A stretch of DNA of 64,000 nucleotides from assembly GCA_963695975.1 (NCBI GenBank), contig CAVOIB010000009.1:26797-90796 (forward strand), in the 5' to 3' direction. Under the pieces are notes generated by a model that did no database searches, was not told the DNA's origin, and worked only from the letters and a program-made list of their open reading frames with translations. Positions 1 to 64,000 of the stretch are shown here, piece after piece; positions within the stretch are counted from its first letter, which is position 1, and each line of letters begins with the position of its first letter. Position numbers and translations under genes: made by a program. Source of the stretch: an uncultured Actinomycetes bacterium (GTDB lineage: Bacteria > Actinomycetota > UBA4738 > HRBIN12).

Positions 1-96
1 TTGGAGGCCAGATTGGCTGGAGGGGTCAATGTCGCGAACCTCAGCTTGCTGAGCGGGGGGAGATGCTGGAGCCTCGTTCGGCTGTCTGAGAGGGCG

Positions 97-161
97 ATGG
101 CATCACAATGATGCCACTAGCGGTTGACGATGGCACTGGCTGATGCCATCATGGCGCCATG
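97..161 (+). promoter_or_regulatory. Cluster of inverted repeats (GGCATCA-n3-TGATGCC at 99–115; GATGGCA-n8-TGCCATC at 129–150; 12-bp palindrome CATGGCGCCATG at 150–161 overlapping the start codon); putative autoregulatory operator of the downstream RHH-domain gene
   Basis: Half-site TGATGCCA occurs 3–4 times in both orientations within 65 bp directly upstream of, and overlapping, the ATG at 159. Confidence 0.5.
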
Positions 162-698
162 GAACTGGGACCGTACGTGGACAGCATCCACAGCCAACTA
201 GAGGTGGCGGCCGGGGCGGGGGGTGCTGAGGCTCGTGCGCTAGCCGAGCGTCTCGTCGCGCCGCTGGACGCGGCGATCCGCCTGGCGTTGCAGGACGCAC
301 TCGCGGCGGCGACAGAGGAGATCACCACCGAGCTCGCACCGGGGTCGGTCGAGCTACGACTGCGAGGTCGTGACCCTGAGTTCGTGGTGAAGCTGCCGAC
401 GAACGATCCCTCCGGGGAGGAGTCGCTCGAGGGCGACGAGAAGATGCCGGGCGCATGGCCGACCGGTGGGGTCGGCGTTCCGACCGAGGGCGAGGAGGGC
501 ACGATGTCCCGGATCAACCTCCGGATGCCCGATCACCTGAAGGCCCGGATCGAGCATGCGGCCGTCAGTGACGGTCTGTCGGTCAACGCCTGGCTCGTGC
601 GAGCTGCCACCGCGCGGCTCGACCGAACCGATGCGGCACGTCGAGCCGAACGACGTGCGCCGAAGGGCGCTCAGCGCTACTCGGGCTGGGCGCGCTAG
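159..698 (+). CDS. Hypothetical protein with a C-terminal ribbon-helix-helix (CopG/Arc-like) DNA-binding motif
   Basis: C-terminal SRINLRMPDHLKARIEHAAVSDGLSVNAWL has RHH character; gene is followed 17 bp later by a DUF4097 gene. Confidence 0.6.
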   Translation: MELGPYVDSIHSQLEVAAGAGGAEARALAERLVAPLDAAIRLALQDALAAATEEITTELAPGSVELRLRGRDPEFVVKLPTNDPSGEESLEGDEKMPGAWPTGGVGVPTEGEEGTMSRINLRMPDHLKARIEHAAVSDGLSVNAWLVRAATARLDRTDAARRAERRAPKGAQRYSGWAR

Positions 699-714
699 TC
701 AGGAGAGATGTTCG

Positions 715-1587
715 ATGCGGACCTTCGATACGCCCGAACCGATCGCCGTCACTCTGGACGTTGGCGTGGGTGACATCCAGGTCGTGGCGAGCGATCGCAC
801 CGACACCGTCGTCGATGTTCGCCCGAGCGACCCAGCCAAGGAGTCCGATGTGACCGCCGCCGAGCAGACCCGCGTGGAGTACGCGAGCGGCAGGTTGTTG
901 GTCAGGGCGCAGAAGGGGTGGCGGTGGTCCTTCCGTGCAGGTCGGGATTCGATCGACGTGCAGATCGAGCTTCCTGCCGGATCACAGGTGAGCGGTGAGG
1001 CGGGGGTGGCCGCGTTGCACTGCACCGGTCGCGTCGGTGGATGCCGGTTCAAGACCGGCGTCGGCGACATCCAGCTCGACCAAGCGGGCCCGCTCGAGCT
1101 CAAAGCCGGTGCCGGCGACATCACGGTGGGACAGGTCATCGGCGATGCCGAGGTCTCGACGGCCGGAGCCGTGGGGATCGGCAGCGTCGACGGGGTGGCG
1201 GTGGTCAAGAACTCCAACGGCGACACGTGGATCGGCGACGTCACGGGCGACGTGCGGGTGAAAGCGGCCAACGGCAGGATCACCATCGACCGGGCGCGGG
1301 CCGCGGCGACCTTGAAGACCGCCAACGGCGACCTGCGCCTGGTCGAGGTCGAACGTGGTGCTGTCCTCGCCGAAAGCGCGAACGGCAGGATCGACGTCGG
1401 GATCCGCGACGGCGTGGCGGCCTGGCTGGACCTCAAGACGGCGTTCGGCAACGTTCAGAACGACCTCCAGGCTTCCGATCGTCCCACCCCGGACGAGGAG
1501 GCGGTCGACGTGCGCGCCCGGACTTCCTACGGCGATATCACCATCCGCCGCTGCCATCCGAACGACACCGGGAGGGATGAGGCATGA
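715..1587 (+). CDS. DUF4097 family protein (putative beta-strand-repeat, adhesin-like)
   Basis: RBS AGGAGAG at 701–707; repeated GD(I/V)xV / ANGxI beta-strand motifs typical of DUF4097. Confidence 0.75.
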   Translation: MRTFDTPEPIAVTLDVGVGDIQVVASDRTDTVVDVRPSDPAKESDVTAAEQTRVEYASGRLLVRAQKGWRWSFRAGRDSIDVQIELPAGSQVSGEAGVAALHCTGRVGGCRFKTGVGDIQLDQAGPLELKAGAGDITVGQVIGDAEVSTAGAVGIGSVDGVAVVKNSNGDTWIGDVTGDVRVKAANGRITIDRARAAATLKTANGDLRLVEVERGAVLAESANGRIDVGIRDGVAAWLDLKTAFGNVQNDLQASDRPTPDEEAVDVRARTSYGDITIRRCHPNDTGRDEA

Positions 1588-1916
1588 CCATCACGACAGC
1601 TCGATCCGCGATCGCGGCCACCGGGCTGCGCACGGCCTCGACGAGACCCATGAGCCGACCCCACCGGATCCACTTGCTCGGTCCGATCTCTCCGACGATG
1701 TAGTCACGGGCACGTAGCTCGATCCGGGGGAGAAGTCGGCGCCCCGCGGGGAGTCTTGGTCCGGCACCACGCCGACGCTACCGCGGCGGGCCGACACGAT
1801 CCCACCCGACTCAGGTCTGGCGGCTCCTGGAAGGGAGGACCGCACGAAGGAGCATCAATGGGAGGGGAAGCGTCCCGTGCGGTCGTGCTGCGCACGCCAA
1901 AGGGCGGCCGACCGGC

Positions 1917-2975
1917 TCAGGAGCAGATGTGGCTGGCCGTCGGCGGGTCATCGGGGTCATTCGGACTTATCGCCGCGTCGTCCGAGCACACCCGGATGGG
2001 GATCCCGTGCGAGTCCGGATAGATCCCGCCACCCGCCACGCCAGCGGTGTTGCCGGTTACCGATGATGAATCGTTCATCGTTACGCTGTCGTCGGTAGAG
2101 ACGCCGCCGCCCGAACCCCCGGCCGTGTTCCCGGTGACCGTCGACGAGCCGCTCATGATCAGACTGCTCCAAGTGATCAACCCTCCCCCGTTGGCCGCCG
2201 CCGTGTTTCCACTGACCGACGCCGAGTCGTTCAGTAACAGGGTGTTCAAGGCGTCGATGCCCCCGGCGTCCGACCCCGCCACGTTGCCAGAGACGGAGGA
2301 CGAGTCGTTCAGGACGATGTTGTACCCCTCGATCCCGCCACCGCTTCCAGCTGCCGAGTTCCCGGTCACCGACGCGGCGCCGTTCATGGTGATCGGGGCC
2401 CAGCTGCTCCCCAGGATTCCACCCGCATCGCCCTCCGAGGTGTTTCCACTGACCGACGCCGAGTCCGTTAAGGAGAGGTACGAAGGCCGTGAGAAGTCGA
2501 GCACTGCTTGGTAGATGCCGCCGCCCCCCTCAGTCGCGGCATTCCCGAATATCGATGTGACCCCGTTCAGCACGAGCCGACCATGCGAGAACTTGATACC
2601 CGCCCCGCGGAGGCTGCTCCCGTTGGTGATCGCGAGGTCCGTGATCACGACGTTGGCAGAGCGAAGCCGCAGCACCCGACCTGAGCCTGCTCCTTCGAGC
2701 GTGGATATAGGCTGCCCGATAGATGGGACGCCCCTGAGGCGCAACGTCGTATGGTGGATCACCGTTGTTCCGACGCAGGTGCCCTCCACCAGTAAGGAAT
2801 CGCCCTCCGCCGAGGCGTCAACGGCTGCCTGCAACGTGTCGTAGGTCATCCCCGTTCCATCGTTCCGGACCGAGCACGCGGCCGCGACGACAGGTCGAGC
2901 GATCACGACCATCCCTCCGAGCAGCGTGAGCAACGATACGAAGAGAGCCGATGCGCGATGCCAGGTCCGTATCAC
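1917..2975 (-). CDS. Secreted protein or lipoprotein with a right-handed parallel beta-helix repeat domain
   Basis: N-terminal signal peptide ending VAAAC (lipobox-like); about ten imperfect repeats of the type NDSsSVsGNtAGxxGGGI. Confidence 0.7.
   Translation of the reverse strand: MIRTWHRASALFVSLLTLLGGMVVIARPVVAAACSVRNDGTGMTYDTLQAAVDASAEGDSLLVEGTCVGTTVIHHTTLRLRGVPSIGQPISTLEGAGSGRVLRLRSANVVITDLAITNGSSLRGAGIKFSHGRLVLNGVTSIFGNAATEGGGGIYQAVLDFSRPSYLSLTDSASVSGNTSEGDAGGILGSSWAPITMNGAASVTGNSAAGSGGGIEGYNIVLNDSSSVSGNVAGSDAGGIDALNTLLLNDSASVSGNTAAANGGGLITWSSLIMSGSSTVTGNTAGGSGGGVSTDDSVTMNDSSSVTGNTAGVAGGGIYPDSHGIPIRVCSDDAAISPNDPDDPPTASHICS
2050..2700 (-). repeat. Imperfect tandem coding repeats (about 66–78 bp units) inside the beta-helix gene
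   Basis: Protein-level periodicity DS(A/S)SV(S/T)GN(T/S)A...GGGI repeated. Confidence 0.4.
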
Positions 2976-3416
2976 CGATCGCTCCTTTCACCTGAGGGGA
3001 GCGGGGGAGCGCTGCGCCCTCGGCGAGCGTAGTCTCAGCCGGCCTCTTCCGCGCACAGAGGCAGCAAGCCACAGCCCCCTGCCCCGTAACACTTTCCGCC
3101 GCCCGCCCCTCCTGTCCGCTGCATCTGATCGAGAGGATCGTGGGTCCGCTGGGTCTCCGGTTCGCCGAGTCATCGCGTTGGGCGGACGCGCGACTACCGG
3201 AGGGCAGCCGTGTCCATGCGCACGACCTTCAAGTTAGTAACCAGCCCCCTGAAGGCCCTCGTACGGAACGCGGCTCGACAACGCGACGAGGCTCGCCCGG
3301 ATCCGGAGCTGGATCCGAGCGATCTGAGGCCTCGGGGTCGCGGCGTCCGCGCGGCGACCGGCCGGAGAACGGCCGGGCGCCGCGCGTGCGTGTCGCTGGT
3401 CGAGCGGCGATGCCCG

Positions 3417-4070
3417 TCAATAGCCGTAGCCGCCGGACGAACCTCCGCCACCACCGTTCCCACCGTAGGGCGCGGTCGGGCCGTTCTGGCCGCCGCCGCC
3501 TCCCCCGGACGCGAACGCGTTGGTCTGCGACAGGACGCCGGCGAGGCCGAGCGCCCCGATCACCACCGCGGCCGCGAGCGCGAAGCTCCGCACACGTGCT
3601 GCGGCCCGTGCCGTAGCTGATCCGCGGATCACCAGCACCACCGCACCGACGACGGTCACCGCTGCGAGGATCGTCGCCACGCTATCGGGGAACCGGACGG
3701 GCAGCACGACGTGGGCGAACTGGCCGAACGGGAGCCCCACCGTCCGGGAGACGAGCCACGTGGCCACGACGACCGCGTTGCCCAACGCGCCGAGCACGAG
3801 CCACCAGGCGGGAGCCCAGATCAGTGCCAGGAGGCCCCAGACGACCTGCGCCGCGCCCACCGCTGCGAAGAACAGATGGGTCTGCGCGTTGTTGCCCCCG
3901 ATCGTCGCCGCCGCGGCGATGTTGATCGCGCCGGCAGCGATGCTGGCCAGGGCGATCACCGACACGATCCGTGCAGCGCTCCGATCCTGCTCCGCCACCG
4001 CCCCGTTCGTCGCCACCGCGACCGGGCGCTGAGCGGGTGCCGTGTCATCCCATCGAGGTTGTGCAGACAT
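3417..4070 (-). CDS. Integral membrane protein with a Gly/Tyr-rich C-terminal tail
   Basis: Several hydrophobic helices; C-terminus GGGGGGQNGPTAPYGGNGGGGGSSGGYGY. Confidence 0.55.
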   Translation of the reverse strand: MSAQPRWDDTAPAQRPVAVATNGAVAEQDRSAARIVSVIALASIAAGAINIAAAATIGGNNAQTHLFFAAVGAAQVVWGLLALIWAPAWWLVLGALGNAVVVATWLVSRTVGLPFGQFAHVVLPVRFPDSVATILAAVTVVGAVVLVIRGSATARAAARVRSFALAAAVVIGALGLAGVLSQTNAFASGGGGGGQNGPTAPYGGNGGGGGSSGGYGY

Positions 4071-4088
4071 CGTTCTAACTCCTTCCTA

Positions 4089-4223
4089 CTAGATCCGCCG
4101 CCGCTTCTCCCGTGATGGAAGAACGCGACGTACTGGAACGACGTGGGTGACCGCTTCAACCGCGAGGTAGATCGCGAGCCACCTCTTCCACTTCCGCTCG
4201 TATGCCGACCGTTCCGTTTCCAT
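4089..4223 (-). CDS. Small hypothetical protein (44 aa) directly upstream of the membrane protein
   Basis: Strong SD GAGGAGG 5 nt upstream of ATG; 18 bp gap to the next gene; stop lies in CTAG context. Confidence 0.4.
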   Translation of the reverse strand: METERSAYERKWKRWLAIYLAVEAVTHVVPVRRVLPSREKRRRI

Positions 4224-4865
4224 GTCCACCTCCTCATCTGCTCGGTGGTTGCATGGGTAGTACCGGCGGGGGCATCCGACGGTTTGCCCGTGGCACGTGA
4301 TGTTCAGCAAACTCTCAGCGTGCCGTGCGTCACCAAAGGGTGGGCAGGGTCCCGCGCAGGCTCGATCGCTCCTCGCGTCCGGCCAAGACGACCTGCTCTC
4401 ACCTGTACGCGTTGATGTCGGTCATGGTCGTGGGCTCCGGGGTGCTGGCAGCGGTCGGCCACCTCGGGGAAACGGGTACGAGCGCTGGCTGCGAGGGGCA
4501 TTTCCACAACCTTCGGTTCCGACCCAGCGTGTCATCGAGGGGGCCTGTGATTCTCGAGCGATGTGACGAGCAGTCGCGACCAGCACCGTGGCAGCTCGTG
4601 AACGGGATAGGTCAGGTTCTCGCCGCGTCGATCTCCGCGAGCAACCGCACTACCTGCCGGCGAGCGTCCGGGTACATCGTCAGAAGGTCGATGATGTCGG
4701 CCCAATCGTCGCCGTTCTGGTCGCGGTAGCGGAGGAAACAGACGGCAGGAAGCGCCCGGTGCCGCGCAGGTTGAACTGTGCGTTGGGGTCGTCCGTAGAC
4801 CCAAGCAGCGAACAAGCATGGGGCGTCAGGCGGACGCTCTGAGGTGATTCTGAGGGAGAATCGAC

Positions 4866-5084
4866 ATGAAGAAGATGATGGTCGTCGCTGCGGTCCTCGT
4901 GCTGACCTTCGTCGCGCTCCGTCGTTTCGGACCGACGCTGGGCAAGCGGGCCATGGCGAAGTGCCAAGCGATGATGGCGAGCCATCAAGGAGATGTGGGA
5001 GCAGAACTCGCGGACCCCCGTGCCACCTCGAACGAAGAGCGGCTGCGTCCGCCGAGTCTTCAGGGTAGGGGTGGAGGGCGATGA
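4866..5084 (+). CDS. Small membrane or secreted protein (72 aa)
   Basis: SD GAGGGAG 8 nt upstream; N-terminal hydrophobic helix MKKMMVVAAVLVLTFVAL. Confidence 0.45.
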   Translation: MKKMMVVAAVLVLTFVALRRFGPTLGKRAMAKCQAMMASHQGDVGAELADPRATSNEERLRPPSLQGRGGGR

Positions 5085-5187
5085 TGCACCACCCGGTAGG
5101 TACTGCCCTTGACGCCGTCCCGCACGACGATGGTCGCCATGTCTCGAGTCTGTGCGGTGTGCATGATCCGTGCGAGAGATTCGCCCG

Positions 5188-5907
5188 CTACGCTCGGTCG
5201 AGGGCGTTGAGCAGCCGTTTCGCCATCTTCGGGCTCGCGCCGTCGTCTTCGTGCTTGAAGTAGCAGAAGACGTCGCTGCCGGCATCAAGCGCCGGGCGGA
5301 TCCGGTCGGCCCACGCGGTCAACTCATCGTCGGTGTACTCGGTCTTGCGCAAACGTAGGTATCCCGCCGGTTCCCAAGAGAGGTCGTTCGGACCGGGATC
5401 CTGCTCGTCAGTTTCTGCGACGCACCACGCGACCCCCTGTGACAAGAGAAGTTCGCGCGCTTCCGTCCACGATGGATGGCGGAACTCCATCGCGAAGCGG
5501 GGTGGTCCGGGCGGCAGGTACCCGACGAACGACTCGATCAGCTCGCGGTCGTAGTGCAGCGACGGCGGGCACTGGAACAGGATGCATCCCAAACGATCGC
5601 CCAGCAGTCGCGCCCGTTCCAGGAAGTCGCGGACGTCGTCGTCCGCGTCGCGCAGTCTCTTGAAGTGCGTGATCCGCTGGTTCGCCTTCAGCGTGAACAC
5701 GAACCCGGGTTGCGCCTGCTCGCGCCACGTGAGCATCGACTTCTCGGTCGGGAAGCGCCGGAACGTGTAGTTCACCTCGACCGACGAGAGCTGGGACGAG
5801 TAGTACGAGAGCATCTCGCGGTTCTTGAGGCCCTCCGGATAGAAGACGCCATGCTTCCACTCGTCGTAGGCGTAGCCCGACGTTCCCAGGTAGAAGGATC
5901 CGGTCAC
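5188..5907 (-). CDS. DUF72 family protein
   Basis: N-terminal YLGTSGYAY..W motif and length are typical of DUF72; GTG start inferred where homology begins; the annotated 466-aa ORF is a GC-shadow extension. Confidence 0.7.
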   Translation of the reverse strand: MTGSFYLGTSGYAYDEWKHGVFYPEGLKNREMLSYYSSQLSSVEVNYTFRRFPTEKSMLTWREQAQPGFVFTLKANQRITHFKRLRDADDDVRDFLERARLLGDRLGCILFQCPPSLHYDRELIESFVGYLPPGPPRFAMEFRHPSWTEARELLLSQGVAWCVAETDEQDPGPNDLSWEPAGYLRLRKTEYTDDELTAWADRIRPALDAGSDVFCYFKHEDDGASPKMAKRLLNALDRA

Positions 5908-5913
5908 GGTGGC

Positions 5914-6594
5914 ATGATGACACGCATGAGCGTTCCCGAGGAACGCGTGACGATCGCGGGCGGTCCTTCGAGGGTGTCTGGCGTCTACGCGCGGCCTGCG
6001 GACCCGATCGCCACGATCGTCGTCGCCCACGGCGCGGGCGCCGGCATGGATCACCCGTTCATGGTGGGGTTCACCCGGGCGATGAACGACGAGGACATCG
6101 CCACGCTGCGGTTCAACTTCCCGTACACGGAGGCCGGCCGGCGTTCGCCGGACCGGGCGCCGGTGGCCATAGCGACCTGGCGGGCCGCGATGCAGGAGGC
6201 GGCACGGCGCGCGGCGGCCGGCGAGCCCGTCTGGGCGTCCGGGAAGTCGTTCGGGGGCCGGATGGCCTCGATGGCGGTGGCGGATGGCATGTCCGCCGCG
6301 GGACTCGTGTTCCTGGGGTACCCGCTCCATCCCCCTGGCAAGCCGGAGGCGATTCGCGATGAGCACCTCTACGCGATCACGGTGCCGATGTTGTTCCTGG
6401 AAGGCACGCGCGATCCGTTCGCGACGCGCGAGCTTCTGGAAGGAGTGACAGCGAAGCTTGGACCGCGCGCGTCGGTCGTCTGGATCGACGGTGGTGACCA
6501 TTCCTTCAACGTGCGCGGCGTGAAGGCCGATGCGCGCGCGGTCGGCGCGGGACTGGCGACGCCCGTCGGCGCCTTCATCCGGGGGCACGTCTGA
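5914..6594 (+). CDS. Alpha/beta-fold hydrolase (dienelactone-hydrolase-like, KANL3/Tex30-type)
   Basis: HGAGAGMDHPF...GKSFGGRMAS nucleophile-elbow motif; an alternative start exists at 5926. Confidence 0.7.
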   Translation: MMTRMSVPEERVTIAGGPSRVSGVYARPADPIATIVVAHGAGAGMDHPFMVGFTRAMNDEDIATLRFNFPYTEAGRRSPDRAPVAIATWRAAMQEAARRAAAGEPVWASGKSFGGRMASMAVADGMSAAGLVFLGYPLHPPGKPEAIRDEHLYAITVPMLFLEGTRDPFATRELLEGVTAKLGPRASVVWIDGGDHSFNVRGVKADARAVGAGLATPVGAFIRGHV

Positions 6595-6881
6595 TGCCGC
6601 GCAAGAACCGGCGCAACCCCGAGTACTTCACCGCTCCCGAGGCGCCACCCGCGCGAGCGGACGCGCCCCTTTGGGCCGAGGTCCCTGGGTACGACGTCAG
6701 ACACGTCGGCGGACAGAAGGAGTACCGATGCCCGGGATGTGACCACATCGTTCGACAGGGTGTGTGGCACCTGGTGGTCGTGCCAGACGGGGATCCGGAC
6801 TCCCGGCGTCACTGGCACACCGAGTGTTGGCGACGAGAGCTGAAACGCCTTGGACGGTACCGGGCGTCGTCAGAGGGCTGA
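6594..6881 (+). CDS. Small Cys/His-rich (zinc-ribbon-like) conserved hypothetical protein
   Basis: ATGA stop/start overlap with the hydrolase gene; CPGC...H...HTEC motif. Confidence 0.5.
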   Translation: MPRKNRRNPEYFTAPEAPPARADAPLWAEVPGYDVRHVGGQKEYRCPGCDHIVRQGVWHLVVVPDGDPDSRRHWHTECWRRELKRLGRYRASSEG

Positions 6882-7292
6882 CGTCGCGTCGAGCCGCTGC
6901 ACGACGGCGCGCAGGATCTTGACCGCGATGTCCTCCTCGTACAGGACCTTCTGGAACTCGCTCCGTCCCAAGAGGAAGCAGCGCATCGGTGTCACGGCCT
7001 GCACCGTGGCGGTGCGTGGGCTCCGCCCGATCAGCGTTCGCAGCAACGCGAGCTCGCCGAAGTAGTCCCCCGCGCCGAGCGAGTTGACCCTCCTGTCCCC
7101 GCGCCGTACGTCGGCGTCTCCCTCGAGGATCACGAAGAAGTCGTCGGCCATCGCACCCTGCTCGCACAGGATCTGACCAGGTTCGTACGTCTGCTCCCAG
7201 CCGTTGGCCGCGATGTGTTTGAGCTGGCGGCGCGAGCAGCTGCCGAAGAGCGGAACGACCCGCAACGCAGAGATCGTCTCGGCTTGGCTCAT
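6870..7292 (-). CDS. Stand-alone cyclic nucleotide-binding (cNMP/CAP effector) domain protein
   Basis: PLF...G(D/E)xGDxFFVIxxG...GExAL...RTATV signature of the cNMP-binding domain. Confidence 0.8.
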   Translation of the reverse strand: MSQAETISALRVVPLFGSCSRRQLKHIAANGWEQTYEPGQILCEQGAMADDFFVILEGDADVRRGDRRVNSLGAGDYFGELALLRTLIGRSPRTATVQAVTPMRCFLLGRSEFQKVLYEEDIAVKILRAVVQRLDATSAL

Positions 7293-7305
7293 CGGATGGA
7301 ACCCT

Positions 7306-7725
7306 ATGGAGGATGGGGATGTCGCACAAGTGCACGTCCCGGGCCCCGACTATCATCCGCGCGGGATGGGTGACGACGTCCGGGTTCGACTCTGGGAAAC
7401 AGGTGGGCGCTGGTACGCGCACATCCTGGACGCGCCCGCGTTCATCGAAGTGACCGGGACGACGCGCGAGCGCTGCCTCGAGGAGCTCCGCAGGACCACG
7501 GGCCCAGACGTCTCCCTGACGATCGAGGTCGTGCCGCAGATCGTCGGGGTCGCCGAGGCCGCGGAGATCATGGGGTGGGACAAGCGCCGCGTGGTCACCT
7601 ACATCGACCGAGGTCAGTTCCCCGAGCCGCTCACCTCGCTCGCATCCGGACGCATCTGGCTGCGCGAAGACGTGGAGCGGTTCGCGGAGGAGTGGCGGGC
7701 GCGCCATCCGAAGTCCGTCACGTGA
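7306..7725 (+). CDS. HicB-like (UPF0150) antitoxin-type protein with a C-terminal excisionase/MerR-like HTH
   Basis: WYAHILDAPAF...C.EEL N-terminal module; C-terminal IMGWDKRRVVTYIDRGQFPEP; start uncertain, an alternative ATG lies at 7366. Confidence 0.5.
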   Translation: MEDGDVAQVHVPGPDYHPRGMGDDVRVRLWETGGRWYAHILDAPAFIEVTGTTRERCLEELRRTTGPDVSLTIEVVPQIVGVAEAAEIMGWDKRRVVTYIDRGQFPEPLTSLASGRIWLREDVERFAEEWRARHPKSVT

Positions 7726-8804
7726 TGCGGCGCCTCTACCTGATCCGACACGGCAGCGCGGACCGTCGCGCGAACGACGTGCTCCAGACCCGCCTCGGCC
7801 CGCAGGCCGATCCGCCCCTTGACGCCTCCGGGCGGGAACAGGCGCGGCTCCTCACGCGCCGCCTCCGGCTGATGCCTGCGCCGGCCGCGGTGCTCTGCTC
7901 GCCGTTGAGGCGCGCACGAGAGACGGTGGCGCCGATCGCGGAGGCGACGGGCACCGACGTGATGTACATCGACGATCTGGCCGAGTGGTACGGGGGCGCC
8001 TGGGAGTTGAAGGAGTTCGAGGACATCTTCCGCGACCACCCGGAGGTCGCGGGCCTCGTCAGGAGCCAAGACCCGATCTGGCACCTGGCTCCCGGCGGAG
8101 AGGATCAGATCTCGTTCCAGCGGCGCGTCGTCGGCGCGGTCGAAGGAGCGTTGGCCCGGCACCCGGGTGGCGACGTCTGGATCGTGTGTCACGGTGGTGT
8201 GATCAATGCCTATGTCGGGAGCGTGCTCGGGCTCCGCGACCAGGAGATGTTCATGCTCCCCGATAACACGAGCCTCAACACGATCGTCGTCGACGGTGAG
8301 GAGCGCCACCTGTGGTTCCTGAACGACACCGCGCACCTGAGCGATCCAGACCTCTTCGGGGCTGGAGACGGGCCTCACCTATACTCGCCCGCACATCTCG
8401 AGCGCGAAGGAGCGAACCCCGTGACCGTGAAGTTCCTCTCGGAAGAGTGGGCGGAAGCCCTCAAGGATCAGCTGAACGCGAGTCCTGAGTTCAAGGAAGC
8501 GGCTGCCGGCAAGTCCGCGGCGATCCAGCAGGTGATCGGCGGCCCCGACGGCGAGACGCGGTACTGGATCACGATCGCCGAGGATACGATCGACATGGGT
8601 GTGGGCGACACGTCGAACCCCGATGCGACGATCACCGAGAGCTACGACACCGCCGTTGCGCTCGCCAAGAGCGAGCTCTCGCCGGTGACCGCGTTCATGA
8701 CCGGGAAGATCAAGGTCGCGGGGAACATGGGGATGCTGCTGGGGCTCCAGGCGGTCCTGTCGCTGCTCCCAGGGGCGATGGCCGCGATCGACGTCGAGTA
8801 CTAG
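7725..8804 (+). CDS. Histidine phosphatase (phosphoglycerate-mutase family) fused to a C-terminal SCP2 sterol-carrier domain
   Basis: RHG motif LIRHGSA...H; C-terminal FMTGKIKVAGNMGMLLGLQ is typical of SCP2; TGATG coupling to the upstream gene. Confidence 0.75.
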   Translation: MRRLYLIRHGSADRRANDVLQTRLGPQADPPLDASGREQARLLTRRLRLMPAPAAVLCSPLRRARETVAPIAEATGTDVMYIDDLAEWYGGAWELKEFEDIFRDHPEVAGLVRSQDPIWHLAPGGEDQISFQRRVVGAVEGALARHPGGDVWIVCHGGVINAYVGSVLGLRDQEMFMLPDNTSLNTIVVDGEERHLWFLNDTAHLSDPDLFGAGDGPHLYSPAHLEREGANPVTVKFLSEEWAEALKDQLNASPEFKEAAAGKSAAIQQVIGGPDGETRYWITIAEDTIDMGVGDTSNPDATITESYDTAVALAKSELSPVTAFMTGKIKVAGNMGMLLGLQAVLSLLPGAMAAIDVEY

Positions 8805-9223
8805 CCCTTCGCGGGGGTCACCGAGAGCGTCGAACGCGCCCTCGCGAGCACCTGTCCGCGGCCATCGACGACGTCGGCCTCGGCGAAGCCGAGCTGTCGG
8901 CCGACCTTCACCGTTCGTCCTCTGGCGACGATCCGCCCCTGCTTCCCTGGCGCGAGGAACTCCATGCTGAGCTGGACCGTGACGTGCCGCCGCCCGGATC
9001 CCAGGACCGTTCGGACCGCCAGGCCCATCGCGGTGTCGGCGAGCGTGGCGAGCATCCCGCCGTGGATGAGCCCCTGAAGGTTGACGTGCTCGGGCCCGGC
9101 CTCGAGCGCGACCTCGGCGTGGCCCGGCGACGCCTCGACCAGCTCGATACCGGCCCATCGGTAGAACGCCGTGCCCTGCAGCTGTTCTCGCAGGCTCTCG
9201 ACGAGCCCCACCTGTTCATCCAT
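8801..9223 (-). CDS. PaaI/4HBT-family hotdog thioesterase
   Basis: HGGMLATLADTAMGLA motif; 140 aa. Confidence 0.8.
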   Translation of the reverse strand: MDEQVGLVESLREQLQGTAFYRWAGIELVEASPGHAEVALEAGPEHVNLQGLIHGGMLATLADTAMGLAVRTVLGSGRRHVTVQLSMEFLAPGKQGRIVARGRTVKVGRQLGFAEADVVDGRGQVLARARSTLSVTPAKG

Positions 9224-9350
9224 CCGCTCCACCCTCCGGCTGCGTAGTCTCCCACGGGACGTCCGTTTGACGGCCACCATGACCGAAACGCACAATCCGG
9301 TGCGTCCGGGCCTGGGTCGCCCGGTTGGGATGGATAGGAGGGGGAACGTG

Positions 9351-10451
9351 ATGCGCGGACGCATCGTGAGATACCTGGTGCCACTGGCCCTACTCGGGCT
9401 CGTAGCGGCCGCCTGTAGCAATAACAATGACAACGCCGGTGGGGGAGGGAGCGCCAGCAGCAGCGGTCCGGCGTGCAACGCCGACATCAAGGTCGGGGTC
9501 GCCTTCGACGTCGGAGGTCTCGGCGATAAGTCGTTCAACGACGCGGCCAACACGGGCTTGCAGCAAGCGATCGCAGACGGGCTTGTCTGTGATTCCAACG
9601 TGACCGTGAACGAGGCCAATTCGACCGGTTCCGATCGGGACCAGAACGTGCAAGCCCTCGCCGACGCCGGATTCAACCTGGTGGTCGGCGTCGGGTTCGC
9701 GTTCTCGCCCGGCATCAACACCATCGCGCCGGACTACCCCGACACCGACTTCATGGTCGTCGACGGGTACGCGACCTGCGGTAAGGCTTGCGGGCTCGAC
9801 AACGACAACCTCACGAACGTTGCCGACTTCGACTTCAAGGAGCAGGAAGGCTCGTACCTCGTCGGAGCGGCCGCGGCGATCAAGTGTGCGTGCGACACGA
9901 TCGGGTTCCTGGGCGGGCAGACCGGTCCGCTGATCGGGAAGTTCCAGGCGGGGTATATGGCTGGCGCCATGGCCGTGAACCCGAAGATCAAGGTCCTCGT
10001 CGAGTACATCGGTGACGACGTCACCGCGTTCAACGATCCGGTCAAGGGCGAGGCCCTGTCCACCAAGATGTACGACGCGGGCGCGGAGATCATCTACCAC
10101 GCCTCGGGTGCATCGGGTGCCGGACTGTTCAACGCCGCGGTGAAGGCGAACAAGCTCGCCATCGGCGTGGACTCGGACCAGTACCTCACCGCGAGTCCCG
10201 AGCAGCAGCCGCTGATCCTCACCTCGATGATCAAGCGTGTGGACACGGCCGTCTACAACGCCATCACGCAGGTCGGTGACGGAAGCTTCGCGGCTGGAGC
10301 CACGGTCTTGGGTATGGCCGAGGACGGCGTCGACTACTCCCAGTCGAACACCACTCTGATGACGCAAGACATCATCGACCAGCTGGAGGCATTCCGGGCC
10401 AAGATCATCTCGGGCGAGATCGTCGTCCCCGATGACCCCAAGAAGGTCTGA
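9351..10451 (+). CDS. BMP-family (PnrA/Med-like) ABC-transporter substrate-binding lipoprotein, likely nucleoside binding
   Basis: SD AGGAGGG; lipobox LVAAAC; BMP-family motifs. Confidence 0.85.
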   Translation: MRGRIVRYLVPLALLGLVAAACSNNNDNAGGGGSASSSGPACNADIKVGVAFDVGGLGDKSFNDAANTGLQQAIADGLVCDSNVTVNEANSTGSDRDQNVQALADAGFNLVVGVGFAFSPGINTIAPDYPDTDFMVVDGYATCGKACGLDNDNLTNVADFDFKEQEGSYLVGAAAAIKCACDTIGFLGGQTGPLIGKFQAGYMAGAMAVNPKIKVLVEYIGDDVTAFNDPVKGEALSTKMYDAGAEIIYHASGASGAGLFNAAVKANKLAIGVDSDQYLTASPEQQPLILTSMIKRVDTAVYNAITQVGDGSFAAGATVLGMAEDGVDYSQSNTTLMTQDIIDQLEAFRAKIISGEIVVPDDPKKV

Positions 10452-10470
10452 TCCGGGAACGACAGGTCCG

Positions 10471-12006
10471 ATGACGAACGACTCCGGGGCGGGGCGCGGG
10501 AGCGCCCCGCCCCTCGTCGTCCTCGAGCACATCACCAAGCGGTTCCCCGGAGTGCTCGCGAACGACGACGTCTCGGTCGAACTGCGCCCCGCCGAGGTGC
10601 ACGCGCTGATCGGGGAGAACGGCGCGGGGAAGTCCACGCTGATGCGCGTGCTTTACGGGATGTACCCGGCCGACGAGGGCCGGATGATCGTCCGCGGCCA
10701 GGAGGTCAAGATCGCGTCGCCGCGCGACGCGATCGCGCTCGGCATCGGCATGGTCCACCAGCACTTCGTGCTGGTGGACCCGTTCACGGTCACGGAGAAC
10801 ATCATCCTGGGCGACGAGGACGGCGCGGTGCTCGATCGAAGCGACGCCGAACGGAAGGTCCGGGAGCTCGCGGAGTCGTACGGCTTCGTGGTCAGACCGG
10901 ATGCCGTGATCGAGGACCTGTCGGTGGGCGAGGAGCAGCGCGTCGAGATCCTGAAGGCCCTCTACCGCGGAGTGGAGATCCTGATCCTCGACGAGCCGAC
11001 AGCTGTCCTCACGCCGGGCGAGGCCAAGGAGCTGTTCGACAACCTCCGCAAGCTCAAGGAGAGCGGCAAGTCCATCGTGTTCATCAGCCACAAGCTCGAC
11101 GAGGTGCTCGAGATCGCCGACCGGATCACCGTGCTGCGTCGGGGGGCGGTGGTCGGGGAGACGACGCCGGCGCAGACATCGAAGGCCAAGCTTGCCGAGA
11201 TGATGGTGGGCCGGCCCGTGCTGTTCCGGCTAGAGAAGCCAGAGGTGGAGATCGGCGACCCGGTCCTGTCCGTCGAAGGGCTCGAGGGCGGGGGCAAGCT
11301 GCACGGCCTGTCGTTCGAGGTGCGTGCCGGGGAGATCCTCGGTGTGGCCGGCGTCGAGGGCAACGGCCAACGAGAGCTCGCCGAGACGCTGATCGGGCTG
11401 CTTCCCGCGACCGCCGGACGTGTCCTCCTGGAGGGCAGAGATATCGCGGGATGGTCGGTGCGGGACGTGCGGAACGCCGGGGTCGCGTACATACCTGAGG
11501 ACCGGCAGGAGCAGGGACTCGTGCTGTCGATGACGCTCTGGGAGAACACCGTGCTCGGCCGTCACGACGACGCGGAGTTCTCGAGCGGGCTCGGGGTCTT
11601 GTTCATCCGCAAGATCAAGGCGCTCGCCACGAAGCTCGTGGAGCTGTTCGATGTCCGCACCCGCAGCATCGAGGTGACCGCATCGACGCTCTCCGGGGGG
11701 AACCAGCAGAAGCTGATCCTCGCGCGCGAACTCGAGACCGATCCGAAACTGCTCGTGGCGGCGCAGCCCACCCGAGGTCTCGACGTCGGTGCGATCGAGT
11801 TCGTGTGGAAGCAGATCCTGGACCAGAAGGCGGCGGGGCGCGCCGTCCTGCTGATCTCGGCTGAGCTCGACGAGATCTATGCGCTCTCGGACAGGATCGT
11901 CACCATCTACGAGGGGCGGTTGACGGGCGAGTACCCGCCGGATGCTGCGCCCGAAGAGGTAGGCGTAGGGATGCTCGGCGGGATCAAGCAAGAGATTGCG
12001 GGCTGA
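10471..12006 (+). CDS. ABC transporter ATP-binding protein with two ATPase domains (sugar/nucleoside importer type)
   Basis: Two Walker A (GENGAGKST; GVEGNGQRE) and LSGG signatures; alternative start at 10432. Confidence 0.85.
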   Translation: MTNDSGAGRGSAPPLVVLEHITKRFPGVLANDDVSVELRPAEVHALIGENGAGKSTLMRVLYGMYPADEGRMIVRGQEVKIASPRDAIALGIGMVHQHFVLVDPFTVTENIILGDEDGAVLDRSDAERKVRELAESYGFVVRPDAVIEDLSVGEEQRVEILKALYRGVEILILDEPTAVLTPGEAKELFDNLRKLKESGKSIVFISHKLDEVLEIADRITVLRRGAVVGETTPAQTSKAKLAEMMVGRPVLFRLEKPEVEIGDPVLSVEGLEGGGKLHGLSFEVRAGEILGVAGVEGNGQRELAETLIGLLPATAGRVLLEGRDIAGWSVRDVRNAGVAYIPEDRQEQGLVLSMTLWENTVLGRHDDAEFSSGLGVLFIRKIKALATKLVELFDVRTRSIEVTASTLSGGNQQKLILARELETDPKLLVAAQPTRGLDVGAIEFVWKQILDQKAAGRAVLLISAELDEIYALSDRIVTIYEGRLTGEYPPDAAPEEVGVGMLGGIKQEIAG

Positions 12007-13205
12007 TGGCGGCGACCGGGATGGCTGCTCCCGCGACGCTCCCGCGCGTACGGTCCGACTGGCTCGAAAGGGTAGGGGGGCAAGCCTTGGCCCTCGTCGT
12101 CTCCTTCTTGATCGCCCTGGGGCTCGGTTCGCTCCTGATCTTGTCCTACGGAGAGAGTCCCGGACAGGTGTACTCGCAGATCTTCCAGGCGTCGCTCGGG
12201 AACCTGGACGGGTTCGGCTATGTGCTGTCGATCGCCACTCCCCTCATCTTCTCCGCGCTCGCCGTCGCGGTTTGCTTCAAGGGTGGGATGTTCAACATCG
12301 GCGTCGAGGGCCAATACCTCGTGGCGATGGTGACGGCTGCATGGGCTGCCCTCTCGCTCGAGTTCCTCCCCGCCCCGTTGTTGGTGACCGCGATCCTGCT
12401 CGCCGCGATGCTCGGGGGGATGGCCTGGGCCGCCATCCCGGGGATCTTGAAGGTGAAGACCGGAGCCCATGAGGTCGTGACGACGATCATGTTGAACGGC
12501 ATCGCCATCAGCCTGTTGGCGTGGGCGATCAACTTCCCGCTGAAGTTCCACAACGCGCCGCCCGGGCAGAACGTCGACCTGCGTACCGACGAGTTCCCGG
12601 ATCACGGTCTCGTCGGCGACATGGGCAAGGCGTTCGGCATCACGCCGGGCGCCCATCTGTCGTGGCTCCTGTTCCTCGCCATCGCATCGGCGATCGCGGT
12701 CTGGTTCCTCATGCGTCGCATGCGCCTCGGATACGAGGCCCGCGCCCTCGGTTCGTCGCAAGGATCCGCGCGCGCCGGCGGGATCTCGATCGGATCTACC
12801 CAGCTCCGCCTGTTCCTCATCTCGGGAGCTCTGGCCGGGCTGGTGGGGATGCAGCAGTTGCTCGCGGATAAGGGATATCTCGGGCAGAACTACGTAGCTC
12901 AGTTGGGATTCACGGGCATCGCCGTCGCGTTCCTGGGGCAGAACAACCCGATCGGGATCGTCTTCGCGGCGATCCTGTGGGGGATCCTTTCCCGCGGTGA
13001 GGTAGCCCTGCAGATCGGGAGCAACGTTCCTCGCGAGTTCATCATCATCCTGCAGGGGATCTTGATCCTGTCGGTGGTGATCACGTACCAGATCGCGAAG
13101 CGCCGGCTGGCGGCGCGCCAACTCCAGCGTGCCGGTGCGATCGGCGCCCTCGAGGACTCCGAGGCCAGCGTGGATATCGAGGGCATGGCCCAGGAGGGCG
13201 GTTGA
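12006..13205 (+). CDS. ABC transporter permease
   Basis: TGATG coupling to the ATPase gene; polytopic membrane protein. Confidence 0.8.
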   Translation: MAATGMAAPATLPRVRSDWLERVGGQALALVVSFLIALGLGSLLILSYGESPGQVYSQIFQASLGNLDGFGYVLSIATPLIFSALAVAVCFKGGMFNIGVEGQYLVAMVTAAWAALSLEFLPAPLLVTAILLAAMLGGMAWAAIPGILKVKTGAHEVVTTIMLNGIAISLLAWAINFPLKFHNAPPGQNVDLRTDEFPDHGLVGDMGKAFGITPGAHLSWLLFLAIASAIAVWFLMRRMRLGYEARALGSSQGSARAGGISIGSTQLRLFLISGALAGLVGMQQLLADKGYLGQNYVAQLGFTGIAVAFLGQNNPIGIVFAAILWGILSRGEVALQIGSNVPREFIIILQGILILSVVITYQIAKRRLAARQLQRAGAIGALEDSEASVDIEGMAQEGG

Positions 13206-13206
13206 C

Positions 13207-14175
13207 ATGTCACTGACCGACGTCGGCGTAGCGCTGCAGATCTCGTTCACCTACTTCACGATCATCTACCTGACAGGAGTCGGTGGTCTGTTCAGCGAGC
13301 GATCGGGGATCGTGAACATCGGCCTTGAGGGCCTGATGATCATCGGCACGGTGTCCGGAGCGTTCGGTGCCCGCTATTTCACCGACACGCTCGGACTGGG
13401 GCTCCCCTGGGGACCGATCCTCGGCATCCTGACGGGCGCGTTCTTCGGGCTGGCCTTCGCCGGCATCCATGCCATCGCCACCATCACGTTCCGGGTCGAC
13501 CAGATCGTGTCAGGCGTCGTGATCAACCTCGTCGCGATCGGGCTCGCCCGCTTCCTCTCGCAGGCCTTCTTCGGGCAATCGACCCAGTCGGACCCGGGTG
13601 GCCCTCACCTGAGCACCATCAGCGTCCCGCTCCTGTCGTCGATACCGGGTCTCGGGCGCGCCTTCCAGGACCTCTCCCCGATGGTGTTCTTCGCGTTCTT
13701 CCTGGCGTTGCCCGTGTGGTTCGCTCTCTACCGGACCAGATGGGGTCTGCGTCTGCGGTCCTGCGGAGAGAACCCGGAGGCGGCGCGCTCCCTCGGCGTG
13801 CGGGTCTCCGCGTATCGCTACCAGGGGGTGCTCCTTTCGGGGGCACTCGCCGGGATGTCAGGCGCGTTCCTCGCCGCCGAGGTCATCGGCAACTGGCGCG
13901 AGAGTCAGACGCTCGGTCTGGGGTTCATCTCGCTCGCCGCATTGATCCTGTCCAACTGGAACCCGATCCGGCTGATGTTCTTCGCGTGGTTGTTCGGGTT
14001 CGCGGTGGCGATACCGCTGCGGCTCCAGGATGCCCCCGGGCTCAACCTGCTGCCGCCCCAGTTCATCCGCATGATCCCGTACATCGTGACGATCGTGGCG
14101 ATCGCGGGTTTCGTGGGAAAGGTTCGGCCTCCTGCAGCCGCGGGTCGCGCCTACGAGGGTGGCAGCTCGGCGTAG
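13207..14175 (+). CDS. ABC transporter permease
   Basis: Starts 1 bp after the upstream stop; polytopic membrane protein. Confidence 0.8.
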   Translation: MSLTDVGVALQISFTYFTIIYLTGVGGLFSERSGIVNIGLEGLMIIGTVSGAFGARYFTDTLGLGLPWGPILGILTGAFFGLAFAGIHAIATITFRVDQIVSGVVINLVAIGLARFLSQAFFGQSTQSDPGGPHLSTISVPLLSSIPGLGRAFQDLSPMVFFAFFLALPVWFALYRTRWGLRLRSCGENPEAARSLGVRVSAYRYQGVLLSGALAGMSGAFLAAEVIGNWRESQTLGLGFISLAALILSNWNPIRLMFFAWLFGFAVAIPLRLQDAPGLNLLPPQFIRMIPYIVTIVAIAGFVGKVRPPAAAGRAYEGGSSA

Positions 14176-14179
14176 TTCC

Positions 14180-14198
14180 CTAGTCCGTTACAGACTAG
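14180..14198. terminator. Hairpin CTAGTC-n7-GACTAG between convergent genes (candidate bidirectional terminator)
   Basis: 6-bp inverted repeat containing two CTAG sites between the permease stop and the upp stop. Confidence 0.35.
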
Positions 14199-14203
14199 TA
14201 CGT

Positions 14204-14830
14204 TCACTGCGTCCCGTAGAGGCGATCGCCGAAGTCGCCGAGCCCGGGCAGGATGTACGCGTTCGCGTTGAGCTGACGGTCGAGCGCGCCGGCGACGACC
14301 CCCACGTCCGGGTGATCGGTCTCCATCCGCGCGACCCCTTCGGGCGCCGCGACCACGCACACGAACGTGATGTTCCGCGGTCCCGCCTGCTTGATGTAGG
14401 TGGCAGCGGCCGAACCGGATCCACCCGTCGCGAGCATCGGGTCGAGGAGCAGCGCGTTCTTCCCACTCATGGGTGGAAGCTTCGCGTAGTAGTCGCGGGG
14501 GAGGTGGGTCTCCTCGTCCCGTTCCATGCCCAGGTAGCCGACCACGGTGTCGGGATACAGGTCGGTCACGGCGTCGAGGAGACCGAGGCCGGCGCGGAGC
14601 ACGGGGATCGCCACCAGGCCCACGCCGAGCGCGGACCCGGTGATCGGTTCCAGCGGCGTCCGGACCTCGGCCGGGACAACGGGCAGCCCCCGAGTCGCCT
14701 CGACGATGAGGATCGCACCCAGCCGACGCGTCAGCGAACGGAACTCGGCCGGGCCGGTGCGTTCGTCCCGCAGTCTCGTGAGCAGGTCGCCGGCGAGCGG
14801 ATGATCGAGCACGGTCAGCACGGGAGGCAT
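14204..14830 (-). CDS. upp: Uracil phosphoribosyltransferase
   Basis: Full-length UPRTase motifs (LLDPMLATGGS, ILPGLGDFGDR). Confidence 0.9.
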   Translation of the reverse strand: MPPVLTVLDHPLAGDLLTRLRDERTGPAEFRSLTRRLGAILIVEATRGLPVVPAEVRTPLEPITGSALGVGLVAIPVLRAGLGLLDAVTDLYPDTVVGYLGMERDEETHLPRDYYAKLPPMSGKNALLLDPMLATGGSGSAAATYIKQAGPRNITFVCVVAAPEGVARMETDHPDVGVVAGALDRQLNANAYILPGLGDFGDRLYGTQ

Positions 14831-14883
14831 CCTACGTAGAGGTGCTTGTCACCGTCACCGTGCGAGTGGCAGGATGACGACCA

Positions 14884-14937
14884 CATGCGTGACGTGGCGT
14901 ACGGTTCCTTTGCCTACGACGGGCCAAGCCCGGCGTA
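14884..14937 (+). other. Candidate leader peptide uORF (MRDVAYGSFAYDGPSPA, 17 aa) in the DAHP synthase leader
   Basis: Short ORF holding Tyr, Phe and Tyr codons, 29 nt upstream of a terminator-like hairpin. Confidence 0.3.
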
Positions 14938-14965
14938 GTCGCCTGACGAGACGTCACCGACAGCG

Positions 14966-14991
14966 ACCCCGGGCCGGACCCGGGGTTCTTT
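14966..14991 (+). terminator. Intrinsic terminator/attenuator hairpin (CCCCGGG-CCGGA-CCCGGGG then TTCTTTC) 44 bp upstream of the DAHP synthase start
   Basis: Perfect 7-bp GC stem followed by a T-rich tract on the + strand inside a 5' leader. Confidence 0.5.
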
Positions 14992-15034
14992 CATCCCCGG
15001 GCTGCCCGCGGGCCTCGAGGGAACGGAGGACGAG

Positions 15035-16054
15035 ATGGTCGTCGTCATGAAGCACGACGCGACGGAGGCGGACATCGAGGCCGTCGCCGAGAAGGTGCGC
15101 GCCGCGGGCGGCGAGGCCTTCGTGTCGCGAGGAACGGTCCACACGATCATCGGTCTGGTTGGCGACACCGGGCGATTCCAGACGATCCCGTTCAAGCAGA
15201 TGCCCGGCGTCGACCACGTGATCCAGGTCGGCAAGCCCTACAAGATGGTCGCGCGCGACCTGCACCCCGAGACGACCACGGTGAAGGTGGGCACCACGCC
15301 GGTCGGCCGCGACAGCTTCACGATCATCGCGGGTCCGTGCGCCGTCGAGTCCGAGCAGCAAGCGTTCGCAGCGACGCGGGCAGCGAAGGACGCCGGCGCC
15401 ACGATCCTGCGTGGCGACATCTACAAGCCGCGCACCTCGCCGTACTCGTTCCAGGGGCTCGGCGAGCTCGGCCTCGAGATCCTGGGGGAGTGCCGGCGCG
15501 ACACCGGTCTGCCGATCATCGTCGAGGTCGTCGACGTCTCGCAAGTGTCATCCGTCGCCGAGGTCGCCGACTGCATACGCGTCGGGACCCGCAATGCGCA
15601 GAACTTCGAGCTGCTGAAGGAGGTCGGACAGACGAACAAGCCCGTGATGCTGAAGCGCGGCCTGGCGATGACGATCGATGAATGGCTCCAGGCCGCCGAG
15701 TACATCGCGCAGCGCGGCAACTCCGAGATCATCCTGTGCGAACGTGGGATCCGGACGTTCGAGCCGTCCACGCGCAACACCCTGGATCTCGCGGGGATGG
15801 CGGTCGCCCAGGCCGAGACGCATCTGCCGGTGATCGTGGACCCGTCCCACGCGGTGGGGAAACGGCACCTGGTGGTACCGATGGCGCTGGCGGCGGTCGC
15901 GGCCGGCGCGGACGCCGTGATGATCGACGTGCATCCAGATCCCGAGCAGGCCCTCTGCGACGGCCCCCAGGCGCTCACGCCCGACGAGATGATCCTGCTC
16001 GGCCGCGAGCTCGAGGCGGTGGCGTCGGCCGTCGGCCGCCCGGTGAACCACTAG
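15035..16054 (+). CDS. 3-deoxy-7-phosphoheptulonate (DAHP) synthase, type I-beta with an N-terminal regulatory domain
   Basis: KPRTSP, catalytic motifs and a CAVES-containing core; about 75-aa N-terminal extension. Confidence 0.85.
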   Translation: MVVVMKHDATEADIEAVAEKVRAAGGEAFVSRGTVHTIIGLVGDTGRFQTIPFKQMPGVDHVIQVGKPYKMVARDLHPETTTVKVGTTPVGRDSFTIIAGPCAVESEQQAFAATRAAKDAGATILRGDIYKPRTSPYSFQGLGELGLEILGECRRDTGLPIIVEVVDVSQVSSVAEVADCIRVGTRNAQNFELLKEVGQTNKPVMLKRGLAMTIDEWLQAAEYIAQRGNSEIILCERGIRTFEPSTRNTLDLAGMAVAQAETHLPVIVDPSHAVGKRHLVVPMALAAVAAGADAVMIDVHPDPEQALCDGPQALTPDEMILLGRELEAVASAVGRPVNH

Positions 16055-16063
16055 CGAGGTTCA
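16042..16063. terminator. Weak hairpin TGAACC-n8-GGTTCA spanning both convergent stop codons (CTAG in the loop)
   Basis: Inverted repeat overlapping the stops of the 15035 and 16061 genes. Confidence 0.25.
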
Positions 16064-16837
16064 GACGTCGGGCGTCAGCTCGACGATGCGGCACGTGGTG
16101 CGCCAGCGAGTGATCGACTCGGCGGGCGCGCCGGCGCGGCTCTTGCGCTTGTCGGCCAGGACCTTCGCCGCCTCTTCCCATTCCGCGCCCTCGAGCTCTC
16201 GCTGCGCCGCGTAGAACTCCTCGAGCGAGGTGTCGCGAAGCTTCCGGCGCGAGATCACGACGAGCTGGTGGGCGTCCGGGACGCCGGGGATCGTCTGTTC
16301 CTCCGGGCCGGGCTCCTTCTGCGAGAGCACGAGGATCTTGCCGTTCTTGTAGGCGAACCAGGCCGGCGCCATCCGGCGCTTCCCGTTCGGCGCCTCGGTC
16401 CCGATCCAGATCACGTCGGACTTCTTGAGCCCGTCCTCGGTCTCCTTCGGGAGCTTCGTGGGCGCGGTCTGCACGAAGACGGGGATGTCGATCTCACCGA
16501 CGATCTCGCCGTTCAGGATGAACGAGGCCACGAACGTGCCCGTCTCGTCGAACACGGCGTCGTCGATCAGGTCGACCTCGGTGGTGAGGTCCATCGCGCC
16601 GACCATCCGGCGCGCTTCGGGTCCCCAGCGGTAGATCGTGCGGCCCGACGGTCCGATCAGCCGGAACTCCTCGTTCACGAAGCCGGTCGGCACCTTCCAC
16701 GCGCGGAACACGACGAACGGGAGCGCCGGCCCGGGCTGGCCCACCAGGTAGACGCCGTCGTTCGCCTCGTTGCCGTACGCGTCCCAGACGCGCTTGTCCA
16801 CTACGGCTGCCGCGACGAGTTCCCCCACGACCATCAT
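16061..16837 (-). CDS. Conserved hypothetical protein
   Basis: Long ORF with protein-like composition; no family recognised. Confidence 0.5.
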   Translation of the reverse strand: MMVVGELVAAAVVDKRVWDAYGNEANDGVYLVGQPGPALPFVVFRAWKVPTGFVNEEFRLIGPSGRTIYRWGPEARRMVGAMDLTTEVDLIDDAVFDETGTFVASFILNGEIVGEIDIPVFVQTAPTKLPKETEDGLKKSDVIWIGTEAPNGKRRMAPAWFAYKNGKILVLSQKEPGPEEQTIPGVPDAHQLVVISRRKLRDTSLEEFYAAQRELEGAEWEEAAKVLADKRKSRAGAPAESITRWRTTCRIVELTPDV

Positions 16838-16897
16838 CGGGGCGAAGGATATACGACCGGTCTTGCCCCGATGGCGACGGCTCGGCGTTGTGGTGAG

Positions 16898-18070
16898 TCA
16901 AACGGTGCGGGCGAGCCACAAGCGTGGCTCTTCGATCTCGGGGAGCGACGGCATCGCTTCCGCGGAGTCCCACATGCGGGTGAGCGTGGCCTCGTCCGTC
17001 TGCTCGACCACTGTGTCGCAGAACGCGCGGCCTTGGACGTACTGGTCGCGCTTCATCTCGATCCCCAACAGACGCTCGAACACAGGATCCCCGGCCTCGC
17101 CCTCGCGGTAGCGACGCATCGCCTCCGAGATCTGTCCGTACGACGGCAACAGCTCGCGTCCGAGGGCGTGCATCACGTGGTCGCCGTACCCCTCCGCGGC
17201 GGCCATGAACGACTGGATCCGGCCGAGCTTGATCCGCTGCTCGTCGTCGAGCACGGCGCCGAACAGACCGTCCTCGGACTCCATCACCGATCTGAGCGCC
17301 TCGGGATCCGACGCGTCGAGCAACGACAAGCGTTCCTGCATCTGCGCCGCGTCGATCTTCAGCGTGGAGAGGAAGTCCGCCAGGAGCTCGGAGAACCGCC
17401 CGCTCGCCCACGGCTGCGCGAACTCGAACCGGTGCGTGACCTCGTGGATCGCGATGTAGGTGCGGAACTCGGTCCGGTCGAGCGACCAATCGCGTTCGAA
17501 CCGAGCGATGTTCGGGACGACGAACAACAGCGCGCCGGGGCCCGATCGCGGGACCGCGATGTCGTACTGGCCCAGAACGTGCTGGCCAAGGAACCCGAGC
17601 ACGGTGCCCACCTGGGCACCGAGCAGCAACGGCGAGAGCTGCTCCAACAGACCCGCCATGCCCTGCATCTCCGGCGGAAGCTGCCCGCCGATCGCCTCGC
17701 GGGACGCGTCGCCCATGGCCGCGGCGATCGTCTTCGCGGCGGGCTCGAGCAACGTCTTCAGGCTCTCGGTGTTCGCGTTCACCCATTCGGCGCGCCGGAC
17801 CGGCCTGACGTCGGCGACGTCGGTGGGAGCATCCAGTCCGGTGAAGCGGCCGACGTGGAGTTCCGCCACGCGGGCGGCCTCCTGGAACGTGGTCAGGTCG
17901 GCGTCGGTCGGCGCTGGGTCCTCGTGTCCCTCCTGCGCGCTCGCGATCCCGATCTGCCTCGCCAGCTCCCAGTTCACCGGGCCGGACGACGAGGACATGA
18001 CCCGCTGCAGCTCGCGGAAGAGCGGCGCGTCGGCGAACGCTTCGGGGTCGTCACCGAACGGGAAGTCCAT
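16898..18070 (-). CDS. Zinc-dependent metalloprotease, DUF2342 (zincin-like) family
   Basis: HEVTHRFEF HExxH motif; alternative start at 18097. Confidence 0.75.
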   Translation of the reverse strand: MDFPFGDDPEAFADAPLFRELQRVMSSSSGPVNWELARQIGIASAQEGHEDPAPTDADLTTFQEAARVAELHVGRFTGLDAPTDVADVRPVRRAEWVNANTESLKTLLEPAAKTIAAAMGDASREAIGGQLPPEMQGMAGLLEQLSPLLLGAQVGTVLGFLGQHVLGQYDIAVPRSGPGALLFVVPNIARFERDWSLDRTEFRTYIAIHEVTHRFEFAQPWASGRFSELLADFLSTLKIDAAQMQERLSLLDASDPEALRSVMESEDGLFGAVLDDEQRIKLGRIQSFMAAAEGYGDHVMHALGRELLPSYGQISEAMRRYREGEAGDPVFERLLGIEMKRDQYVQGRAFCDTVVEQTDEATLTRMWDSAEAMPSLPEIEEPRLWLARTV

Positions 18071-18104
18071 GCACCCATCGTACGACCGGCCCATCGATAG
18101 GATG

Positions 18105-18536
18105 ACCTGCGTGTCCGTCCCAACCCGTGTTCGAGTCACCACCGATCCGCTGTCGGTCGACGAGGCACTCGCGTTCGTTGCCGATCCCTCGGCCGGCGGC
18201 ATCTGCGTGTTCGTCGGCACGGTTCGCGACCACTCCGAGGCGGGAGACGTGACCGGCTTGCGATACGAGGCTTGGGACGAGCTCGCGATCGCGCGGCTCG
18301 GCGAGCTGGCCGAGGAGCTCGCCGAGAAGTGGCCGGTCAAGAAGGTGGCGATCCTTCACCGCACGGGCGACCTCGGCGTGGGGGAGCTGAGCGTTGTGGT
18401 CGCGTGTTCCGCACCGCACCGGGCCGATGCGTTCGAAGCCTGCCGTCACGGCATCGAGCGCCTCAAGGAGGACGTCCCGATCTGGAAGAAGGAGTCGCTC
18501 GTTACCGGCGAGGCACATTGGGTGATGGGCAGCTGA
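18105..18536 (+). CDS. moaE: Molybdopterin synthase catalytic subunit
   Basis: MoaE motifs (VGTVRDHS...AILHRTGDL...GIERLKEDVPIWKKE). Confidence 0.85.
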   Translation, partial: TCVSVPTRVRVTTDPLSVDEALAFVADPSAGGICVFVGTVRDHSEAGDVTGLRYEAWDELAIARLGELAEELAEKWPVKKVAILHRTGDLGVGELSVVVACSAPHRADAFEACRHGIERLKEDVPIWKKESLVTGEAHWVMGS

Positions 18537-19555
18537 TGGGACGCGACCTCGCGATCGACCTCGGCACGGCGAATACGCTCGTGTATCGGCAGGGCGACGG
18601 CGTCGTATTCGCTGAGCCGACGGTCGTCGCGATGCACGCGGGAAGCGGAGAGGTCGTGGCCATGGGCGACGACGTCTGGCGTCTCGTCGGCGGGGACTCG
18701 GGCAACGTCGTCGCGGTCCGGCCGCTGCGGACCGGCGTCATGACCGAGTTCGACATCACGCAACGGATGTTGGAAGTGGTGGTGCGGCGCTCGGCCGCCT
18801 CACGGTTCCCGAAGCCGCGGGTGCTCGTCGCGGTCCCCTCGATGGCCTCTGAGGTCGAGAAGCGTGCGGTCGAGGAGGCGATCCGCTCCGCGGGTGGCGG
18901 CCGGAACGTCACGCTCGTGGAGGAGCCGCTCGCGGCGGCGATCGGCGCCGGTCTGCCGATCCACGAGCCGATCGGCAACCTGGTCGTCGACATCGGCGGC
19001 GGACGCTCGGAGATGGCCGTCGTCTCGATGGGCGGTGTCGTGAGCGGCCGTTCGGTCCAGCTCGGTGGGTTCGACCTGGACGCGGCGATCCAGGAAGACA
19101 TCCGCGAGCGCTACGGCGTCGCGATCGGGGAGAAGGCGGCCGAGGAGATCAAGATCTCGATCGGGTCCGCGTTCCCGACCTCGACAGGCAAGGCCGCCGT
19201 CGTGACAGGCCGCGAGCTCTCGACCGGGAACACGATCGAGGTGACGGTGAGCGAGGACGAGGTGCGCCAGGCGATGTCGGGCACGGTGCGCGACATCGTC
19301 GACACCGCGCGCCTGTGTCTTGCCGAGGCGCCGCCGGAGCTCACCCACGACATCCTGGAGACCGGACTATTCCTGACGGGCGGCGGCAGCATGCTCCGCG
19401 GGATCGACATGCTGCTCGCGCAGGAGTGCGAGGTGCCGGTCCACGCCACCGAACGTCCACTCGAGACGGTCGTGATCGGAGCTGGACGGATGCTGGAGCA
19501 TCTGGCGGACTACCAGACCTCGTTCCAGCTCGTGCGGCGCAAGGCGAGTCGATGA
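18536..19555 (+). CDS. mreB: Rod-shape-determining actin-like protein MreB
   Basis: DLGTANTLVY and other actin-fold ATPase motifs; TGATG-coupled to moaE. Confidence 0.9.
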   Translation: MGRDLAIDLGTANTLVYRQGDGVVFAEPTVVAMHAGSGEVVAMGDDVWRLVGGDSGNVVAVRPLRTGVMTEFDITQRMLEVVVRRSAASRFPKPRVLVAVPSMASEVEKRAVEEAIRSAGGGRNVTLVEEPLAAAIGAGLPIHEPIGNLVVDIGGGRSEMAVVSMGGVVSGRSVQLGGFDLDAAIQEDIRERYGVAIGEKAAEEIKISIGSAFPTSTGKAAVVTGRELSTGNTIEVTVSEDEVRQAMSGTVRDIVDTARLCLAEAPPELTHDILETGLFLTGGGSMLRGIDMLLAQECEVPVHATERPLETVVIGAGRMLEHLADYQTSFQLVRRKASR

Positions 19556-19562
19556 ATAGCGG

Positions 19563-19877
19563 CTAGGACGCGGCCTTGGACAGTAGATCCGCGATCATCG
19601 ACCCCGCCTGGTAGAGCGCGAAGGCAAGGAGCGCCGCCGCGAGCGTGATCGCGATCAACAGTCCGAGGACGCCCGCCGCCCGCGTCTGCCAGGAACGCCT
19701 GTCGGAACCGATCGGCACGTAGACGCCGTCGCCGGCATCGGGTCCTCGAGCCGGCGGTTCCGACAAGAACCCGTCGCCGTCGGACGCGGTCGCCACGTCC
19801 TGGCCAGCGCGGAGCGTGAGCCAGAAGACGAGAGCGCCCGTCGCGAGCGCCACGGCGAAGACCATCACATAAGCCAT
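19563..19877 (-). CDS. Small membrane protein (2 transmembrane helices)
   Basis: Two hydrophobic helices flank an acidic loop. Confidence 0.45.
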   Translation of the reverse strand: MAYVMVFAVALATGALVFWLTLRAGQDVATASDGDGFLSEPPARGPDAGDGVYVPIGSDRRSWQTRAAGVLGLLIAITLAAALLAFALYQAGSMIADLLSKAAS

Positions 19878-19951
19878 GGGATCTGCGCGCGAGCCTATCC
19901 CGAACGTGCCCGCTCGTTCACCTCCGCGGCCCGTACGATGGCTCTTCGGTC

Positions 19952-20941
19952 ATGTCACGACTCAGACGCTTCATCTCCGGGTTCGTCGTCGCGCTCGTCA
20001 TCGGTCTCGCGTTCCTGCTCGGCTGGGTCCAGCTGCCGTACTACTCGCTCGGGCCCGGTCCGGCGCGCGACGTCGAGCCACTGATCCACGTGACGGGCCA
20101 CCAGGAGTTCCCGTCACCTGGTGAGCTCATCATGACCACGGTCCGGTTCCACACCGTGAGCGCGTTGGGGGCGCTGATCGCGTGGCTCGATCCGCATCAG
20201 GCGGTCGTGTCCGAGCATGTGCTCTACCCACCCGGCGAGAGCGCCGAGCAGGAAACTCAGCGGGCGCTGTCGCAGATGGACCAGAGCAAGATCGACGCAA
20301 CGTACGTCGTACTTAGGCGCCTGGCCGGCTATCCGAAAGCTCACGGCGATGGAGCGTTGATCGAGTTCGTGTATCCCGGATGCCCCGCGGAGGGGGCACT
20401 GTTCGCCGGGGACGTGATCCATCAGGTCAACGGGTCTCCCGTGCATTCGCAGAACGAGGCCGCCGCCGCGCTCGACGCCGCGCCGCTCCACGCACCGATC
20501 ACGTTCCAGGTGGAGGCCGCCGGGGAGACCCACGACCTGCGCGTCACGCGCGGCCGCTGTCCCGGGACGGATCGTCCGCTCGTCGGCATCAACCTGATCG
20601 ATCAGTTCCCGTTCGACGTGCGGATCTCGAGCGGAGACGTCGGGGGACCCTCGGCCGGGCTCATGTGGGCGCTCGGCCTGTACGACCTGCTCACGCCCGG
20701 CGACCTCACGGGTGGACGAACCGTGGCCGGCACGGGGACGATCGACACGCGCGGCCGCGTCGGGCCCATCGGAGGGATCCAGGACAAGGTGATCGGTGCC
20801 GAACGGGAGGGCGCGGACCTGTTCCTGGTCCCGGCGGACAACATGAAGGACCTGCAGGGCGTGGACACGGGCGACATGCGGCTCGCGCCGGTGGCGACGT
20901 TCCAGGAGGCGTTGGATGCGCTGGGAGCCCCGCGGCCTTAA
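19952..20941 (+). CDS. PDZ-domain plus Lon-protease-like (S16 C-terminal) protein, YlbL/SepM-like
   Basis: N-terminal TM segment, PDZ region, C-terminal GPSAGLMWALGLYDLLT Lon-like serine motif. Confidence 0.8.
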   Translation: MSRLRRFISGFVVALVIGLAFLLGWVQLPYYSLGPGPARDVEPLIHVTGHQEFPSPGELIMTTVRFHTVSALGALIAWLDPHQAVVSEHVLYPPGESAEQETQRALSQMDQSKIDATYVVLRRLAGYPKAHGDGALIEFVYPGCPAEGALFAGDVIHQVNGSPVHSQNEAAAALDAAPLHAPITFQVEAAGETHDLRVTRGRCPGTDRPLVGINLIDQFPFDVRISSGDVGGPSAGLMWALGLYDLLTPGDLTGGRTVAGTGTIDTRGRVGPIGGIQDKVIGAEREGADLFLVPADNMKDLQGVDTGDMRLAPVATFQEALDALGAPRP

Positions 20942-21020
20942 CCCGTTCGTTCCGTACGCCATGGGTTAGGCTGGCCGTCCGCGGCCAGGCTCGGTCGCGC
21001 GAGGGAGACGGAACACCGAC

Positions 21021-23879
21021 ATGATGCGACGGACGATCCCGGCGGGAACCCGCCGTTGGCCGCTCATCGTGGTTGCCGTGGTCGTCCTGTTGTTCATCCT
21101 CCTGTCGGTGATGTCGGGCTTCTACGTCGACCTGCTCTGGTTCAAAGAGGTCAAGCTCTCGAGCGTCTTCTGGTCGGTGCTGCGCACCAAGTTCGTGCTC
21201 GGGTTGATCTTCGGGCTGTTGTTCTTCGCGTTGCTGTACGTCAACCTCCTCATCGTCCGGTGGATCACGCCCGAGACGCGGATCCTCACGCCCGAGCAGG
21301 AGGCGGTTGAACGTGTCCGACAGAACCTCGAGCCGTACCTACGCTGGCTCATCCCGCTCGGCTCGGCGACGCTCGCGCTGATCGTCGGCATCGGCGTGTC
21401 GCGTGAATGGTCCACGTTCCTGTTGTGGCGCAACGGCGCCGGGCTCACGTTCGGCCACCCGGAGCCGCTCTTCCATCGGGATCCCGCTTTCTACATCTTC
21501 AACCTGCCGTGGCTCCGGTTCCTGCAGGGGTGGCTGTTCTCGTCGCTCGTCGGCGTGACCCTGATCGTGATCATCGCGCACTTCCTCTGGGGTGGGATCC
21601 AGCCTCAGGCGTCGGCGTTCGCGGACAAGGTCTCGCCCGCCGTTCGAGCCCACCTGTCGGTGCTCCTGGGGTTGATCATGCTGGCGAAGGCCTGGGGCTA
21701 CTACTTGGGCCGGTTCGATCTGCTCACGTCGCCTCGCGGCGTGGTGGAGGGCGCGTCGTACACCGACGTGCATGCGCAGTTGCCTGCCCTCAACTTCCTG
21801 GCGATCGTCGCGGTGATCTGTGCGGTGCTGTTCTTGGTGAACATCCGCGTGCGCCTGTGGAGCCTGCCCGTGATCGCCGTTGGTCTGCTCGCGCTGGTCT
21901 CGGTGTTGCTTGGCACGGTGTACCCCGCGCTGGTGCAGCAGTTCAGCGTCAAGCCGCAGGAACAGCAGCGTGAGACCCCATACATCGAGGACAACATCGC
22001 CGGCACTCGATGGGCCTTCAAGCTGGACACGATCGATGTCTCCGAGCGTCCCGCTGATCCGGCCGTCTCTGCCGACGCGCTCGACCAGAACGCGGCGACG
22101 GTGTCCAACATCCGGCTGTGGCGCCCCTCCGTGCTCAAGGAGAACTTCCAATCGCTGCAACGGATCCGGCAGTACTACGAGTTCGAGGATGTCGACGTCG
22201 ACAGGTACGACCTGTCCGGGAGCAAGCGTGTCTTGATGGTCTCGGGGCGCGAGGTCACGCAGAACGGCATCCCCTCCGGCGGCCAGACGTGGCAGAACAC
22301 GCACCTGGTGTACACGCACGGGTACGGTGCCGTCGCGGCGCAGGTGAACACCGCGTCGACCGAAGGCGCTCCTTCGCTCACGCTGCGCGATATCCCGCCG
22401 GTGGGCGAGCCGGCGATCTCCCAGCCGCAGCTCTACTTCGGGGAGCTGAACGACGTGCCGTTCGTGGTGACGAATACGGGCTCGAAAGAGCTCGACTACG
22501 AAGGCGCGTCACAGGAGCAGGACACGGTCTATTCCGGAACCGGCGGGATCCCGATGGGGAACATGCTTCAGCGGGCGTTGTTCGCATGGCGCTTCAAGGA
22601 CATCAACCTGCTGATCTCGGGACTGATCCATCCAGACAGCCGGATCATGATCTTCCGCCAGATCCAGCAGCGTGTCCCGAAGCCCGCCCCCTTCCTGCGG
22701 TTCGATGCGGACCCGTACCTGGCGATCGTTGCCGGCAAGCTCACGTGGATCTACGACGCGTACACGACGACGACCGAATATCCGTACTCGCAGGCGGTGG
22801 ACCTCGGTGACGCGACCGACGGTCTGATGACGGGTCGCTCGAACTACATGCGGAACTCGGTGAAAGTCACGGTGGACGCCTACACGGGGGCGATGACCTA
22901 CTACCTGGTGGACCCGAGCGACCCGATCGCGGTGGCGTGGTCTCGCGCCTTCCCCGACATGTTCACGCCGCTCTCGGACGCCTCGCCCGACCTGCTGGCG
23001 CATTTCCGTTACCCCGAGAACCTCTTCCAGGTGCAGGCGACGCAGTTCTCTACATACCACGTGACGGACCCGGCGGTGTTCTTCCAGAAGCAGGACGTGT
23101 GGCAGTTACCGACCGACCCGACGATCGCGGGGAACAACCCCGCGGCGGCGGGCACGACCGCGGCGGGGGGGCCGCTACGCCCCTACTACACGCTGATGCG
23201 CCTGCCTAGTGCGACCGACGAGCACTTCCAGCTGATCCTGCCGTTCACGCCCGAGGGACGGCAGAACATGACGTCATGGATGGCCGCGGACTCCGACCCG
23301 ATCTCCTATGGCAAGTTGACCGCGTATACGTTCCCATCGGGGAGAAACGTCGACGGTCCGACCCAGGTGTTCGCGCAGATCAATCAGGATCCGGCGTTCT
23401 CCTCGTTGAGGACGCTCCTCGGTCAAGGAGGATCGACGATCGTGTTCGGCGACTTCCTCGTGATACCGATCAACGACTCGTTCCTCTACGTCCAACCCGT
23501 CTACGTGCGCTCGAACCAGGAGAACTCGATCCCCGAGCTGAAGCGCGTGGTGGTCGTGAACGGCAACACGGTCGGGCTGGGGACGAGCCTCTCCGAGGCA
23601 ATCGCCGACTCCACGAGCGGGCAACCATCGGGTGGCGGTGGGGAGACACCTCCGCCCGGAGGCAGCATCGACGAGCAGGTCGCCGGGCTGTTGGATCAGG
23701 CGTTGCAGCACTTCGCCGCGGCCAACGCGGCGCTCACCGCGGGGAACCTGGCCACCTACCAGTCGGAGCTCGACCAAGCCCAGCAGCTCGTCCAACAGGC
23801 GAACGACCTGATCGCCCAGCAGAGCGCGAGTGGAGCGGGAGGCGCGACGCCGACGCCCACGGCGAGTCCGTCTCCGTAG
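21021..23879 (+). CDS. UPF0182 family large membrane protein
   Basis: 952 aa; N-terminal polytopic region and conserved C-terminal domain; conserved synteny with a YlbL-like gene, as in mycobacterial Rv3193c/Rv3194c. Confidence 0.85.
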   Translation: MMRRTIPAGTRRWPLIVVAVVVLLFILLSVMSGFYVDLLWFKEVKLSSVFWSVLRTKFVLGLIFGLLFFALLYVNLLIVRWITPETRILTPEQEAVERVRQNLEPYLRWLIPLGSATLALIVGIGVSREWSTFLLWRNGAGLTFGHPEPLFHRDPAFYIFNLPWLRFLQGWLFSSLVGVTLIVIIAHFLWGGIQPQASAFADKVSPAVRAHLSVLLGLIMLAKAWGYYLGRFDLLTSPRGVVEGASYTDVHAQLPALNFLAIVAVICAVLFLVNIRVRLWSLPVIAVGLLALVSVLLGTVYPALVQQFSVKPQEQQRETPYIEDNIAGTRWAFKLDTIDVSERPADPAVSADALDQNAATVSNIRLWRPSVLKENFQSLQRIRQYYEFEDVDVDRYDLSGSKRVLMVSGREVTQNGIPSGGQTWQNTHLVYTHGYGAVAAQVNTASTEGAPSLTLRDIPPVGEPAISQPQLYFGELNDVPFVVTNTGSKELDYEGASQEQDTVYSGTGGIPMGNMLQRALFAWRFKDINLLISGLIHPDSRIMIFRQIQQRVPKPAPFLRFDADPYLAIVAGKLTWIYDAYTTTTEYPYSQAVDLGDATDGLMTGRSNYMRNSVKVTVDAYTGAMTYYLVDPSDPIAVAWSRAFPDMFTPLSDASPDLLAHFRYPENLFQVQATQFSTYHVTDPAVFFQKQDVWQLPTDPTIAGNNPAAAGTTAAGGPLRPYYTLMRLPSATDEHFQLILPFTPEGRQNMTSWMAADSDPISYGKLTAYTFPSGRNVDGPTQVFAQINQDPAFSSLRTLLGQGGSTIVFGDFLVIPINDSFLYVQPVYVRSNQENSIPELKRVVVVNGNTVGLGTSLSEAIADSTSGQPSGGGGETPPPGGSIDEQVAGLLDQALQHFAAANAALTAGNLATYQSELDQAQQLVQQANDLIAQQSASGAGGATPTPTASPSP

Positions 23880-23885
23880 GACGCC

Positions 23886-25403
23886 TCAGTCCTGGAGGCG
23901 GAAGCCCAGGTCGGCCTCGATGTCGGCGACGTCCATCTGGGCCTTCTGCAGCCGGCCCGAGTAGTCCCAGTTCATGGCTTGCCAGCGCGTGAACTGATCG
24001 AGTACCCAGATCCCCGACTGCCGGGAGCCGTTGCCACTCTTTCCGTTGCCGCCGAACGGCAGGTGGGCCTCCGCGCCCGACGTCGAGTTGTTCACGGAGA
24101 CCATCCCGGCGGTGACACGCTCGCGGAATCGGAACGCGTGGAGCGGGTCCCGCGTGTAGATCGACGACGACAGTCCGTACCCGTGGCCGTTCGCGAGCGC
24201 GATCGCTTCGTCGAACGTTCCGAACGACGCGACCGCGACGATCGGCCCGAACGTCTCTCTGCGATACAGCTCGTCGTCTCCGGTCACACCGTCCACGATC
24301 GTCGGGTGACAGTAGATGCCTTCGTCGGGATCGCCGACGAACCCATCGCGCGGATTGCGGGAGCCGATGCGCCCGCTGCCGCTCGATCCGCTCACCGCGT
24401 GATGCGGTCGGATCAACTCCAGCCAGCCCAGGAAGCGATCGCAGAACCGTTGGCTGATCATCGGGCCGTACAAGACGTCCCGCGTGGGATCGCCGATCGG
24501 CGCGTCGCGCACCGCCTTGTCGAACCGCGCCACGAACTCGTCGTGCACGTCAGCGTGCACGATCGCGACGCCGAGCGACGTGCACCGTTGGCCGGCGGTG
24601 CCGAACCCGCTGAAGAGCGCACCCTCGACCGCCAGATCGAGATCGGCGTCGGGCATCACGACGAGGGGGTTCTTCCCGCCGAGTTCGAGGCAGGGCGACT
24701 GCAGGTGGCGCCCGCAAAGCTCGCCGATCCGCGCGCCCACGTCGGTGGAGCCGGTGAACCCGACCTTGTCGACCAAGCGCTCGCCCAGTGCATGCTCGAG
24801 CCCCGCGAACGTTTCCGGTCCGTCGGCGAGCACCATGTTGAACACGCCGTCCGGCAATCCGGCGTGCAGGATCAGCTGCGCGAACGCTTCGGCGGTCGCG
24901 GGCGTGTACTCCGCGGGCTTCCAGACGACGGCGTTCCCGCACAGAAGGGCCGGGATCAAGTACCAGGAGGGAACCGCGACCGGGAAGTTCCCGGCGGTGA
25001 TGATCGCCGCCACACCCACCGGCATCCTGAACGTGAAGAGCTGTTTGTCGGGCATCTCCGACGGCACGGTTTGGCCGTAGAGGCGGCGACCTTCGCCGAG
25101 GAAGAAGTTGCATGTGTCGATGACTTCCTGGACCTCCCCACGCGACTCGGCGATCGGCTTGCCGATCTCGCGTGTGAGGAGCCGGGAGAGCGCCTCCTTG
25201 TTCTCCTCCACCAACCGCCCGAGCTGCTGGATCGCTCGGCCGCGGACAGGTGCCGGGACCGCAGCCCACGCCGGTTGGGCCGTTCGAGCCGCGCTGCAGG
25301 CCTCGACGAAGGTCGCGGCATCGCCCAGGAGCGCGTTCGCGACCGTGTCGAGGAGCGCGGCCGGGTTGGCGACGGTGAGTCGGCCGCCGGGCGCATCACG
25401 CAT
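23886..25403 (-). CDS. NAD(P)-dependent aldehyde dehydrogenase family protein
   Basis: ALDH motifs (ELGGKNP, FxGxGQRC catalytic Cys region); the upstream part of the long ORF is treated as non-coding. Confidence 0.85.
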   Translation of the reverse strand: MRDAPGGRLTVANPAALLDTVANALLGDAATFVEACSAARTAQPAWAAVPAPVRGRAIQQLGRLVEENKEALSRLLTREIGKPIAESRGEVQEVIDTCNFFLGEGRRLYGQTVPSEMPDKQLFTFRMPVGVAAIITAGNFPVAVPSWYLIPALLCGNAVVWKPAEYTPATAEAFAQLILHAGLPDGVFNMVLADGPETFAGLEHALGERLVDKVGFTGSTDVGARIGELCGRHLQSPCLELGGKNPLVVMPDADLDLAVEGALFSGFGTAGQRCTSLGVAIVHADVHDEFVARFDKAVRDAPIGDPTRDVLYGPMISQRFCDRFLGWLELIRPHHAVSGSSGSGRIGSRNPRDGFVGDPDEGIYCHPTIVDGVTGDDELYRRETFGPIVAVASFGTFDEAIALANGHGYGLSSSIYTRDPLHAFRFRERVTAGMVSVNNSTSGAEAHLPFGGNGKSGNGSRQSGIWVLDQFTRWQAMNWDYSGRLQKAQMDVADIEADLGFRLQD

Positions 25404-25532
25404 GACACGTCCACCGATCAACGACGAGACGGTTCGCGGCATGCCCCATCGTCCCACGAGCGGATGCGGCCGGGCCACTTCAGAGTTGCGGGCCTTCGAG
25501 CCGATGATTGGACCGAGGGGGAGGTGGGGTAC

Positions 25533-26114
25533 ATGCCCGAGGACTTCGACCCGATCCGTATCCTTGCCGGGCTTCAATCGCACGGCGTCTCGTACGTGCT
25601 GGTCGGCGGGCTGGGCGCCGCGGCTCACGGCTCCCCGGTCGAGACCGACGACGTCGACATCTGCGTCTCCGACGACGACGAGAACCTCGGACGTCTGTCG
25701 CTCGCACTGGGGCAGCTGGGCGGGCTGCCAGCTCCCGAGGCCGCGTACGAGCATCGTGTCTCGTTCAGCACGCCGGCCGGACGTCTGGACGTGCTCGAGA
25801 GCCCCGGGGAGTTCGAAGCGTTGTCGGAGAACGCGATCGAGATCGACGCCGGGCACGGAGTGTTGATCCGCGTCGCGGCGCTCGACGATCTGGCACGGCT
25901 GAAGCGATCGTCCGGGGATCTGTCGGCCGCCGTGCGATTGTCAGCGCTCGCTGGCGAGGGGATGGAGACGCGGCGAGAGGCGGAGCGGCCGCTCGACCCC
26001 GATCCGCCGCCGAAGGGCCGGATCGAACGGATCCTGCGCAGACTCGAGGATGTGGACATCTACCTCACCGAGGTGAACAAGGGCGAACGTCCGATCCGCC
26101 GGAAGCGGCCCTAG
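25533..26114 (+). CDS. Nucleotidyltransferase-fold (pol-beta superfamily) hypothetical protein
   Basis: SD GAGGGGGAGG; GS-x8-DDVD minimal NTase motif (GGLGAAAHGSPVETDDVDICV). Confidence 0.6.
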   Translation: MPEDFDPIRILAGLQSHGVSYVLVGGLGAAAHGSPVETDDVDICVSDDDENLGRLSLALGQLGGLPAPEAAYEHRVSFSTPAGRLDVLESPGEFEALSENAIEIDAGHGVLIRVAALDDLARLKRSSGDLSAAVRLSALAGEGMETRREAERPLDPDPPPKGRIERILRRLEDVDIYLTEVNKGERPIRRKRP

Positions 26115-26145
26115 TGCCGGAGCAGAGACTAGGATCGGACCTGAG

Positions 26146-26337
26146 ATGTGGCTATTGACGTGGGTCGTCACCATGGTGCTGGTCATCGGGTTGCTGGGCG
26201 GGATCCTGGGCGCGCTCGCGGACCGCGCTGCCCGGCCGGGGGTGACTCCCATCGGTGAGCTCGCCGCCGCCTATCTCAGAGGTCGGATCACCGCCCCTCG
26301 GGCGGGATCGATAGGCGACACATCGTCGGGCAACTGA
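26146..26337 (+). CDS. Small membrane protein (63 aa)
   Basis: One transmembrane helix; weak RBS. Confidence 0.3.
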   Translation: MWLLTWVVTMVLVIGLLGGILGALADRAARPGVTPIGELAAAYLRGRITAPRAGSIGDTSSGN

Positions 26338-26364
26338 CGGGAACGACGGACCGTTCGCCGGCGG

Positions 26365-26904
26365 CTACTCCCCGGTGAGCCCGTCTACCGACTCCCGGAT
26401 GAGATCGGCATGGCCGTTGTGCCGCGCGTACTCCTCGATCATGTGAAGCAGGATCCATCGAAGGCTGGGTACCTCGCCGCCCGGCCAGGTGCGCCGGGCC
26501 AGCCGCTCCAGGCCGCCGTCGGCCAGCGCCTCCGCCACCAGAGAGCGGGAGCGGGCCACGGCGTCCTGCCAGAGCGAATGCAGCTGTTCAGGTGAGTCCT
26601 TGGCCGCTGAGTGCCATTCCCAGTCGGGGTCGGCCTTCCAGTCCACCGTGTCCCACGGGGGCTGCCGGTCTCGCCCGTAGAGCCACCGGGAGAACCAGTC
26701 GCTCTCGACGTAGGCCAGGTGCTTGAGCAACCCACCGAGGGTGATCGACGAGGCGGCGGCGGTCGCCCGCAGGCCCGCCGCGTCGAGTCCCGCGCACTTC
26801 CAGGCCAGGGTCGCGCGCTGATACTCCAGGAAGCCCAGGAGGGTGGCGGTCTCGTCGGCCGTGAGGGGAGGTTCCGGGCGACCATGCTCGTCCAGCTCGG
26901 TCAT
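26365..26904 (-). CDS. DinB_2/DUF664 (mycothiol-dependent-enzyme-like) family protein
   Basis: Conserved HxxxD...H...EExxH four-helix-bundle metal-site motifs; TATACT hexamer 12 bp before the ATG (leaderless-type). Confidence 0.75.
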   Translation of the reverse strand: MTELDEHGRPEPPLTADETATLLGFLEYQRATLAWKCAGLDAAGLRATAAASSITLGGLLKHLAYVESDWFSRWLYGRDRQPPWDTVDWKADPDWEWHSAAKDSPEQLHSLWQDAVARSRSLVAEALADGGLERLARRTWPGGEVPSLRWILLHMIEEYARHNGHADLIRESVDGLTGE

Positions 26905-26932
26905 GGGCGGTGAGTATAGGCGTCGCGTGATC

Positions 26933-26968
26933 GGCATTGGAGCCACGGCAACGTCGCCCCCCAACTCG
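26933..26968. repeat. 36-bp direct repeat, copy 1 (GGCATTGGAGCCACGGCAACGTCGCCCCCCAACTCG), upstream of the DinB_2 gene
   Basis: 32/36 identity with 27976–28011. Confidence 0.8.
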
Positions 26969-26989
26969 AGGACAACTCGAACGCTAAGC

Positions 26990-27045
26990 CATCGATCCGA
27001 GAGGCGAGTCTCCTTCGGGCCGCTCAACAGTCGGCTTGGCCCACC
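26990..27045. repeat. Degenerate copy of the CGTCGGCTTTGTCGGG/CTATCTCC palindromic element family
   Basis: GTCTCC...CAGTCGGCTTGGCCC resembles the element core. Confidence 0.3.
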
Positions 27046-27158
27046 GCAGCACTATGGCGAGGACGCTGGGCTCGGATCCCTCGTCTGACTCTTCGATCGG
27101 AATGTCCAGAAGCTGAGCGTCCCATCCGCCGCAAGAAGCCCTAAGCGCTCGGATCCCT

Positions 27159-27932
27159 CTACTGGAGCTGAGCGCAGATCGCGCGAGGGTCGCCCTCCTC
27201 GTCGGCCATGACCGCTAGCCCCGAGAAGCCGAGTCCTTCGAGGAGTCGTCCGATCGGTTCAGCTTGATCACCGCCGAGTTCCATCAGGAGCCACCCATCG
27301 GGACTGAGCCAACGAATGCTTCTACGCGCGACCTCGACCAGGAGTTCCGTGCCGTCGACGCCGCCGTCGAGTGCCAGCCGTGCCTCGAACGTCTGAACGT
27401 CGCGTGGGAGCAGACCGAGCGCGGCCGTAGGCACGTACGGCACGACCGCCGTCAGCACGTCGACGCGCCGCTCGAGCGCTCGCGGCAGTGGTTCATCCAG
27501 GAAGCCCTCGAACACCTCGACGCCGTTCCGTCTTGCGCATCGCACCGCGTTCGACTCGAGTTCGGTCGCGAGTATCTGTGCCGATGGGGCGGCCGCGGCC
27601 ATAACCGCCGCGATCGCACCAACCCCCGTACAGAGATCCACGGCCACCCCCTCCGGCGGGAGGAGGTCCGCTGCTCGTCGCGCCAGCGGCTCTGTCTGTC
27701 GGCGCGGCACGTAGACGCCCGGTCCAACGAACAGCCGGAGACCGCAGAACGTGACAGCGCCGGTCAGCCATGCGATCGGCTCACCGGTCGTGCGACGAGA
27801 TATCAGTTCATCGAGCACTTCCAGATCTCCGGCGGCGGCCCGGATGAGCTCATCGGCCTCATCCGACGCAGCGATGCATCCCGCCTGGGTGAGGGTCTGC
27901 ACCACGGAGATACGGTCGAGCCGCTTCATCCC
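27159..27932 (-). CDS. PrmC/HemK-related SAM-dependent methyltransferase (putative protein glutamine-N5 MTase family, substrate unknown)
   Basis: Motif I VDLCTGVGAIA; HemK-like N-terminal helical region. Confidence 0.7.
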   Translation of the reverse strand, partial: GMKRLDRISVVQTLTQAGCIAASDEADELIRAAAGDLEVLDELISRRTTGEPIAWLTGAVTFCGLRLFVGPGVYVPRRQTEPLARRAADLLPPEGVAVDLCTGVGAIAAVMAAAAPSAQILATELESNAVRCARRNGVEVFEGFLDEPLPRALERRVDVLTAVVPYVPTAALGLLPRDVQTFEARLALDGGVDGTELLVEVARRSIRWLSPDGWLLMELGGDQAEPIGRLLEGLGFSGLAVMADEEGDPRAICAQLQ

Positions 27933-27975
27933 GGGCACTCTCGCATCCTTCGTTCGTCGTCTTTTTGTCGGGATG

Positions 27976-28011
27976 GGCATTCGGGTCACGGCGACGTCGC
28001 CCCCCAACTCG
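27976..28011. repeat. 36-bp direct repeat, copy 2, with the perfect palindrome GGCGACGTCGCC, upstream of the PrmC-related gene
   Basis: 32/36 identity with 26933–26968; same position and orientation relative to the downstream minus-strand gene. Confidence 0.8.
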
Positions 28012-28047
28012 CTGGGAACCGATCAAGCCTAATGCCTACCCCACGTT

Positions 28048-28096
28048 GGCTTCGTCGGGATAGGAGATGAGGCACTCCCTAACGCCGCCCCCTCCC
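28048..28096. repeat. Palindromic element family, partial copy A (centre plus right arm: GGCTTCGTCGGGATAGGAGAT...AACGCCGCCCCCTCCC)
   Basis: Aligns with the centre and right arm of complete copy B. Confidence 0.65.
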
Positions 28097-28195
28097 GGTT
28101 GGACCACCGAGGGATCGATCCCGGCCCGGCTCCTTTACAAGCTCGATCGCCACATGTAGTGATTGCGCATTGCAGTCACTCCGAAGGGAACGCCG

Positions 28196-28837
28196 ATGGC
28201 CGTGCGTGTCGACCTGAACATCTCGCTCGACGGCTTCGCGACGACGACCGACCAGACGCGCGAGAACCCGTTCGGGCACGACTGGGCGCGTCTCGTCGAG
28301 GCCTACATCGCGACCCGTACGTTCCGGGCCCGCGTGCTGCACGAAACGTCGGGTGAGGGAACGACCGGCGTCGACGACGAGTACGCGCAGGCGTACTTCG
28401 CCGAGGTCGGCGCGGAGATCATGGGTGCCGGCATGTTCGGGCTCCACGCCGCTGCGGATGATCCCGATTGGCGCGGCTGGTGGGGCGACGAGCCTCCGTT
28501 CCGGGTCCCGGTGTTCGTGCTCACCCACAGTCCGCGCCCGGTGCTCGAGATGACGGGCGGCACGACCTTCCACTTCCTCTCCGCGACGCCCCGCGAGGCG
28601 CTCGACCTGGCGCTCGAGGCCGCGGGCGGCAAGGACGTTCGGATCGGCGGCGGCCCGACCGTGGTCCGCGAGTTCCTCAACGCCGGACTCGTCGATCGGC
28701 TCCACGTCGCCATCGTCCCGATCCTGCTCGGCCGCGGCATCCGGCTCTGGGACGACCTTCGCGGCTTCGAGGATGGCTACAACGTGACATCGGAGGTCGC
28801 GTCGAGCGGGATCACGCACCTGACCTTCTCGCGCTGA
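28196..28837 (+). CDS. Dihydrofolate-reductase-family / RibD C-terminal domain protein
   Basis: N-terminal MAVRVDLNISLDGF...; SD GAAGGGA; longer TTG-start alternative at 28163. Confidence 0.75.
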   Translation: MAVRVDLNISLDGFATTTDQTRENPFGHDWARLVEAYIATRTFRARVLHETSGEGTTGVDDEYAQAYFAEVGAEIMGAGMFGLHAAADDPDWRGWWGDEPPFRVPVFVLTHSPRPVLEMTGGTTFHFLSATPREALDLALEAAGGKDVRIGGGPTVVREFLNAGLVDRLHVAIVPILLGRGIRLWDDLRGFEDGYNVTSEVASSGITHLTFSR

Positions 28838-28945
28838 ACCCACACGAAGGCCCGGACACGATGAGACCCAGCCTTCGTCATGTTCGCAGTGATCGGTCAG
28901 TTCCGAAGCTGCGCCTTCAGGTCGTTGCGCGCCCGCACGGAGTCA

Positions 28946-28960
28946 GCCCGCTTCGGGCTT
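28946..28960 (+). terminator. Small hairpin AGCCCG-CTTC-GGGCT followed by TCTT downstream of the DHFR-family gene
   Basis: Stem-loop plus short T-rich tail. Confidence 0.3.
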
Positions 28961-28995
28961 CTTGACATCGGCGTCGATCCGGTTCCCGCCAGGCA

Positions 28996-29083
28996 GAGGG
29001 GGCGGCGTTTGCCGTGGCCCTATCTCCCAGTCCCCGTCGGCTTTGTCGGGATAGGAGATAGACCAACGGCAAACGCCGCCCCC
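28996..29083. repeat. Palindromic element family, complete copy B (30-bp arms GAGGGGGCGGCGTTTGCCGTGGCCCTATCTCC // GGAGATAGACCAACGGCAAACGCCGCCCCC; 26-bp centre CAGTCCCCGTCGGCTTTGTCGGGATA)
   Basis: Near-perfect inverted repeat; shares core sequence with copies A, C, D and the copy at 26990–27045. Confidence 0.8.
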
Positions 29084-29110
29084 GCGATCCGATGCTTCCT
29101 TATCTCGTGA

Positions 29111-29311
29111 GTGTCGGCGAAGTACGGGGCGTCGGTGCGTTTGGCTAACATTCGGCAGATGACTACGGGAAGTGGGTCTCTTACTCCAAGCCAGGAGGCC
29201 CTCGCGGCGCGAGCTGACCTGGCGGCCTACCCAAGCAATGAGCTGATGCTGTTTGCCCTAGAGATTGGGCTCGGCATCGAGGACATCCACACGTCGCTTC
29301 GACTGCACTGA
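29111..29311 (+). CDS. Candidate small ORF (66 aa, GTG start) inside a lower-GC insert between repeat copies B and C
   Basis: ORF in a locally lower-GC segment; no RBS and no recognisable family. Confidence 0.2.
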   Translation: MSAKYGASVRLANIRQMTTGSGSLTPSQEALAARADLAAYPSNELMLFALEIGLGIEDIHTSLRLH

Positions 29312-29474
29312 CCGACGGACTGACAGTTCCACGTTGCTAGTCGCAAGCCAGGTCCTCCGACTCACCACGTCGCAGAGATCATCGCGCCGATCTTGGATGG
29401 ATCTGTGACCACAGTCTTTGTCAACAGGAGATGAGTGACGGCCTCGTCTAGGACACCAAAGAGCGGTCCCGTCC

Positions 29475-29506
29475 GGGAGAGGGGGCGGCGTTTCGCCGCC
29501 CTCTCC
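29475..29506. repeat. Palindromic element family, short hairpin variant C (GGGAGAGGGGGCGGCG-TTT-CGCCGCCCTCTCC) about 40 bp downstream of the cyclase gene stop
   Basis: 13-bp stem; shares the GAGGGGGCGGCGTTT core; may also act as that gene's terminator. Confidence 0.6.
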
Positions 29507-29544
29507 AGGTCGGCCCGTCCCCGCTCTCGGCGGGCGACGCAGCA

Positions 29545-30429
29545 TCACTGCGTGGGCTCGGTAGCCGTGTCTACCTCGGTCGACACGTAAGCGAAGAGGG
29601 TTCGAGCGCCGGATAGCCCCTTGAGTTCATGCGGCCCTCGATCCTCGAAAGACAGGCCGGACGACAGCGCTACCGCCCTGGTCGTCTCCGACACCAGGAT
29701 CTCGTCGGGAGCCGCGACCGCCATGATGCGGGCGGTTTCGTGCAGCGCGACCCCTCGCAGACCCGTGCCGACAACGTCCACCTCACCGACGTGGACGCCG
29801 ACCCTCACCCGGAGGCCGGAGTGTCGCGCGGCCTCCCGGATCGAAGCGGCGCACCGCAGAGCCCGTGCCGTTCCGTCGAACATGGCGAGCATGCCGTCGC
29901 CGGTGGTCTCCACCTCGCGGCCGTGGAACAGTACGATCTGCTCACGTGCCGCGCCGAGGTGGCGCGCTAAGACTTCGCGCCACACCATGTCGCCCATGCG
30001 GACAGCCTCCGCGGTCGACCCAACGAGATCGGTCATCAACAGCGTTGCGGTCACCCGATCTTGCATTCCACCGCGGAACCCCATGTACGCCCGATTGCCC
30101 ACCCATTCGATCGCGATGCATGGCGCGTCACCGATCGTGTAGCCGTCGTGACCGGGGCCAACGTCGAAGACGTCGTTGGGCCCGAACTCGATCGTGGAGC
30201 CGTCGCGCAGGCGCATCCCTAGCCGTCCCGAGACCACGTAGCCGACGTGCCGGATCTCGCACCAGTCGCCTCCAACCAGCGGGCGCATGTGGGTGGACCA
30301 CCGGAACCCTGGTTCGTGGAGCACCCGTGCGATCGACATGTCCTCAAGATCCACGATGTCGTTGATGACACCCGGGAACCGGATGGTTTCGTCCGGCTCC
30401 CCGAGGTTCTTTCGGCGCGTCTCGCCCAT
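29545..30429 (-). CDS. Cupin-domain protein fused to a class III adenylate/guanylate cyclase catalytic domain
   Basis: C-terminal cyclase motifs (LLMTDLVGST..., ETTGDGMLAMF, GVHVGEV); N-terminal cupin-like beta-barrel region. Confidence 0.8.
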   Translation of the reverse strand: MGETRRKNLGEPDETIRFPGVINDIVDLEDMSIARVLHEPGFRWSTHMRPLVGGDWCEIRHVGYVVSGRLGMRLRDGSTIEFGPNDVFDVGPGHDGYTIGDAPCIAIEWVGNRAYMGFRGGMQDRVTATLLMTDLVGSTAEAVRMGDMVWREVLARHLGAAREQIVLFHGREVETTGDGMLAMFDGTARALRCAASIREAARHSGLRVRVGVHVGEVDVVGTGLRGVALHETARIMAVAAPDEILVSETTRAVALSSGLSFEDRGPHELKGLSGARTLFAYVSTEVDTATEPTQ

Positions 30430-30540
30430 CAGGATCGGATGATGTCGCCGACCGCGATCCGGGTCAATCGATTTCGGGGCGGCGTTAGGCGGTGCTCCAG
30501 ACAGGTTGACCTGAGGGGGCGTCGTTAGGCAGCGCCGAGC

Positions 30541-30613
30541 GGGAGGGGGCGGCGTTTGCCGTTGGTCTATCTCCTATCCCCCGTCGGCTTTGTCGGGGCA
30601 ACGCCACCTCCGC
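30541..30613. repeat. Palindromic element family, copy D (left arm plus centre plus truncated right arm), 12 bp upstream of tRNA-fMet; further degenerate fragments at 30470–30540
   Basis: GGGAGGGGGCGGCGTTTGCCGTTGGTCTATCTCC is the exact reverse complement of copy B's right arm; centre CCGTCGGCTTTGTCGGGG. Confidence 0.7.
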
Positions 30614-30624
30614 TAGCATCATCG

Positions 30625-30698
30625 TGCGGGGTGGAGCAGTCCGGTAGCTCGCTGGGCTCATAACCCAGAGGTCACAGGTTCAAATCCTGTCCCCGCGA
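30625..30698 (+). tRNA. tRNA-Met (CAT), initiator type (tRNA-fMet)
   Basis: Cloverleaf folds by hand. Anticodon CAT at 30659–30661. Three consecutive G-C pairs close the anticodon stem. Near-identity to E. coli tRNA-fMet. CCA is not encoded. Confidence 0.9.
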
Positions 30699-31272
30699 CG
30701 ATAGGTCAGGAGGGTGTCGGGAGACCGGCACCCCTCTTGCGTTCCTGGGAACGCGAACATTTGCCCGAGGAACGAGGGGCGTTCGACGACGGGCCCCAGA
30801 CGCGCCGGACGCCAGGCTATGACAGCACCGACTGGAGGAATCGATCACCTGGTGGTAAGGAGCCGGGCTGGGGCCAAGCCGACCCTCTGCGCTCGAAGTG
30901 AGCACGAGTCGCTTCGTCGGCGTGCGCGAAACACAGGTGGTCGGAGTTGTAGATGGATAGGACGGTAGTGCAGGCGGGCGCGGAGCATTGCCGTCCAGGT
31001 TCCCGCTTCGCTCGCATGGTCATGGCGCTGCAAACCTAGAGAAGGTCGAGGCGGAATCAAAGACGCCTGTAGGCCATTTCGGGGCGACAAAGGTTGCATC
31101 CTCGTCGCCGAACGTCTTGAGTCGTTTGTGCGGTCACCCCATGCGGCCACCAGTTCGCGCTCGCCGAGTCGCAAAGCACGACGGTTCGCGCGTGCGATGA
31201 CTTCTCGAGTTCGATCTGGGCCCAGAAGGTGTTGGGGTCTTGCGGTCGGTGCGGAGAGGTCGAGATCCGACT

Positions 31273-31548
31273 TCAGCCAAGCTGGTGCCAGATCCGGGTC
31301 TCCCACTCGATCCCTTCCGTTCCGGCCTCCTTGTTGAAGTCGTCTCCGTACTTCTCGCTAGCGGCGTGCATGGCGTCGTGCGACTCCCAATCCGCCATCA
31401 AGGTGACCTCGTTCGGGTTGGACTCGCTCCGGAAGACTCGGCGATTCGTCGCACCCATCTCTGCGAAGAGCGGGGCGAACTTGTTATGCGCTGCCACGAA
31501 CTGATCGACGTCCGGTGCTGTCACTCGCATCTGCACGAGCACTGACAT
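31273..31548 (-). CDS. Antibiotic-biosynthesis-monooxygenase (ABM/Dabb)-fold small protein
   Basis: Perfect SD GAGGAGG 6 nt upstream; 91 aa with an ABM-like ferredoxin-fold pattern. Confidence 0.6.
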   Translation of the reverse strand: MSVLVQMRVTAPDVDQFVAAHNKFAPLFAEMGATNRRVFRSESNPNEVTLMADWESHDAMHAASEKYGDDFNKEAGTEGIEWETRIWHQLG

Positions 31549-31841
31549 GTGAACCTCCTCATATCGGAAAGGTCTGGCCATCATCGTCCCCGGGATGGGA
31601 TGCGGCAAATCCGGGAACAGCCACACCCCGCCGGGTAACGCTCGCATGCAGCTTCTCGTGGAGCAGGGGACGGCTGTCTCACCGCGACGACGCTGCGTGG
31701 CTTGGCAGAGGTGTCGACGACCTGGAAGCGGAGGTCGAGTGGCTGCACATGACCGAGGCGCTGCACTGCGGGAACTCGTCGGGGCCGTTGGGGATCGCGG
31801 TCAAGGCAAGATGTCTCGGACCCGCCAGGTAGGCTACCTCG

Positions 31842-32906
31842 ATGCGGTGGGTCGCCCTTCCAGCGGGCATCGTGCTCCTCTCATGGGCGCTCATCGACGT
31901 GTTTCGGACCCTGGTCACACCGCGGGCGGCGCGCGGGCGAACCCGCCTGAGCCGGATCCTATTCCAGCTGTTGTGGCGCCCTTGGCGATGGATCGGCGTG
32001 CGCCGGAAGACGGCGCAGGCCCGGGAGCGTGTCCTGGCTGTGGCCGCTCCCTTCTTCTTCTTCGTCCTCCTTGTCGGCTGGGCGACCCTGGTCGTGCTCG
32101 GGTTCGGGCTGATCCTGTGGAGCGCCGCGTTCGCGCACGGGGTGGAGCGTGGTGACGGCTCGTTCGGCACCGCCATCTACTTCAGCGGTTCCTCATTGGT
32201 CACCCTGGGCTTCGGCGATGTAGCGGCCACGGGATGGACCCGGGCGGTGGTCGTCATCGCGGGAGCGACCGGCTTGGGGCTGTTCGCCGTGGTGATCGCC
32301 TACCTCCCGGTGCTGTATCAAGCGTTCAATCGTCGCGAGGTCGGCGTGCTGTTGCTCGACGCACGGGCCGGATCTCCGCCCTCGGGTCCCGAGCTGCTCC
32401 ACAGGATGGGAGGCGCCGGCATGGCCTCGTCGTTGCCCGAGCTGTTCGCCGAGTGGGAGCGATGGGTGGCCGACGTCCTCGAGACCCACATGTCCTATCC
32501 CCTCCTTGCCGTGTTCCGTTCGCCCCACGAAGACACCTCGTGGGTCACCGCACTCGGCTCCGTGCTCGACGCGGCCACGCTCATCATCACATCGGTGGAC
32601 GACGAGCCCGAAGAGCGCGCGAAGCTCCTGTACGGGACCGGGGTTCACGCGGTGGAGGACCTCTTCTACTACTTCCGGCTGACGGAGCAGGAGGCAGTGA
32701 TCTCACGCGATGAGTTCGAGGACGTCCTTCAAGACATGAAGGATGAGGGCTTCTCCGTTCGTCCGGTGGACGACGCTTATGCCCGATTCACGGAGAAGCG
32801 GGAGAAGTACGCGCGGCGGCTGGATGCGATCGCCGTCTTGTTGGCAGCGCCGCCCGCTCTGTGGATCGGCGATCGCTCTTTCCTCGGAGCACGGACGCCA
32901 CACTGA
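31842..32906 (+). CDS. Potassium-channel family protein (pore-loop channel with a cytoplasmic C-terminal domain)
   Basis: Selectivity-filter motif TLGFGD; two TM helices flank the pore helix. Confidence 0.75.
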   Translation: MRWVALPAGIVLLSWALIDVFRTLVTPRAARGRTRLSRILFQLLWRPWRWIGVRRKTAQARERVLAVAAPFFFFVLLVGWATLVVLGFGLILWSAAFAHGVERGDGSFGTAIYFSGSSLVTLGFGDVAATGWTRAVVVIAGATGLGLFAVVIAYLPVLYQAFNRREVGVLLLDARAGSPPSGPELLHRMGGAGMASSLPELFAEWERWVADVLETHMSYPLLAVFRSPHEDTSWVTALGSVLDAATLIITSVDDEPEERAKLLYGTGVHAVEDLFYYFRLTEQEAVISRDEFEDVLQDMKDEGFSVRPVDDAYARFTEKREKYARRLDAIAVLLAAPPALWIGDRSFLGARTPH

Positions 32907-33198
32907 GCGCCATCAACCGAGCTCGCCCACCCACCACCCTCGGAGCCGCGGAAGGCGTTTCTCGTAGTAGAGCCAGCTCCTCTTCGTCCATCAGCCCACG
33001 GTCTGGACCCGGCTGCGACACCGACATCAGTATGACGCGCGGTTCCGATTCGGAGTCGCTCAGTCCTCGTCGACCCGAAGGATCAAGATTCACCTCTCTC
33101 CAGGTACATGTAGGGCACTCACGCGCATCTCAGAGTGCTGCTGCCGGCCACGCGTGACAGGCGCCAGATGCGAGGAGTGTCAGCTGGGCAGATACCGC

Positions 33199-34323
33199 TT
33201 ACGCAAGGCCGCGGCCGCAGCGTGCCGGGAGAACGTTGGCGTCGAGGAGCTCTTCGACGGTCACTGAGGAGAAGGTCGACCGGTCCGCGAGGAGGCCTCG
33301 GTATCGAGCGCACGCGTCATCGTAGTCCGTGTTGCCGGTGGGGCGGACGACGACGTAACGGCCCCAGCTCCACCTGCTGCTCGCATGCTGGAGCATCGAC
33401 AGCAGCAGCAGATGCTCGAGCCACATCTCGGCGAGATCGGTCTTCCCCTTGATCGGCGCGATCGCCCCCGCCTTGAAGGCGCGCGATCTCTCGGCAACCT
33501 CGAGATACCGCCGGAGGTTGCGCGGCTTCGGTGTCTCGGGCTTGGCTCGATCGTGGTACCTGATGTCGAGGCCGATGATCCCCTGTGTTCCATCACCGAG
33601 GTCGAGCACGAACGCCGCATCGAACGAGATAAGACTCCCTATGTACGCACGATCGAGTCGTCCCGGGGAGTGCTCGAAGCGGACGTCGGACACCGTGCCG
33701 GGCACGTCCGGCCACCAGGTATGAACCACCCGGTCGGCGAGCCCAAGGTCGGCTGCCAGGTCGCCGAACAGGTTGAAGGCCATCGTCGTCGACCACAGCA
33801 GATCGGCCCACAGCCGCTGGCGGTCGAACGTCTGGTGAGGCTCCTTGGCCGACGTTCGAGCCTTCGCCGCGTCCAGTGCCCCTGCGGTCAGGAAGTTCGC
33901 GCCGGTCTCTCGAGCGTAGTCGAGCGGGAGGCGACTCCCGACAAGCCGCACAGTCCCGCCCGGCTTCGGCGCGATCGGCTGCGAACCGATCGGATGCCCC
34001 TCCGCCTCACGCCACTGTGACTGATGGTAGCGGAGCCTTCGACGAAACTCGGTCATCTGCGGTCGCCGCGGTACCCGGTCGTCCGCCTCCCAGCAGTGCG
34101 CGGCCTCGAGCTCCTGCCTCGACAGATCCTCACCCACGTCGGAATAGTACGGCGCTCTCTTCGAGAGATATTTTCGAGACGCTGGCTCAGCACGGCCCAA
34201 CGTCGCCCGTAGCGGTAGAGGTAACGTTCGGCGTGGGAACGCGCCTGCCGCTTCCGATATCGGACGTTGATCCATCGAGGAACACGACGGTGAACCGGGG
34301 CACGACGTGTCAAAGAAGTACAC
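33199..34323 (-). CDS. Uncharacterised protein (285–374 aa; start uncertain: GTG 34323 or ATG 34056); possible nuclease-like fold, family not recognised
   Basis: Long ORF with protein-like composition in the last ~285 codons; N-terminal ~90 codons are low-complexity R/P/S and may be non-coding. Confidence 0.5.
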   Translation of the reverse strand: MYFFDTSCPGSPSCSSMDQRPISEAAGAFPRRTLPLPLRATLGRAEPASRKYLSKRAPYYSDVGEDLSRQELEAAHCWEADDRVPRRPQMTEFRRRLRYHQSQWREAEGHPIGSQPIAPKPGGTVRLVGSRLPLDYARETGANFLTAGALDAAKARTSAKEPHQTFDRQRLWADLLWSTTMAFNLFGDLAADLGLADRVVHTWWPDVPGTVSDVRFEHSPGRLDRAYIGSLISFDAAFVLDLGDGTQGIIGLDIRYHDRAKPETPKPRNLRRYLEVAERSRAFKAGAIAPIKGKTDLAEMWLEHLLLLSMLQHASSRWSWGRYVVVRPTGNTDYDDACARYRGLLADRSTFSSVTVEELLDANVLPARCGRGLA

Positions 34324-34506
34324 TTGTGAAGGACGCGACCTCCGTTAGCGTGAGGAGAAGTAGGAACTCACGGGATTCGCCTCCGACCCAGTCCCATCGC
34401 TGGTCTCAGCGTGGGCTTGATACCCCGAGCGGGCTTTCGCTCTCGATCTGGCTCAGATTGGCCTCAGCGCCAGGGGCATCGTTATCCACGGATCGAAGGA
34501 GAGCAC

Positions 34507-34812
34507 ATGGAGTACGTACGCATCGCGAAATACACGATCAACAAGGGCACCTTCCAGGAGATCGCCGACAAGGCGAAGATGGACCTGCTCCCCAAGTTCC
34601 AGAAGCAGACCGGGTTCATCCGCTACGGGTTGGCTGACATGGGCGAGCAGAACTGCCTGTCGATCAGCCTTTGGAACACGCGTGAAGATGCTGTCGCCTC
34701 AGAAACTGTGGCGGCAACGTGGACCCGCGAGAACCTCGGCGACAAGGTTGTCCTGAAGTCGAGTCACGTCGGGACCCTCGCCTTCCTCGAAGGCGTGCCG
34801 GCGACCGTCTAG
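34507..34812 (+). CDS. ABM/Dabb-like small protein (101 aa)
   Basis: SD AAGGAGAG; ferredoxin-like fold pattern; stop in CTAG context. Confidence 0.55.
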   Translation: MEYVRIAKYTINKGTFQEIADKAKMDLLPKFQKQTGFIRYGLADMGEQNCLSISLWNTREDAVASETVAATWTRENLGDKVVLKSSHVGTLAFLEGVPATV

Positions 34813-35553
34813 CAACACGTTCCATACGCACCGATCGCGACGCTGACTGAGCAGAGCGATCGTGGAGGGGAACCCACTTGGAGTGGGTTCCCCTCTTGCA
34901 TCACGCGGTAGCTCCGTGCCGACGTCGAGCGGCTCCGTAGCCGCGTGAGCAAGCGGGGACCGTACGGGTCGTCCGAGTATCGGTTCCGGCGTACGGCATA
35001 GTCAGGTGTCGGCCGATCACCGCCCGCGGATGAGTAGCCGTGTCTACCTGATGATGGGGGTTTGTTCGCGAACCGGTTATCGCCACCACCCGGGGACCGA
35101 TATTGCCTACATGGACATCTACTGGGTCGTCGAGTGCCAGGTGTGCGGCCGATCGGTCGGCATCGGAGGCCAGGTTCCGGCAACGTCGGCGATGGGACCA
35201 CATGCCATGTTGGGACCCCACGGCGAGCCCGTCGTAGACGGATCACGGTGCATCGGTTCTGATCGCCCTGGGATCTGGACGATCCGAGAACCGGACCGCT
35301 TCGCGCGCTGAGCGGTTCGGGGCGGTCCGGGGGGGCGCCACCGTCGAACGCGCGCCGCCTCCGCGGGCAAACAGAACCCGACCCAAGTGGCGGTGCTCAT
35401 GGACGTCGCCGACTTGGATGCCGTCATGGCCGCGATGCAGACCCGGCGATGGCCGAGGCGATGGAATATGACGGCGTGCTTCCAGACACGTTGGTGTTCC
35501 TCGTCGAGGCAGAGTTCCCTTAGACTCTTCGGGCACGCAGGGAGGAGGGCGCT

Positions 35554-35874
35554 GTGCCCAAGTACATGTGGAAGGTTTCCTACTCCATCGACGGGATCCG
35601 CGGGCTCGTGAAGCAAGGAGCCGTTGATCGTGCCGCGCAGATCGGCCAGATCACCGGCGCGAACGGCGGAACGGTGGAGGGCTTCTACTTCGCGTTCGGG
35701 GACACGGACGCCTACGTCATCGCCGACCTGCCGGGCGACACGACCGCGGCTGCTATCGCACTCGCCGTCGCCGCGTCCGGCGCAGCCGGGATCGAGACGG
35801 TGAAGCTACTCACGCCGGCCGAAGTCGATGAGGCCCGAAGCATCCAGACGGGGTACGTGCCGCCCGGCGTCTGA
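35554..35874 (+). CDS. GYD domain protein
   Basis: GTG start with SD GGGAGGAGGG; MPKYMWKVSYS...G(Y)D family signature. Confidence 0.7.
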   Translation: MPKYMWKVSYSIDGIRGLVKQGAVDRAAQIGQITGANGGTVEGFYFAFGDTDAYVIADLPGDTTAAAIALAVAASGAAGIETVKLLTPAEVDEARSIQTGYVPPGV

Positions 35875-35979
35875 GCGGACGCGGAAGAGGTGCGCGCCTC
35901 CGTCCGAGGCGTAGCTGTTCGAGGGCGAGCGGATCGACGTATCGTTCGCGCGACCACCTAGACGAGAGAGGATCGCGGG

Positions 35980-36276
35980 ATGGGATGTCTCCTGGCGTTG
36001 ATGGCGGCGTTCGCGCCGCGTCTGGTGTTTCTGATCATCTGGATCGCGCGACCCACGTACGTGAACGCGGTATACGACACGTGGATCCTCCCGCTCCTCG
36101 GGTTGATCTTCCTTCCCTTCACGACGCTGATGTGGACCCTGCTCGGCGCGCCGCCGCTCGGCGTACACGGCTGGGACTGGCTGTGGATCGGCATCGCCGT
36201 CGCACTCGACCTCGGGCACTATGCCAACACGTACGCCCAGCGGGACTCGATGCCGGGACGCGCCTCGGCCGCCTGA
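35980..36276 (+). CDS. Small integral membrane protein (3 TM)
   Basis: Hydrophobic helices; RBS GAGAGGA. Confidence 0.5.
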   Translation: MGCLLALMAAFAPRLVFLIIWIARPTYVNAVYDTWILPLLGLIFLPFTTLMWTLLGAPPLGVHGWDWLWIGIAVALDLGHYANTYAQRDSMPGRASAA

Positions 36277-36305
36277 CCCCCCTCGTGAGCGGTGAGGATC
36301 TGACC

Positions 36306-37475
36306 ATGACGCCGCGCCAACGCGTGCTGGCAGCGATAAGCCACGAGGAGCCGGACCGCGTCCCGATCGTTCTGGGGGTGAGCAACGCGACCGGCATCAA
36401 GATGAAGCCGTACCGCGAGCTCAAAGAACTGCTCGGTATCGACGCTGACGACCGGTACCTCTACCGCTGGCCCGAGCTGGGGACGGCCGCGGTCGACGAG
36501 GAGACGCTGCTTCGCCTCAGGTCCGATGTCCGGGGCGTCCTCGATGTCGAACCGGCCTGGGTTCTCGAGAGGAACGCCGCCCGCGCGCCGCATGCCGACT
36601 ACATCAACTCGTGGGGCTCGGGCGCCCGGGAGATCCGACCGGGCGAGTGGTTCCCGATGGTATGCCCGATGGCGTCGGCAACGACCGTCGAGGAGATCGA
36701 GGACTACCCCTGGCCGGACATGGACGATCCCAGCCGTGTCGCCCACGTCGCTGCGGAGGCTGCTCGTCTCGCTGCCGAGAACCGCTACGCGATCATGGCA
36801 ACGCCCTGGCTGCTCTTCCCCCTGGAGCGGGCATTCGCCATGCAGGGCATGGACACGTTCCTGATGAACCTCGCGCTCCATCCGGAGTTCGCTGAAGCGC
36901 TGCTGTGGAAGATCCAGGAGCGGTGCAAAGTGCTGATGGGTCACTTCTTGAAGGCGCTCGGTGACAACGTCGACATCATCAAGATCGGCGACGACCTCGG
37001 TACCCAGGAGAGCCTGTTGATGTCCCCGGACATGTATCGCCGCATCCTCAAGCCCATCCACGCCGACTACATCCGCTTCATCCGCGAGCGGACGCCGGCC
37101 AAGGTCTTCTTCCATACCGATGGCGACGTGTTCCCGCTGATCGACGACCTGGTCGAGATGGGGATCGACATCCTCAACCCGATCCAGACCTCGGCCGGCA
37201 AGATGTCCAACCTGGAGGCGTTGAAGGCTCGATGGGGCGACCGGCTGACGTTCTGTGGAGGTGTGGATACCCACCGGATCCTGCCGACCGGTACCGCTGA
37301 CGAGGTGCGCGCGGAGGTCCGGCGGGTGATCGAGATCCTCGCCCCCGGCGGCGGTTACATGGTCAGCTCCGTCCACACCGTGATGGACGACGTGCCTGCG
37401 GAGAACATCCTCGCCATGGTCGATGCGGTCGAAGAGTGCGGGACGTATCCGATAGCCCGAGGCAGGTCGGCATGA
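36306..37475 (+). CDS. Uroporphyrinogen-decarboxylase (URO-D) family protein, MtaA/CmuA-like methylcobamide-dependent methyltransferase
   Basis: URO-D-fold motifs; ATGA-coupled to a corrinoid-protein gene. Confidence 0.75.
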   Translation: MTPRQRVLAAISHEEPDRVPIVLGVSNATGIKMKPYRELKELLGIDADDRYLYRWPELGTAAVDEETLLRLRSDVRGVLDVEPAWVLERNAARAPHADYINSWGSGAREIRPGEWFPMVCPMASATTVEEIEDYPWPDMDDPSRVAHVAAEAARLAAENRYAIMATPWLLFPLERAFAMQGMDTFLMNLALHPEFAEALLWKIQERCKVLMGHFLKALGDNVDIIKIGDDLGTQESLLMSPDMYRRILKPIHADYIRFIRERTPAKVFFHTDGDVFPLIDDLVEMGIDILNPIQTSAGKMSNLEALKARWGDRLTFCGGVDTHRILPTGTADEVRAEVRRVIEILAPGGGYMVSSVHTVMDDVPAENILAMVDAVEECGTYPIARGRSA

Positions 37476-38122
37476 GCGGTCAGGAGGAGCTCCTCGACCG
37501 CCTGTATGCCTCCGTTCTGTCCGGCGACGTCGACCAGGCGGTGTCGGTGACGCAGGAGGGACTCCGTGATGACGTCGAACCGACCACTCTGCTCTTCGAC
37601 GCGATGATCCCGGCACTCGAAGAGGTGGGTCGGCGCTTCGAAACCGGGGAAGTCTTCCTGCCCGAGATGCTGATCGCGGCGAACGCCATGCAGGGAGCGA
37701 TGACGATCCTCCGCCCGCTCATCGTGGCCGCCGGGGTGGAGACGATCGGTAGGTTCGTCATGGGCACCGTCGCCGGCGACATCCACGACGTCGGGAAGAA
37801 GCTCTGCAACGTCATGCTGGAGGGCGCAGGATTCGAAGTGATCGACCTGGGCATCAACGTGCCAGGACGGGCGTTCGTCGACGCGATCCATGAGCTTCGG
37901 CCCGATGTCGTTGGCATGAGCGCGTTCCTGACGACCACGGCCCTCGAGTTCGCACGGAACATCGACTTGATCGAACAGGCGGGACTGCGCGATCGGGTGA
38001 AGATCCTCATCGGTGGAGCCCCGGTCGACCAGGCCATGGTCGACAGCGTGGGAGCCGATGGGTTCGCACCCGATGCCAGCGCCGCCGTGCGGCTCACCAA
38101 GACCGTGATGGGTATCGCCTAG
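37472..38122 (+). CDS. Cobalamin (B12)-binding corrinoid protein, MtaC/MtbC-like
   Basis: N-terminal B12-binding-2 helical domain plus Rossmann-like B12-binding domain with DxHxxG (GDIHDVGKK) motif. Confidence 0.8.
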   Translation: MSGQEELLDRLYASVLSGDVDQAVSVTQEGLRDDVEPTTLLFDAMIPALEEVGRRFETGEVFLPEMLIAANAMQGAMTILRPLIVAAGVETIGRFVMGTVAGDIHDVGKKLCNVMLEGAGFEVIDLGINVPGRAFVDAIHELRPDVVGMSAFLTTTALEFARNIDLIEQAGLRDRVKILIGGAPVDQAMVDSVGADGFAPDASAAVRLTKTVMGIA

Positions 38123-38202
38123 CGCGTGACCAGCGAGGCACCGCGCAAGCGCGCGGCGCCTCCATCCACAGACCGCTCACGCGACACCATCCTCGCCTCC
38201 TG

Positions 38203-38225
38203 CCCAGCCGCATATGCAGGCTGGG
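38203..38225 (+). terminator. Hairpin CCCAGCC-GCATATGCA-GGCTGGG downstream of the corrinoid-protein gene
   Basis: 7-bp GC stem; no T-tract. Confidence 0.3.
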
Positions 38226-38612
38226 CCCGTCAGCGGCCGGGTGGTGCAAACCGAACGAAGGATCAGCAGGAGACGTACGACCATCGCGCCCCGGAATGAC
38301 CGACAGCCGTCTATCGGGTGGCCGGCCGCTCGGATACGGTGACCTTCTGCTCACAGGAAGGACCCTTTGGGATCAACCCGCACCCCAACGAACCGCTCGA
38401 CGGCCGGTCTCCGCGACCGCCTGTCCGACGCCGAGCCGCTCCGATACGTCAATCTCGACAGCCAGCTGCGACGAGCGGTGTCCGATCGTCTCGTACTTCA
38501 AGCCGAAGAGGAGCGTCGGGCGACCGGGCGTCGCTCCGCCCGTCGCCGTTAGCGCCTCGGGCCAGCAACCAGCGCGGCTCCAGATCGGTTACGCCCGATA
38601 GACTCACGGGCC

Positions 38613-39959
38613 ATGAGCCCGCTCCGACGTCTGGTTCCGCTCGTCCTGATCCTGAGTCTGGTCGTCGAGGCGCGCGGCGTCCCTGCAAGGGCCACGACCA
38701 TCGTCCGGAACCCCGGTGAGCCTTCGTACGTGGTCTCGCTCGGTGGCGGGCCACTCGGTCACTCGTGGCGCGGGACGGAGCGCATCTCGTTCACCAACCT
38801 CGATGTCGAGCCACTCACCGGGATCTGGCTCCGGCTCTGGTCGAACGGCGTCAACGGCTGTGGGGTCCAAGCGATCATGGTCACCGACGTCTCGGGCGGC
38901 ACGATGGGAGGCCTCTCCCGCAACTGCACCGCATTGCCCGTCGACCTGCCGGCGCCACTCGCCCAGGGTGAACGGACGACGATCGAGATGCGCCTGTCGA
39001 TCGACCTTCCCCAGCGGAACGACCGGTTCGGCTACCACGCGGGGATGGCGCTCCTCGGAACGGCACTCCCGACGCTTGCGATACACGACGATCTCGGGTG
39101 GCACCTCGACCCGTTCGTGGACCTGGGCGAGAGCTACTACTCGATCGTGGGCAGCTACCTGGTGACGCTGGATGTGCCGATCGGCTTGGACACGCCGACC
39201 ACCGGCGTCGCCGTCTCGTCCCAGATCGATGGCCACCGCCGCATCACGACGTACGAAGCCCACAACGTCCGTGATTTCGAATGGGCTGCAGGGCACCTAG
39301 CGACGGTGAGGGCTCGGGCGGGAAGCACGCAGGTCGTGGTCTCGTACCGGCCGCGCCAGCTTTCACGCGCGCAGGGGCGTGCCGCTCTCGGGTACGCCGT
39401 ACGTTCGCTCAACACCTATTCGGTCGCCTTCGGCAGGTTCCCGTATCCGGAGATGGACGTCGTCCTGACGGGGTTCACGGCGTTCGGCGGGATGGAGTAT
39501 CCGACGATCATCTTCACGGATCGCGACAAGCTCACGCTCGCGCACGAACTCGCGCACCAGTACTTCTACGGGATCGTAGGGGACGACGAGTTCCACGCAC
39601 CCTGGCTCGATGAATCGTTCGCGACCTGGGTCTCGTACCTGCCGTTCGGGGCGTGGAAGGCGTGTGCGTACTATCCGTGGCCGTCGGACACCGCTCGCAT
39701 CACGAACGACATGGCGTATTGGGCCACCAGACTCGGCGAGTACTCCACCGTCTACGACGGCGGCGGTTGTCTGTTGGCGAACCTCGCTGACCGCTTCGGC
39801 CTAGATCGGTTCGGGGATATCCTGCGCGACTACGTGCAGGCCCACTGGTTCGGCGTCAGCCGGACCGGTGAGTTCAAGGCGGCGATCGAGGCGGCCGCGA
39901 TCGCGGACGGCCTGAGCTTCGACCCGGCCACCTATTGGGCGGACTGGCGGGTGGACTGA
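38613..39959 (+). CDS. Secreted M1-family (gluzincin) metallopeptidase
   Basis: Signal peptide; HELAHQ HExxH motif with a downstream E; GxMEY-like GGMEYP. Confidence 0.8.
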   Translation: MSPLRRLVPLVLILSLVVEARGVPARATTIVRNPGEPSYVVSLGGGPLGHSWRGTERISFTNLDVEPLTGIWLRLWSNGVNGCGVQAIMVTDVSGGTMGGLSRNCTALPVDLPAPLAQGERTTIEMRLSIDLPQRNDRFGYHAGMALLGTALPTLAIHDDLGWHLDPFVDLGESYYSIVGSYLVTLDVPIGLDTPTTGVAVSSQIDGHRRITTYEAHNVRDFEWAAGHLATVRARAGSTQVVVSYRPRQLSRAQGRAALGYAVRSLNTYSVAFGRFPYPEMDVVLTGFTAFGGMEYPTIIFTDRDKLTLAHELAHQYFYGIVGDDEFHAPWLDESFATWVSYLPFGAWKACAYYPWPSDTARITNDMAYWATRLGEYSTVYDGGGCLLANLADRFGLDRFGDILRDYVQAHWFGVSRTGEFKAAIEAAAIADGLSFDPATYWADWRVD

Positions 39960-40012
39960 GCACCGGGGTCGAGGGCTAGAATCCGGCCAAGCGGTCGTTC
40001 TGGTTCCATCGG

Positions 40013-40459
40013 GTGTTGGAGAGGGGAAGTGCGTTGACGACGACGAAGGAGCTCGTGAGCAGCCTCTCGCAGGTGCCGTTGTTCGCCGACTGCTCCAGCC
40101 GCGACATGCAGACGATCGCGCGGGTCGTCCGCGAGATCCCGCACGTTGCCGGAACGGTGATCGCGCGCGAGGGCGAGCCGGGCGTGGGTCTGTTCGTGAT
40201 CTTGAGCGGGAATGCGGACGTCTCGATCGGCGGCAGGAAGAAGGCCACGCTCGGCCCCGGTGACTTCTTCGGGGAGATCGCGCTCCTGGACGGGGGCCCC
40301 CGCACGGCGACCGTCACCGCGAAGACCGATGTGCAACTGATCGGGCTCACCGAATGGGTATTCCGCGGCTTGATGGTGGAGCATCCCTCTATCGCGTTGA
40401 AGACGCTCCAGCAGATGGCCGGGCGCCTCCGTTCGGCGACGAAGGCCGCGACCGCCTGA
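40013..40459 (+). CDS. Stand-alone cyclic nucleotide-binding domain protein
   Basis: cNMP-binding signature (FGEIALL...RTATV); alternative TTG start at 40034 with SD GAGAGGGGAAG. Confidence 0.75.
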   Translation: MLERGSALTTTKELVSSLSQVPLFADCSSRDMQTIARVVREIPHVAGTVIAREGEPGVGLFVILSGNADVSIGGRKKATLGPGDFFGEIALLDGGPRTATVTAKTDVQLIGLTEWVFRGLMVEHPSIALKTLQQMAGRLRSATKAATA

Positions 40460-40488
40460 TACCCGCGTCGCGGGGGGAGGATGCTCCC

Positions 40489-41388
40489 GTGAGCGATGCC
40501 CCCCGAGAGGTTCAGGAGCTGGCTGACGAGCGCGCCGCGCTCCGCGCCGCGAAGGACTTCGAGGGAGCCGACGCGATCCGCGGGCGGATCGCGTCCGCCG
40601 GATGGGTGGTCGTCGACGAGCCTGGCGGTTGGCGGTTGGAGCCCGTCCCGATCTCGGAGGCCGAACCTGAGCCGGCGGACGCGTCGATCCACTGGGTGGT
40701 GGAGGGATGGCCCGACGACGTTCGCCGCGCCGTCGCGTCGTTCCGTTCCTGGTCCGGAGATCGCGCGGTTCAGTACGTCGTGGCCGACGTGACGGGCGAG
40801 GATCCCGCGTCGTTCGGCGACGACGTGGAGGTGGTTTCGCTCGAGCGGAGAACAGGCTGGGCCACAGCGCGCAACGCGGGCCTCGAGCGAACACGTGGTC
40901 GGATCGTCCTGGTGATGGACGGCTCGATCGAGGCGACCGGCGACGTGCTCGGACCGTTGGAGGCCGCGTTGGAGGACCCGACCATCGGCGTGTGCGGGCC
41001 GTTCGGCATCGCGACGCCCGACCTCCGCGAATTCGAGTCGACGGAGGGTCCGGAGTGCGACGCGATCGAGGGGTACTGCATGGCGTTCCGGCGAGAGATC
41101 CTGGAGGATGCCGGCGGCTTCGACGAGAAGTTCCATTGGTACCGAACGGCGGACGTCGACTACTCGTTCCGGATCAAGAACCTGGGGCTCCGCGCGGTCG
41201 TCGTTCCCGTACCCGTCGAGCGACACGAGCATCGGATGTGGTTCGAGACGCCGCCCGCGGAACGGGCGAGGCTGTCGAAGCGGAACTTTTACCGGTTCCT
41301 CGATCGGTGGCGCGACCGGTTCGACCTCACGGTTTCAGGGGCGCCGCCTGGACACGACGAGAACCACCCCGGGTCGGAGACGGACTAG
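40489..41388 (+). CDS. Glycosyltransferase family 2 (GT-A fold) protein
   Basis: GTG start with SD GGGGAGGA; DxD-type motifs (VMDGSIE), ED...ADVDYSFR. Confidence 0.7.
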   Translation: MSDAPREVQELADERAALRAAKDFEGADAIRGRIASAGWVVVDEPGGWRLEPVPISEAEPEPADASIHWVVEGWPDDVRRAVASFRSWSGDRAVQYVVADVTGEDPASFGDDVEVVSLERRTGWATARNAGLERTRGRIVLVMDGSIEATGDVLGPLEAALEDPTIGVCGPFGIATPDLREFESTEGPECDAIEGYCMAFRREILEDAGGFDEKFHWYRTADVDYSFRIKNLGLRAVVVPVPVERHEHRMWFETPPAERARLSKRNFYRFLDRWRDRFDLTVSGAPPGHDENHPGSETD

Positions 41389-43382
41389 TCGAGGGAGGGC
41401 ATCGGCGGTGTCGGCGGCCCGCCGCGGGACGCGGAGGACGCGGAGGACGCGGAGGACGCCCTCTCCCCTTCCGAGACGGGCTTCTCGAGGGCCTTGACCT
41501 TGCCGTTCGGCGGGATCGACGCGGGGTCGGGGATCGGCTTCGTCCCGGTGGCGTAGGCCTCCAGGTCCGTCCCGTCGATCGTCTCGGTGACGAGCAACAC
41601 ACCGGAGAGCTTCTCGAGCAGGTCCCGATGCTCGATCAGGATCTTCTCGGCGCGGTCGTGCGCCTCACCCAGCAGTCGTCCGACCTCCTGGTCGATCTTC
41701 TCGGCGGTCGCGCCTGAGATCTTCGGCACGTTGAACATGGAGTTCGCGTCCTCGTGACCGAGCGACAACGGCCCGACCTCCTCGCTCATCCCATACTCGG
41801 CGACCATGGCGCGCGCGACCTGTGTCGCGCGCTCCAGGTCGTTCTGCGCGCCCGTCGATATCTCGTCGAAGCAGAGCTCCTCGGCGACGCGCCCGCCCAT
41901 CGCGAACGCGAGCATGTCCTTCAGCTCGGGCTCCGTGGCGAGGTAGCGATCCTCGAGCGGACGCACCATGGTCAGGCCGAGCGCCGCCGTGCCGCGAGGG
42001 ATGATCGTGATGCGGTGAACGGGATCGAGGTTGTCGCTGAAATGAGCGACCAGCGCGTGGCCCATCTCGTGGGAGGCGACGCGGATCTTCTCCTTCTCGC
42101 TCATCACGCGCGACTTGCGTTCCAGACCCATGCTCGCGCGGTCGATCGCCTCCTCGAGCTCGTCCTCGGTGACCGAGTTCTTCTCGCGGCGGGCGGCCAG
42201 CAGGGCCGCCTCGTTCACGACGTTCTCGAGGTCGGCGCCGGTGAACCCAGGGGTTCGCGAGGCGATCGTGCGCAGTTGGACGTCGGGGTCGAGCGCCACG
42301 CCTCGGGCGTGCACCCGGAGGATCTCTTCGCGCCCGCGCAGGTCGGGCCGATCGACCACGACCTGGCGGTCGAAGCGTCCTGGCCGGACGAGGGCTGGGT
42401 CCAACACGTCCGGGCGGTTCGTGGCGGCCATGATGATGACTCCCTTGGATGAGTCGAATCCGTCCATCTCCACGAGCAGCTGGTTCAGCGTCTGTTCGCG
42501 TTCGTCGTGGGCGCCGAAGCCGGCGCCCATCGCACCGGCGCGACCCTTGCCGATCGTGTCGATCTCGTCCAAGAAGATCAGCGCGGGCGCCTTCTCCTTC
42601 GCCTGCTGGAAGAGCTCGCGCACCCGCGCGGCGCCGAGACCGACGAACATCTCCACGAACTCCGAGCCCGACATGAAGAAGAACGGCACATTCGCCTCAC
42701 CGGCGACGGCGCGCGCGAGCAGCGTCTTGCCGCACCCTGGGGGGCCGAGCAGCAGCACGCCCTTCGGGATGCGGCCGCCCAGGCGCTGGTACTTCTTCGG
42801 GTTACTGAGGAATTCGACGATCTCGCCGAGCTCCTCCTTGGCCTCGTCGACGCCGGCGACGTCGTTGAAGTTGGTCTTCATCTCCTTGCGGTCGTAGATC
42901 TTGACCTTGTTCCGGCCCAGGTTGAGCGCCGCGTTCGCTCCGGAGCCCATCCGGCGGAAGACGAAGTAGTAGATGAGGATCATCACGAGCGCGAACGGCA
43001 AGATGTTGATCAGCAGCGAGGCGAACACGCTCGGCTGGACGCCCTTGTAGTCGACGTTGTTGTCCTGCAGCAACGTGGTGAGGTTCGATGAGTCGTAGTT
43101 CGGCGGGATCGTGGCCGTGAACGACTGTGCGCCTCCCTCGTGCTTGATCTGTCCGGAGACGTCTGAGGAGGAGATATCCACCGTTCCGATGATCTCGCCC
43201 GCTTCCACATGGTCGATGAAGGTCGAGAAGTCGATCTGGGTCACGCTCGCCCGCGTGAGCCAGCTGTTGAATACCAGCAGCCCCAACAGGAGCAGCGGGA
43301 TCGCTAGCCAAGGGCTGAACCGGGGTCGGGGCGTGGCGGATCCACCCGAACCGCGGCTGTTGTTGTCAGGCATACCGACCAT
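41385..43382 (-). CDS. ftsH: ATP-dependent zinc metalloprotease FtsH
   Basis: AAA+ Walker [12 protein letters not shown] and HEMGHA zinc motif; two N-terminal TM helices. Confidence 0.95.
41425..41459. repeat. 9-bp tandem repeat (GACGCGGAG x ~3.5) at the 3' end of ftsH, encoding an (SSA)n C-terminal tail
   Basis: Perfect short tandem repeat visible in sequence. Confidence 0.7.
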
Positions 43383-43474
43383 CTTCCCACCGGGGTTCGC
43401 GATGTGACAGCACGCTCCCGGCGAGCGCTCAGGGAACGCACACGTCGGGGGTCCAATCCGGGATACTGGACCGG

Positions 43475-44071
43475 ATGGCCGTGACCGGAGAGACGTCGAC
43501 GCCTACGGACGACGCCGAGCTGCGCGATCGCTTCGAGCGTGACGTGCTGCCTTTGTTGTCCAGCCTCTATGGAGCGGCCCTCAGGCTCACACGCAACCCC
43601 GCCGACGCGGAGGATCTGGTCCAGGAGACGTACCTCCGCGCGTTCCGCGGGTTCGGGGGGTTCCAGGAGGGCACGAACCTCAAGGCGTGGCTGTACCGGA
43701 TCCTCACCAACAGTTTCATCAACACGTATCGCAAGAAGCAACGCGAGCCGCAGCTCGTCGAAGGCCCCGACGACATCGATGAGTGGTACCTCTTCGACAA
43801 GCTCGGCGCGCGAAGCGTCGAGCCTTCAGCCGAGGTCGAAGTGCTCGACAAGATCCCGGACGAGTCGGTGAAAGCCGCGCTGGAATCGCTTCCGGAGAAC
43901 TTCCGGCTACCCGTCTTGCTGGCCGACGTCGAGGGCTTCAGCTACAAAGAGATCGCGGAGATCATGGACACGCCGGTCGGAACCGTGATGTCTCGACTAC
44001 ATCGGGGAAGGAAAGCCCTGCAGAAGGCGTTGTGGGACACGGCGAAGGAACGGGGATTGGTCGATGGGTGA
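43475..44071 (+). CDS. ECF-subfamily sigma-70 factor (SigR/SigH-like)
   Basis: Region 2 and 4 motifs; followed by an overlapping ZAS anti-sigma gene. Confidence 0.85.
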
Positions 44072-44318
44072 GGCAACCTATAACTGCCGGGAGACGCTCC
44101 GTGAGATCGAGCGCTTCTTGGACGGCGAGATGGACATCGACGTCCGGTCCCTGCTGGAGCGCCATCTCCAGGACTGTCCCCCGTGCATGCGGCACGTCGA
44201 GTTCAGCCGGCACCTGAAAGTGATGATCGGGTCGAAGTGCGCGGGCGAGCCGGTACCCGACGAGCTGCGGGTGCGGATACGCGCGATGATCCAGCAACAC
44301 GAGCTCCCTTCAGCCTAG
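44064..44318 (+). CDS. Zinc-binding anti-sigma factor (RsrA/RshA-type ZAS)
   Basis: HxxxCxxC motif (HLQDCPPC); 8-bp overlap with the sigma gene. Confidence 0.8.
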
Positions 44319-44394
44319 GCGTGAACCGGTCCGGGTCGACCGCGCCGAACCCACAGCTTCGGGCTACGATGCCTCACTCGAAGGGAGGTGGACC

Positions 44395-45108
44395 ATGAAC
44401 GAACTCGGAACGATCCTTGGCATCTGGGCGCATCCTGACGACGAGACCTACCTCACCGCCGGGTTGATGGCGCGCGCCGCTCGCGAGGGACGGCGCGTAG
44501 TGTGCGTGACGGCCACCCGCGGCGAGGGTGGGTCGATGGACGAGGAGCTGTGGCCGCCGGAAGCCATGGGGGAGGTCCGGGAGTCCGAGCTGATGCGCTC
44601 CTTCGAGATCCTTGGCGTTACCGAACATCACTGGCTCGATCTTCCCGATATCGACATGGACACGCCGCTCCCGGAGGCCGGTTACGAGCGCGTGCGCGCG
44701 ATCATGGAGGACGTTCAGCCCGACGCCGTGCTCACGTTCGGGCCCGACGGGATGACCGGACACGTCGCACACATGTCGGTGAGCGAATGGGCGACCCGGG
44801 CGGTGGTGGAGGTAGGCAAGCCAGGAGCGCAGGTCCACTACGCGACGTACACCCAGGAGTGGGCCGACGAGTTCGTGCCGATCTACAACCGGTTCGACGT
44901 ATTCCGGCCCGGCACTCCGCCCGTGACCCCGCGCGACGAGCTCTCGATCGACTTCCCACTTCCAGCCGACCTGCTCGAGTTGAAGCTCCGTGCGATCGAA
45001 GCCCACGACAGCCAGGTGGGCGGGATGGTGGAGGCGTTCGGCGAGGATATCTTCCGCCGCGCGATGTTCGCCGAATGGTTCCGGCCGGGGCCGGTGAAGG
45101 AGGCGTGA
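44395..45108 (+). CDS. PIG-L/LmbE-family N-deacetylase (MshB/Mca-like)
   Basis: AHPDDE motif; SD AAGGGAGGTGG. Confidence 0.8.
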   Translation: MNELGTILGIWAHPDDETYLTAGLMARAAREGRRVVCVTATRGEGGSMDEELWPPEAMGEVRESELMRSFEILGVTEHHWLDLPDIDMDTPLPEAGYERVRAIMEDVQPDAVLTFGPDGMTGHVAHMSVSEWATRAVVEVGKPGAQVHYATYTQEWADEFVPIYNRFDVFRPGTPPVTPRDELSIDFPLPADLLELKLRAIEAHDSQVGGMVEAFGEDIFRRAMFAEWFRPGPVKEA

Positions 45109-46292
45109 TGGAGTTCGCCATGTCTCAACAGATGCGCGCGATCATCGACGGACTCGGCGGGTTCGCCGATCTCGGGACGTCGGAGGAGCTGTGGGAGGTC
45201 CTACGGAGACCGGAGGCGTGCGACTTCATGTTCGGCAATCCGCACGACATGCCGCTCCCCGGCTACGTGGACGCGCTCCGGCGAGGGCTCGAGCCGAGGG
45301 GGAAGAACCACTACGCCTACACGATGGACCTTCCCGCCGCCACGGCTGCGATCAGCGCCGGGCTGGGGGAGCGGTTCGGGCTCCCGTTCCGTGATGAGGA
45401 TGTCCACATGACCAACGGGAACTTCGCCGGGCTCGCGATCCTGCTCCGCCTGCTCGCGGACCCCGGCGACGAGGTGATCTTCGTCTCGCCGCCGTGGTTC
45501 TTCTACGAGGCGCTGATCGTAGGGTCCGGCTCCACGCCCGTCCGTGTCTACGCGGACCGAACCACGTTCGATCTGGATCTCGAGGCGATCGCCGGGGCCA
45601 TCACGGCGCGAACCCGCGCCATCATCGTGAACTCGCCGAACAATCCGACGGGGCGGATCTACGCCCCCAGGCTCCTGGACGACCTCGCCGCGCTGCTGGA
45701 AGAGGCATCGGAGCGGAACGGGCGTCGGATCTACCTGCTCTCGGACGAGGCGTACAATCGCATCATCTTCGACGGCCGCGATTTCCCCACTCCCGTCGCG
45801 CACTATCCACACTCGTTCCTGCTGTACACGTACGCGAAGACGCTGCTCTCCCCGGGGTCGCGTCTCGGTTACATCGCGACGCCGCCCAGCATGCCGGAGA
45901 GCGCGGACGTCCGGATCCCATTGCTGATCGGGCAGATCACGTACGGCTGGGCCTTCCCCGTCGCGCCGTTGCAGCACGCGGTTCCAGACCTCGAGAGGCT
46001 GTCACCCGACATCGACTCGCTCCAACGGCGGCGCGACGTGCTCGTCGGTGCTCTCCGGGAGCAGGGATACGACGCGGTGAACCCCGAGGCGACCTTCTAC
46101 GTGTTGGTGCGGTCGCCGATGGAGGACGACGAAGCGTTCTGCAAGATCTTGGCGGCGCACGACGTGTACGTGTTGCCCGGCGCGATGTTCGAGATGCCCG
46201 GGTACTTCCGGATCTCCCTGACGGCGAACGACGACATGGTGGAGCGTGCGATCCCTGGGTTCGCCAAAGCGATCGCCGAGGCGGGAACGTGA
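45108..46292 (+). CDS. PLP-dependent aminotransferase, class I/II
   Basis: TGATG coupling; fold-type I aminotransferase motifs (SKT region YAKTLLSPGSRLG). Confidence 0.75.
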   Translation: MEFAMSQQMRAIIDGLGGFADLGTSEELWEVLRRPEACDFMFGNPHDMPLPGYVDALRRGLEPRGKNHYAYTMDLPAATAAISAGLGERFGLPFRDEDVHMTNGNFAGLAILLRLLADPGDEVIFVSPPWFFYEALIVGSGSTPVRVYADRTTFDLDLEAIAGAITARTRAIIVNSPNNPTGRIYAPRLLDDLAALLEEASERNGRRIYLLSDEAYNRIIFDGRDFPTPVAHYPHSFLLYTYAKTLLSPGSRLGYIATPPSMPESADVRIPLLIGQITYGWAFPVAPLQHAVPDLERLSPDIDSLQRRRDVLVGALREQGYDAVNPEATFYVLVRSPMEDDEAFCKILAAHDVYVLPGAMFEMPGYFRISLTANDDMVERAIPGFAKAIAEAGT

Positions 46293-47017
46293 GCCAGGGA
46301 GCGTTCGCGCTGATGGGATCGGGTGAGTTCGAGCCCTGGCATCAGGACGTGGACGGCTGGCTGCTCGAGCACACCGACGGGAACGGGTCCGTGCTGATCG
46401 TGCCGACCGCATCGGCCCGGGAGGGCGACGAGGTGTTCGAGGGATGGGGAACGAAGGGCCTGGCGCACTACGAGCGACTCGGCATCCCCGCCCGCATCGT
46501 GCCTATCCGCGAGCACGAGGACGCCGAGGATCCGGAGTTCGTCGAAGAGGTCTCCAAGGCCTCCATTGTCTTCTTCTCGGGAGGGAACCCTTGGTATCTC
46601 GCGGAGACCCTGCGGGATACGGCCTTCTTCCGAGCGATGGATGAGCGTTTGGGCAGCGGGCTCGCCTACGCGGGGTGCAGCGCCGGCGTCGCCTGCCTGA
46701 GCGAGCTCACGTATGACTCGGACGCCCAGGGCTTCGAGAACGTGTTCAAACCGGGACTCGGTACCGTGCGGGGGACACTCTTCGGCCCGCACTGGGACAT
46801 GCTGAACACGTGGATCCCCGGTGCCACAGAGATGATCATCTCGTCGGTGCCGGACGGCGGCCGGTTGGTGGCCATCGACGAAGAGACGGCGATGTTCGGC
46901 GATGGTGAGTCGTGGACGGTCGCCGGACGATCTGGGGTGCACATCCTCGAAGAGGGCGCTTGGGCAGATCATGTCGCGGGCGCCAGCTTCGCGCTCGACC
47001 TGTTCGGCGAACGTTAG
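46289..47017 (+). CDS. Peptidase S51 (dipeptidase E/cyanophycinase-like) family protein
   Basis: GTGA coupling; FSGGNP...GCSAG nucleophile motif. Confidence 0.7.
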   Translation: MSQGAFALMGSGEFEPWHQDVDGWLLEHTDGNGSVLIVPTASAREGDEVFEGWGTKGLAHYERLGIPARIVPIREHEDAEDPEFVEEVSKASIVFFSGGNPWYLAETLRDTAFFRAMDERLGSGLAYAGCSAGVACLSELTYDSDAQGFENVFKPGLGTVRGTLFGPHWDMLNTWIPGATEMIISSVPDGGRLVAIDEETAMFGDGESWTVAGRSGVHILEEGAWADHVAGASFALDLFGER

Positions 47018-47036
47018 GCGGCGACGGAGCTGATCG

Positions 47037-47702
47037 ATGATGGTGACGGGTTCGGTTCTCACGCGTGACAGCTCGATCCAGCTGCGCGCGCCCGAGATCG
47101 TGAAGCGTCTTTCGAAGACCTATCCCGACGCGCACGTCGCGCTCAATTTCACGAACGCTCTCGAGTGCCTGGTCGCGACGATCCTGTCGGCGCAGTGCAC
47201 CGATGAACGAGTGAACAAGGTCACGGTCGATCTGTTCCGGAAGTACCGCTCGCCCGAGGCCTACCTGAAGGTCCCGGAGGCCGAGCTCGCTGCCGACATC
47301 AAGCCGACGGGGTTCTTCAACCAGAAGACCAAGTCGATCCGGGGGGCGTGCACGCGCATCGTCGAGGTCTACGGTGGCAGGGTGCCGGACACGATGGAGG
47401 ACCTCATCACGCTCCCGGGTGTCGCGCGCAAGACCGCGAACATCGTCCTCGGCAACGCCTACGGGATCGTGGAGGGGATCGCCGTCGACACGCACGTCCG
47501 ACGGCTCTCCGAACGCCTAGGCTTCAGCTCGGAGAAGGACCCGGACAAGATCGAGCAGGACCTGATGCGGCTGATCCCGCGGAAGCGGTGGTTCGACTTC
47601 ACCTACGCGTTGATCGACCACGGGCGGGCCGTCTGCGTCGCGCGCACGCCGCGGTGCGGCGAATGCCCGGTGAGCGACATCTGCCCTTCCAGCGTCGTCT
47701 GA
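47037..47702 (+). CDS. nth: Endonuclease III
   Basis: HhH-GPD motif and C-terminal 4Fe-4S cluster CxxxxxxCxxCxxxxxC. Confidence 0.9.
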   Translation: MMVTGSVLTRDSSIQLRAPEIVKRLSKTYPDAHVALNFTNALECLVATILSAQCTDERVNKVTVDLFRKYRSPEAYLKVPEAELAADIKPTGFFNQKTKSIRGACTRIVEVYGGRVPDTMEDLITLPGVARKTANIVLGNAYGIVEGIAVDTHVRRLSERLGFSSEKDPDKIEQDLMRLIPRKRWFDFTYALIDHGRAVCVARTPRCGECPVSDICPSSVV

Positions 47703-47707
47703 AGCGG

Positions 47708-48004
47708 CTAGCCGCCGACCGCGGTGAGCGTACGCTTCCGCCGGCGCTGCCGACGGATCTCTCTGCGCTCGTCCTCGTCGAGGCCGCCCCACACGCCCGC
47801 GTCCTGGGCCGTCACGAGCGACCACTCCAGGCACTCTGGTCGAACGGGGCACCCGTCGCAGACTGCCTTGGCGTTCGCCGTCTGTACCATCACCAGGCGC
47901 GGCGCGCCCATCGGGAAGAACAGTTCCGGGTCCTCACCGACGCAGCGTGCGCGCTCCACCCACGACAGGTGGGCGGGATCGTGCCTGAACCTTCGTTCAA
48001 TCAT
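47708..48004 (-). CDS. WhiB-family (Wbl) transcriptional regulator
   Basis: Four conserved Cys (C..C..CxxC...C) plus GVWGG turn and a basic C-terminus. Confidence 0.85.
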   Translation of the reverse strand: MIERRFRHDPAHLSWVERARCVGEDPELFFPMGAPRLVMVQTANAKAVCDGCPVRPECLEWSLVTAQDAGVWGGLDEDERREIRRQRRRKRTLTAVGG

Positions 48005-48058
48005 GCGACACCGAGGGTCGATCAGGGGCCCAGGGGGCCAGGAGTGGGAGCGAGCGTA

Positions 48059-48844
48059 GTGGCTGAACGATCATTCAGTCAAGGGGCCGAACGCCTCGTG
48101 GTAGCCCATCGCGGGGCCTCCGCCGCCGAGGCGGAGAACACGCTGGAGGCCTTCGAGCTCGCGATCGCCGCGGGGGCCGACGTGATCGAGTTCGACGTGC
48201 GGATGACGGCCGACGAAGTCGCGATCGTGATGCACGATCCACACGTGGATCGCACGACGGACGGCGCCGGCCTCGTGCGCGACCTTCGCCTGGCCGAGCT
48301 GAAAGGTTTGCGGATCCGCACCCGAGATGGGGGCACGACCGAGATCCCCACGCTCGAGGAGGCGCTCCGGTGCTTGTCGGGACGGGCAGCGGCCGACGTC
48401 GAGATCAAGAACATCCCGGGTGAGCCGGACTTCGACGGCACGCGCGAGCCGGCGGTGGACGCGACCATCCGCGCCGTCGACGCGATGGGTTTCGTCGGTC
48501 CGGTCCTCCTCTCGAGCTTCAACCCGCTGTCGATCGCGCATGCTCGATCGATGGCTCCCGGCGTCGCCACCGGGTTGTTGACCATCCCGGATGTCGGCGC
48601 GAGCGCCGCATTCGCGTTCGCGCGTGAGCATGGACACGACTGGGTGCTGCCGTTCGTGGACGACGTTCGGTCGGCTGGGGCGCCGCTCGTCGGCGAGATC
48701 CACGAGGCGGCGATGCGGATCGGCACCTGGATCACCGACGACCCTGACACGGCCGTCGAGCTGATGCGGATGCGCGTCGATGCCGTCGCGACGAACGATC
48801 CGGTGACGATCGTCGCGGCGCGCCGCGCTGCGTTCGGGCATTGA
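48059..48844 (+). CDS. Glycerophosphodiester phosphodiesterase (GDPD) family protein
   Basis: HRG...E...D catalytic motif (VVAHRGASA, EFDVRMTAD); GTG start inferred. Confidence 0.75.
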   Translation: MAERSFSQGAERLVVAHRGASAAEAENTLEAFELAIAAGADVIEFDVRMTADEVAIVMHDPHVDRTTDGAGLVRDLRLAELKGLRIRTRDGGTTEIPTLEEALRCLSGRAAADVEIKNIPGEPDFDGTREPAVDATIRAVDAMGFVGPVLLSSFNPLSIAHARSMAPGVATGLLTIPDVGASAAFAFAREHGHDWVLPFVDDVRSAGAPLVGEIHEAAMRIGTWITDDPDTAVELMRMRVDAVATNDPVTIVAARRAAFGH

Positions 48845-49245
48845 TGGTCCGGCGCAAGCGCCTGCCCGCGGAGCTCGAGGGGTCGTTGGCGGCGTTCCGC
48901 GCCGTCCTCCTCGAGCTCGAACCTGCCAAGGCCGCACTCACGGAGGTCATGCCAACCACCCGCCTCCCGGGGCGACCGCTCCCGGATGCCCTGTCCGAGT
49001 TCGAAGGCGGGCTCGAGCGTGCGCGGCCGTTGATGCCGGCGTGGCGGGCGCCTCAGGTGGAGGCTGAATGGTCGGCCTGCGCCGCCGGTCTGGACGAGGC
49101 GGGCGCTCGAGCCAGGAGCTTCCGCGAGGAGGCCCCCGACCTGGGAGGGTTCGAGGGGTTGATCTGGGCCGTCGAGCAGCTGCTGGCCCCGCTCGACGCG
49201 TTCGCGTCGGCCGATGAGCGTTTCCGAGAGCTCGGGTCGCGCTGA
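48841..49245 (+). CDS. Hypothetical helical protein
   Basis: ATGA-coupled to the GDPD gene; 134 aa. Confidence 0.45.
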   Translation: MMVRRKRLPAELEGSLAAFRAVLLELEPAKAALTEVMPTTRLPGRPLPDALSEFEGGLERARPLMPAWRAPQVEAEWSACAAGLDEAGARARSFREEAPDLGGFEGLIWAVEQLLAPLDAFASADERFRELGSR

Positions 49246-49356
49246 CCGTTCGGTCGGCTGCCGCGGCGACCATGCCGCGATAGCCTTCCCCCGGCCGGCG
49301 CCCGACCCCCAATCGGCCGGCACGACCGACGAGCGCGACCCATGAGGAGGAACGAT

Positions 49357-50676
49357 GTGCCGGCGATCCGGATGAGGACAGAGCTCCCCGGCCCGAAGTC
49401 GAAGGCGATCATCGCCCGCAAGGAGCAGGTGGTCTGCGACCCGGTGGACCTGCACGTGAACGCCATCATCGAAAGCGGAATGGGCGCCGTGGTCACCGAC
49501 GTCGACGGCAACACGATGATCGATCTGTCGAGCGGCCTCGGCTGCCTCCTCGTCGGGCATTCGCACCCCAAGGTGGTCGAGGCGGTGCAGCGCCAGGCAG
49601 CGCGCTTCTCGCATACCGACTTCTCGGTCCTGCCGTACGAGATCTACGTCGAGCTCGCAGAGCGACTGGTCGGACTCGTCGGGGGCGACCGCAAAGTGGC
49701 CCTGTTCAACTCGGGGGCTGAGGCGGTGGAGAACGCCGTCAAGTTCGCCAAGGCGGCGACCGGTCGTCACGCGATCGTGTGCTTCGAGGGCGCGTTCCAC
49801 GGGCGGACGTTGCTCACGATGACGCTTACCAGCCGACACACGCCGTACAAGGAGGGGTTCGGGCCGTTCGCGCCCGAGGTCTACCGCGTCCCGTTCAGCT
49901 ATCCGTACCGGAGTACCGAGGCCGACGGCTCGGGCCGGCTCGCGCTCGACGAGCTCCGGCACGCGTTCGCCACGTTGGTGGACCCACGCTCGGTGGCCGC
50001 CGTGCTCTTCGAGCCCGTGCAGGGAGAGGGCGGTTACATCGTGCCGGGGCCCGCGTTCCTGCCGGGAGTGCAAGAGCTCTGTCGCGAGCACGGCATGTTG
50101 ACGATCGCCGACGAGATCCAGTCGGGTTGCGGCCGGACCGGCCGGTTCTTGGCGAGCGAGCACTTCGACCTGGATCCCGACATCGTCATCCTGGCGAAGG
50201 CGCTCGGCAGCGGATATCCGCTCTCGGCCGTCGTCGGTCGGACGGAGATCATGGACGCTCCCGGCCCTTCGGCGATCGGGGGCACGTACGTCGGGAACCC
50301 GGTCGCCTGCGCCGCCGCGGTCGCGGTCCTCGACGTGATCGAAAGGGAGGGACTGATCGAACACGCCGAGGTCGTCGGCAAGTCGATCCGCGCGCGGTGG
50401 GAGGCCCTGTCGGACGACGTCGCGCAGATCGGCGACGTCCGTGGCCTCGGTTCGATGGTCGGAGTCGAGATGGTGACCGATCGTGAGTCGAAGGAGCCGG
50501 ACGCGGCGTTCGTCGGGCGGTTGATGTCCGAGGCTCAGAAGCGCGGTCTGATCACGGTCTCTTGTGGCGCGTATCACAACGTGCTCAGGCACCTGCCACC
50601 GCTCGTGATCACGGACGAGCAGCTCGCCGAGGCGCTGGACGTCCTCGCGGACGCGGCGCTCGCCGCGCGGAAGTAG
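49357..50676 (+). CDS. Class III PLP-dependent aminotransferase (GabT/ArgD-like)
   Basis: GTG start 6 nt after SD AGGAGG; PLP-lysine region and GxGxxG-like motifs. Confidence 0.85.
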   Translation: MPAIRMRTELPGPKSKAIIARKEQVVCDPVDLHVNAIIESGMGAVVTDVDGNTMIDLSSGLGCLLVGHSHPKVVEAVQRQAARFSHTDFSVLPYEIYVELAERLVGLVGGDRKVALFNSGAEAVENAVKFAKAATGRHAIVCFEGAFHGRTLLTMTLTSRHTPYKEGFGPFAPEVYRVPFSYPYRSTEADGSGRLALDELRHAFATLVDPRSVAAVLFEPVQGEGGYIVPGPAFLPGVQELCREHGMLTIADEIQSGCGRTGRFLASEHFDLDPDIVILAKALGSGYPLSAVVGRTEIMDAPGPSAIGGTYVGNPVACAAAVAVLDVIEREGLIEHAEVVGKSIRARWEALSDDVAQIGDVRGLGSMVGVEMVTDRESKEPDAAFVGRLMSEAQKRGLITVSCGAYHNVLRHLPPLVITDEQLAEALDVLADAALAARK

Positions 50677-50678
50677 CC

Positions 50679-51362
50679 GTGGACGAGCTCCCCGTCGGCG
50701 AACCGGTCGACGTGAGGCCCGCGGGCCGTCCTCGGAGGTCGCCGCTCGACGGGAGGTTCGTCTCGCTGGTCCCGGTGGATCCGTCCGTGCACGCCCACGG
50801 TCTCTACGCCAACGCGCACGACGGGAGCGACGAGGCCCAACGCATGTGGACGTACATGGGATACGGTCCTTGGGAAGACGAGGCGAGCATGCGCGAGTGG
50901 CTCGACTCGCTGCTGGCCTCCGACGACCCCTTGTTCCTGACGGTGATCGACCGCGAGACAACCGACCCGGTCGGCATCGTGACGTTCATGAATGTCGATC
51001 TAGCGATGAAGCACCTGGAGCTCGGGAACATCTGGTTCACGCCGCGGGCTCAGCGGACGCGCGCCAACACGGAGTCTGTCTATCTCCTACTCGGCGAGGC
51101 GTTCGACGAGCTCGGGCACCGACGGGTCGAATGGAAGTGCGACGCCTTGAACGCGCGTTCGCGCTCCGCCGCCGAACGGCTCGGCTTCACATTCGAGGGT
51201 GTGTTCCGCCAGCACATGATCATCAAGGGCCGGAACCGGGACACGGCCTGGTACGCGATGCTCGATCACGAGTGGCCGGCGGTGAAGGCCAACATGGAGC
51301 GATGGCTCGCGGCCGATCCGCCGCCCTCGCTACGCGCGCTGAACGTCGCGCTCCGAACGTGA
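50679..51362 (+). CDS. GNAT-family N-acetyltransferase (RimJ/RimL-like)
   Basis: Acetyl-CoA-binding motif region; starts 3 nt after the upstream stop. Confidence 0.7.
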   Translation: MDELPVGEPVDVRPAGRPRRSPLDGRFVSLVPVDPSVHAHGLYANAHDGSDEAQRMWTYMGYGPWEDEASMREWLDSLLASDDPLFLTVIDRETTDPVGIVTFMNVDLAMKHLELGNIWFTPRAQRTRANTESVYLLLGEAFDELGHRRVEWKCDALNARSRSAAERLGFTFEGVFRQHMIIKGRNRDTAWYAMLDHEWPAVKANMERWLAADPPPSLRALNVALRT

Positions 51363-53005
51363 CCACGCTTGCCAGCCTGGTCGGCGTCGAGAAGACGTAT
51401 GGGTCCTGGACGGTCTTCCAGGGTCTGGACTTCGAGGTCACGGACCGCGCGCGTATCGGCGTGGTCGGTCCGAACGGCGCCGGGAAGTCCACGCTGCTCA
51501 AGATCCTGGCCGAGCTTGAGGCGCCGACCTCGGGCGAGGTCGTCCGACGCAGGGGTCTGGTCGTCGCCTACCTCGATCAGAACCCCGACGGCGACGAGCG
51601 CACCGCGATCGCGACCGTGCTCTCCGCACGACCCGACGTCGCCCTCCTCGACGTAGAGCTTCGGGCAGTGGAGTCAGAGCTCGCGAAGCCGGCGGTGATC
51701 GGCGATCTTCGGCGGATGGATCGCGTCCTCGAACGACAGCAAGGACTCCTCGACCGATGGGTCGAGATCGGCGGGCCGGGTCTGGAGGGTCAGGTTCGCG
51801 CGCAGCTGCTCGCTCTCGGCCTGCCCGAGGAGGACCTGGTACTCCCGACCGCCCGGCTCTCGGGCGGACAGCGGAAGCTCGTCGCGCTCGCCGCCTGCCT
51901 GATCCGCCAGCCCGATCTGCTGCTGCTGGACGAACCCGAAACGCACCTAGATGCAGACCGCCGCGAACAGCTCGAGGACACGATCGGAGCGTTCCCCGGA
52001 GGAGTCATCGCCGTGTCGCACGACCGATACCTCCTCGATGACACGGTAGATCTGATCGGCGAGCTCGCCGACGGGAGGATCACGCTCTGGCCGGGCAACT
52101 ACTCCGCGTACGCGGTCGCGAAGGAGATCGCGCTTCAGCGGCAGCAGCAGCTCTACGTGACCCAGCAGAAGGAGATCGCACGCCTGGAGGCGGCGATCGC
52201 CCGCTTCAAGCTGTGGGCGAGCATCGTGGTGAACGAGCACCACATCATCCAAGCGCGGAACAAGCAACGCATGATCGATCGGATGGACCAGATCGAGCGG
52301 CCGGTGTTCGAGCGACGGAAGATCGCGCTCGAGATGCGCGCCGCTCAGCGTGGCGGGCAGAAGATCGTCGAGCTCCGCAACGTGACGATGGCGTTCGAGG
52401 ACGATCCCGTGTTGCTCGACGTGGACCTGACGATCACGCGAGGCGAGCGGGTCGGGGTGATCGGCGCGAACGGCTCCGGCAAGAGCGTGTTGGGGAGGAT
52501 CCTTGCAGGCAGGATGGAGCCGACGGTCGGCGAGCGCTGGGCGGGGCCGTCGGTCGTGTTCGGCTACCTGGAACAGGGACATGAGACGGAGCCGCCGCAT
52601 CTTACGCCGATCGAGTTCGTCCGCAACGTGAAGCCGATGTACGAGGAGGACGCGGTCTCGCTCCTCGGGCGGTTCCTGTTCCGGTACGACCAGATGCGGC
52701 AGCCGGTCGGGACGCTGTCCGGTGGTGAGCGCACGCGGCTGCAGCTCTGCTTGCTGATGCTTGGCGGCGCGAACTGCCTGCTCCTCGACGAGCCGACGAA
52801 CCACCTCGACATCGAGAGCATGGAGGTACTTGAATCGACGCTCGAGTCCTTCGACGGGACCGTGATCGTCATCTCCCACGATCGCTACCTGCTGGACCGG
52901 ATCCCTGACCGGATCCTTGAGTTGGGCGACGGTCACGTGCAGTCGTCGGTCGGCGGGTTCGACGATTGGGCGGCGGCGCGGCGCGGAGGGGGATCGAAGT
53001 CGTGA
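51359..53005 (+). CDS. ABC-F family ATPase (two ABC domains, no TMD; Uup/EttA-like)
   Basis: Two Walker A ([18 protein letters not shown]) and two LSGG signatures with an inter-domain linker. Confidence 0.85.
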
Positions 53006-53688
53006 CCGACGTCGCGCTCGGTCGCATCGAGCGTGATGTCGTGATATGCCGCGCCTGCCCGCGATTGGTCGACTGGCGGGAGGAGGTGGCGCGCGAGAAG
53101 GTCGCGCGCTTCGCTGATGAGGAATACTGGGGGAGACCTGTCCCGGGCTTCGGGGATCCTGACGCGCGCGTCTTGATCCTGGGGCTCGCGCCCGCGGCAC
53201 ACGGCGGGAACAGAACCGGCCGGATCTTCACGGGTGACCGATCCGGGGACTTCCTCTTTGCGTCGCTCCACCGTACGGGCTTGGCGAACCAGGCGACGTC
53301 AGTCGCTCGGGACGACGGCCTGCTCCTCGCCGGCGCCTACGTGAGCGCCGTCAACCGATGCGCGCCGCCGGCCAATAAGCCACTGCCGGAGGAGCGCGAC
53401 CGATGCCTGCCGTTCCTGGAACGCGAGATCACCGCTCTGGCTGACCTCCGCGTGATCGTCGCGCTGGGGGCCTACGCGTGGGACGGCGCGTTCCGAGCGC
53501 TCGGTGCGCTCGGACATCTGGTCCGGCCGAAGCCGAGGTTCGGTCACGGCGCGAAGTCGGCGGTGGGGCCATATGCGCTCCTGGGTTGCTTCCACCCCAG
53601 CCAGCAGAACACGTTCACCGGCAAGCTCACTCCCGCCATGCTCGATGACGTCATGCGCCGCGCGCTGGCGGCGGGTCGCGCGCCGTGA
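53002..53688 (+). CDS. Uracil-DNA glycosylase, family 4/5 type
   Basis: [19 protein letters not shown] motif; GTGA coupling. Confidence 0.8.
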
Positions 53689-53734
53689 AGTAGACGGCCC
53701 AGACGTATCGGCGGTCACTCGTATCCTTGGCCGT

Positions 53735-55699
53735 ATGGGTCGTCATGGGCGGATGTGGGCGGCGCCGATCGCCGAAGGGGACAAACGTCCCATCTCGCGG
53801 ACCACGATCCGCCGTGTCGTCGCGACCTTCCGCCCGTACCGACGGCGAGTGACCGTGGTCGCCGTCGCCATCATCGTGACATCCGCCCTGGGGATCGTGA
53901 ACCCACTCCTGATCAAGCGGGTCTTCGACACCGGCCTGAACTGCACGACGACGGCATGCCACCCCGACCTCCCGGTCCTCTACCGGCTGGTCGCGCTGAT
54001 GATCGCGATCCCGATCATCACGGGCGCGATCGGCGTCGGCCAGACGTACCTGTCGAACCTCGTCGGCCTGAAGGTGATGCAGGACCTGCGCAACGCCCTC
54101 TACAAGCACCTGCAGTTCATGCCCCTCCGATTCTTCACGACCACGAGAACGGGCGAGATCCAATCGCGCCTGGCGAACGATGTCGGAGGCGTTCAATCGG
54201 TCGTCACCAGCACGGCGGCATCGCTGCTCGCAAACATCGTGATCATCATCAGCACGCTGATCGCGATGCTCCTGCTGTCGTGGCAGCTCACGCTGATGTC
54301 TCTCTGCATCACGCCGGTCTTCATCTGGCTGACCGTCAAGGTGGGAAGGGCACGGCGTGAGGTCGCAACGAGCACGCAGAAGACCCTCGCGGATCTCACG
54401 GCGATCACCGAGGAGACGTTGAGCGTCAGCGGCATCCTCCTGTCCAAGTCGTTCGGCCGTCAGCGACACGAGATCGACCGCTACCGCGAGGAGAACCAGC
54501 GACTCACCGGCTTCACGATCCGCCAGACGATGATCGGTCAGTCGTTCTTCGCGATCGTCGGCACCTTCTTCTCGATCATGCCGGCGCTCACGTACCTCGT
54601 GGTCGGCTGGGTGACCTCGAACGATCCCGCGGCGATGACAGCGGGGACGATCGTCGCGTTCACCACGCTGCAGTCAAGGATCTTCTTCCCGATCGGATCC
54701 ATGCTGCAGGTCTCCAACGACGTACAGACGTCGTTCGCGCTGTTCGACCGCATCTTCGAGTACCTCGACATGCCGCAAGACATCATGGACGCGCCCGATG
54801 CGGTCGTGATCGACCCGGAACAGGTGCGAGGGCACGTGCGGCTCCGCGACGTGCGCTTCCACTACGACACCCCGCCCCCGGACCAGATACCGGTGTCGCC
54901 CCCGGACGAGGGCGCAGCGCTTCAGGACGACCAGGAAGGACCGCGTCCTTGGACGCTCAACGGCGTGGATCTGGAGATCCTCCCCGGGCAGCTGGCCGCG
55001 CTCGTCGGTCCGAGCGGCGCCGGCAAGACGACGATCACCTACCTCGTTCCACGCCTCTACGATGTGCAGGAAGGCGCCGTCGAGATCGACGGCATCGACG
55101 TCCGCAAGATCGCGCTCGAGTCGCTCGGTGACATGGTCGGCGTCGTGACGCAAGAGACGTACCTGTTCCACACGACCATCCGCCGCAACCTGCTCTATGG
55201 GAAGCCCGACGCGTCGCAGGAAGAGCTGGAGGAGGCGGCTCGTTCCGCCAACATCCACGACCGGATCGCCGAGCTCGCCCAGGGCTACGACACGATCGTC
55301 GGGGAGCGAGGGTACAAGCTCTCCGGGGGTGAGAAGCAGCGCCTCGCGATCGCGCGCGTGATCCTGAAGGACCCGCGCATCCTGATCCTGGACGAGGCCA
55401 CGTCGTCGCTGGACACAACGTCCGAGCGGCTGGTCCAGGCCGCCCTCGAGCCGTTGATGGAGGGCCGGACCACGATCGCGATCGCGCATCGCCTCTCCAC
55501 CATCCTGAAGGCCGATGTGATCTTCGTGGTCGATCGGGGCCGGATCGTCGAGCGCGGTACCCACGACGAGCTGCTCGCGCTCGATGGCCTGTACGCGCAG
55601 TTGTACGAGCAGCAGTTCCGCGGTGGATTGATCCAGGCGGTGTTCGAGGATGGCGTGATCCTGGCCTCGGGCGAGATCGTCCGGACCGCGAGCAACTAG
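53735..55699 (+). CDS. ABC exporter, fused transmembrane/ATP-binding (MsbA-like)
   Basis: Six-TM domain plus NBD with GPSGAGKTT, LSGGEKQR and ILILDEATS. Confidence 0.9.
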   Translation: MGRHGRMWAAPIAEGDKRPISRTTIRRVVATFRPYRRRVTVVAVAIIVTSALGIVNPLLIKRVFDTGLNCTTTACHPDLPVLYRLVALMIAIPIITGAIGVGQTYLSNLVGLKVMQDLRNALYKHLQFMPLRFFTTTRTGEIQSRLANDVGGVQSVVTSTAASLLANIVIIISTLIAMLLLSWQLTLMSLCITPVFIWLTVKVGRARREVATSTQKTLADLTAITEETLSVSGILLSKSFGRQRHEIDRYREENQRLTGFTIRQTMIGQSFFAIVGTFFSIMPALTYLVVGWVTSNDPAAMTAGTIVAFTTLQSRIFFPIGSMLQVSNDVQTSFALFDRIFEYLDMPQDIMDAPDAVVIDPEQVRGHVRLRDVRFHYDTPPPDQIPVSPPDEGAALQDDQEGPRPWTLNGVDLEILPGQLAALVGPSGAGKTTITYLVPRLYDVQEGAVEIDGIDVRKIALESLGDMVGVVTQETYLFHTTIRRNLLYGKPDASQEELEEAARSANIHDRIAELAQGYDTIVGERGYKLSGGEKQRLAIARVILKDPRILILDEATSSLDTTSERLVQAALEPLMEGRTTIAIAHRLSTILKADVIFVVDRGRIVERGTHDELLALDGLYAQLYEQQFRGGLIQAVFEDGVILASGEIVRTASN

Positions 55700-55719
55700 T
55701 CTATTTCAGACTAGTTGCT
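55691..55719. terminator. Bidirectional terminator: perfect 12-bp stem AGCAACTAGTCT-ATTTC-AGACTAGTTGCT overlapping both convergent stop codons
   Basis: Perfect inverted repeat; TAG stop of the exporter and stop of the minus-strand GNAT gene both lie inside the stem-loop. Confidence 0.65.
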
Positions 55720-56203
55720 TCTCGTACGACAGGAGCACGAACCCGTCGGGGAACACCCTGTCGTCCCCGCGTTCGTATCCCAGCGACTCGTACATGCGCT
55801 GGGCCGCCTGCATCCGCTGCGTCGTGTGTAGGCTGACGGTCGTGCGTCCGGCATCGCGTGCCCGCGACTCGCAAGCGGACATCAAGAGCCGTCCTACCCC
55901 CCGGCCTCGGGTATCCGGGTGAACGCCGAGCATCCGGATGTGTGCCTCGTGCGGCGCGAGCGGGTCGTCGTCTGCCTCGGTCCGGCCTTCGAGCTCTAGG
56001 GTCGCGGAGCCCACGATCTCACCGTCTTCAACCGCGACGAGGATCGTCGTTCGCGCCGCGCGGCCCTCTACATCCTCGATGCGCGCCAGGTAGTCGACCC
56101 AGTCGGCGCTGCCTTCGCGGGCGAACTCGCGGTACGCCTCCGCGGTGACCGAACCGGCGGCGCCGTACTCGTCGGGACCGGCTTCACGGATCTCGATCGT
56201 CAC
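55706..56203 (-). CDS. GNAT-family acetyltransferase
   Basis: RGRGVGRLLM acetyl-CoA-binding motif. Confidence 0.8.
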   Translation of the reverse strand: MTIEIREAGPDEYGAAGSVTAEAYREFAREGSADWVDYLARIEDVEGRAARTTILVAVEDGEIVGSATLELEGRTEADDDPLAPHEAHIRMLGVHPDTRGRGVGRLLMSACESRARDAGRTTVSLHTTQRMQAAQRMYESLGYERGDDRVFPDGFVLLSYEKQLV

Positions 56204-56225
56204 GGGCGGCAGGCTAGCCGATGGG

Positions 56226-56248
56226 GATGGTCAGCCAGATTGACCATC
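56226..56248. promoter_or_regulatory. Inverted repeat GATGGTCA-n7-TGACCATC; putative MarR operator in the divergent GNAT/MarR intergenic region
   Basis: Perfect 8-bp arms between divergent starts; typical MarR autoregulatory arrangement. Confidence 0.5.
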
Positions 56249-56256
56249 GCGGGCCG

Positions 56257-56712
56257 ATGCCCGAAGATGCCCCGGTGTCGGAATCCGATCTCTCGCGTCA
56301 GCTCCTCGAATCGCATCGCGCGCTGGCCGCCGAACTCGTCGCCGGATTGGCCGAACGCGGCTACGACGACCTGCGACCCGGACACGCAGCGGTGTTCCTC
56401 CACGTGGATCGCCGCTCGGGAACGCGGCTCACGGAGCTCGCCCGCCGGGCGCACATGACCAAGCAGGGCATGATGTTCGTGGTGGACGACCTCGAGTCCC
56501 GTGGGTACGTGCGACGCGCTCCCGATCCCGACGACTCGCGCGCCAAGGTCGTGAAGCTCACCGCCCACGGCCGGCGAGCTGCTGGTGAGACCCGTCGCAC
56601 GGTGCAGGCGATCGAGTCGCGCACCCGTCGGACGCTTGGGGAGCGGCGCTACGAGGCGTTGCGTGAGGCGCTCGACGCGATCGCGTCGTCCTCCGATCAT
56701 CCGTCGTCCTGA
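56257..56712 (+). CDS. MarR-family transcriptional regulator
   Basis: Winged-HTH MarR motifs; start placed at 56257 to leave the operator outside the CDS (longer alternative 56221). Confidence 0.75.
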   Translation: MPEDAPVSESDLSRQLLESHRALAAELVAGLAERGYDDLRPGHAAVFLHVDRRSGTRLTELARRAHMTKQGMMFVVDDLESRGYVRRAPDPDDSRAKVVKLTAHGRRAAGETRRTVQAIESRTRRTLGERRYEALREALDAIASSSDHPSS

Positions 56713-56721
56713 GCCGGTCGG

Positions 56722-58854
56722 TCACAGCACCACGGTCTCGATCCGCGCAGGTCCGATCTCGACCGCGCGTCCGGCGACCTCGATCCGCATCGGCGTGCCG
56801 GCGAGCGGGTTCCACAGTCGGGCCTCGATCCGATCGCCCCTCCTGCGGACGCTCGAGAGCTGTGCCGCGCCCGCCAGCTCCAGCAGGGAGCCGCTCGAGG
56901 GCCGGGTTCCGAGGCCGGCGGAGGTCGCGGTGGCGAACGGCAGCGCGAACCGCTCCCAATTGGCGAGCAGTCCGCCGCGGTTGGCGTTCGGCCAGATCCC
57001 GAGTGAGAACGTCGTCCGCCCGAGCATCTGCCCGAGCGGCGTCGGGACGTCGGGGCCTGCGTCGAACGGCCGGGTGGCAAGCACCTTCCGGCTGATCGTG
57101 CCGACGCATCGCAGCAACGTCACGGCGAGCGATTCGCCGCCGACCACCTCGTACTCGAACACGCCCTCCTGGAAGATCGCCGTGCCGGCCGCGAGGACGA
57201 CGCCTCGGGCGGGCCAGGTCGCGGACGGGGCCTCCAGCTCGCTGCCTTCTGACCGCAGCGGACGCTCGACCAGCTCGAACGGCGAGCCGGCCAGCACCGT
57301 CTGCGTCGCGCCGCCGAGCGGCACGTGGAGCCGCAGGCGATGGTCAGGCCGCCCGTTCTCGATCGCGCCATCGACGCGCACGAATGGCTCTCCCGCGCGT
57401 CGCGCGAAACGCAGCGCCACCTCGAGTCGATCGTCGAACCACGCCCGCGCCTCTCGGCCGCTCACGTGCAACTGGGCGGGCCGCCTCGGGACCTGTCCGG
57501 GCTCCGCGTAGCAGTAGTTGTAGAGATCGCCGACGTCAGGCTCGTCCAGCAGGACGAGCTCGATCCCGTCGATCACGATCGAGCCGTCGTGGCCTTCGCG
57601 CATTTCGACTGGCAGGTCGCCGGGCGGGTGCGCGTCGGAGGCGACGCGCCACCCGAGTCCGGGAACGCCCTCCCGTTCGAACGGCGAGGGGTTGAAGCGG
57701 AGCTCGCCAGCCCGATCGACTTGGCGGCCGAGCGCTGTGAGCGCGTCTTGGACGATCCGCTCCCCGATGGTGCGCGCCTCCATGAACCGCGCGTCGACAT
57801 CGAGGGCCACCTGGTCGTGCGAACACCCGCACGCGGAGTCGTGCGCTCCGTTCCAGAGCAGCAGGGTCCAGGCGCGGTCGAGCTCACCGGCCGGCCATCC
57901 GACGCCGGTGACCAGCGCGGCGAGCGGCTCCGCATAGCGTTCGATCAGCGCTTCTACCCGGCCGCGTTCGCGCTTCTGGTGGACGCGCGCCGAGGTGACG
58001 TTCGGGAGCAGATGTGCGCGCGCCGACGACCGGAGCTCGCCACGCCATATCGGCGGGTCCGCCTCGAGCCGCTGCTCGGCGAGGTGCCGTTCCAGGCCGC
58101 CGATCGATGCGTCGACCTCGTCGAGGTTGGCCTTCGCCAACGCCAACCGGTCGGGCAGGGTGGCGTCAGGCCCTGCGTGGTCGTAGCCGACCATCACGAG
58201 CATGCGGTCGCTCGCCATGAACGGTCGCTGGCGCTGGACGGAGCGGACGATCGCCTCCGCGAGCTCGGACGGGTGAGACGTCTTGTCGAACGCGGCCCCG
58301 GCGAAGTAGCCGAACGCCAGGTACTCGGTGAGGACGTGACTGCCGTCGGGCGCCTCCCACTGGAACGTGTCACGGTCGATCTCTGCCGGGACGCCGCGCC
58401 AAACGATCGCGCGCTCGACGCCGCCCTGTCGCAAGATCTGCGGCATCTGCCCGATGTGGCCGAACTGATCGGGCAGGTATCCGACCTCGAGCGCGCGACC
58501 GAGCGCCCGCGCACGCGCGAGGCCGCGTTCCAGGTTGCGGATGTGCGACTCGCCGGACGTCAGGAACTCGTCCATCTGCGTGAACCAGGGTCCGGCGGAC
58601 AGCCTGCCCTCGCGGATGAGCCGTTCCACGTCCCCGGCTCGCTCGGGCCGCAGCTCGAGGTAGTCGTCGATCATCGCGGTTTGCCCGTCGAGGTGGAAGT
58701 GTGGGAATCCCGCCTCGGCGAGTTCGATCAGCGTGTCCATCATCGCGACCAGTCGCTTGGAGAAGACGCTGAACGGTTCGTACCACTCGCGATCCCAATG
58801 GGTGTGCGGCACCAACGTGACCGTGATCGGATCCATGGCGCCGAAGTCTCGCAC
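56722..58854 (-). CDS. Glycoside hydrolase family 38 (alpha-mannosidase-like)
   Basis: N-terminal LVPHTHWDREW motif; SD CCAGGAGG. Confidence 0.85.
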   Translation of the reverse strand: MRDFGAMDPITVTLVPHTHWDREWYEPFSVFSKRLVAMMDTLIELAEAGFPHFHLDGQTAMIDDYLELRPERAGDVERLIREGRLSAGPWFTQMDEFLTSGESHIRNLERGLARARALGRALEVGYLPDQFGHIGQMPQILRQGGVERAIVWRGVPAEIDRDTFQWEAPDGSHVLTEYLAFGYFAGAAFDKTSHPSELAEAIVRSVQRQRPFMASDRMLVMVGYDHAGPDATLPDRLALAKANLDEVDASIGGLERHLAEQRLEADPPIWRGELRSSARAHLLPNVTSARVHQKRERGRVEALIERYAEPLAALVTGVGWPAGELDRAWTLLLWNGAHDSACGCSHDQVALDVDARFMEARTIGERIVQDALTALGRQVDRAGELRFNPSPFEREGVPGLGWRVASDAHPPGDLPVEMREGHDGSIVIDGIELVLLDEPDVGDLYNYCYAEPGQVPRRPAQLHVSGREARAWFDDRLEVALRFARRAGEPFVRVDGAIENGRPDHRLRLHVPLGGATQTVLAGSPFELVERPLRSEGSELEAPSATWPARGVVLAAGTAIFQEGVFEYEVVGGESLAVTLLRCVGTISRKVLATRPFDAGPDVPTPLGQMLGRTTFSLGIWPNANRGGLLANWERFALPFATATSAGLGTRPSSGSLLELAGAAQLSSVRRRGDRIEARLWNPLAGTPMRIEVAGRAVEIGPARIETVVL

Positions 58855-58879
58855 GCAGCCTCCTGGGTAGCATGTCGGG

Positions 58880-59371
58880 ATGCCTCAGGAAGCGCAGGGC
58901 AAAACCGGCCTCCCGAGCGAGAAACGGCAGAAGCCGGAACGCCCCCGCGATCTGCTCGGCCGCCCGCAGCCGTGGGACGCGCCGAACGAGCTCGAGATGC
59001 CGGACTTCGACGCGCTCAGCGTCGAGCAGAACCACGAGCTCGGTCGGCGGTTCGTCAGAGAGGGGAAGTATTTCCCGGCCCACGAAGCGTGGGAGACGGC
59101 GTGGAAGCAGGCGCGAGGCACCGACGACGCCGAATTCTTCAAGGGACTCTCGCAGATGGGCGCGGGCTACGTGCATCTGCTGAGAGGGAACGCGCACGGC
59201 ACCGTGACGCTGCTCCGCCGAGCATCCGGACGCGTGGTCCGGTACCCGGACGGATACCGAGGGATCCACACGGAAGCGTTGCACGACAGGCTCGAAGCAG
59301 ATGCCATGCTCGTGGAGAGCGGAGCGCTCGTCCCGGGCGAGGGCGCAGCGTTCGCTCCGCCCGACGTGTAA
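58880..59371 (+). CDS. DUF309 domain protein
   Basis: FNxGxYxEAHExWE-like core (GKYFPAHEAWETAWK); N-terminal 40 aa low complexity; alternative start 58997. Confidence 0.55.
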   Translation: MPQEAQGKTGLPSEKRQKPERPRDLLGRPQPWDAPNELEMPDFDALSVEQNHELGRRFVREGKYFPAHEAWETAWKQARGTDDAEFFKGLSQMGAGYVHLLRGNAHGTVTLLRRASGRVVRYPDGYRGIHTEALHDRLEADAMLVESGALVPGEGAAFAPPDV

Positions 59372-59385
59372 CCTGTGCAGGAACG

Positions 59386-60105
59386 ATGAGTCAGATCGCG
59401 CAGACCGAGATGGAGTGGAAGGGCCGGACCGGGCCCTTCACGATCTTGTTGAACCCCGGCGTCTTCAGTCCGACGCACACCAGTCGCACGCTCGCGGAAG
59501 CGCTCGAGATCGGCCCCGACGACACCGTGATCGATGTGGGATGCGGCAGCGGCATCCTCTCGTTCGTTGCTGCCCGGCTCGGGGCGAAGCGCGTGATCGG
59601 GTGCGACATCTCCGAGGAGGCGGTCGAGGCCGCGGCGAAGAACGCAAAGCGTCTGGGGCTGGACGATCGCGTGGAGTTCCGTGCGGGAAGCCTCCTGGAG
59701 CCGGTGCGCGACGTTCAGGCGTCGGTGCTGATCGGCGACGTGTCCGGCATCCCCGACGAGATCGCCGAGGTCACGGGGTGGTTCCCGGACGGCCGCGCCG
59801 GCGGACCGACCGGCGCCGAGCTCCCCCGGATGATGATCGAGAGCATCGGCGACACGCTCGCGCACGGTGGGCGGCTCTACCTGCCGACCGGCACGATCCA
59901 GGACGAGAAGTCCATCCTTGAGGCTGCGCATCGGGTGTTCGGCGACAACATGGAGCCAGTTATCGAACGCGAGTTCCCGTTGCCTGACATCGTGGGGAAA
60001 TCGGTCGCCGCCGCGCGCATGATGAAGGAGGGGCTGTTGAACCTCCATCGCCGAGGCAGCCGGTGGCTCTGGCGTCTGCAGATCTGGCGCTGCATCCGCA
60101 CCTGA
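59386..60105 (+). CDS. Class I SAM-dependent methyltransferase (small MTase domain)
   Basis: Motif I VIDVGCGSGILS. Confidence 0.7.
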   Translation: MSQIAQTEMEWKGRTGPFTILLNPGVFSPTHTSRTLAEALEIGPDDTVIDVGCGSGILSFVAARLGAKRVIGCDISEEAVEAAAKNAKRLGLDDRVEFRAGSLLEPVRDVQASVLIGDVSGIPDEIAEVTGWFPDGRAGGPTGAELPRMMIESIGDTLAHGGRLYLPTGTIQDEKSILEAAHRVFGDNMEPVIEREFPLPDIVGKSVAAARMMKEGLLNLHRRGSRWLWRLQIWRCIRT

Positions 60106-60203
60106 CGGGGACGCGGTGAGCGACCCAGAACCGATCCTCCAACACCGGAAGATGACGCTGGGCGAACGGCTGCGCGTCGCCCGACAGCTACGGCCTCGTC
60201 CTC

Positions 60204-60866
60204 GTGATGATCCTCTCGTCCATCGTGGTGACGGCAGCGGTGTCGGGAACCGATCTGGGCCGGATCTTCACGCTCGTCTTCCTGGGCGGCACGCTCCTGT
60301 TCGCGATGTGGACGTCTCGCGCCGGACATCGCTACCGGCGGTTCGCAACCGTTCTCGTTCCCATCATGATCGTCGCCGCCGCCATATCGAGCGCTCTGTC
60401 GGAGGGGTCGTTTCCGAAAGCGGTCTCTACCGCGATCAGCGGGCTCCTGGTCATGGCGGCGTTCATGGCGATCCTCGATCGTCTGAAGACGGCCCACACG
60501 ACGATCTCCTTCCAGACGGTACTCGGCGCTCTCTCGATGTACCTCCTCCTGGGATTGCTCTTCGCGACCGTCTTCGCCGAACTCGCCACCGTTTCCGGCG
60601 ACCCGTTCTTCGCCCAGGGAGCTTCGGCCGGCACCAGCGTGAACTACGTCTATTTCAGCTACGTGACGATCTCGACCGTCGGGTACGGGGACCTGAGCGC
60701 GGCGGAGAACCTCGGCAAGATGCTTGCGGTGGGCGAGGCTCTCGTGGGTCAGCTCTTCCTGGTCACGGTGGTGGCGCTCCTCGTGACCAACCTCGGGAAG
60801 GCACGGCGCCGGCCGGCAGCCGGTGAGCCTGAGCAGGGATCGCCACCCGGCGAAGTCGCCAAGTAG
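60204..60866 (+). CDS. Ion-channel family protein (K+ channel pore-loop)
   Basis: Selectivity-filter-like TVGYGD; four hydrophobic helices. Confidence 0.7.
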   Translation: MMILSSIVVTAAVSGTDLGRIFTLVFLGGTLLFAMWTSRAGHRYRRFATVLVPIMIVAAAISSALSEGSFPKAVSTAISGLLVMAAFMAILDRLKTAHTTISFQTVLGALSMYLLLGLLFATVFAELATVSGDPFFAQGASAGTSVNYVYFSYVTISTVGYGDLSAAENLGKMLAVGEALVGQLFLVTVVALLVTNLGKARRRPAAGEPEQGSPPGEVAK

Positions 60867-60947
60867 GGTGCGCCAGGTTGCGCGTTCATACCGTTGCTGC
60901 TACGAACATCTGCGTGCCATACCGGCGCGCCCACGTGGGAGGTCATC

Positions 60948-62342
60948 ATGGCGAAGACAGCGGAGACCACTGAAGCAGTGAAGACGCTGAAGCGCGAGCG
61001 GAAGTTGTCCGCTGAGGAGCGGATCGCTCGAGGTAAGGCCGCCCGCGAATCGACCCCCCGGGCGAGCCACGCGGATTGGGAGCCATCGCCCGACCGGCCC
61101 GATCTCGTGTCGTTGCTCAAGGAGCAGGCCGAGACCAGACTCCCCGACCTGATCGCGATACGGCACGGCCGGATGTCGGCCTCGCCGTTCACCTTCTATC
61201 GCGGGTCGGCGATCGTGATGGCCGATGATCTGGCCGCGTCCCCCACCAGCGGGATCAAGGTGCAGCTCTGCGGGGACGCCCACCTGTCGAACTTCGGGGT
61301 GTTCGGTTCACCGGAACGTCAGATGCTGTTCGACCTGAACGATTTCGACGAGACGCTCCCGGGGCCCTGGGAGTGGGACGTCAAGCGGATGGCCGCGAGC
61401 TTCGTGGTCGGCGCTCGATCGGTCACGTTCCCGAAAGGCACCGGGAAGCAGGCGGCGATCGCATCGGTCGAGTCCTATCGGGTGCGGATGGCCGAGTACG
61501 CGACGATGGGCGATCTGGGCGTCTGGTATTCCCACATCTCGTCGGAGGACATCCTGGCCGCCACCACGACCGCGTCCATGCGCAAGCGCGCCGAGGCGGG
61601 GATGGCTAAGGCGAGGACGAAGGACAGCCTGCAGGCGTTCTCGAAGCTCACCACGGTGGTCGACGGCAAGCCTCGGATCGTCGAAGACCCGCCGCTCCTC
61701 GTCCGCGTCGACCCGGCCAGTCTTCCGGTCGACGTCGAGACCCTCCTCCAACAGTACCGGCGCACCCTCCAGGACGACCGGAAGCATCTCCTGGAGCAGT
61801 ACGAGGTCGTGGACCTGGCGCGCAAGGTGGTCGGCGTTGGAAGCGTCGGCACCGCCTGCTTCATCGCGCTCATGGCCGGCCGCGACGACGCGGACCCACT
61901 GTTCCTCCAGGTGAAGGAGGCTCAGGGCTCGGTGCTGGAACGGCATCTTCCGAAGAGTCGATACCGCAATCACGGCCAGCGGGTCGTGGCCGGCCAGCGT
62001 CTGATGCAGGCCGCGAGCGATATCTTCCTCGGCTGGATCCGAGGGCCACAGCGTGACTTCTACTGGCGGCAGCTCCGCGATATGAAGGGCTCCGCCGTCA
62101 TCGAGAACATGCCGCCTGAGACCTTCGTCGCGTACGCGGGCCTCTGTGGCTGGGCCCTGGCTCGTGCGCACGCTCGCTCGGGCGATCGGATCGCGATCGC
62201 GGCCTACCTGGGCAAGAGCAACACGTTCGCGAGGGCTATCGCCGAGTTCTCAGAGCGCTACGCCGATCAGGCCGAGCTCGACCACCAGACGATGCTCGAG
62301 GCGATCGCAAAAGGAGAGATCCAGGCCGAGCCCGGGGTCTAG
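60948..62342 (+). CDS. DUF2252 domain protein
   Basis: Conserved DUF2252 regions (FYRGS...NDFDET...). Confidence 0.75.
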   Translation: MAKTAETTEAVKTLKRERKLSAEERIARGKAARESTPRASHADWEPSPDRPDLVSLLKEQAETRLPDLIAIRHGRMSASPFTFYRGSAIVMADDLAASPTSGIKVQLCGDAHLSNFGVFGSPERQMLFDLNDFDETLPGPWEWDVKRMAASFVVGARSVTFPKGTGKQAAIASVESYRVRMAEYATMGDLGVWYSHISSEDILAATTTASMRKRAEAGMAKARTKDSLQAFSKLTTVVDGKPRIVEDPPLLVRVDPASLPVDVETLLQQYRRTLQDDRKHLLEQYEVVDLARKVVGVGSVGTACFIALMAGRDDADPLFLQVKEAQGSVLERHLPKSRYRNHGQRVVAGQRLMQAASDIFLGWIRGPQRDFYWRQLRDMKGSAVIENMPPETFVAYAGLCGWALARAHARSGDRIAIAAYLGKSNTFARAIAEFSERYADQAELDHQTMLEAIAKGEIQAEPGV

Positions 62343-63703
62343 CCTGCTGCGTCGGCCGGTCCTTCCGGAAGCGGTCCACTCGGCGCCAGCCAGCGGATGC
62401 CGAGCTCGTAGACCACCAGCAGGGCACCGAGCAGGATCACCGAGACCCAGGACACGCCGACGAAGAAGAGCAGGACCACGACGACGATCGGACCTGCCAT
62501 CCGCAGCCCGTCGGCATGGCTCCGGATCCACTGGGCGAACGGCCGATCCGATACGGCCATGTCCTTGCCGGCCCCGTAGGCGCGGGCGGCCTGTGACCTC
62601 GCCGCGTTCAGCCACTCGCGCTTGCCCAACAGGAACGCGACGATCGCGACGATCAACGCGATGGCGAAGAGCCAGCGTGTGAATCCCCGCAGGCTGCCGA
62701 ATGCGTCATCCAGCACGGCCTTCACGGCACCTTTGTTCTGGGAGGCGATCGACGCCACGACCTCGTTCGAGACCTTCTTGATGATCAGCCGGGCGATCAG
62801 CACGCCGACGATGGCCCCGATCGCGAGCTGGACCACGGTGCGTCGCCGGTTCACGGAGAGCGCCACGGTGACGGCGATGAGCACAAGCGAGAGCAGGATC
62901 AGCGCATACGTGAGCCGGTCGAAGAGCTTGACGGCGTTCTGCGCTTTGGCCAATTGGTCAGATTGGAAGACCACGATCTGGCCGAAATCAGGCGGGAGCG
63001 GCCGGTGGAGCGCGGACGAGAGCGCGGCGATCGCTTGGCTCACCTGCTCAGTCCCGGAGATCTGAGGAAGCGTGATCCGGTCACCCAGCAACCCTTGGGC
63101 GACGGCTTCGATGCGTTGGAGGACGGCCGTGATGACCGGCAGGAGATTGAGGGTCACCTGCCCGTTCTCGATCGTCAAGACCGTCCCCTGACGGCCACGC
63201 AGGATGTTCACGGCTTGTTCGTGTGCGACGCGGTTCGCCTCGGTCCACAGGGTCTCCCAGGTGGATGAGTTGAAGAACTCGACGAGCTTGTCGTGGACGA
63301 ACCCTTGGATCGCGTTCGTGATCGGACCTGCGAGGAACGCGGCCTGGGGCGCTGCTTGCGTGAGTGCATCCTGGGCCCGCTGCTGCAGATCGAGCGTCGT
63401 CACGATCTGATCCGTGACATAGGTCGCGAGTGCCGCAGTCACCTGAGGGTTGGTTCCGAGCGGCGCCACAGTGTCGACCCAGGCGTCGGTGTTCAGCAAC
63501 GTCCGGTGCGCCCACGTGTCGACGGTGGTCACGACGATCGAGAGGCAAGTGATGACGACCAGGATCCCGACGAGGATCTTGCGGAGGTTGAGGCGTTTCG
63601 CGCGCTTCTCGCCTTCGTACTTCTCGAGCTTATGCTCCAGTTCCTGTTTCTCGGCGAGGATCTCCGCAGGATCCACGGTGCCTTCGGTGGGGGTGTCGCT
63701 CAT
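62339..63703 (-). CDS. Integral membrane protein, unknown function
   Basis: N-terminal coiled region then multiple TM helices; stop shares CTAG with the convergent gene. Confidence 0.6.
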   Translation of the reverse strand: MSDTPTEGTVDPAEILAEKQELEHKLEKYEGEKRAKRLNLRKILVGILVVITCLSIVVTTVDTWAHRTLLNTDAWVDTVAPLGTNPQVTAALATYVTDQIVTTLDLQQRAQDALTQAAPQAAFLAGPITNAIQGFVHDKLVEFFNSSTWETLWTEANRVAHEQAVNILRGRQGTVLTIENGQVTLNLLPVITAVLQRIEAVAQGLLGDRITLPQISGTEQVSQAIAALSSALHRPLPPDFGQIVVFQSDQLAKAQNAVKLFDRLTYALILLSLVLIAVTVALSVNRRRTVVQLAIGAIVGVLIARLIIKKVSNEVVASIASQNKGAVKAVLDDAFGSLRGFTRWLFAIALIVAIVAFLLGKREWLNAARSQAARAYGAGKDMAVSDRPFAQWIRSHADGLRMAGPIVVVVLLFFVGVSWVSVILLGALLVVYELGIRWLAPSGPLPEGPADAAG

Positions 63704-63743
63704 GATCCCTCCGTTCGTATGTCGCGTGACGTCGCGATCCAGG

Positions 63744-64000
63744 TCACCCGTTCCCCCGGACCCGAGCGAGCAGGTACAGGATCTCCAGATACAGCCAGAC
63801 GAGCGTGGTCTGCAATCCGAAGGCGGCGTACCATTCGAACGCCGCCGGCGCCCCGGACGTTACACCAGTCTCGACGATGGCGAAGTCCGCGATCAGGCTC
63901 ATGGCGGCGACGATGCAGATCACGACGCTGATCGCGATGCCGGTCGTCGAGCCGTTGTAGAGGAAGTTCAAGCGGACGCCGAAGATGCTGACGAACCAGC
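63744..64000 (-). CDS. Bax-inhibitor-1/YccA-like membrane protein, C-terminal part (gene continues past the window end)
   Basis: C-terminal TM pattern typical of BI-1-like proteins; the ORF runs off the window. Confidence 0.5.
   Translation of the reverse strand, partial: WFVSIFGVRLNFLYNGSTTGIAISVVICIVAAMSLIADFAIVETGVTSGAPAAFEWYAAFGLQTTLVWLYLEILYLLARVRGNG

Follow-up and report, generated by a model that had tools for sequence, protein, structure and literature searches.

A conserved leader upstream of DAHP synthase in uncultured Actinomycetota with the predicted properties of a leader-peptide transcription attenuator

Gene organization of the locus

The window analysed here is a 64-kb stretch of DNA, and the leader under study occupies positions 14831-15034 of it, the intergenic space between the divergently transcribed genes for uracil phosphoribosyltransferase and DAHP synthase. 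The leader is framed by the following features:

14204-14830, minus strand: upp, uracil phosphoribosyltransferase (NCBIfam equivalog)
15025-15029, plus strand: GGAGG, Shine-Dalgarno sequence of the DAHP synthase gene, read directly, separated by 5 nt from the downstream ATG (15035)
15035-16054, plus strand: type I-beta DAHP synthase with an N-terminal ferredoxin-like domain (NCBIfam NF006421, 463 bits), the putatively regulated gene

Since the next gene (16061-16837) is convergent, the DAHP synthase gene is monocistronic. Relatives of the enzyme contain the Pfam domains PF18152 (the ferredoxin-like N-domain) and PF00793. In related DAHP synthases, the ferredoxin-like N-terminal domain is an allosteric domain.

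A first-pass annotation of the window had read the leader as a candidate transcription attenuator, and had proposed both to fold it for mutually exclusive structures and to align orthologous leaders. Both approaches were followed here. In the alignment, an upstream open reading frame (uORF) was conserved together with its reading frame and aromatic codons, as was a hairpin, and folding yielded a terminator and an antiterminator that exclude each other. Together with the bias towards aromatic codons, these comparative and folding results argue for the attenuator reading.

Distribution of the leader in genomes and metagenomes

A scan of a genome collection with the DAHP synthase resulted in 80 loci with a protein identity of 78-96%, all from metagenome-assembled genomes (MAGs) of uncultured Actinomycetota, with one contig probably mis-binned. 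The divergent upp neighbour was kept at most of these loci, and the leader, comprising uORF and hairpin, was present at 78 of the 80. At locus L041 there was no leader at all, and at L061 the promoter and the hairpin were kept and the uORF was lost; the DAHP synthase gene was retained at both. A protein homology search with the DAHP synthase returned close relatives only (at least 84% identity).

Additionally, metagenomes were searched with a pattern built only from leader elements, namely the uORF end, the stop codon and the hairpin. At least 120 metagenome contigs were matched. Nine of the contigs listed end within 91 nt of the hairpin and were left out of the evaluation. Among the matches listed, a DAHP synthase was found directly downstream in 110 of 110 evaluable contigs, with identities of 59-99%, and the leader is therefore specific for DAHP synthase and has been kept over considerable protein divergence. 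One match without a DAHP synthase downstream (L148) was discarded, as the pattern here fits the 3′ end of a long gene by chance. The metagenome set was chosen by an exact pattern and adds no variation in the core blocks.

No second copy of the leader motif was present in the 64-kb window. The window copy by itself does not exceed what chance could produce, and the case for an attenuator therefore rests on comparison; an architecture shared by 78 of 80 genomes and at least 110 contigs is far beyond chance.

Predicted promoter and upstream open reading frame

The 5′ part of the leader contains a putative promoter and the uORF:

14846-14851, plus strand: TTGTCA, predicted -35 hexamer of the leader promoter, 18 nt upstream of the -10 element; conserved as TTGnCA, with five of six positions invariant in 78 aligned leaders
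14867-14875, plus strand: TG-G-CAGGAT, predicted extended -10 element; conserved as CAnnAT, with A2, A5 and T6 invariant across 78 leaders
14885-14938, plus strand: leader uORF of 17 codons plus TAG, peptide MRDVAYGSFAYDGPSPA, with an in-frame start in all 78 relatives
14900-14917, plus strand: candidate sensor codons Tyr6 (TAC, 14900-14902), Phe9 (TTT, 14909-14911) and Tyr11 (TAC, 14915-14917), proposed from the positional bias in the family

The -35 and -10 elements are predicted to form the promoter of the leader. In the alignment of the 78 non-identical leaders, the CAnnAT element is often preceded by TG. A simple scan for the sigma-70 consensus called no promoter at the leader; the -10 element was missed because only three of its six positions match TATAAT.

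The peptide reported for the uORF in the first-pass annotation was recovered unchanged, but the coordinates given with it (14884-14937) were one base too low. In all 78 leaders an in-frame start codon, ATG with a single GTG, lies 7-10 nt past the -10 element, in 62 of them at a distance of 9 nt. This gap is so short that there is no room for a Shine-Dalgarno sequence in front of the uORF. Judging from the promoter spacing and the missing Shine-Dalgarno sequence, the uORF is probably leaderless or preceded by a 5′-UTR no longer than about 3 nt. Leaderless starts are common in Actinobacteria (PMC4633059; bioRxiv 10.1101/834739).

The length of the uORF varied between 16 and 18 codons, and its stop codon occupied one common aligned column in the 78 leaders. 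The genome set contained 69 distinct uORF peptides and the metagenome set at least 97 more, giving at least 166 together, with the family consensus M-Q-x-[FY]-F-G-[FY]-W-F-x-Y-F-G-R-x-P-A. The fixed spacing of the start, the steady length and the many distinct peptides suggest that the uORF behaves like a translated frame.

Aromatic codons of the uORF

Codons for Phe, Tyr and Trp make up 33% of the family uORF codons, compared to 6.1% in the genes of the window (binomial 8e-181, a value calculated over sequences that are not independent). Phe and Tyr codons occurred in all 78 uORFs and Trp codons in 59 of them, and the family uORFs hold 4-8 aromatic codons, often in tandem. The enrichment was confined to a defined zone: the aromatic frequency was 26-92% at 6-14 codons before the stop and 0-5% at the last positions (0-5 codons). 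At positions 7, 8, 9 and 10 before the stop, aromatic codons were found with frequencies of 85%, 50%, 92% and 76%, respectively.

The uORF of the window contains three aromatic codons in 16 (Tyr, Phe, Tyr) and no Trp codon (P = 0.07 against the window genes). This is the second-lowest number in the genome set, where only L071, with two, has fewer. The remark of the first-pass annotation that the aromatic codons are few and not in tandem thus describes the sub-lineage of the window and does not hold for the family as a whole. In the clade of the window the Trp codon is replaced by TCC (window), TTC (L001) or CGG (L003, L005, L006 and L008). The Phe codon of the window uORF is TTT, a codon absent among the 263 Phe codons of 14 window genes.

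Alternative hairpins and their conservation

From the 3′ third of the uORF onwards, the leader consists of G/C-rich blocks for which alternative pairings were found:

14920-14924, plus strand: segment 1, CGGGC, pairing with segment 2 to form the protector hairpin CGGGC-CAA-GCCCG (-8.6 kcal/mol)
14928-14933, plus strand: segment 2, GCCCGG, in the last uORF codons, pairing with segment 1 or segment 3; conserved at the nucleotide level
14928-14974, plus strand: predicted antiterminator hairpin, in which the outer stem of segments 2 and 3 closes a middle helix and an apical hairpin (-22.9 kcal/mol, z -3.3)
14965-14987, plus strand: predicted terminator hairpin of segments 3 and 4, 9 bp, loop CCGGA (-17.9 kcal/mol, z -2.5)
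14986-14992, plus strand: U-tract TTCTTTC, 5 U of 7, read directly
14995-15001, plus strand: fifth G/C block, CCCCGGG, complementary to segments 4 and 2 (hairpin with segment 4: -14.1 kcal/mol)

The arms of the terminator are segment 3 (CCCCGGG, 14967-14973) and segment 4 (CCCGGGG, 14979-14985), and its stem extends to 9 bp through A-U and G.U pairs. The 7-bp GC hairpin of the first-pass annotation is hence present, although its 3′ arm had been typed with one C too many, and its distance from the stop codon, given there as 29 nt, was measured as 28 nt; the TTCTTTC reported directly after it was read in the sequence. Across 78 sequences the terminator is 99.4% paired. Just outside the core, the pair 139:162 is A-U in 55 sequences and G-C in 21, a compensatory change that was reproduced by no shuffle. 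In the relatives the distance between stop codon and hairpin is 25-29 nt, and the spacer in the terminator loop measures 4-8 nt. A T-rich tail follows the hairpin in most of them; it is weak in some, e.g. CCGTTTCGT and TCGTTGCGT, and the U-tract of more than 20 relatives has only 3-4 U and is offset. A simple terminator scan called nothing in the window leader, probably because the stem extended by G-T pairing takes up the first two T of the tail. The misses of the simple promoter and terminator scans are judged to be false negatives of rigid rules.

An alternative antiterminator pairing had also been suggested in the first-pass annotation, and it was located between GCCCGG (14928-14933) and CCGGGC (14969-14974). 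The same CCGGG (14970-14973 and neighbours) is needed for the terminator and for the antiterminator, so that only one of them can form at a time. Segment 2 is 96.6% pairable with alignment columns 142-147 across the 78 leaders, and when segment 4 was removed from the alignment, the RNAalifold consensus was exactly the outer helix of the antiterminator (columns 99-104 with 142-147). Its edge pair 99:147 is G-C in 53 sequences, A-U in 9 and unpaired in 15. The covariation score of the antiterminator was reached by 23 of 500 shuffles, which is marginal, as the rest of the helix never varies. More generally, the core helices are nearly invariant and covariation is confined to edge pairs. In the protector hairpin the core GGG:CCC is 98.7% pairable in the family alignment, and in folds of naked RNA ending before segment 3, segment 2 was paired upstream in 77 of 78 sequences.

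The codons that overlap these segments are constrained in an unusual manner. For the Gly codon 5 positions before the stop, 75 of 78 uORFs use GGG, whereas the genes of the window use GGC (48%) more often than GGG (27%). The Pro codon is CCG, likewise in 75 of 78, and the codon preceding it is always xGC. Third codon positions within these segments are frozen even though the encoded amino acids change: position -3 is occupied by D, G, C or S, and position -1 by A, G or E. In its last third the uORF thus preserves bases and not amino acids, a constraint at the RNA level. Invariant blocks with two alternative partners each are what a multi-partner switch predicts, without being proof of pairing.

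Several structures were considered and set aside. For a mini-hairpin at the stop codon (GGCG-UAGU-CGCC) RNAalifold proposed two pairs, but the GTCACC and CCCGGGG variants disrupt it. A middle helix common to the family (columns 110-117 with 134-140) was paired in only 81% of cells, because its register differs between sub-families; it was kept as a feature of individual sequences. The helix between segment 4 and the fifth block is 89% pairable across the family, but a slid control was equally high, and a role of the fifth block as an anti-Shine-Dalgarno element freed by pairing with segment 4 was dropped, given that no consistent effect on accessibility was seen. The fold of the whole window leader (z = -1.1) was uninformative.

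Folding with simulated ribosome positions

In order to follow the pairing choice during transcription, the transcript of each leader up to segment 3 was folded, and a ribosome was represented by a mask from A-site -15 to +10, +12 or +14. Ribosome footprints and minimum free energy (MFE) folds are crude proxies, and the following frequencies are to be read as such. In the absence of a ribosome the antiterminator formed in 14% of the RNAs (MFE, up to segment 3). With a ribosome at the stop codon or 0-5 codons before it the antiterminator formed in 0%, and with a ribosome 7-10 codons before the stop in 81-99%. The productive stall zone coincides with the zone of the aromatic-codon peak and is displaced by a single codon depending on the footprint chosen for the ribosome. 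In the window leader, the antiterminator was obtained with stalls at all three aromatic codons but never with the ribosome at the stop. Its naked RNA also reached the antiterminator in the MFE fold, which suggests that the window copy may be leakier than most.

For the complete leader at equilibrium, the terminator dominated with 96% in naked RNA and about 70% even with stalls, and the mean local energy was -29.7 kcal/mol for the terminator state against -26.0 kcal/mol for the antiterminator state. A reading as an equilibrium switch was therefore dropped, the terminator winning in most masked full-leader folds. As the equilibrium favours the terminator, the proposed switch must be kinetic, as in the trp attenuator.

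Proposed attenuation mechanism

The leaders carry a uORF enriched in aromatic codons, a terminator, and an antiterminator together with its protector, and in silico the position of the ribosome selects between these structures. On the strength of the aligned leaders and the simulated folds, we consider it very probable that the DAHP synthase leader is a classical ribosome-mediated (leader-peptide) transcription attenuator; confidence in the full function of the window's own copy is somewhat lower than for the family.

In the proposed mechanism, transcription would start at the AUG of the uORF or within about 3 nt of it, and a ribosome would translate the uORF while RNA polymerase synthesizes the next ~100 nt. 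With an ample supply of charged Phe- and Tyr-tRNA, and of charged Trp-tRNA in most relatives, the ribosome would reach the UAG at 14936-14938, where it would sit over segments 1 and 2 as well as the beginning of the middle helix. With both segments covered, segment 3 would pair with segment 4, and the U-tract (14986-92) would cause termination before the gene, yielding a predicted terminated RNA of about 105 nt.

When aromatic aminoacyl-tRNA is scarce, the ribosome would stall at the aromatic codons 7-11 before the stop, in the window at TTT 14909 and TAC 14915. A ribosome stalled there would cover segment 1 (14920-24) and leave segment 2 (14928-33) free to capture CCGGGC (14969-74) as it emerges. 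The antiterminator (14928-14974) would then form, no terminator could arise, and the DAHP synthase gene would be transcribed. If the uORF were not translated at all, segment 1 would hold segment 2 and the terminator would be expected to form.

A more far-reaching version of this model, which we regard as speculative and rather unlikely in its entirety, is that one leaderless 17-codon uORF integrates the charging of Phe, Tyr and Trp tRNAs to gate the entry enzyme of the shikimate pathway, with its specificity re-tuned by lineage via codon swaps. In that model TTT would possibly act as a hypersensitive sensor codon, and the fifth block would be a further functional element, e.g. a lock on the read-through conformer.

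Alternative explanations

The most serious competitor of attenuation, albeit an improbable one, is that the uORF regulates the gene without intrinsic termination, its hairpins acting on Shine-Dalgarno masking, Rho access or mRNA stability. The weak U-tracts of many relatives would fit such a mode of action, and so would the fifth block, which is conserved past the termination point, can pair with segment 4 and pairs with the Shine-Dalgarno region in some relatives (e.g. L029 and L072). However, constrained partition-function folds of 76 leaders gave a Shine-Dalgarno accessibility of 0.43 in either state, with 12 and 14 sequences shifting in the one or the other direction, and the fixed 25-29 nt between stop codon and hairpin together with the mostly T-rich tail are what a termination switch needs.

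The recognisable consensus G-[FY]-W-F-x-Y-F-G could also indicate that the uORF encodes a functional hydrophobic micropeptide and that the hairpin is an unrelated constitutive structure. We regard this as very improbable: there are at least 166 distinct peptides, in which F, Y and W swap freely and non-aromatic positions vary too, and the best-conserved part of the uORF is conserved as nucleotides instead of residues. Moreover, the uORF invariably accompanies a single gene and lies at a fixed distance from a hairpin with which its 3′ end can pair, and the loci without uORF (L061) or without the whole leader (L041) still keep the gene. Least credible of all is that a transcription factor (a roadblock repressor) binds CCCCGGG-N5-CCCGGGG as its DNA operator. 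This perfect, invariant, palindrome-like repeat occurs once in the 64-kb window, but its spacer varies from 4 to 8 nt, its flanking pair changes in a compensatory, RNA-like manner, it lies ~80 nt downstream of the promoter, and it can pair with two other blocks of its own strand; an operator would also leave the conserved in-frame uORF unexplained.

Comparison with known attenuators

With leader-peptide attenuation as the preferred reading, the leader was compared with described families. An Rfam scan of positions 14500-15400 (E ≤ 10) returned only a spurious snoRNA match (E 4.3) and no amino-acid leader family such as Trp_leader, Phe_leader, His_leader, Leu_leader or Thr_leader, and a scan of the whole window at the gathering threshold found only one tRNA. 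In their survey of Actinobacteria, Seliverstov et al. (PMC1262725) name no aro gene or DAHP synthase in the main text, and these are likewise not mentioned in a general terminator survey (PMC2965389). With no Rfam match and no counterpart in the literature searched, the leader family appears to be undescribed; the mechanism itself is textbook, and the family overturns no principle.

If the reading is correct, the family would enlarge the small set of such attenuators outside Proteobacteria by a group present in at least about 190 uncultured soil actinobacteria with at least 166 distinct peptides. It predicts that in uncultured soil Actinomycetota the entry step of the shikimate pathway is regulated through RNA, and in combination with the ferredoxin-like allosteric domain the attenuator would constitute two feedback layers on one enzyme. 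The natural variants (loss of Trp, the rare TTT, L061 and L041) are material for studying the evolution of attenuator specificity. Furthermore, the family would help to annotate 5′ leaders and small ORFs more accurately in MAGs of high GC content.

The aroF gene of Corynebacterium glutamicum encodes a different DAHP synthase subtype and lies in an operon, while the enzyme described here is of type I-beta and its gene is monocistronic. Attenuation of DAHP synthase in Corynebacterium had been mentioned in the first-pass annotation and is borne out by the description of the leader peptide aroR (Phe-Tyr-Phe) upstream of aroF (Mentz 2013, PMC4046766; PMC11802643 citing Neshat 2014). As far as these descriptions go, aroR-aroF resembles the present system: it is a leader-peptide attenuator of an actinobacterium, it precedes a DAHP synthase gene, its regulatory codons are those for Phe and Tyr, and ribosome stalling raises read-through. 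It reportedly responds to Phe and not to Tyr. By its published description, on which alone the comparison is based, aroR contains only Phe-Tyr-Phe, whereas the family presented here has 4-8 aromatic codons, mostly including Trp, and a gap before the uORF that is too short for a Shine-Dalgarno sequence.

The enterobacterial trpL and pheL leaders share the arrangement in four segments (1:2 protector, 2:3 antiterminator, 3:4 terminator), with regulatory codons just upstream of segment 1 and a stop codon adjoining segment 2. They differ in that their uORFs are led by a Shine-Dalgarno sequence, sense one amino acid each and control terminal-branch operons and not the common entry enzyme. The uORFC-13-1 motif upstream of aroF in Acholeplasma, predicted from 24 representatives (Brewer et al. 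2021, PMC8632094), also combines a predicted uORF with an intrinsic terminator exclusively upstream of a DAHP synthase gene. In contrast to the present family, it is found in Mollicutes with low GC content, has a ribosome binding site and contains a U-run encoding Phe only; by its description, both its lineage and its sequence appear unrelated. Amino-acid-sensing uORFs that begin at or near the 5′ end of the mRNA and lack a Shine-Dalgarno sequence have actinobacterial precedents in the polycysteine uORFs of mycobacteria (bioRxiv 10.1101/834739) and, according to a citing paper, in the ilvB leader of C. glutamicum, which lacks a ribosome binding site (Morbach 2000, cited in PMC4046766). As described there, these respond to Cys and Val, respectively, and precede other target genes.

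Codon composition of the leader ORF

In the 17-codon leader ORF (uORF; 14885-14938, plus strand) upstream of the DAHP synthase gene, the Phe codon at 14909-14911, which is codon 9 before the stop in the alignment of 78 non-identical leaders from related genomes (alignment A1), was found to be TTT. This codon is used for none of the 263 Phe residues encoded by 14 genes of the window, and the same uORF position is TTT in 22 of the 78 relatives, spread over several sub-clades (Fisher P = 5e-9 for these relatives against the window genes, a rough comparison). The TTT codon could represent a deliberately slow sensor codon or a constraint of RNA structure.

A Trp codon is present in 59/78 leaders, and in the clade of the window it is replaced by the following codons:
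14906-14908, window, plus strand: TCC (Ser)
L001, related locus: TTC (Phe)
L003, L005, L006 and L008, four related loci: CGG (Arg)
On the basis of these replacements, a loss of Trp sensing is suggested for the sub-lineage of the window.

The uORF stop codon (14936-14938; columns 107-110 of alignment A1) is TAG in 76 and TAA in 2 of the 78 leaders, and TGA was found in none of them, though 7 of 14 window genes end with TGA. Directly 3′ of the stop codon, (G)TC(G/A)CC is present in every aligned leader, and the penultimate residue of the uORF is Pro in 75/78.

Elements flanking the uORF

In the segment corresponding to 14870-14877 of the window, the base 3′ of the −10 hexamer is nearly always G, which creates an ATG overlapping the −10 (CAnnATG). 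Only some relatives have this ATG in the reading frame of the uORF, so that it probably belongs to the promoter or discriminator and does not serve as a start codon.

Downstream of the terminator a fifth conserved G/C block was identified:
14995-15001, plus strand: CCCCGGG, 9 nt past the terminator
The block is complementary to segment 2, the second G/C block of the leader, and also to the 3′ arm of the terminator, with which it would form a 4:5 hairpin of −14.1 kcal/mol; it sits too far downstream for any effect on termination. A role as Shine-Dalgarno mask was tested and not supported.

Variant loci and upstream neighborhood

Two natural variants were found among the related loci. L041 lacks the entire leader, with a gap of approximately 33 nt between upp and the DAHP synthase gene, and in L061 the uORF is deleted with promoter and hairpin kept, an arrangement from which either constitutive termination or decay of the switch would be expected. 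L069, labelled as a Planctomycetaceae MAG, carries an actinobacterial upp-leader-DAHP synthase locus (79% protein identity; uORF MQFTYGFWFFYFGPGPA), and its contig has probably been mis-binned.

Directly upstream of the DAHP synthase gene and divergent from it, a nucleoside-salvage cluster is located at 9171-14830:
within 9171-14830, plus strand: PnrA/Bmp-type substrate-binding protein, ABC ATPase and two permeases
14204-14830, minus strand: upp (uracil phosphoribosyltransferase), last in the cluster
The upp start codon (CAT at 14828-14830) is just 15 nt from the −35 of the leader, so that the predicted promoters of upp and the leader must overlap.
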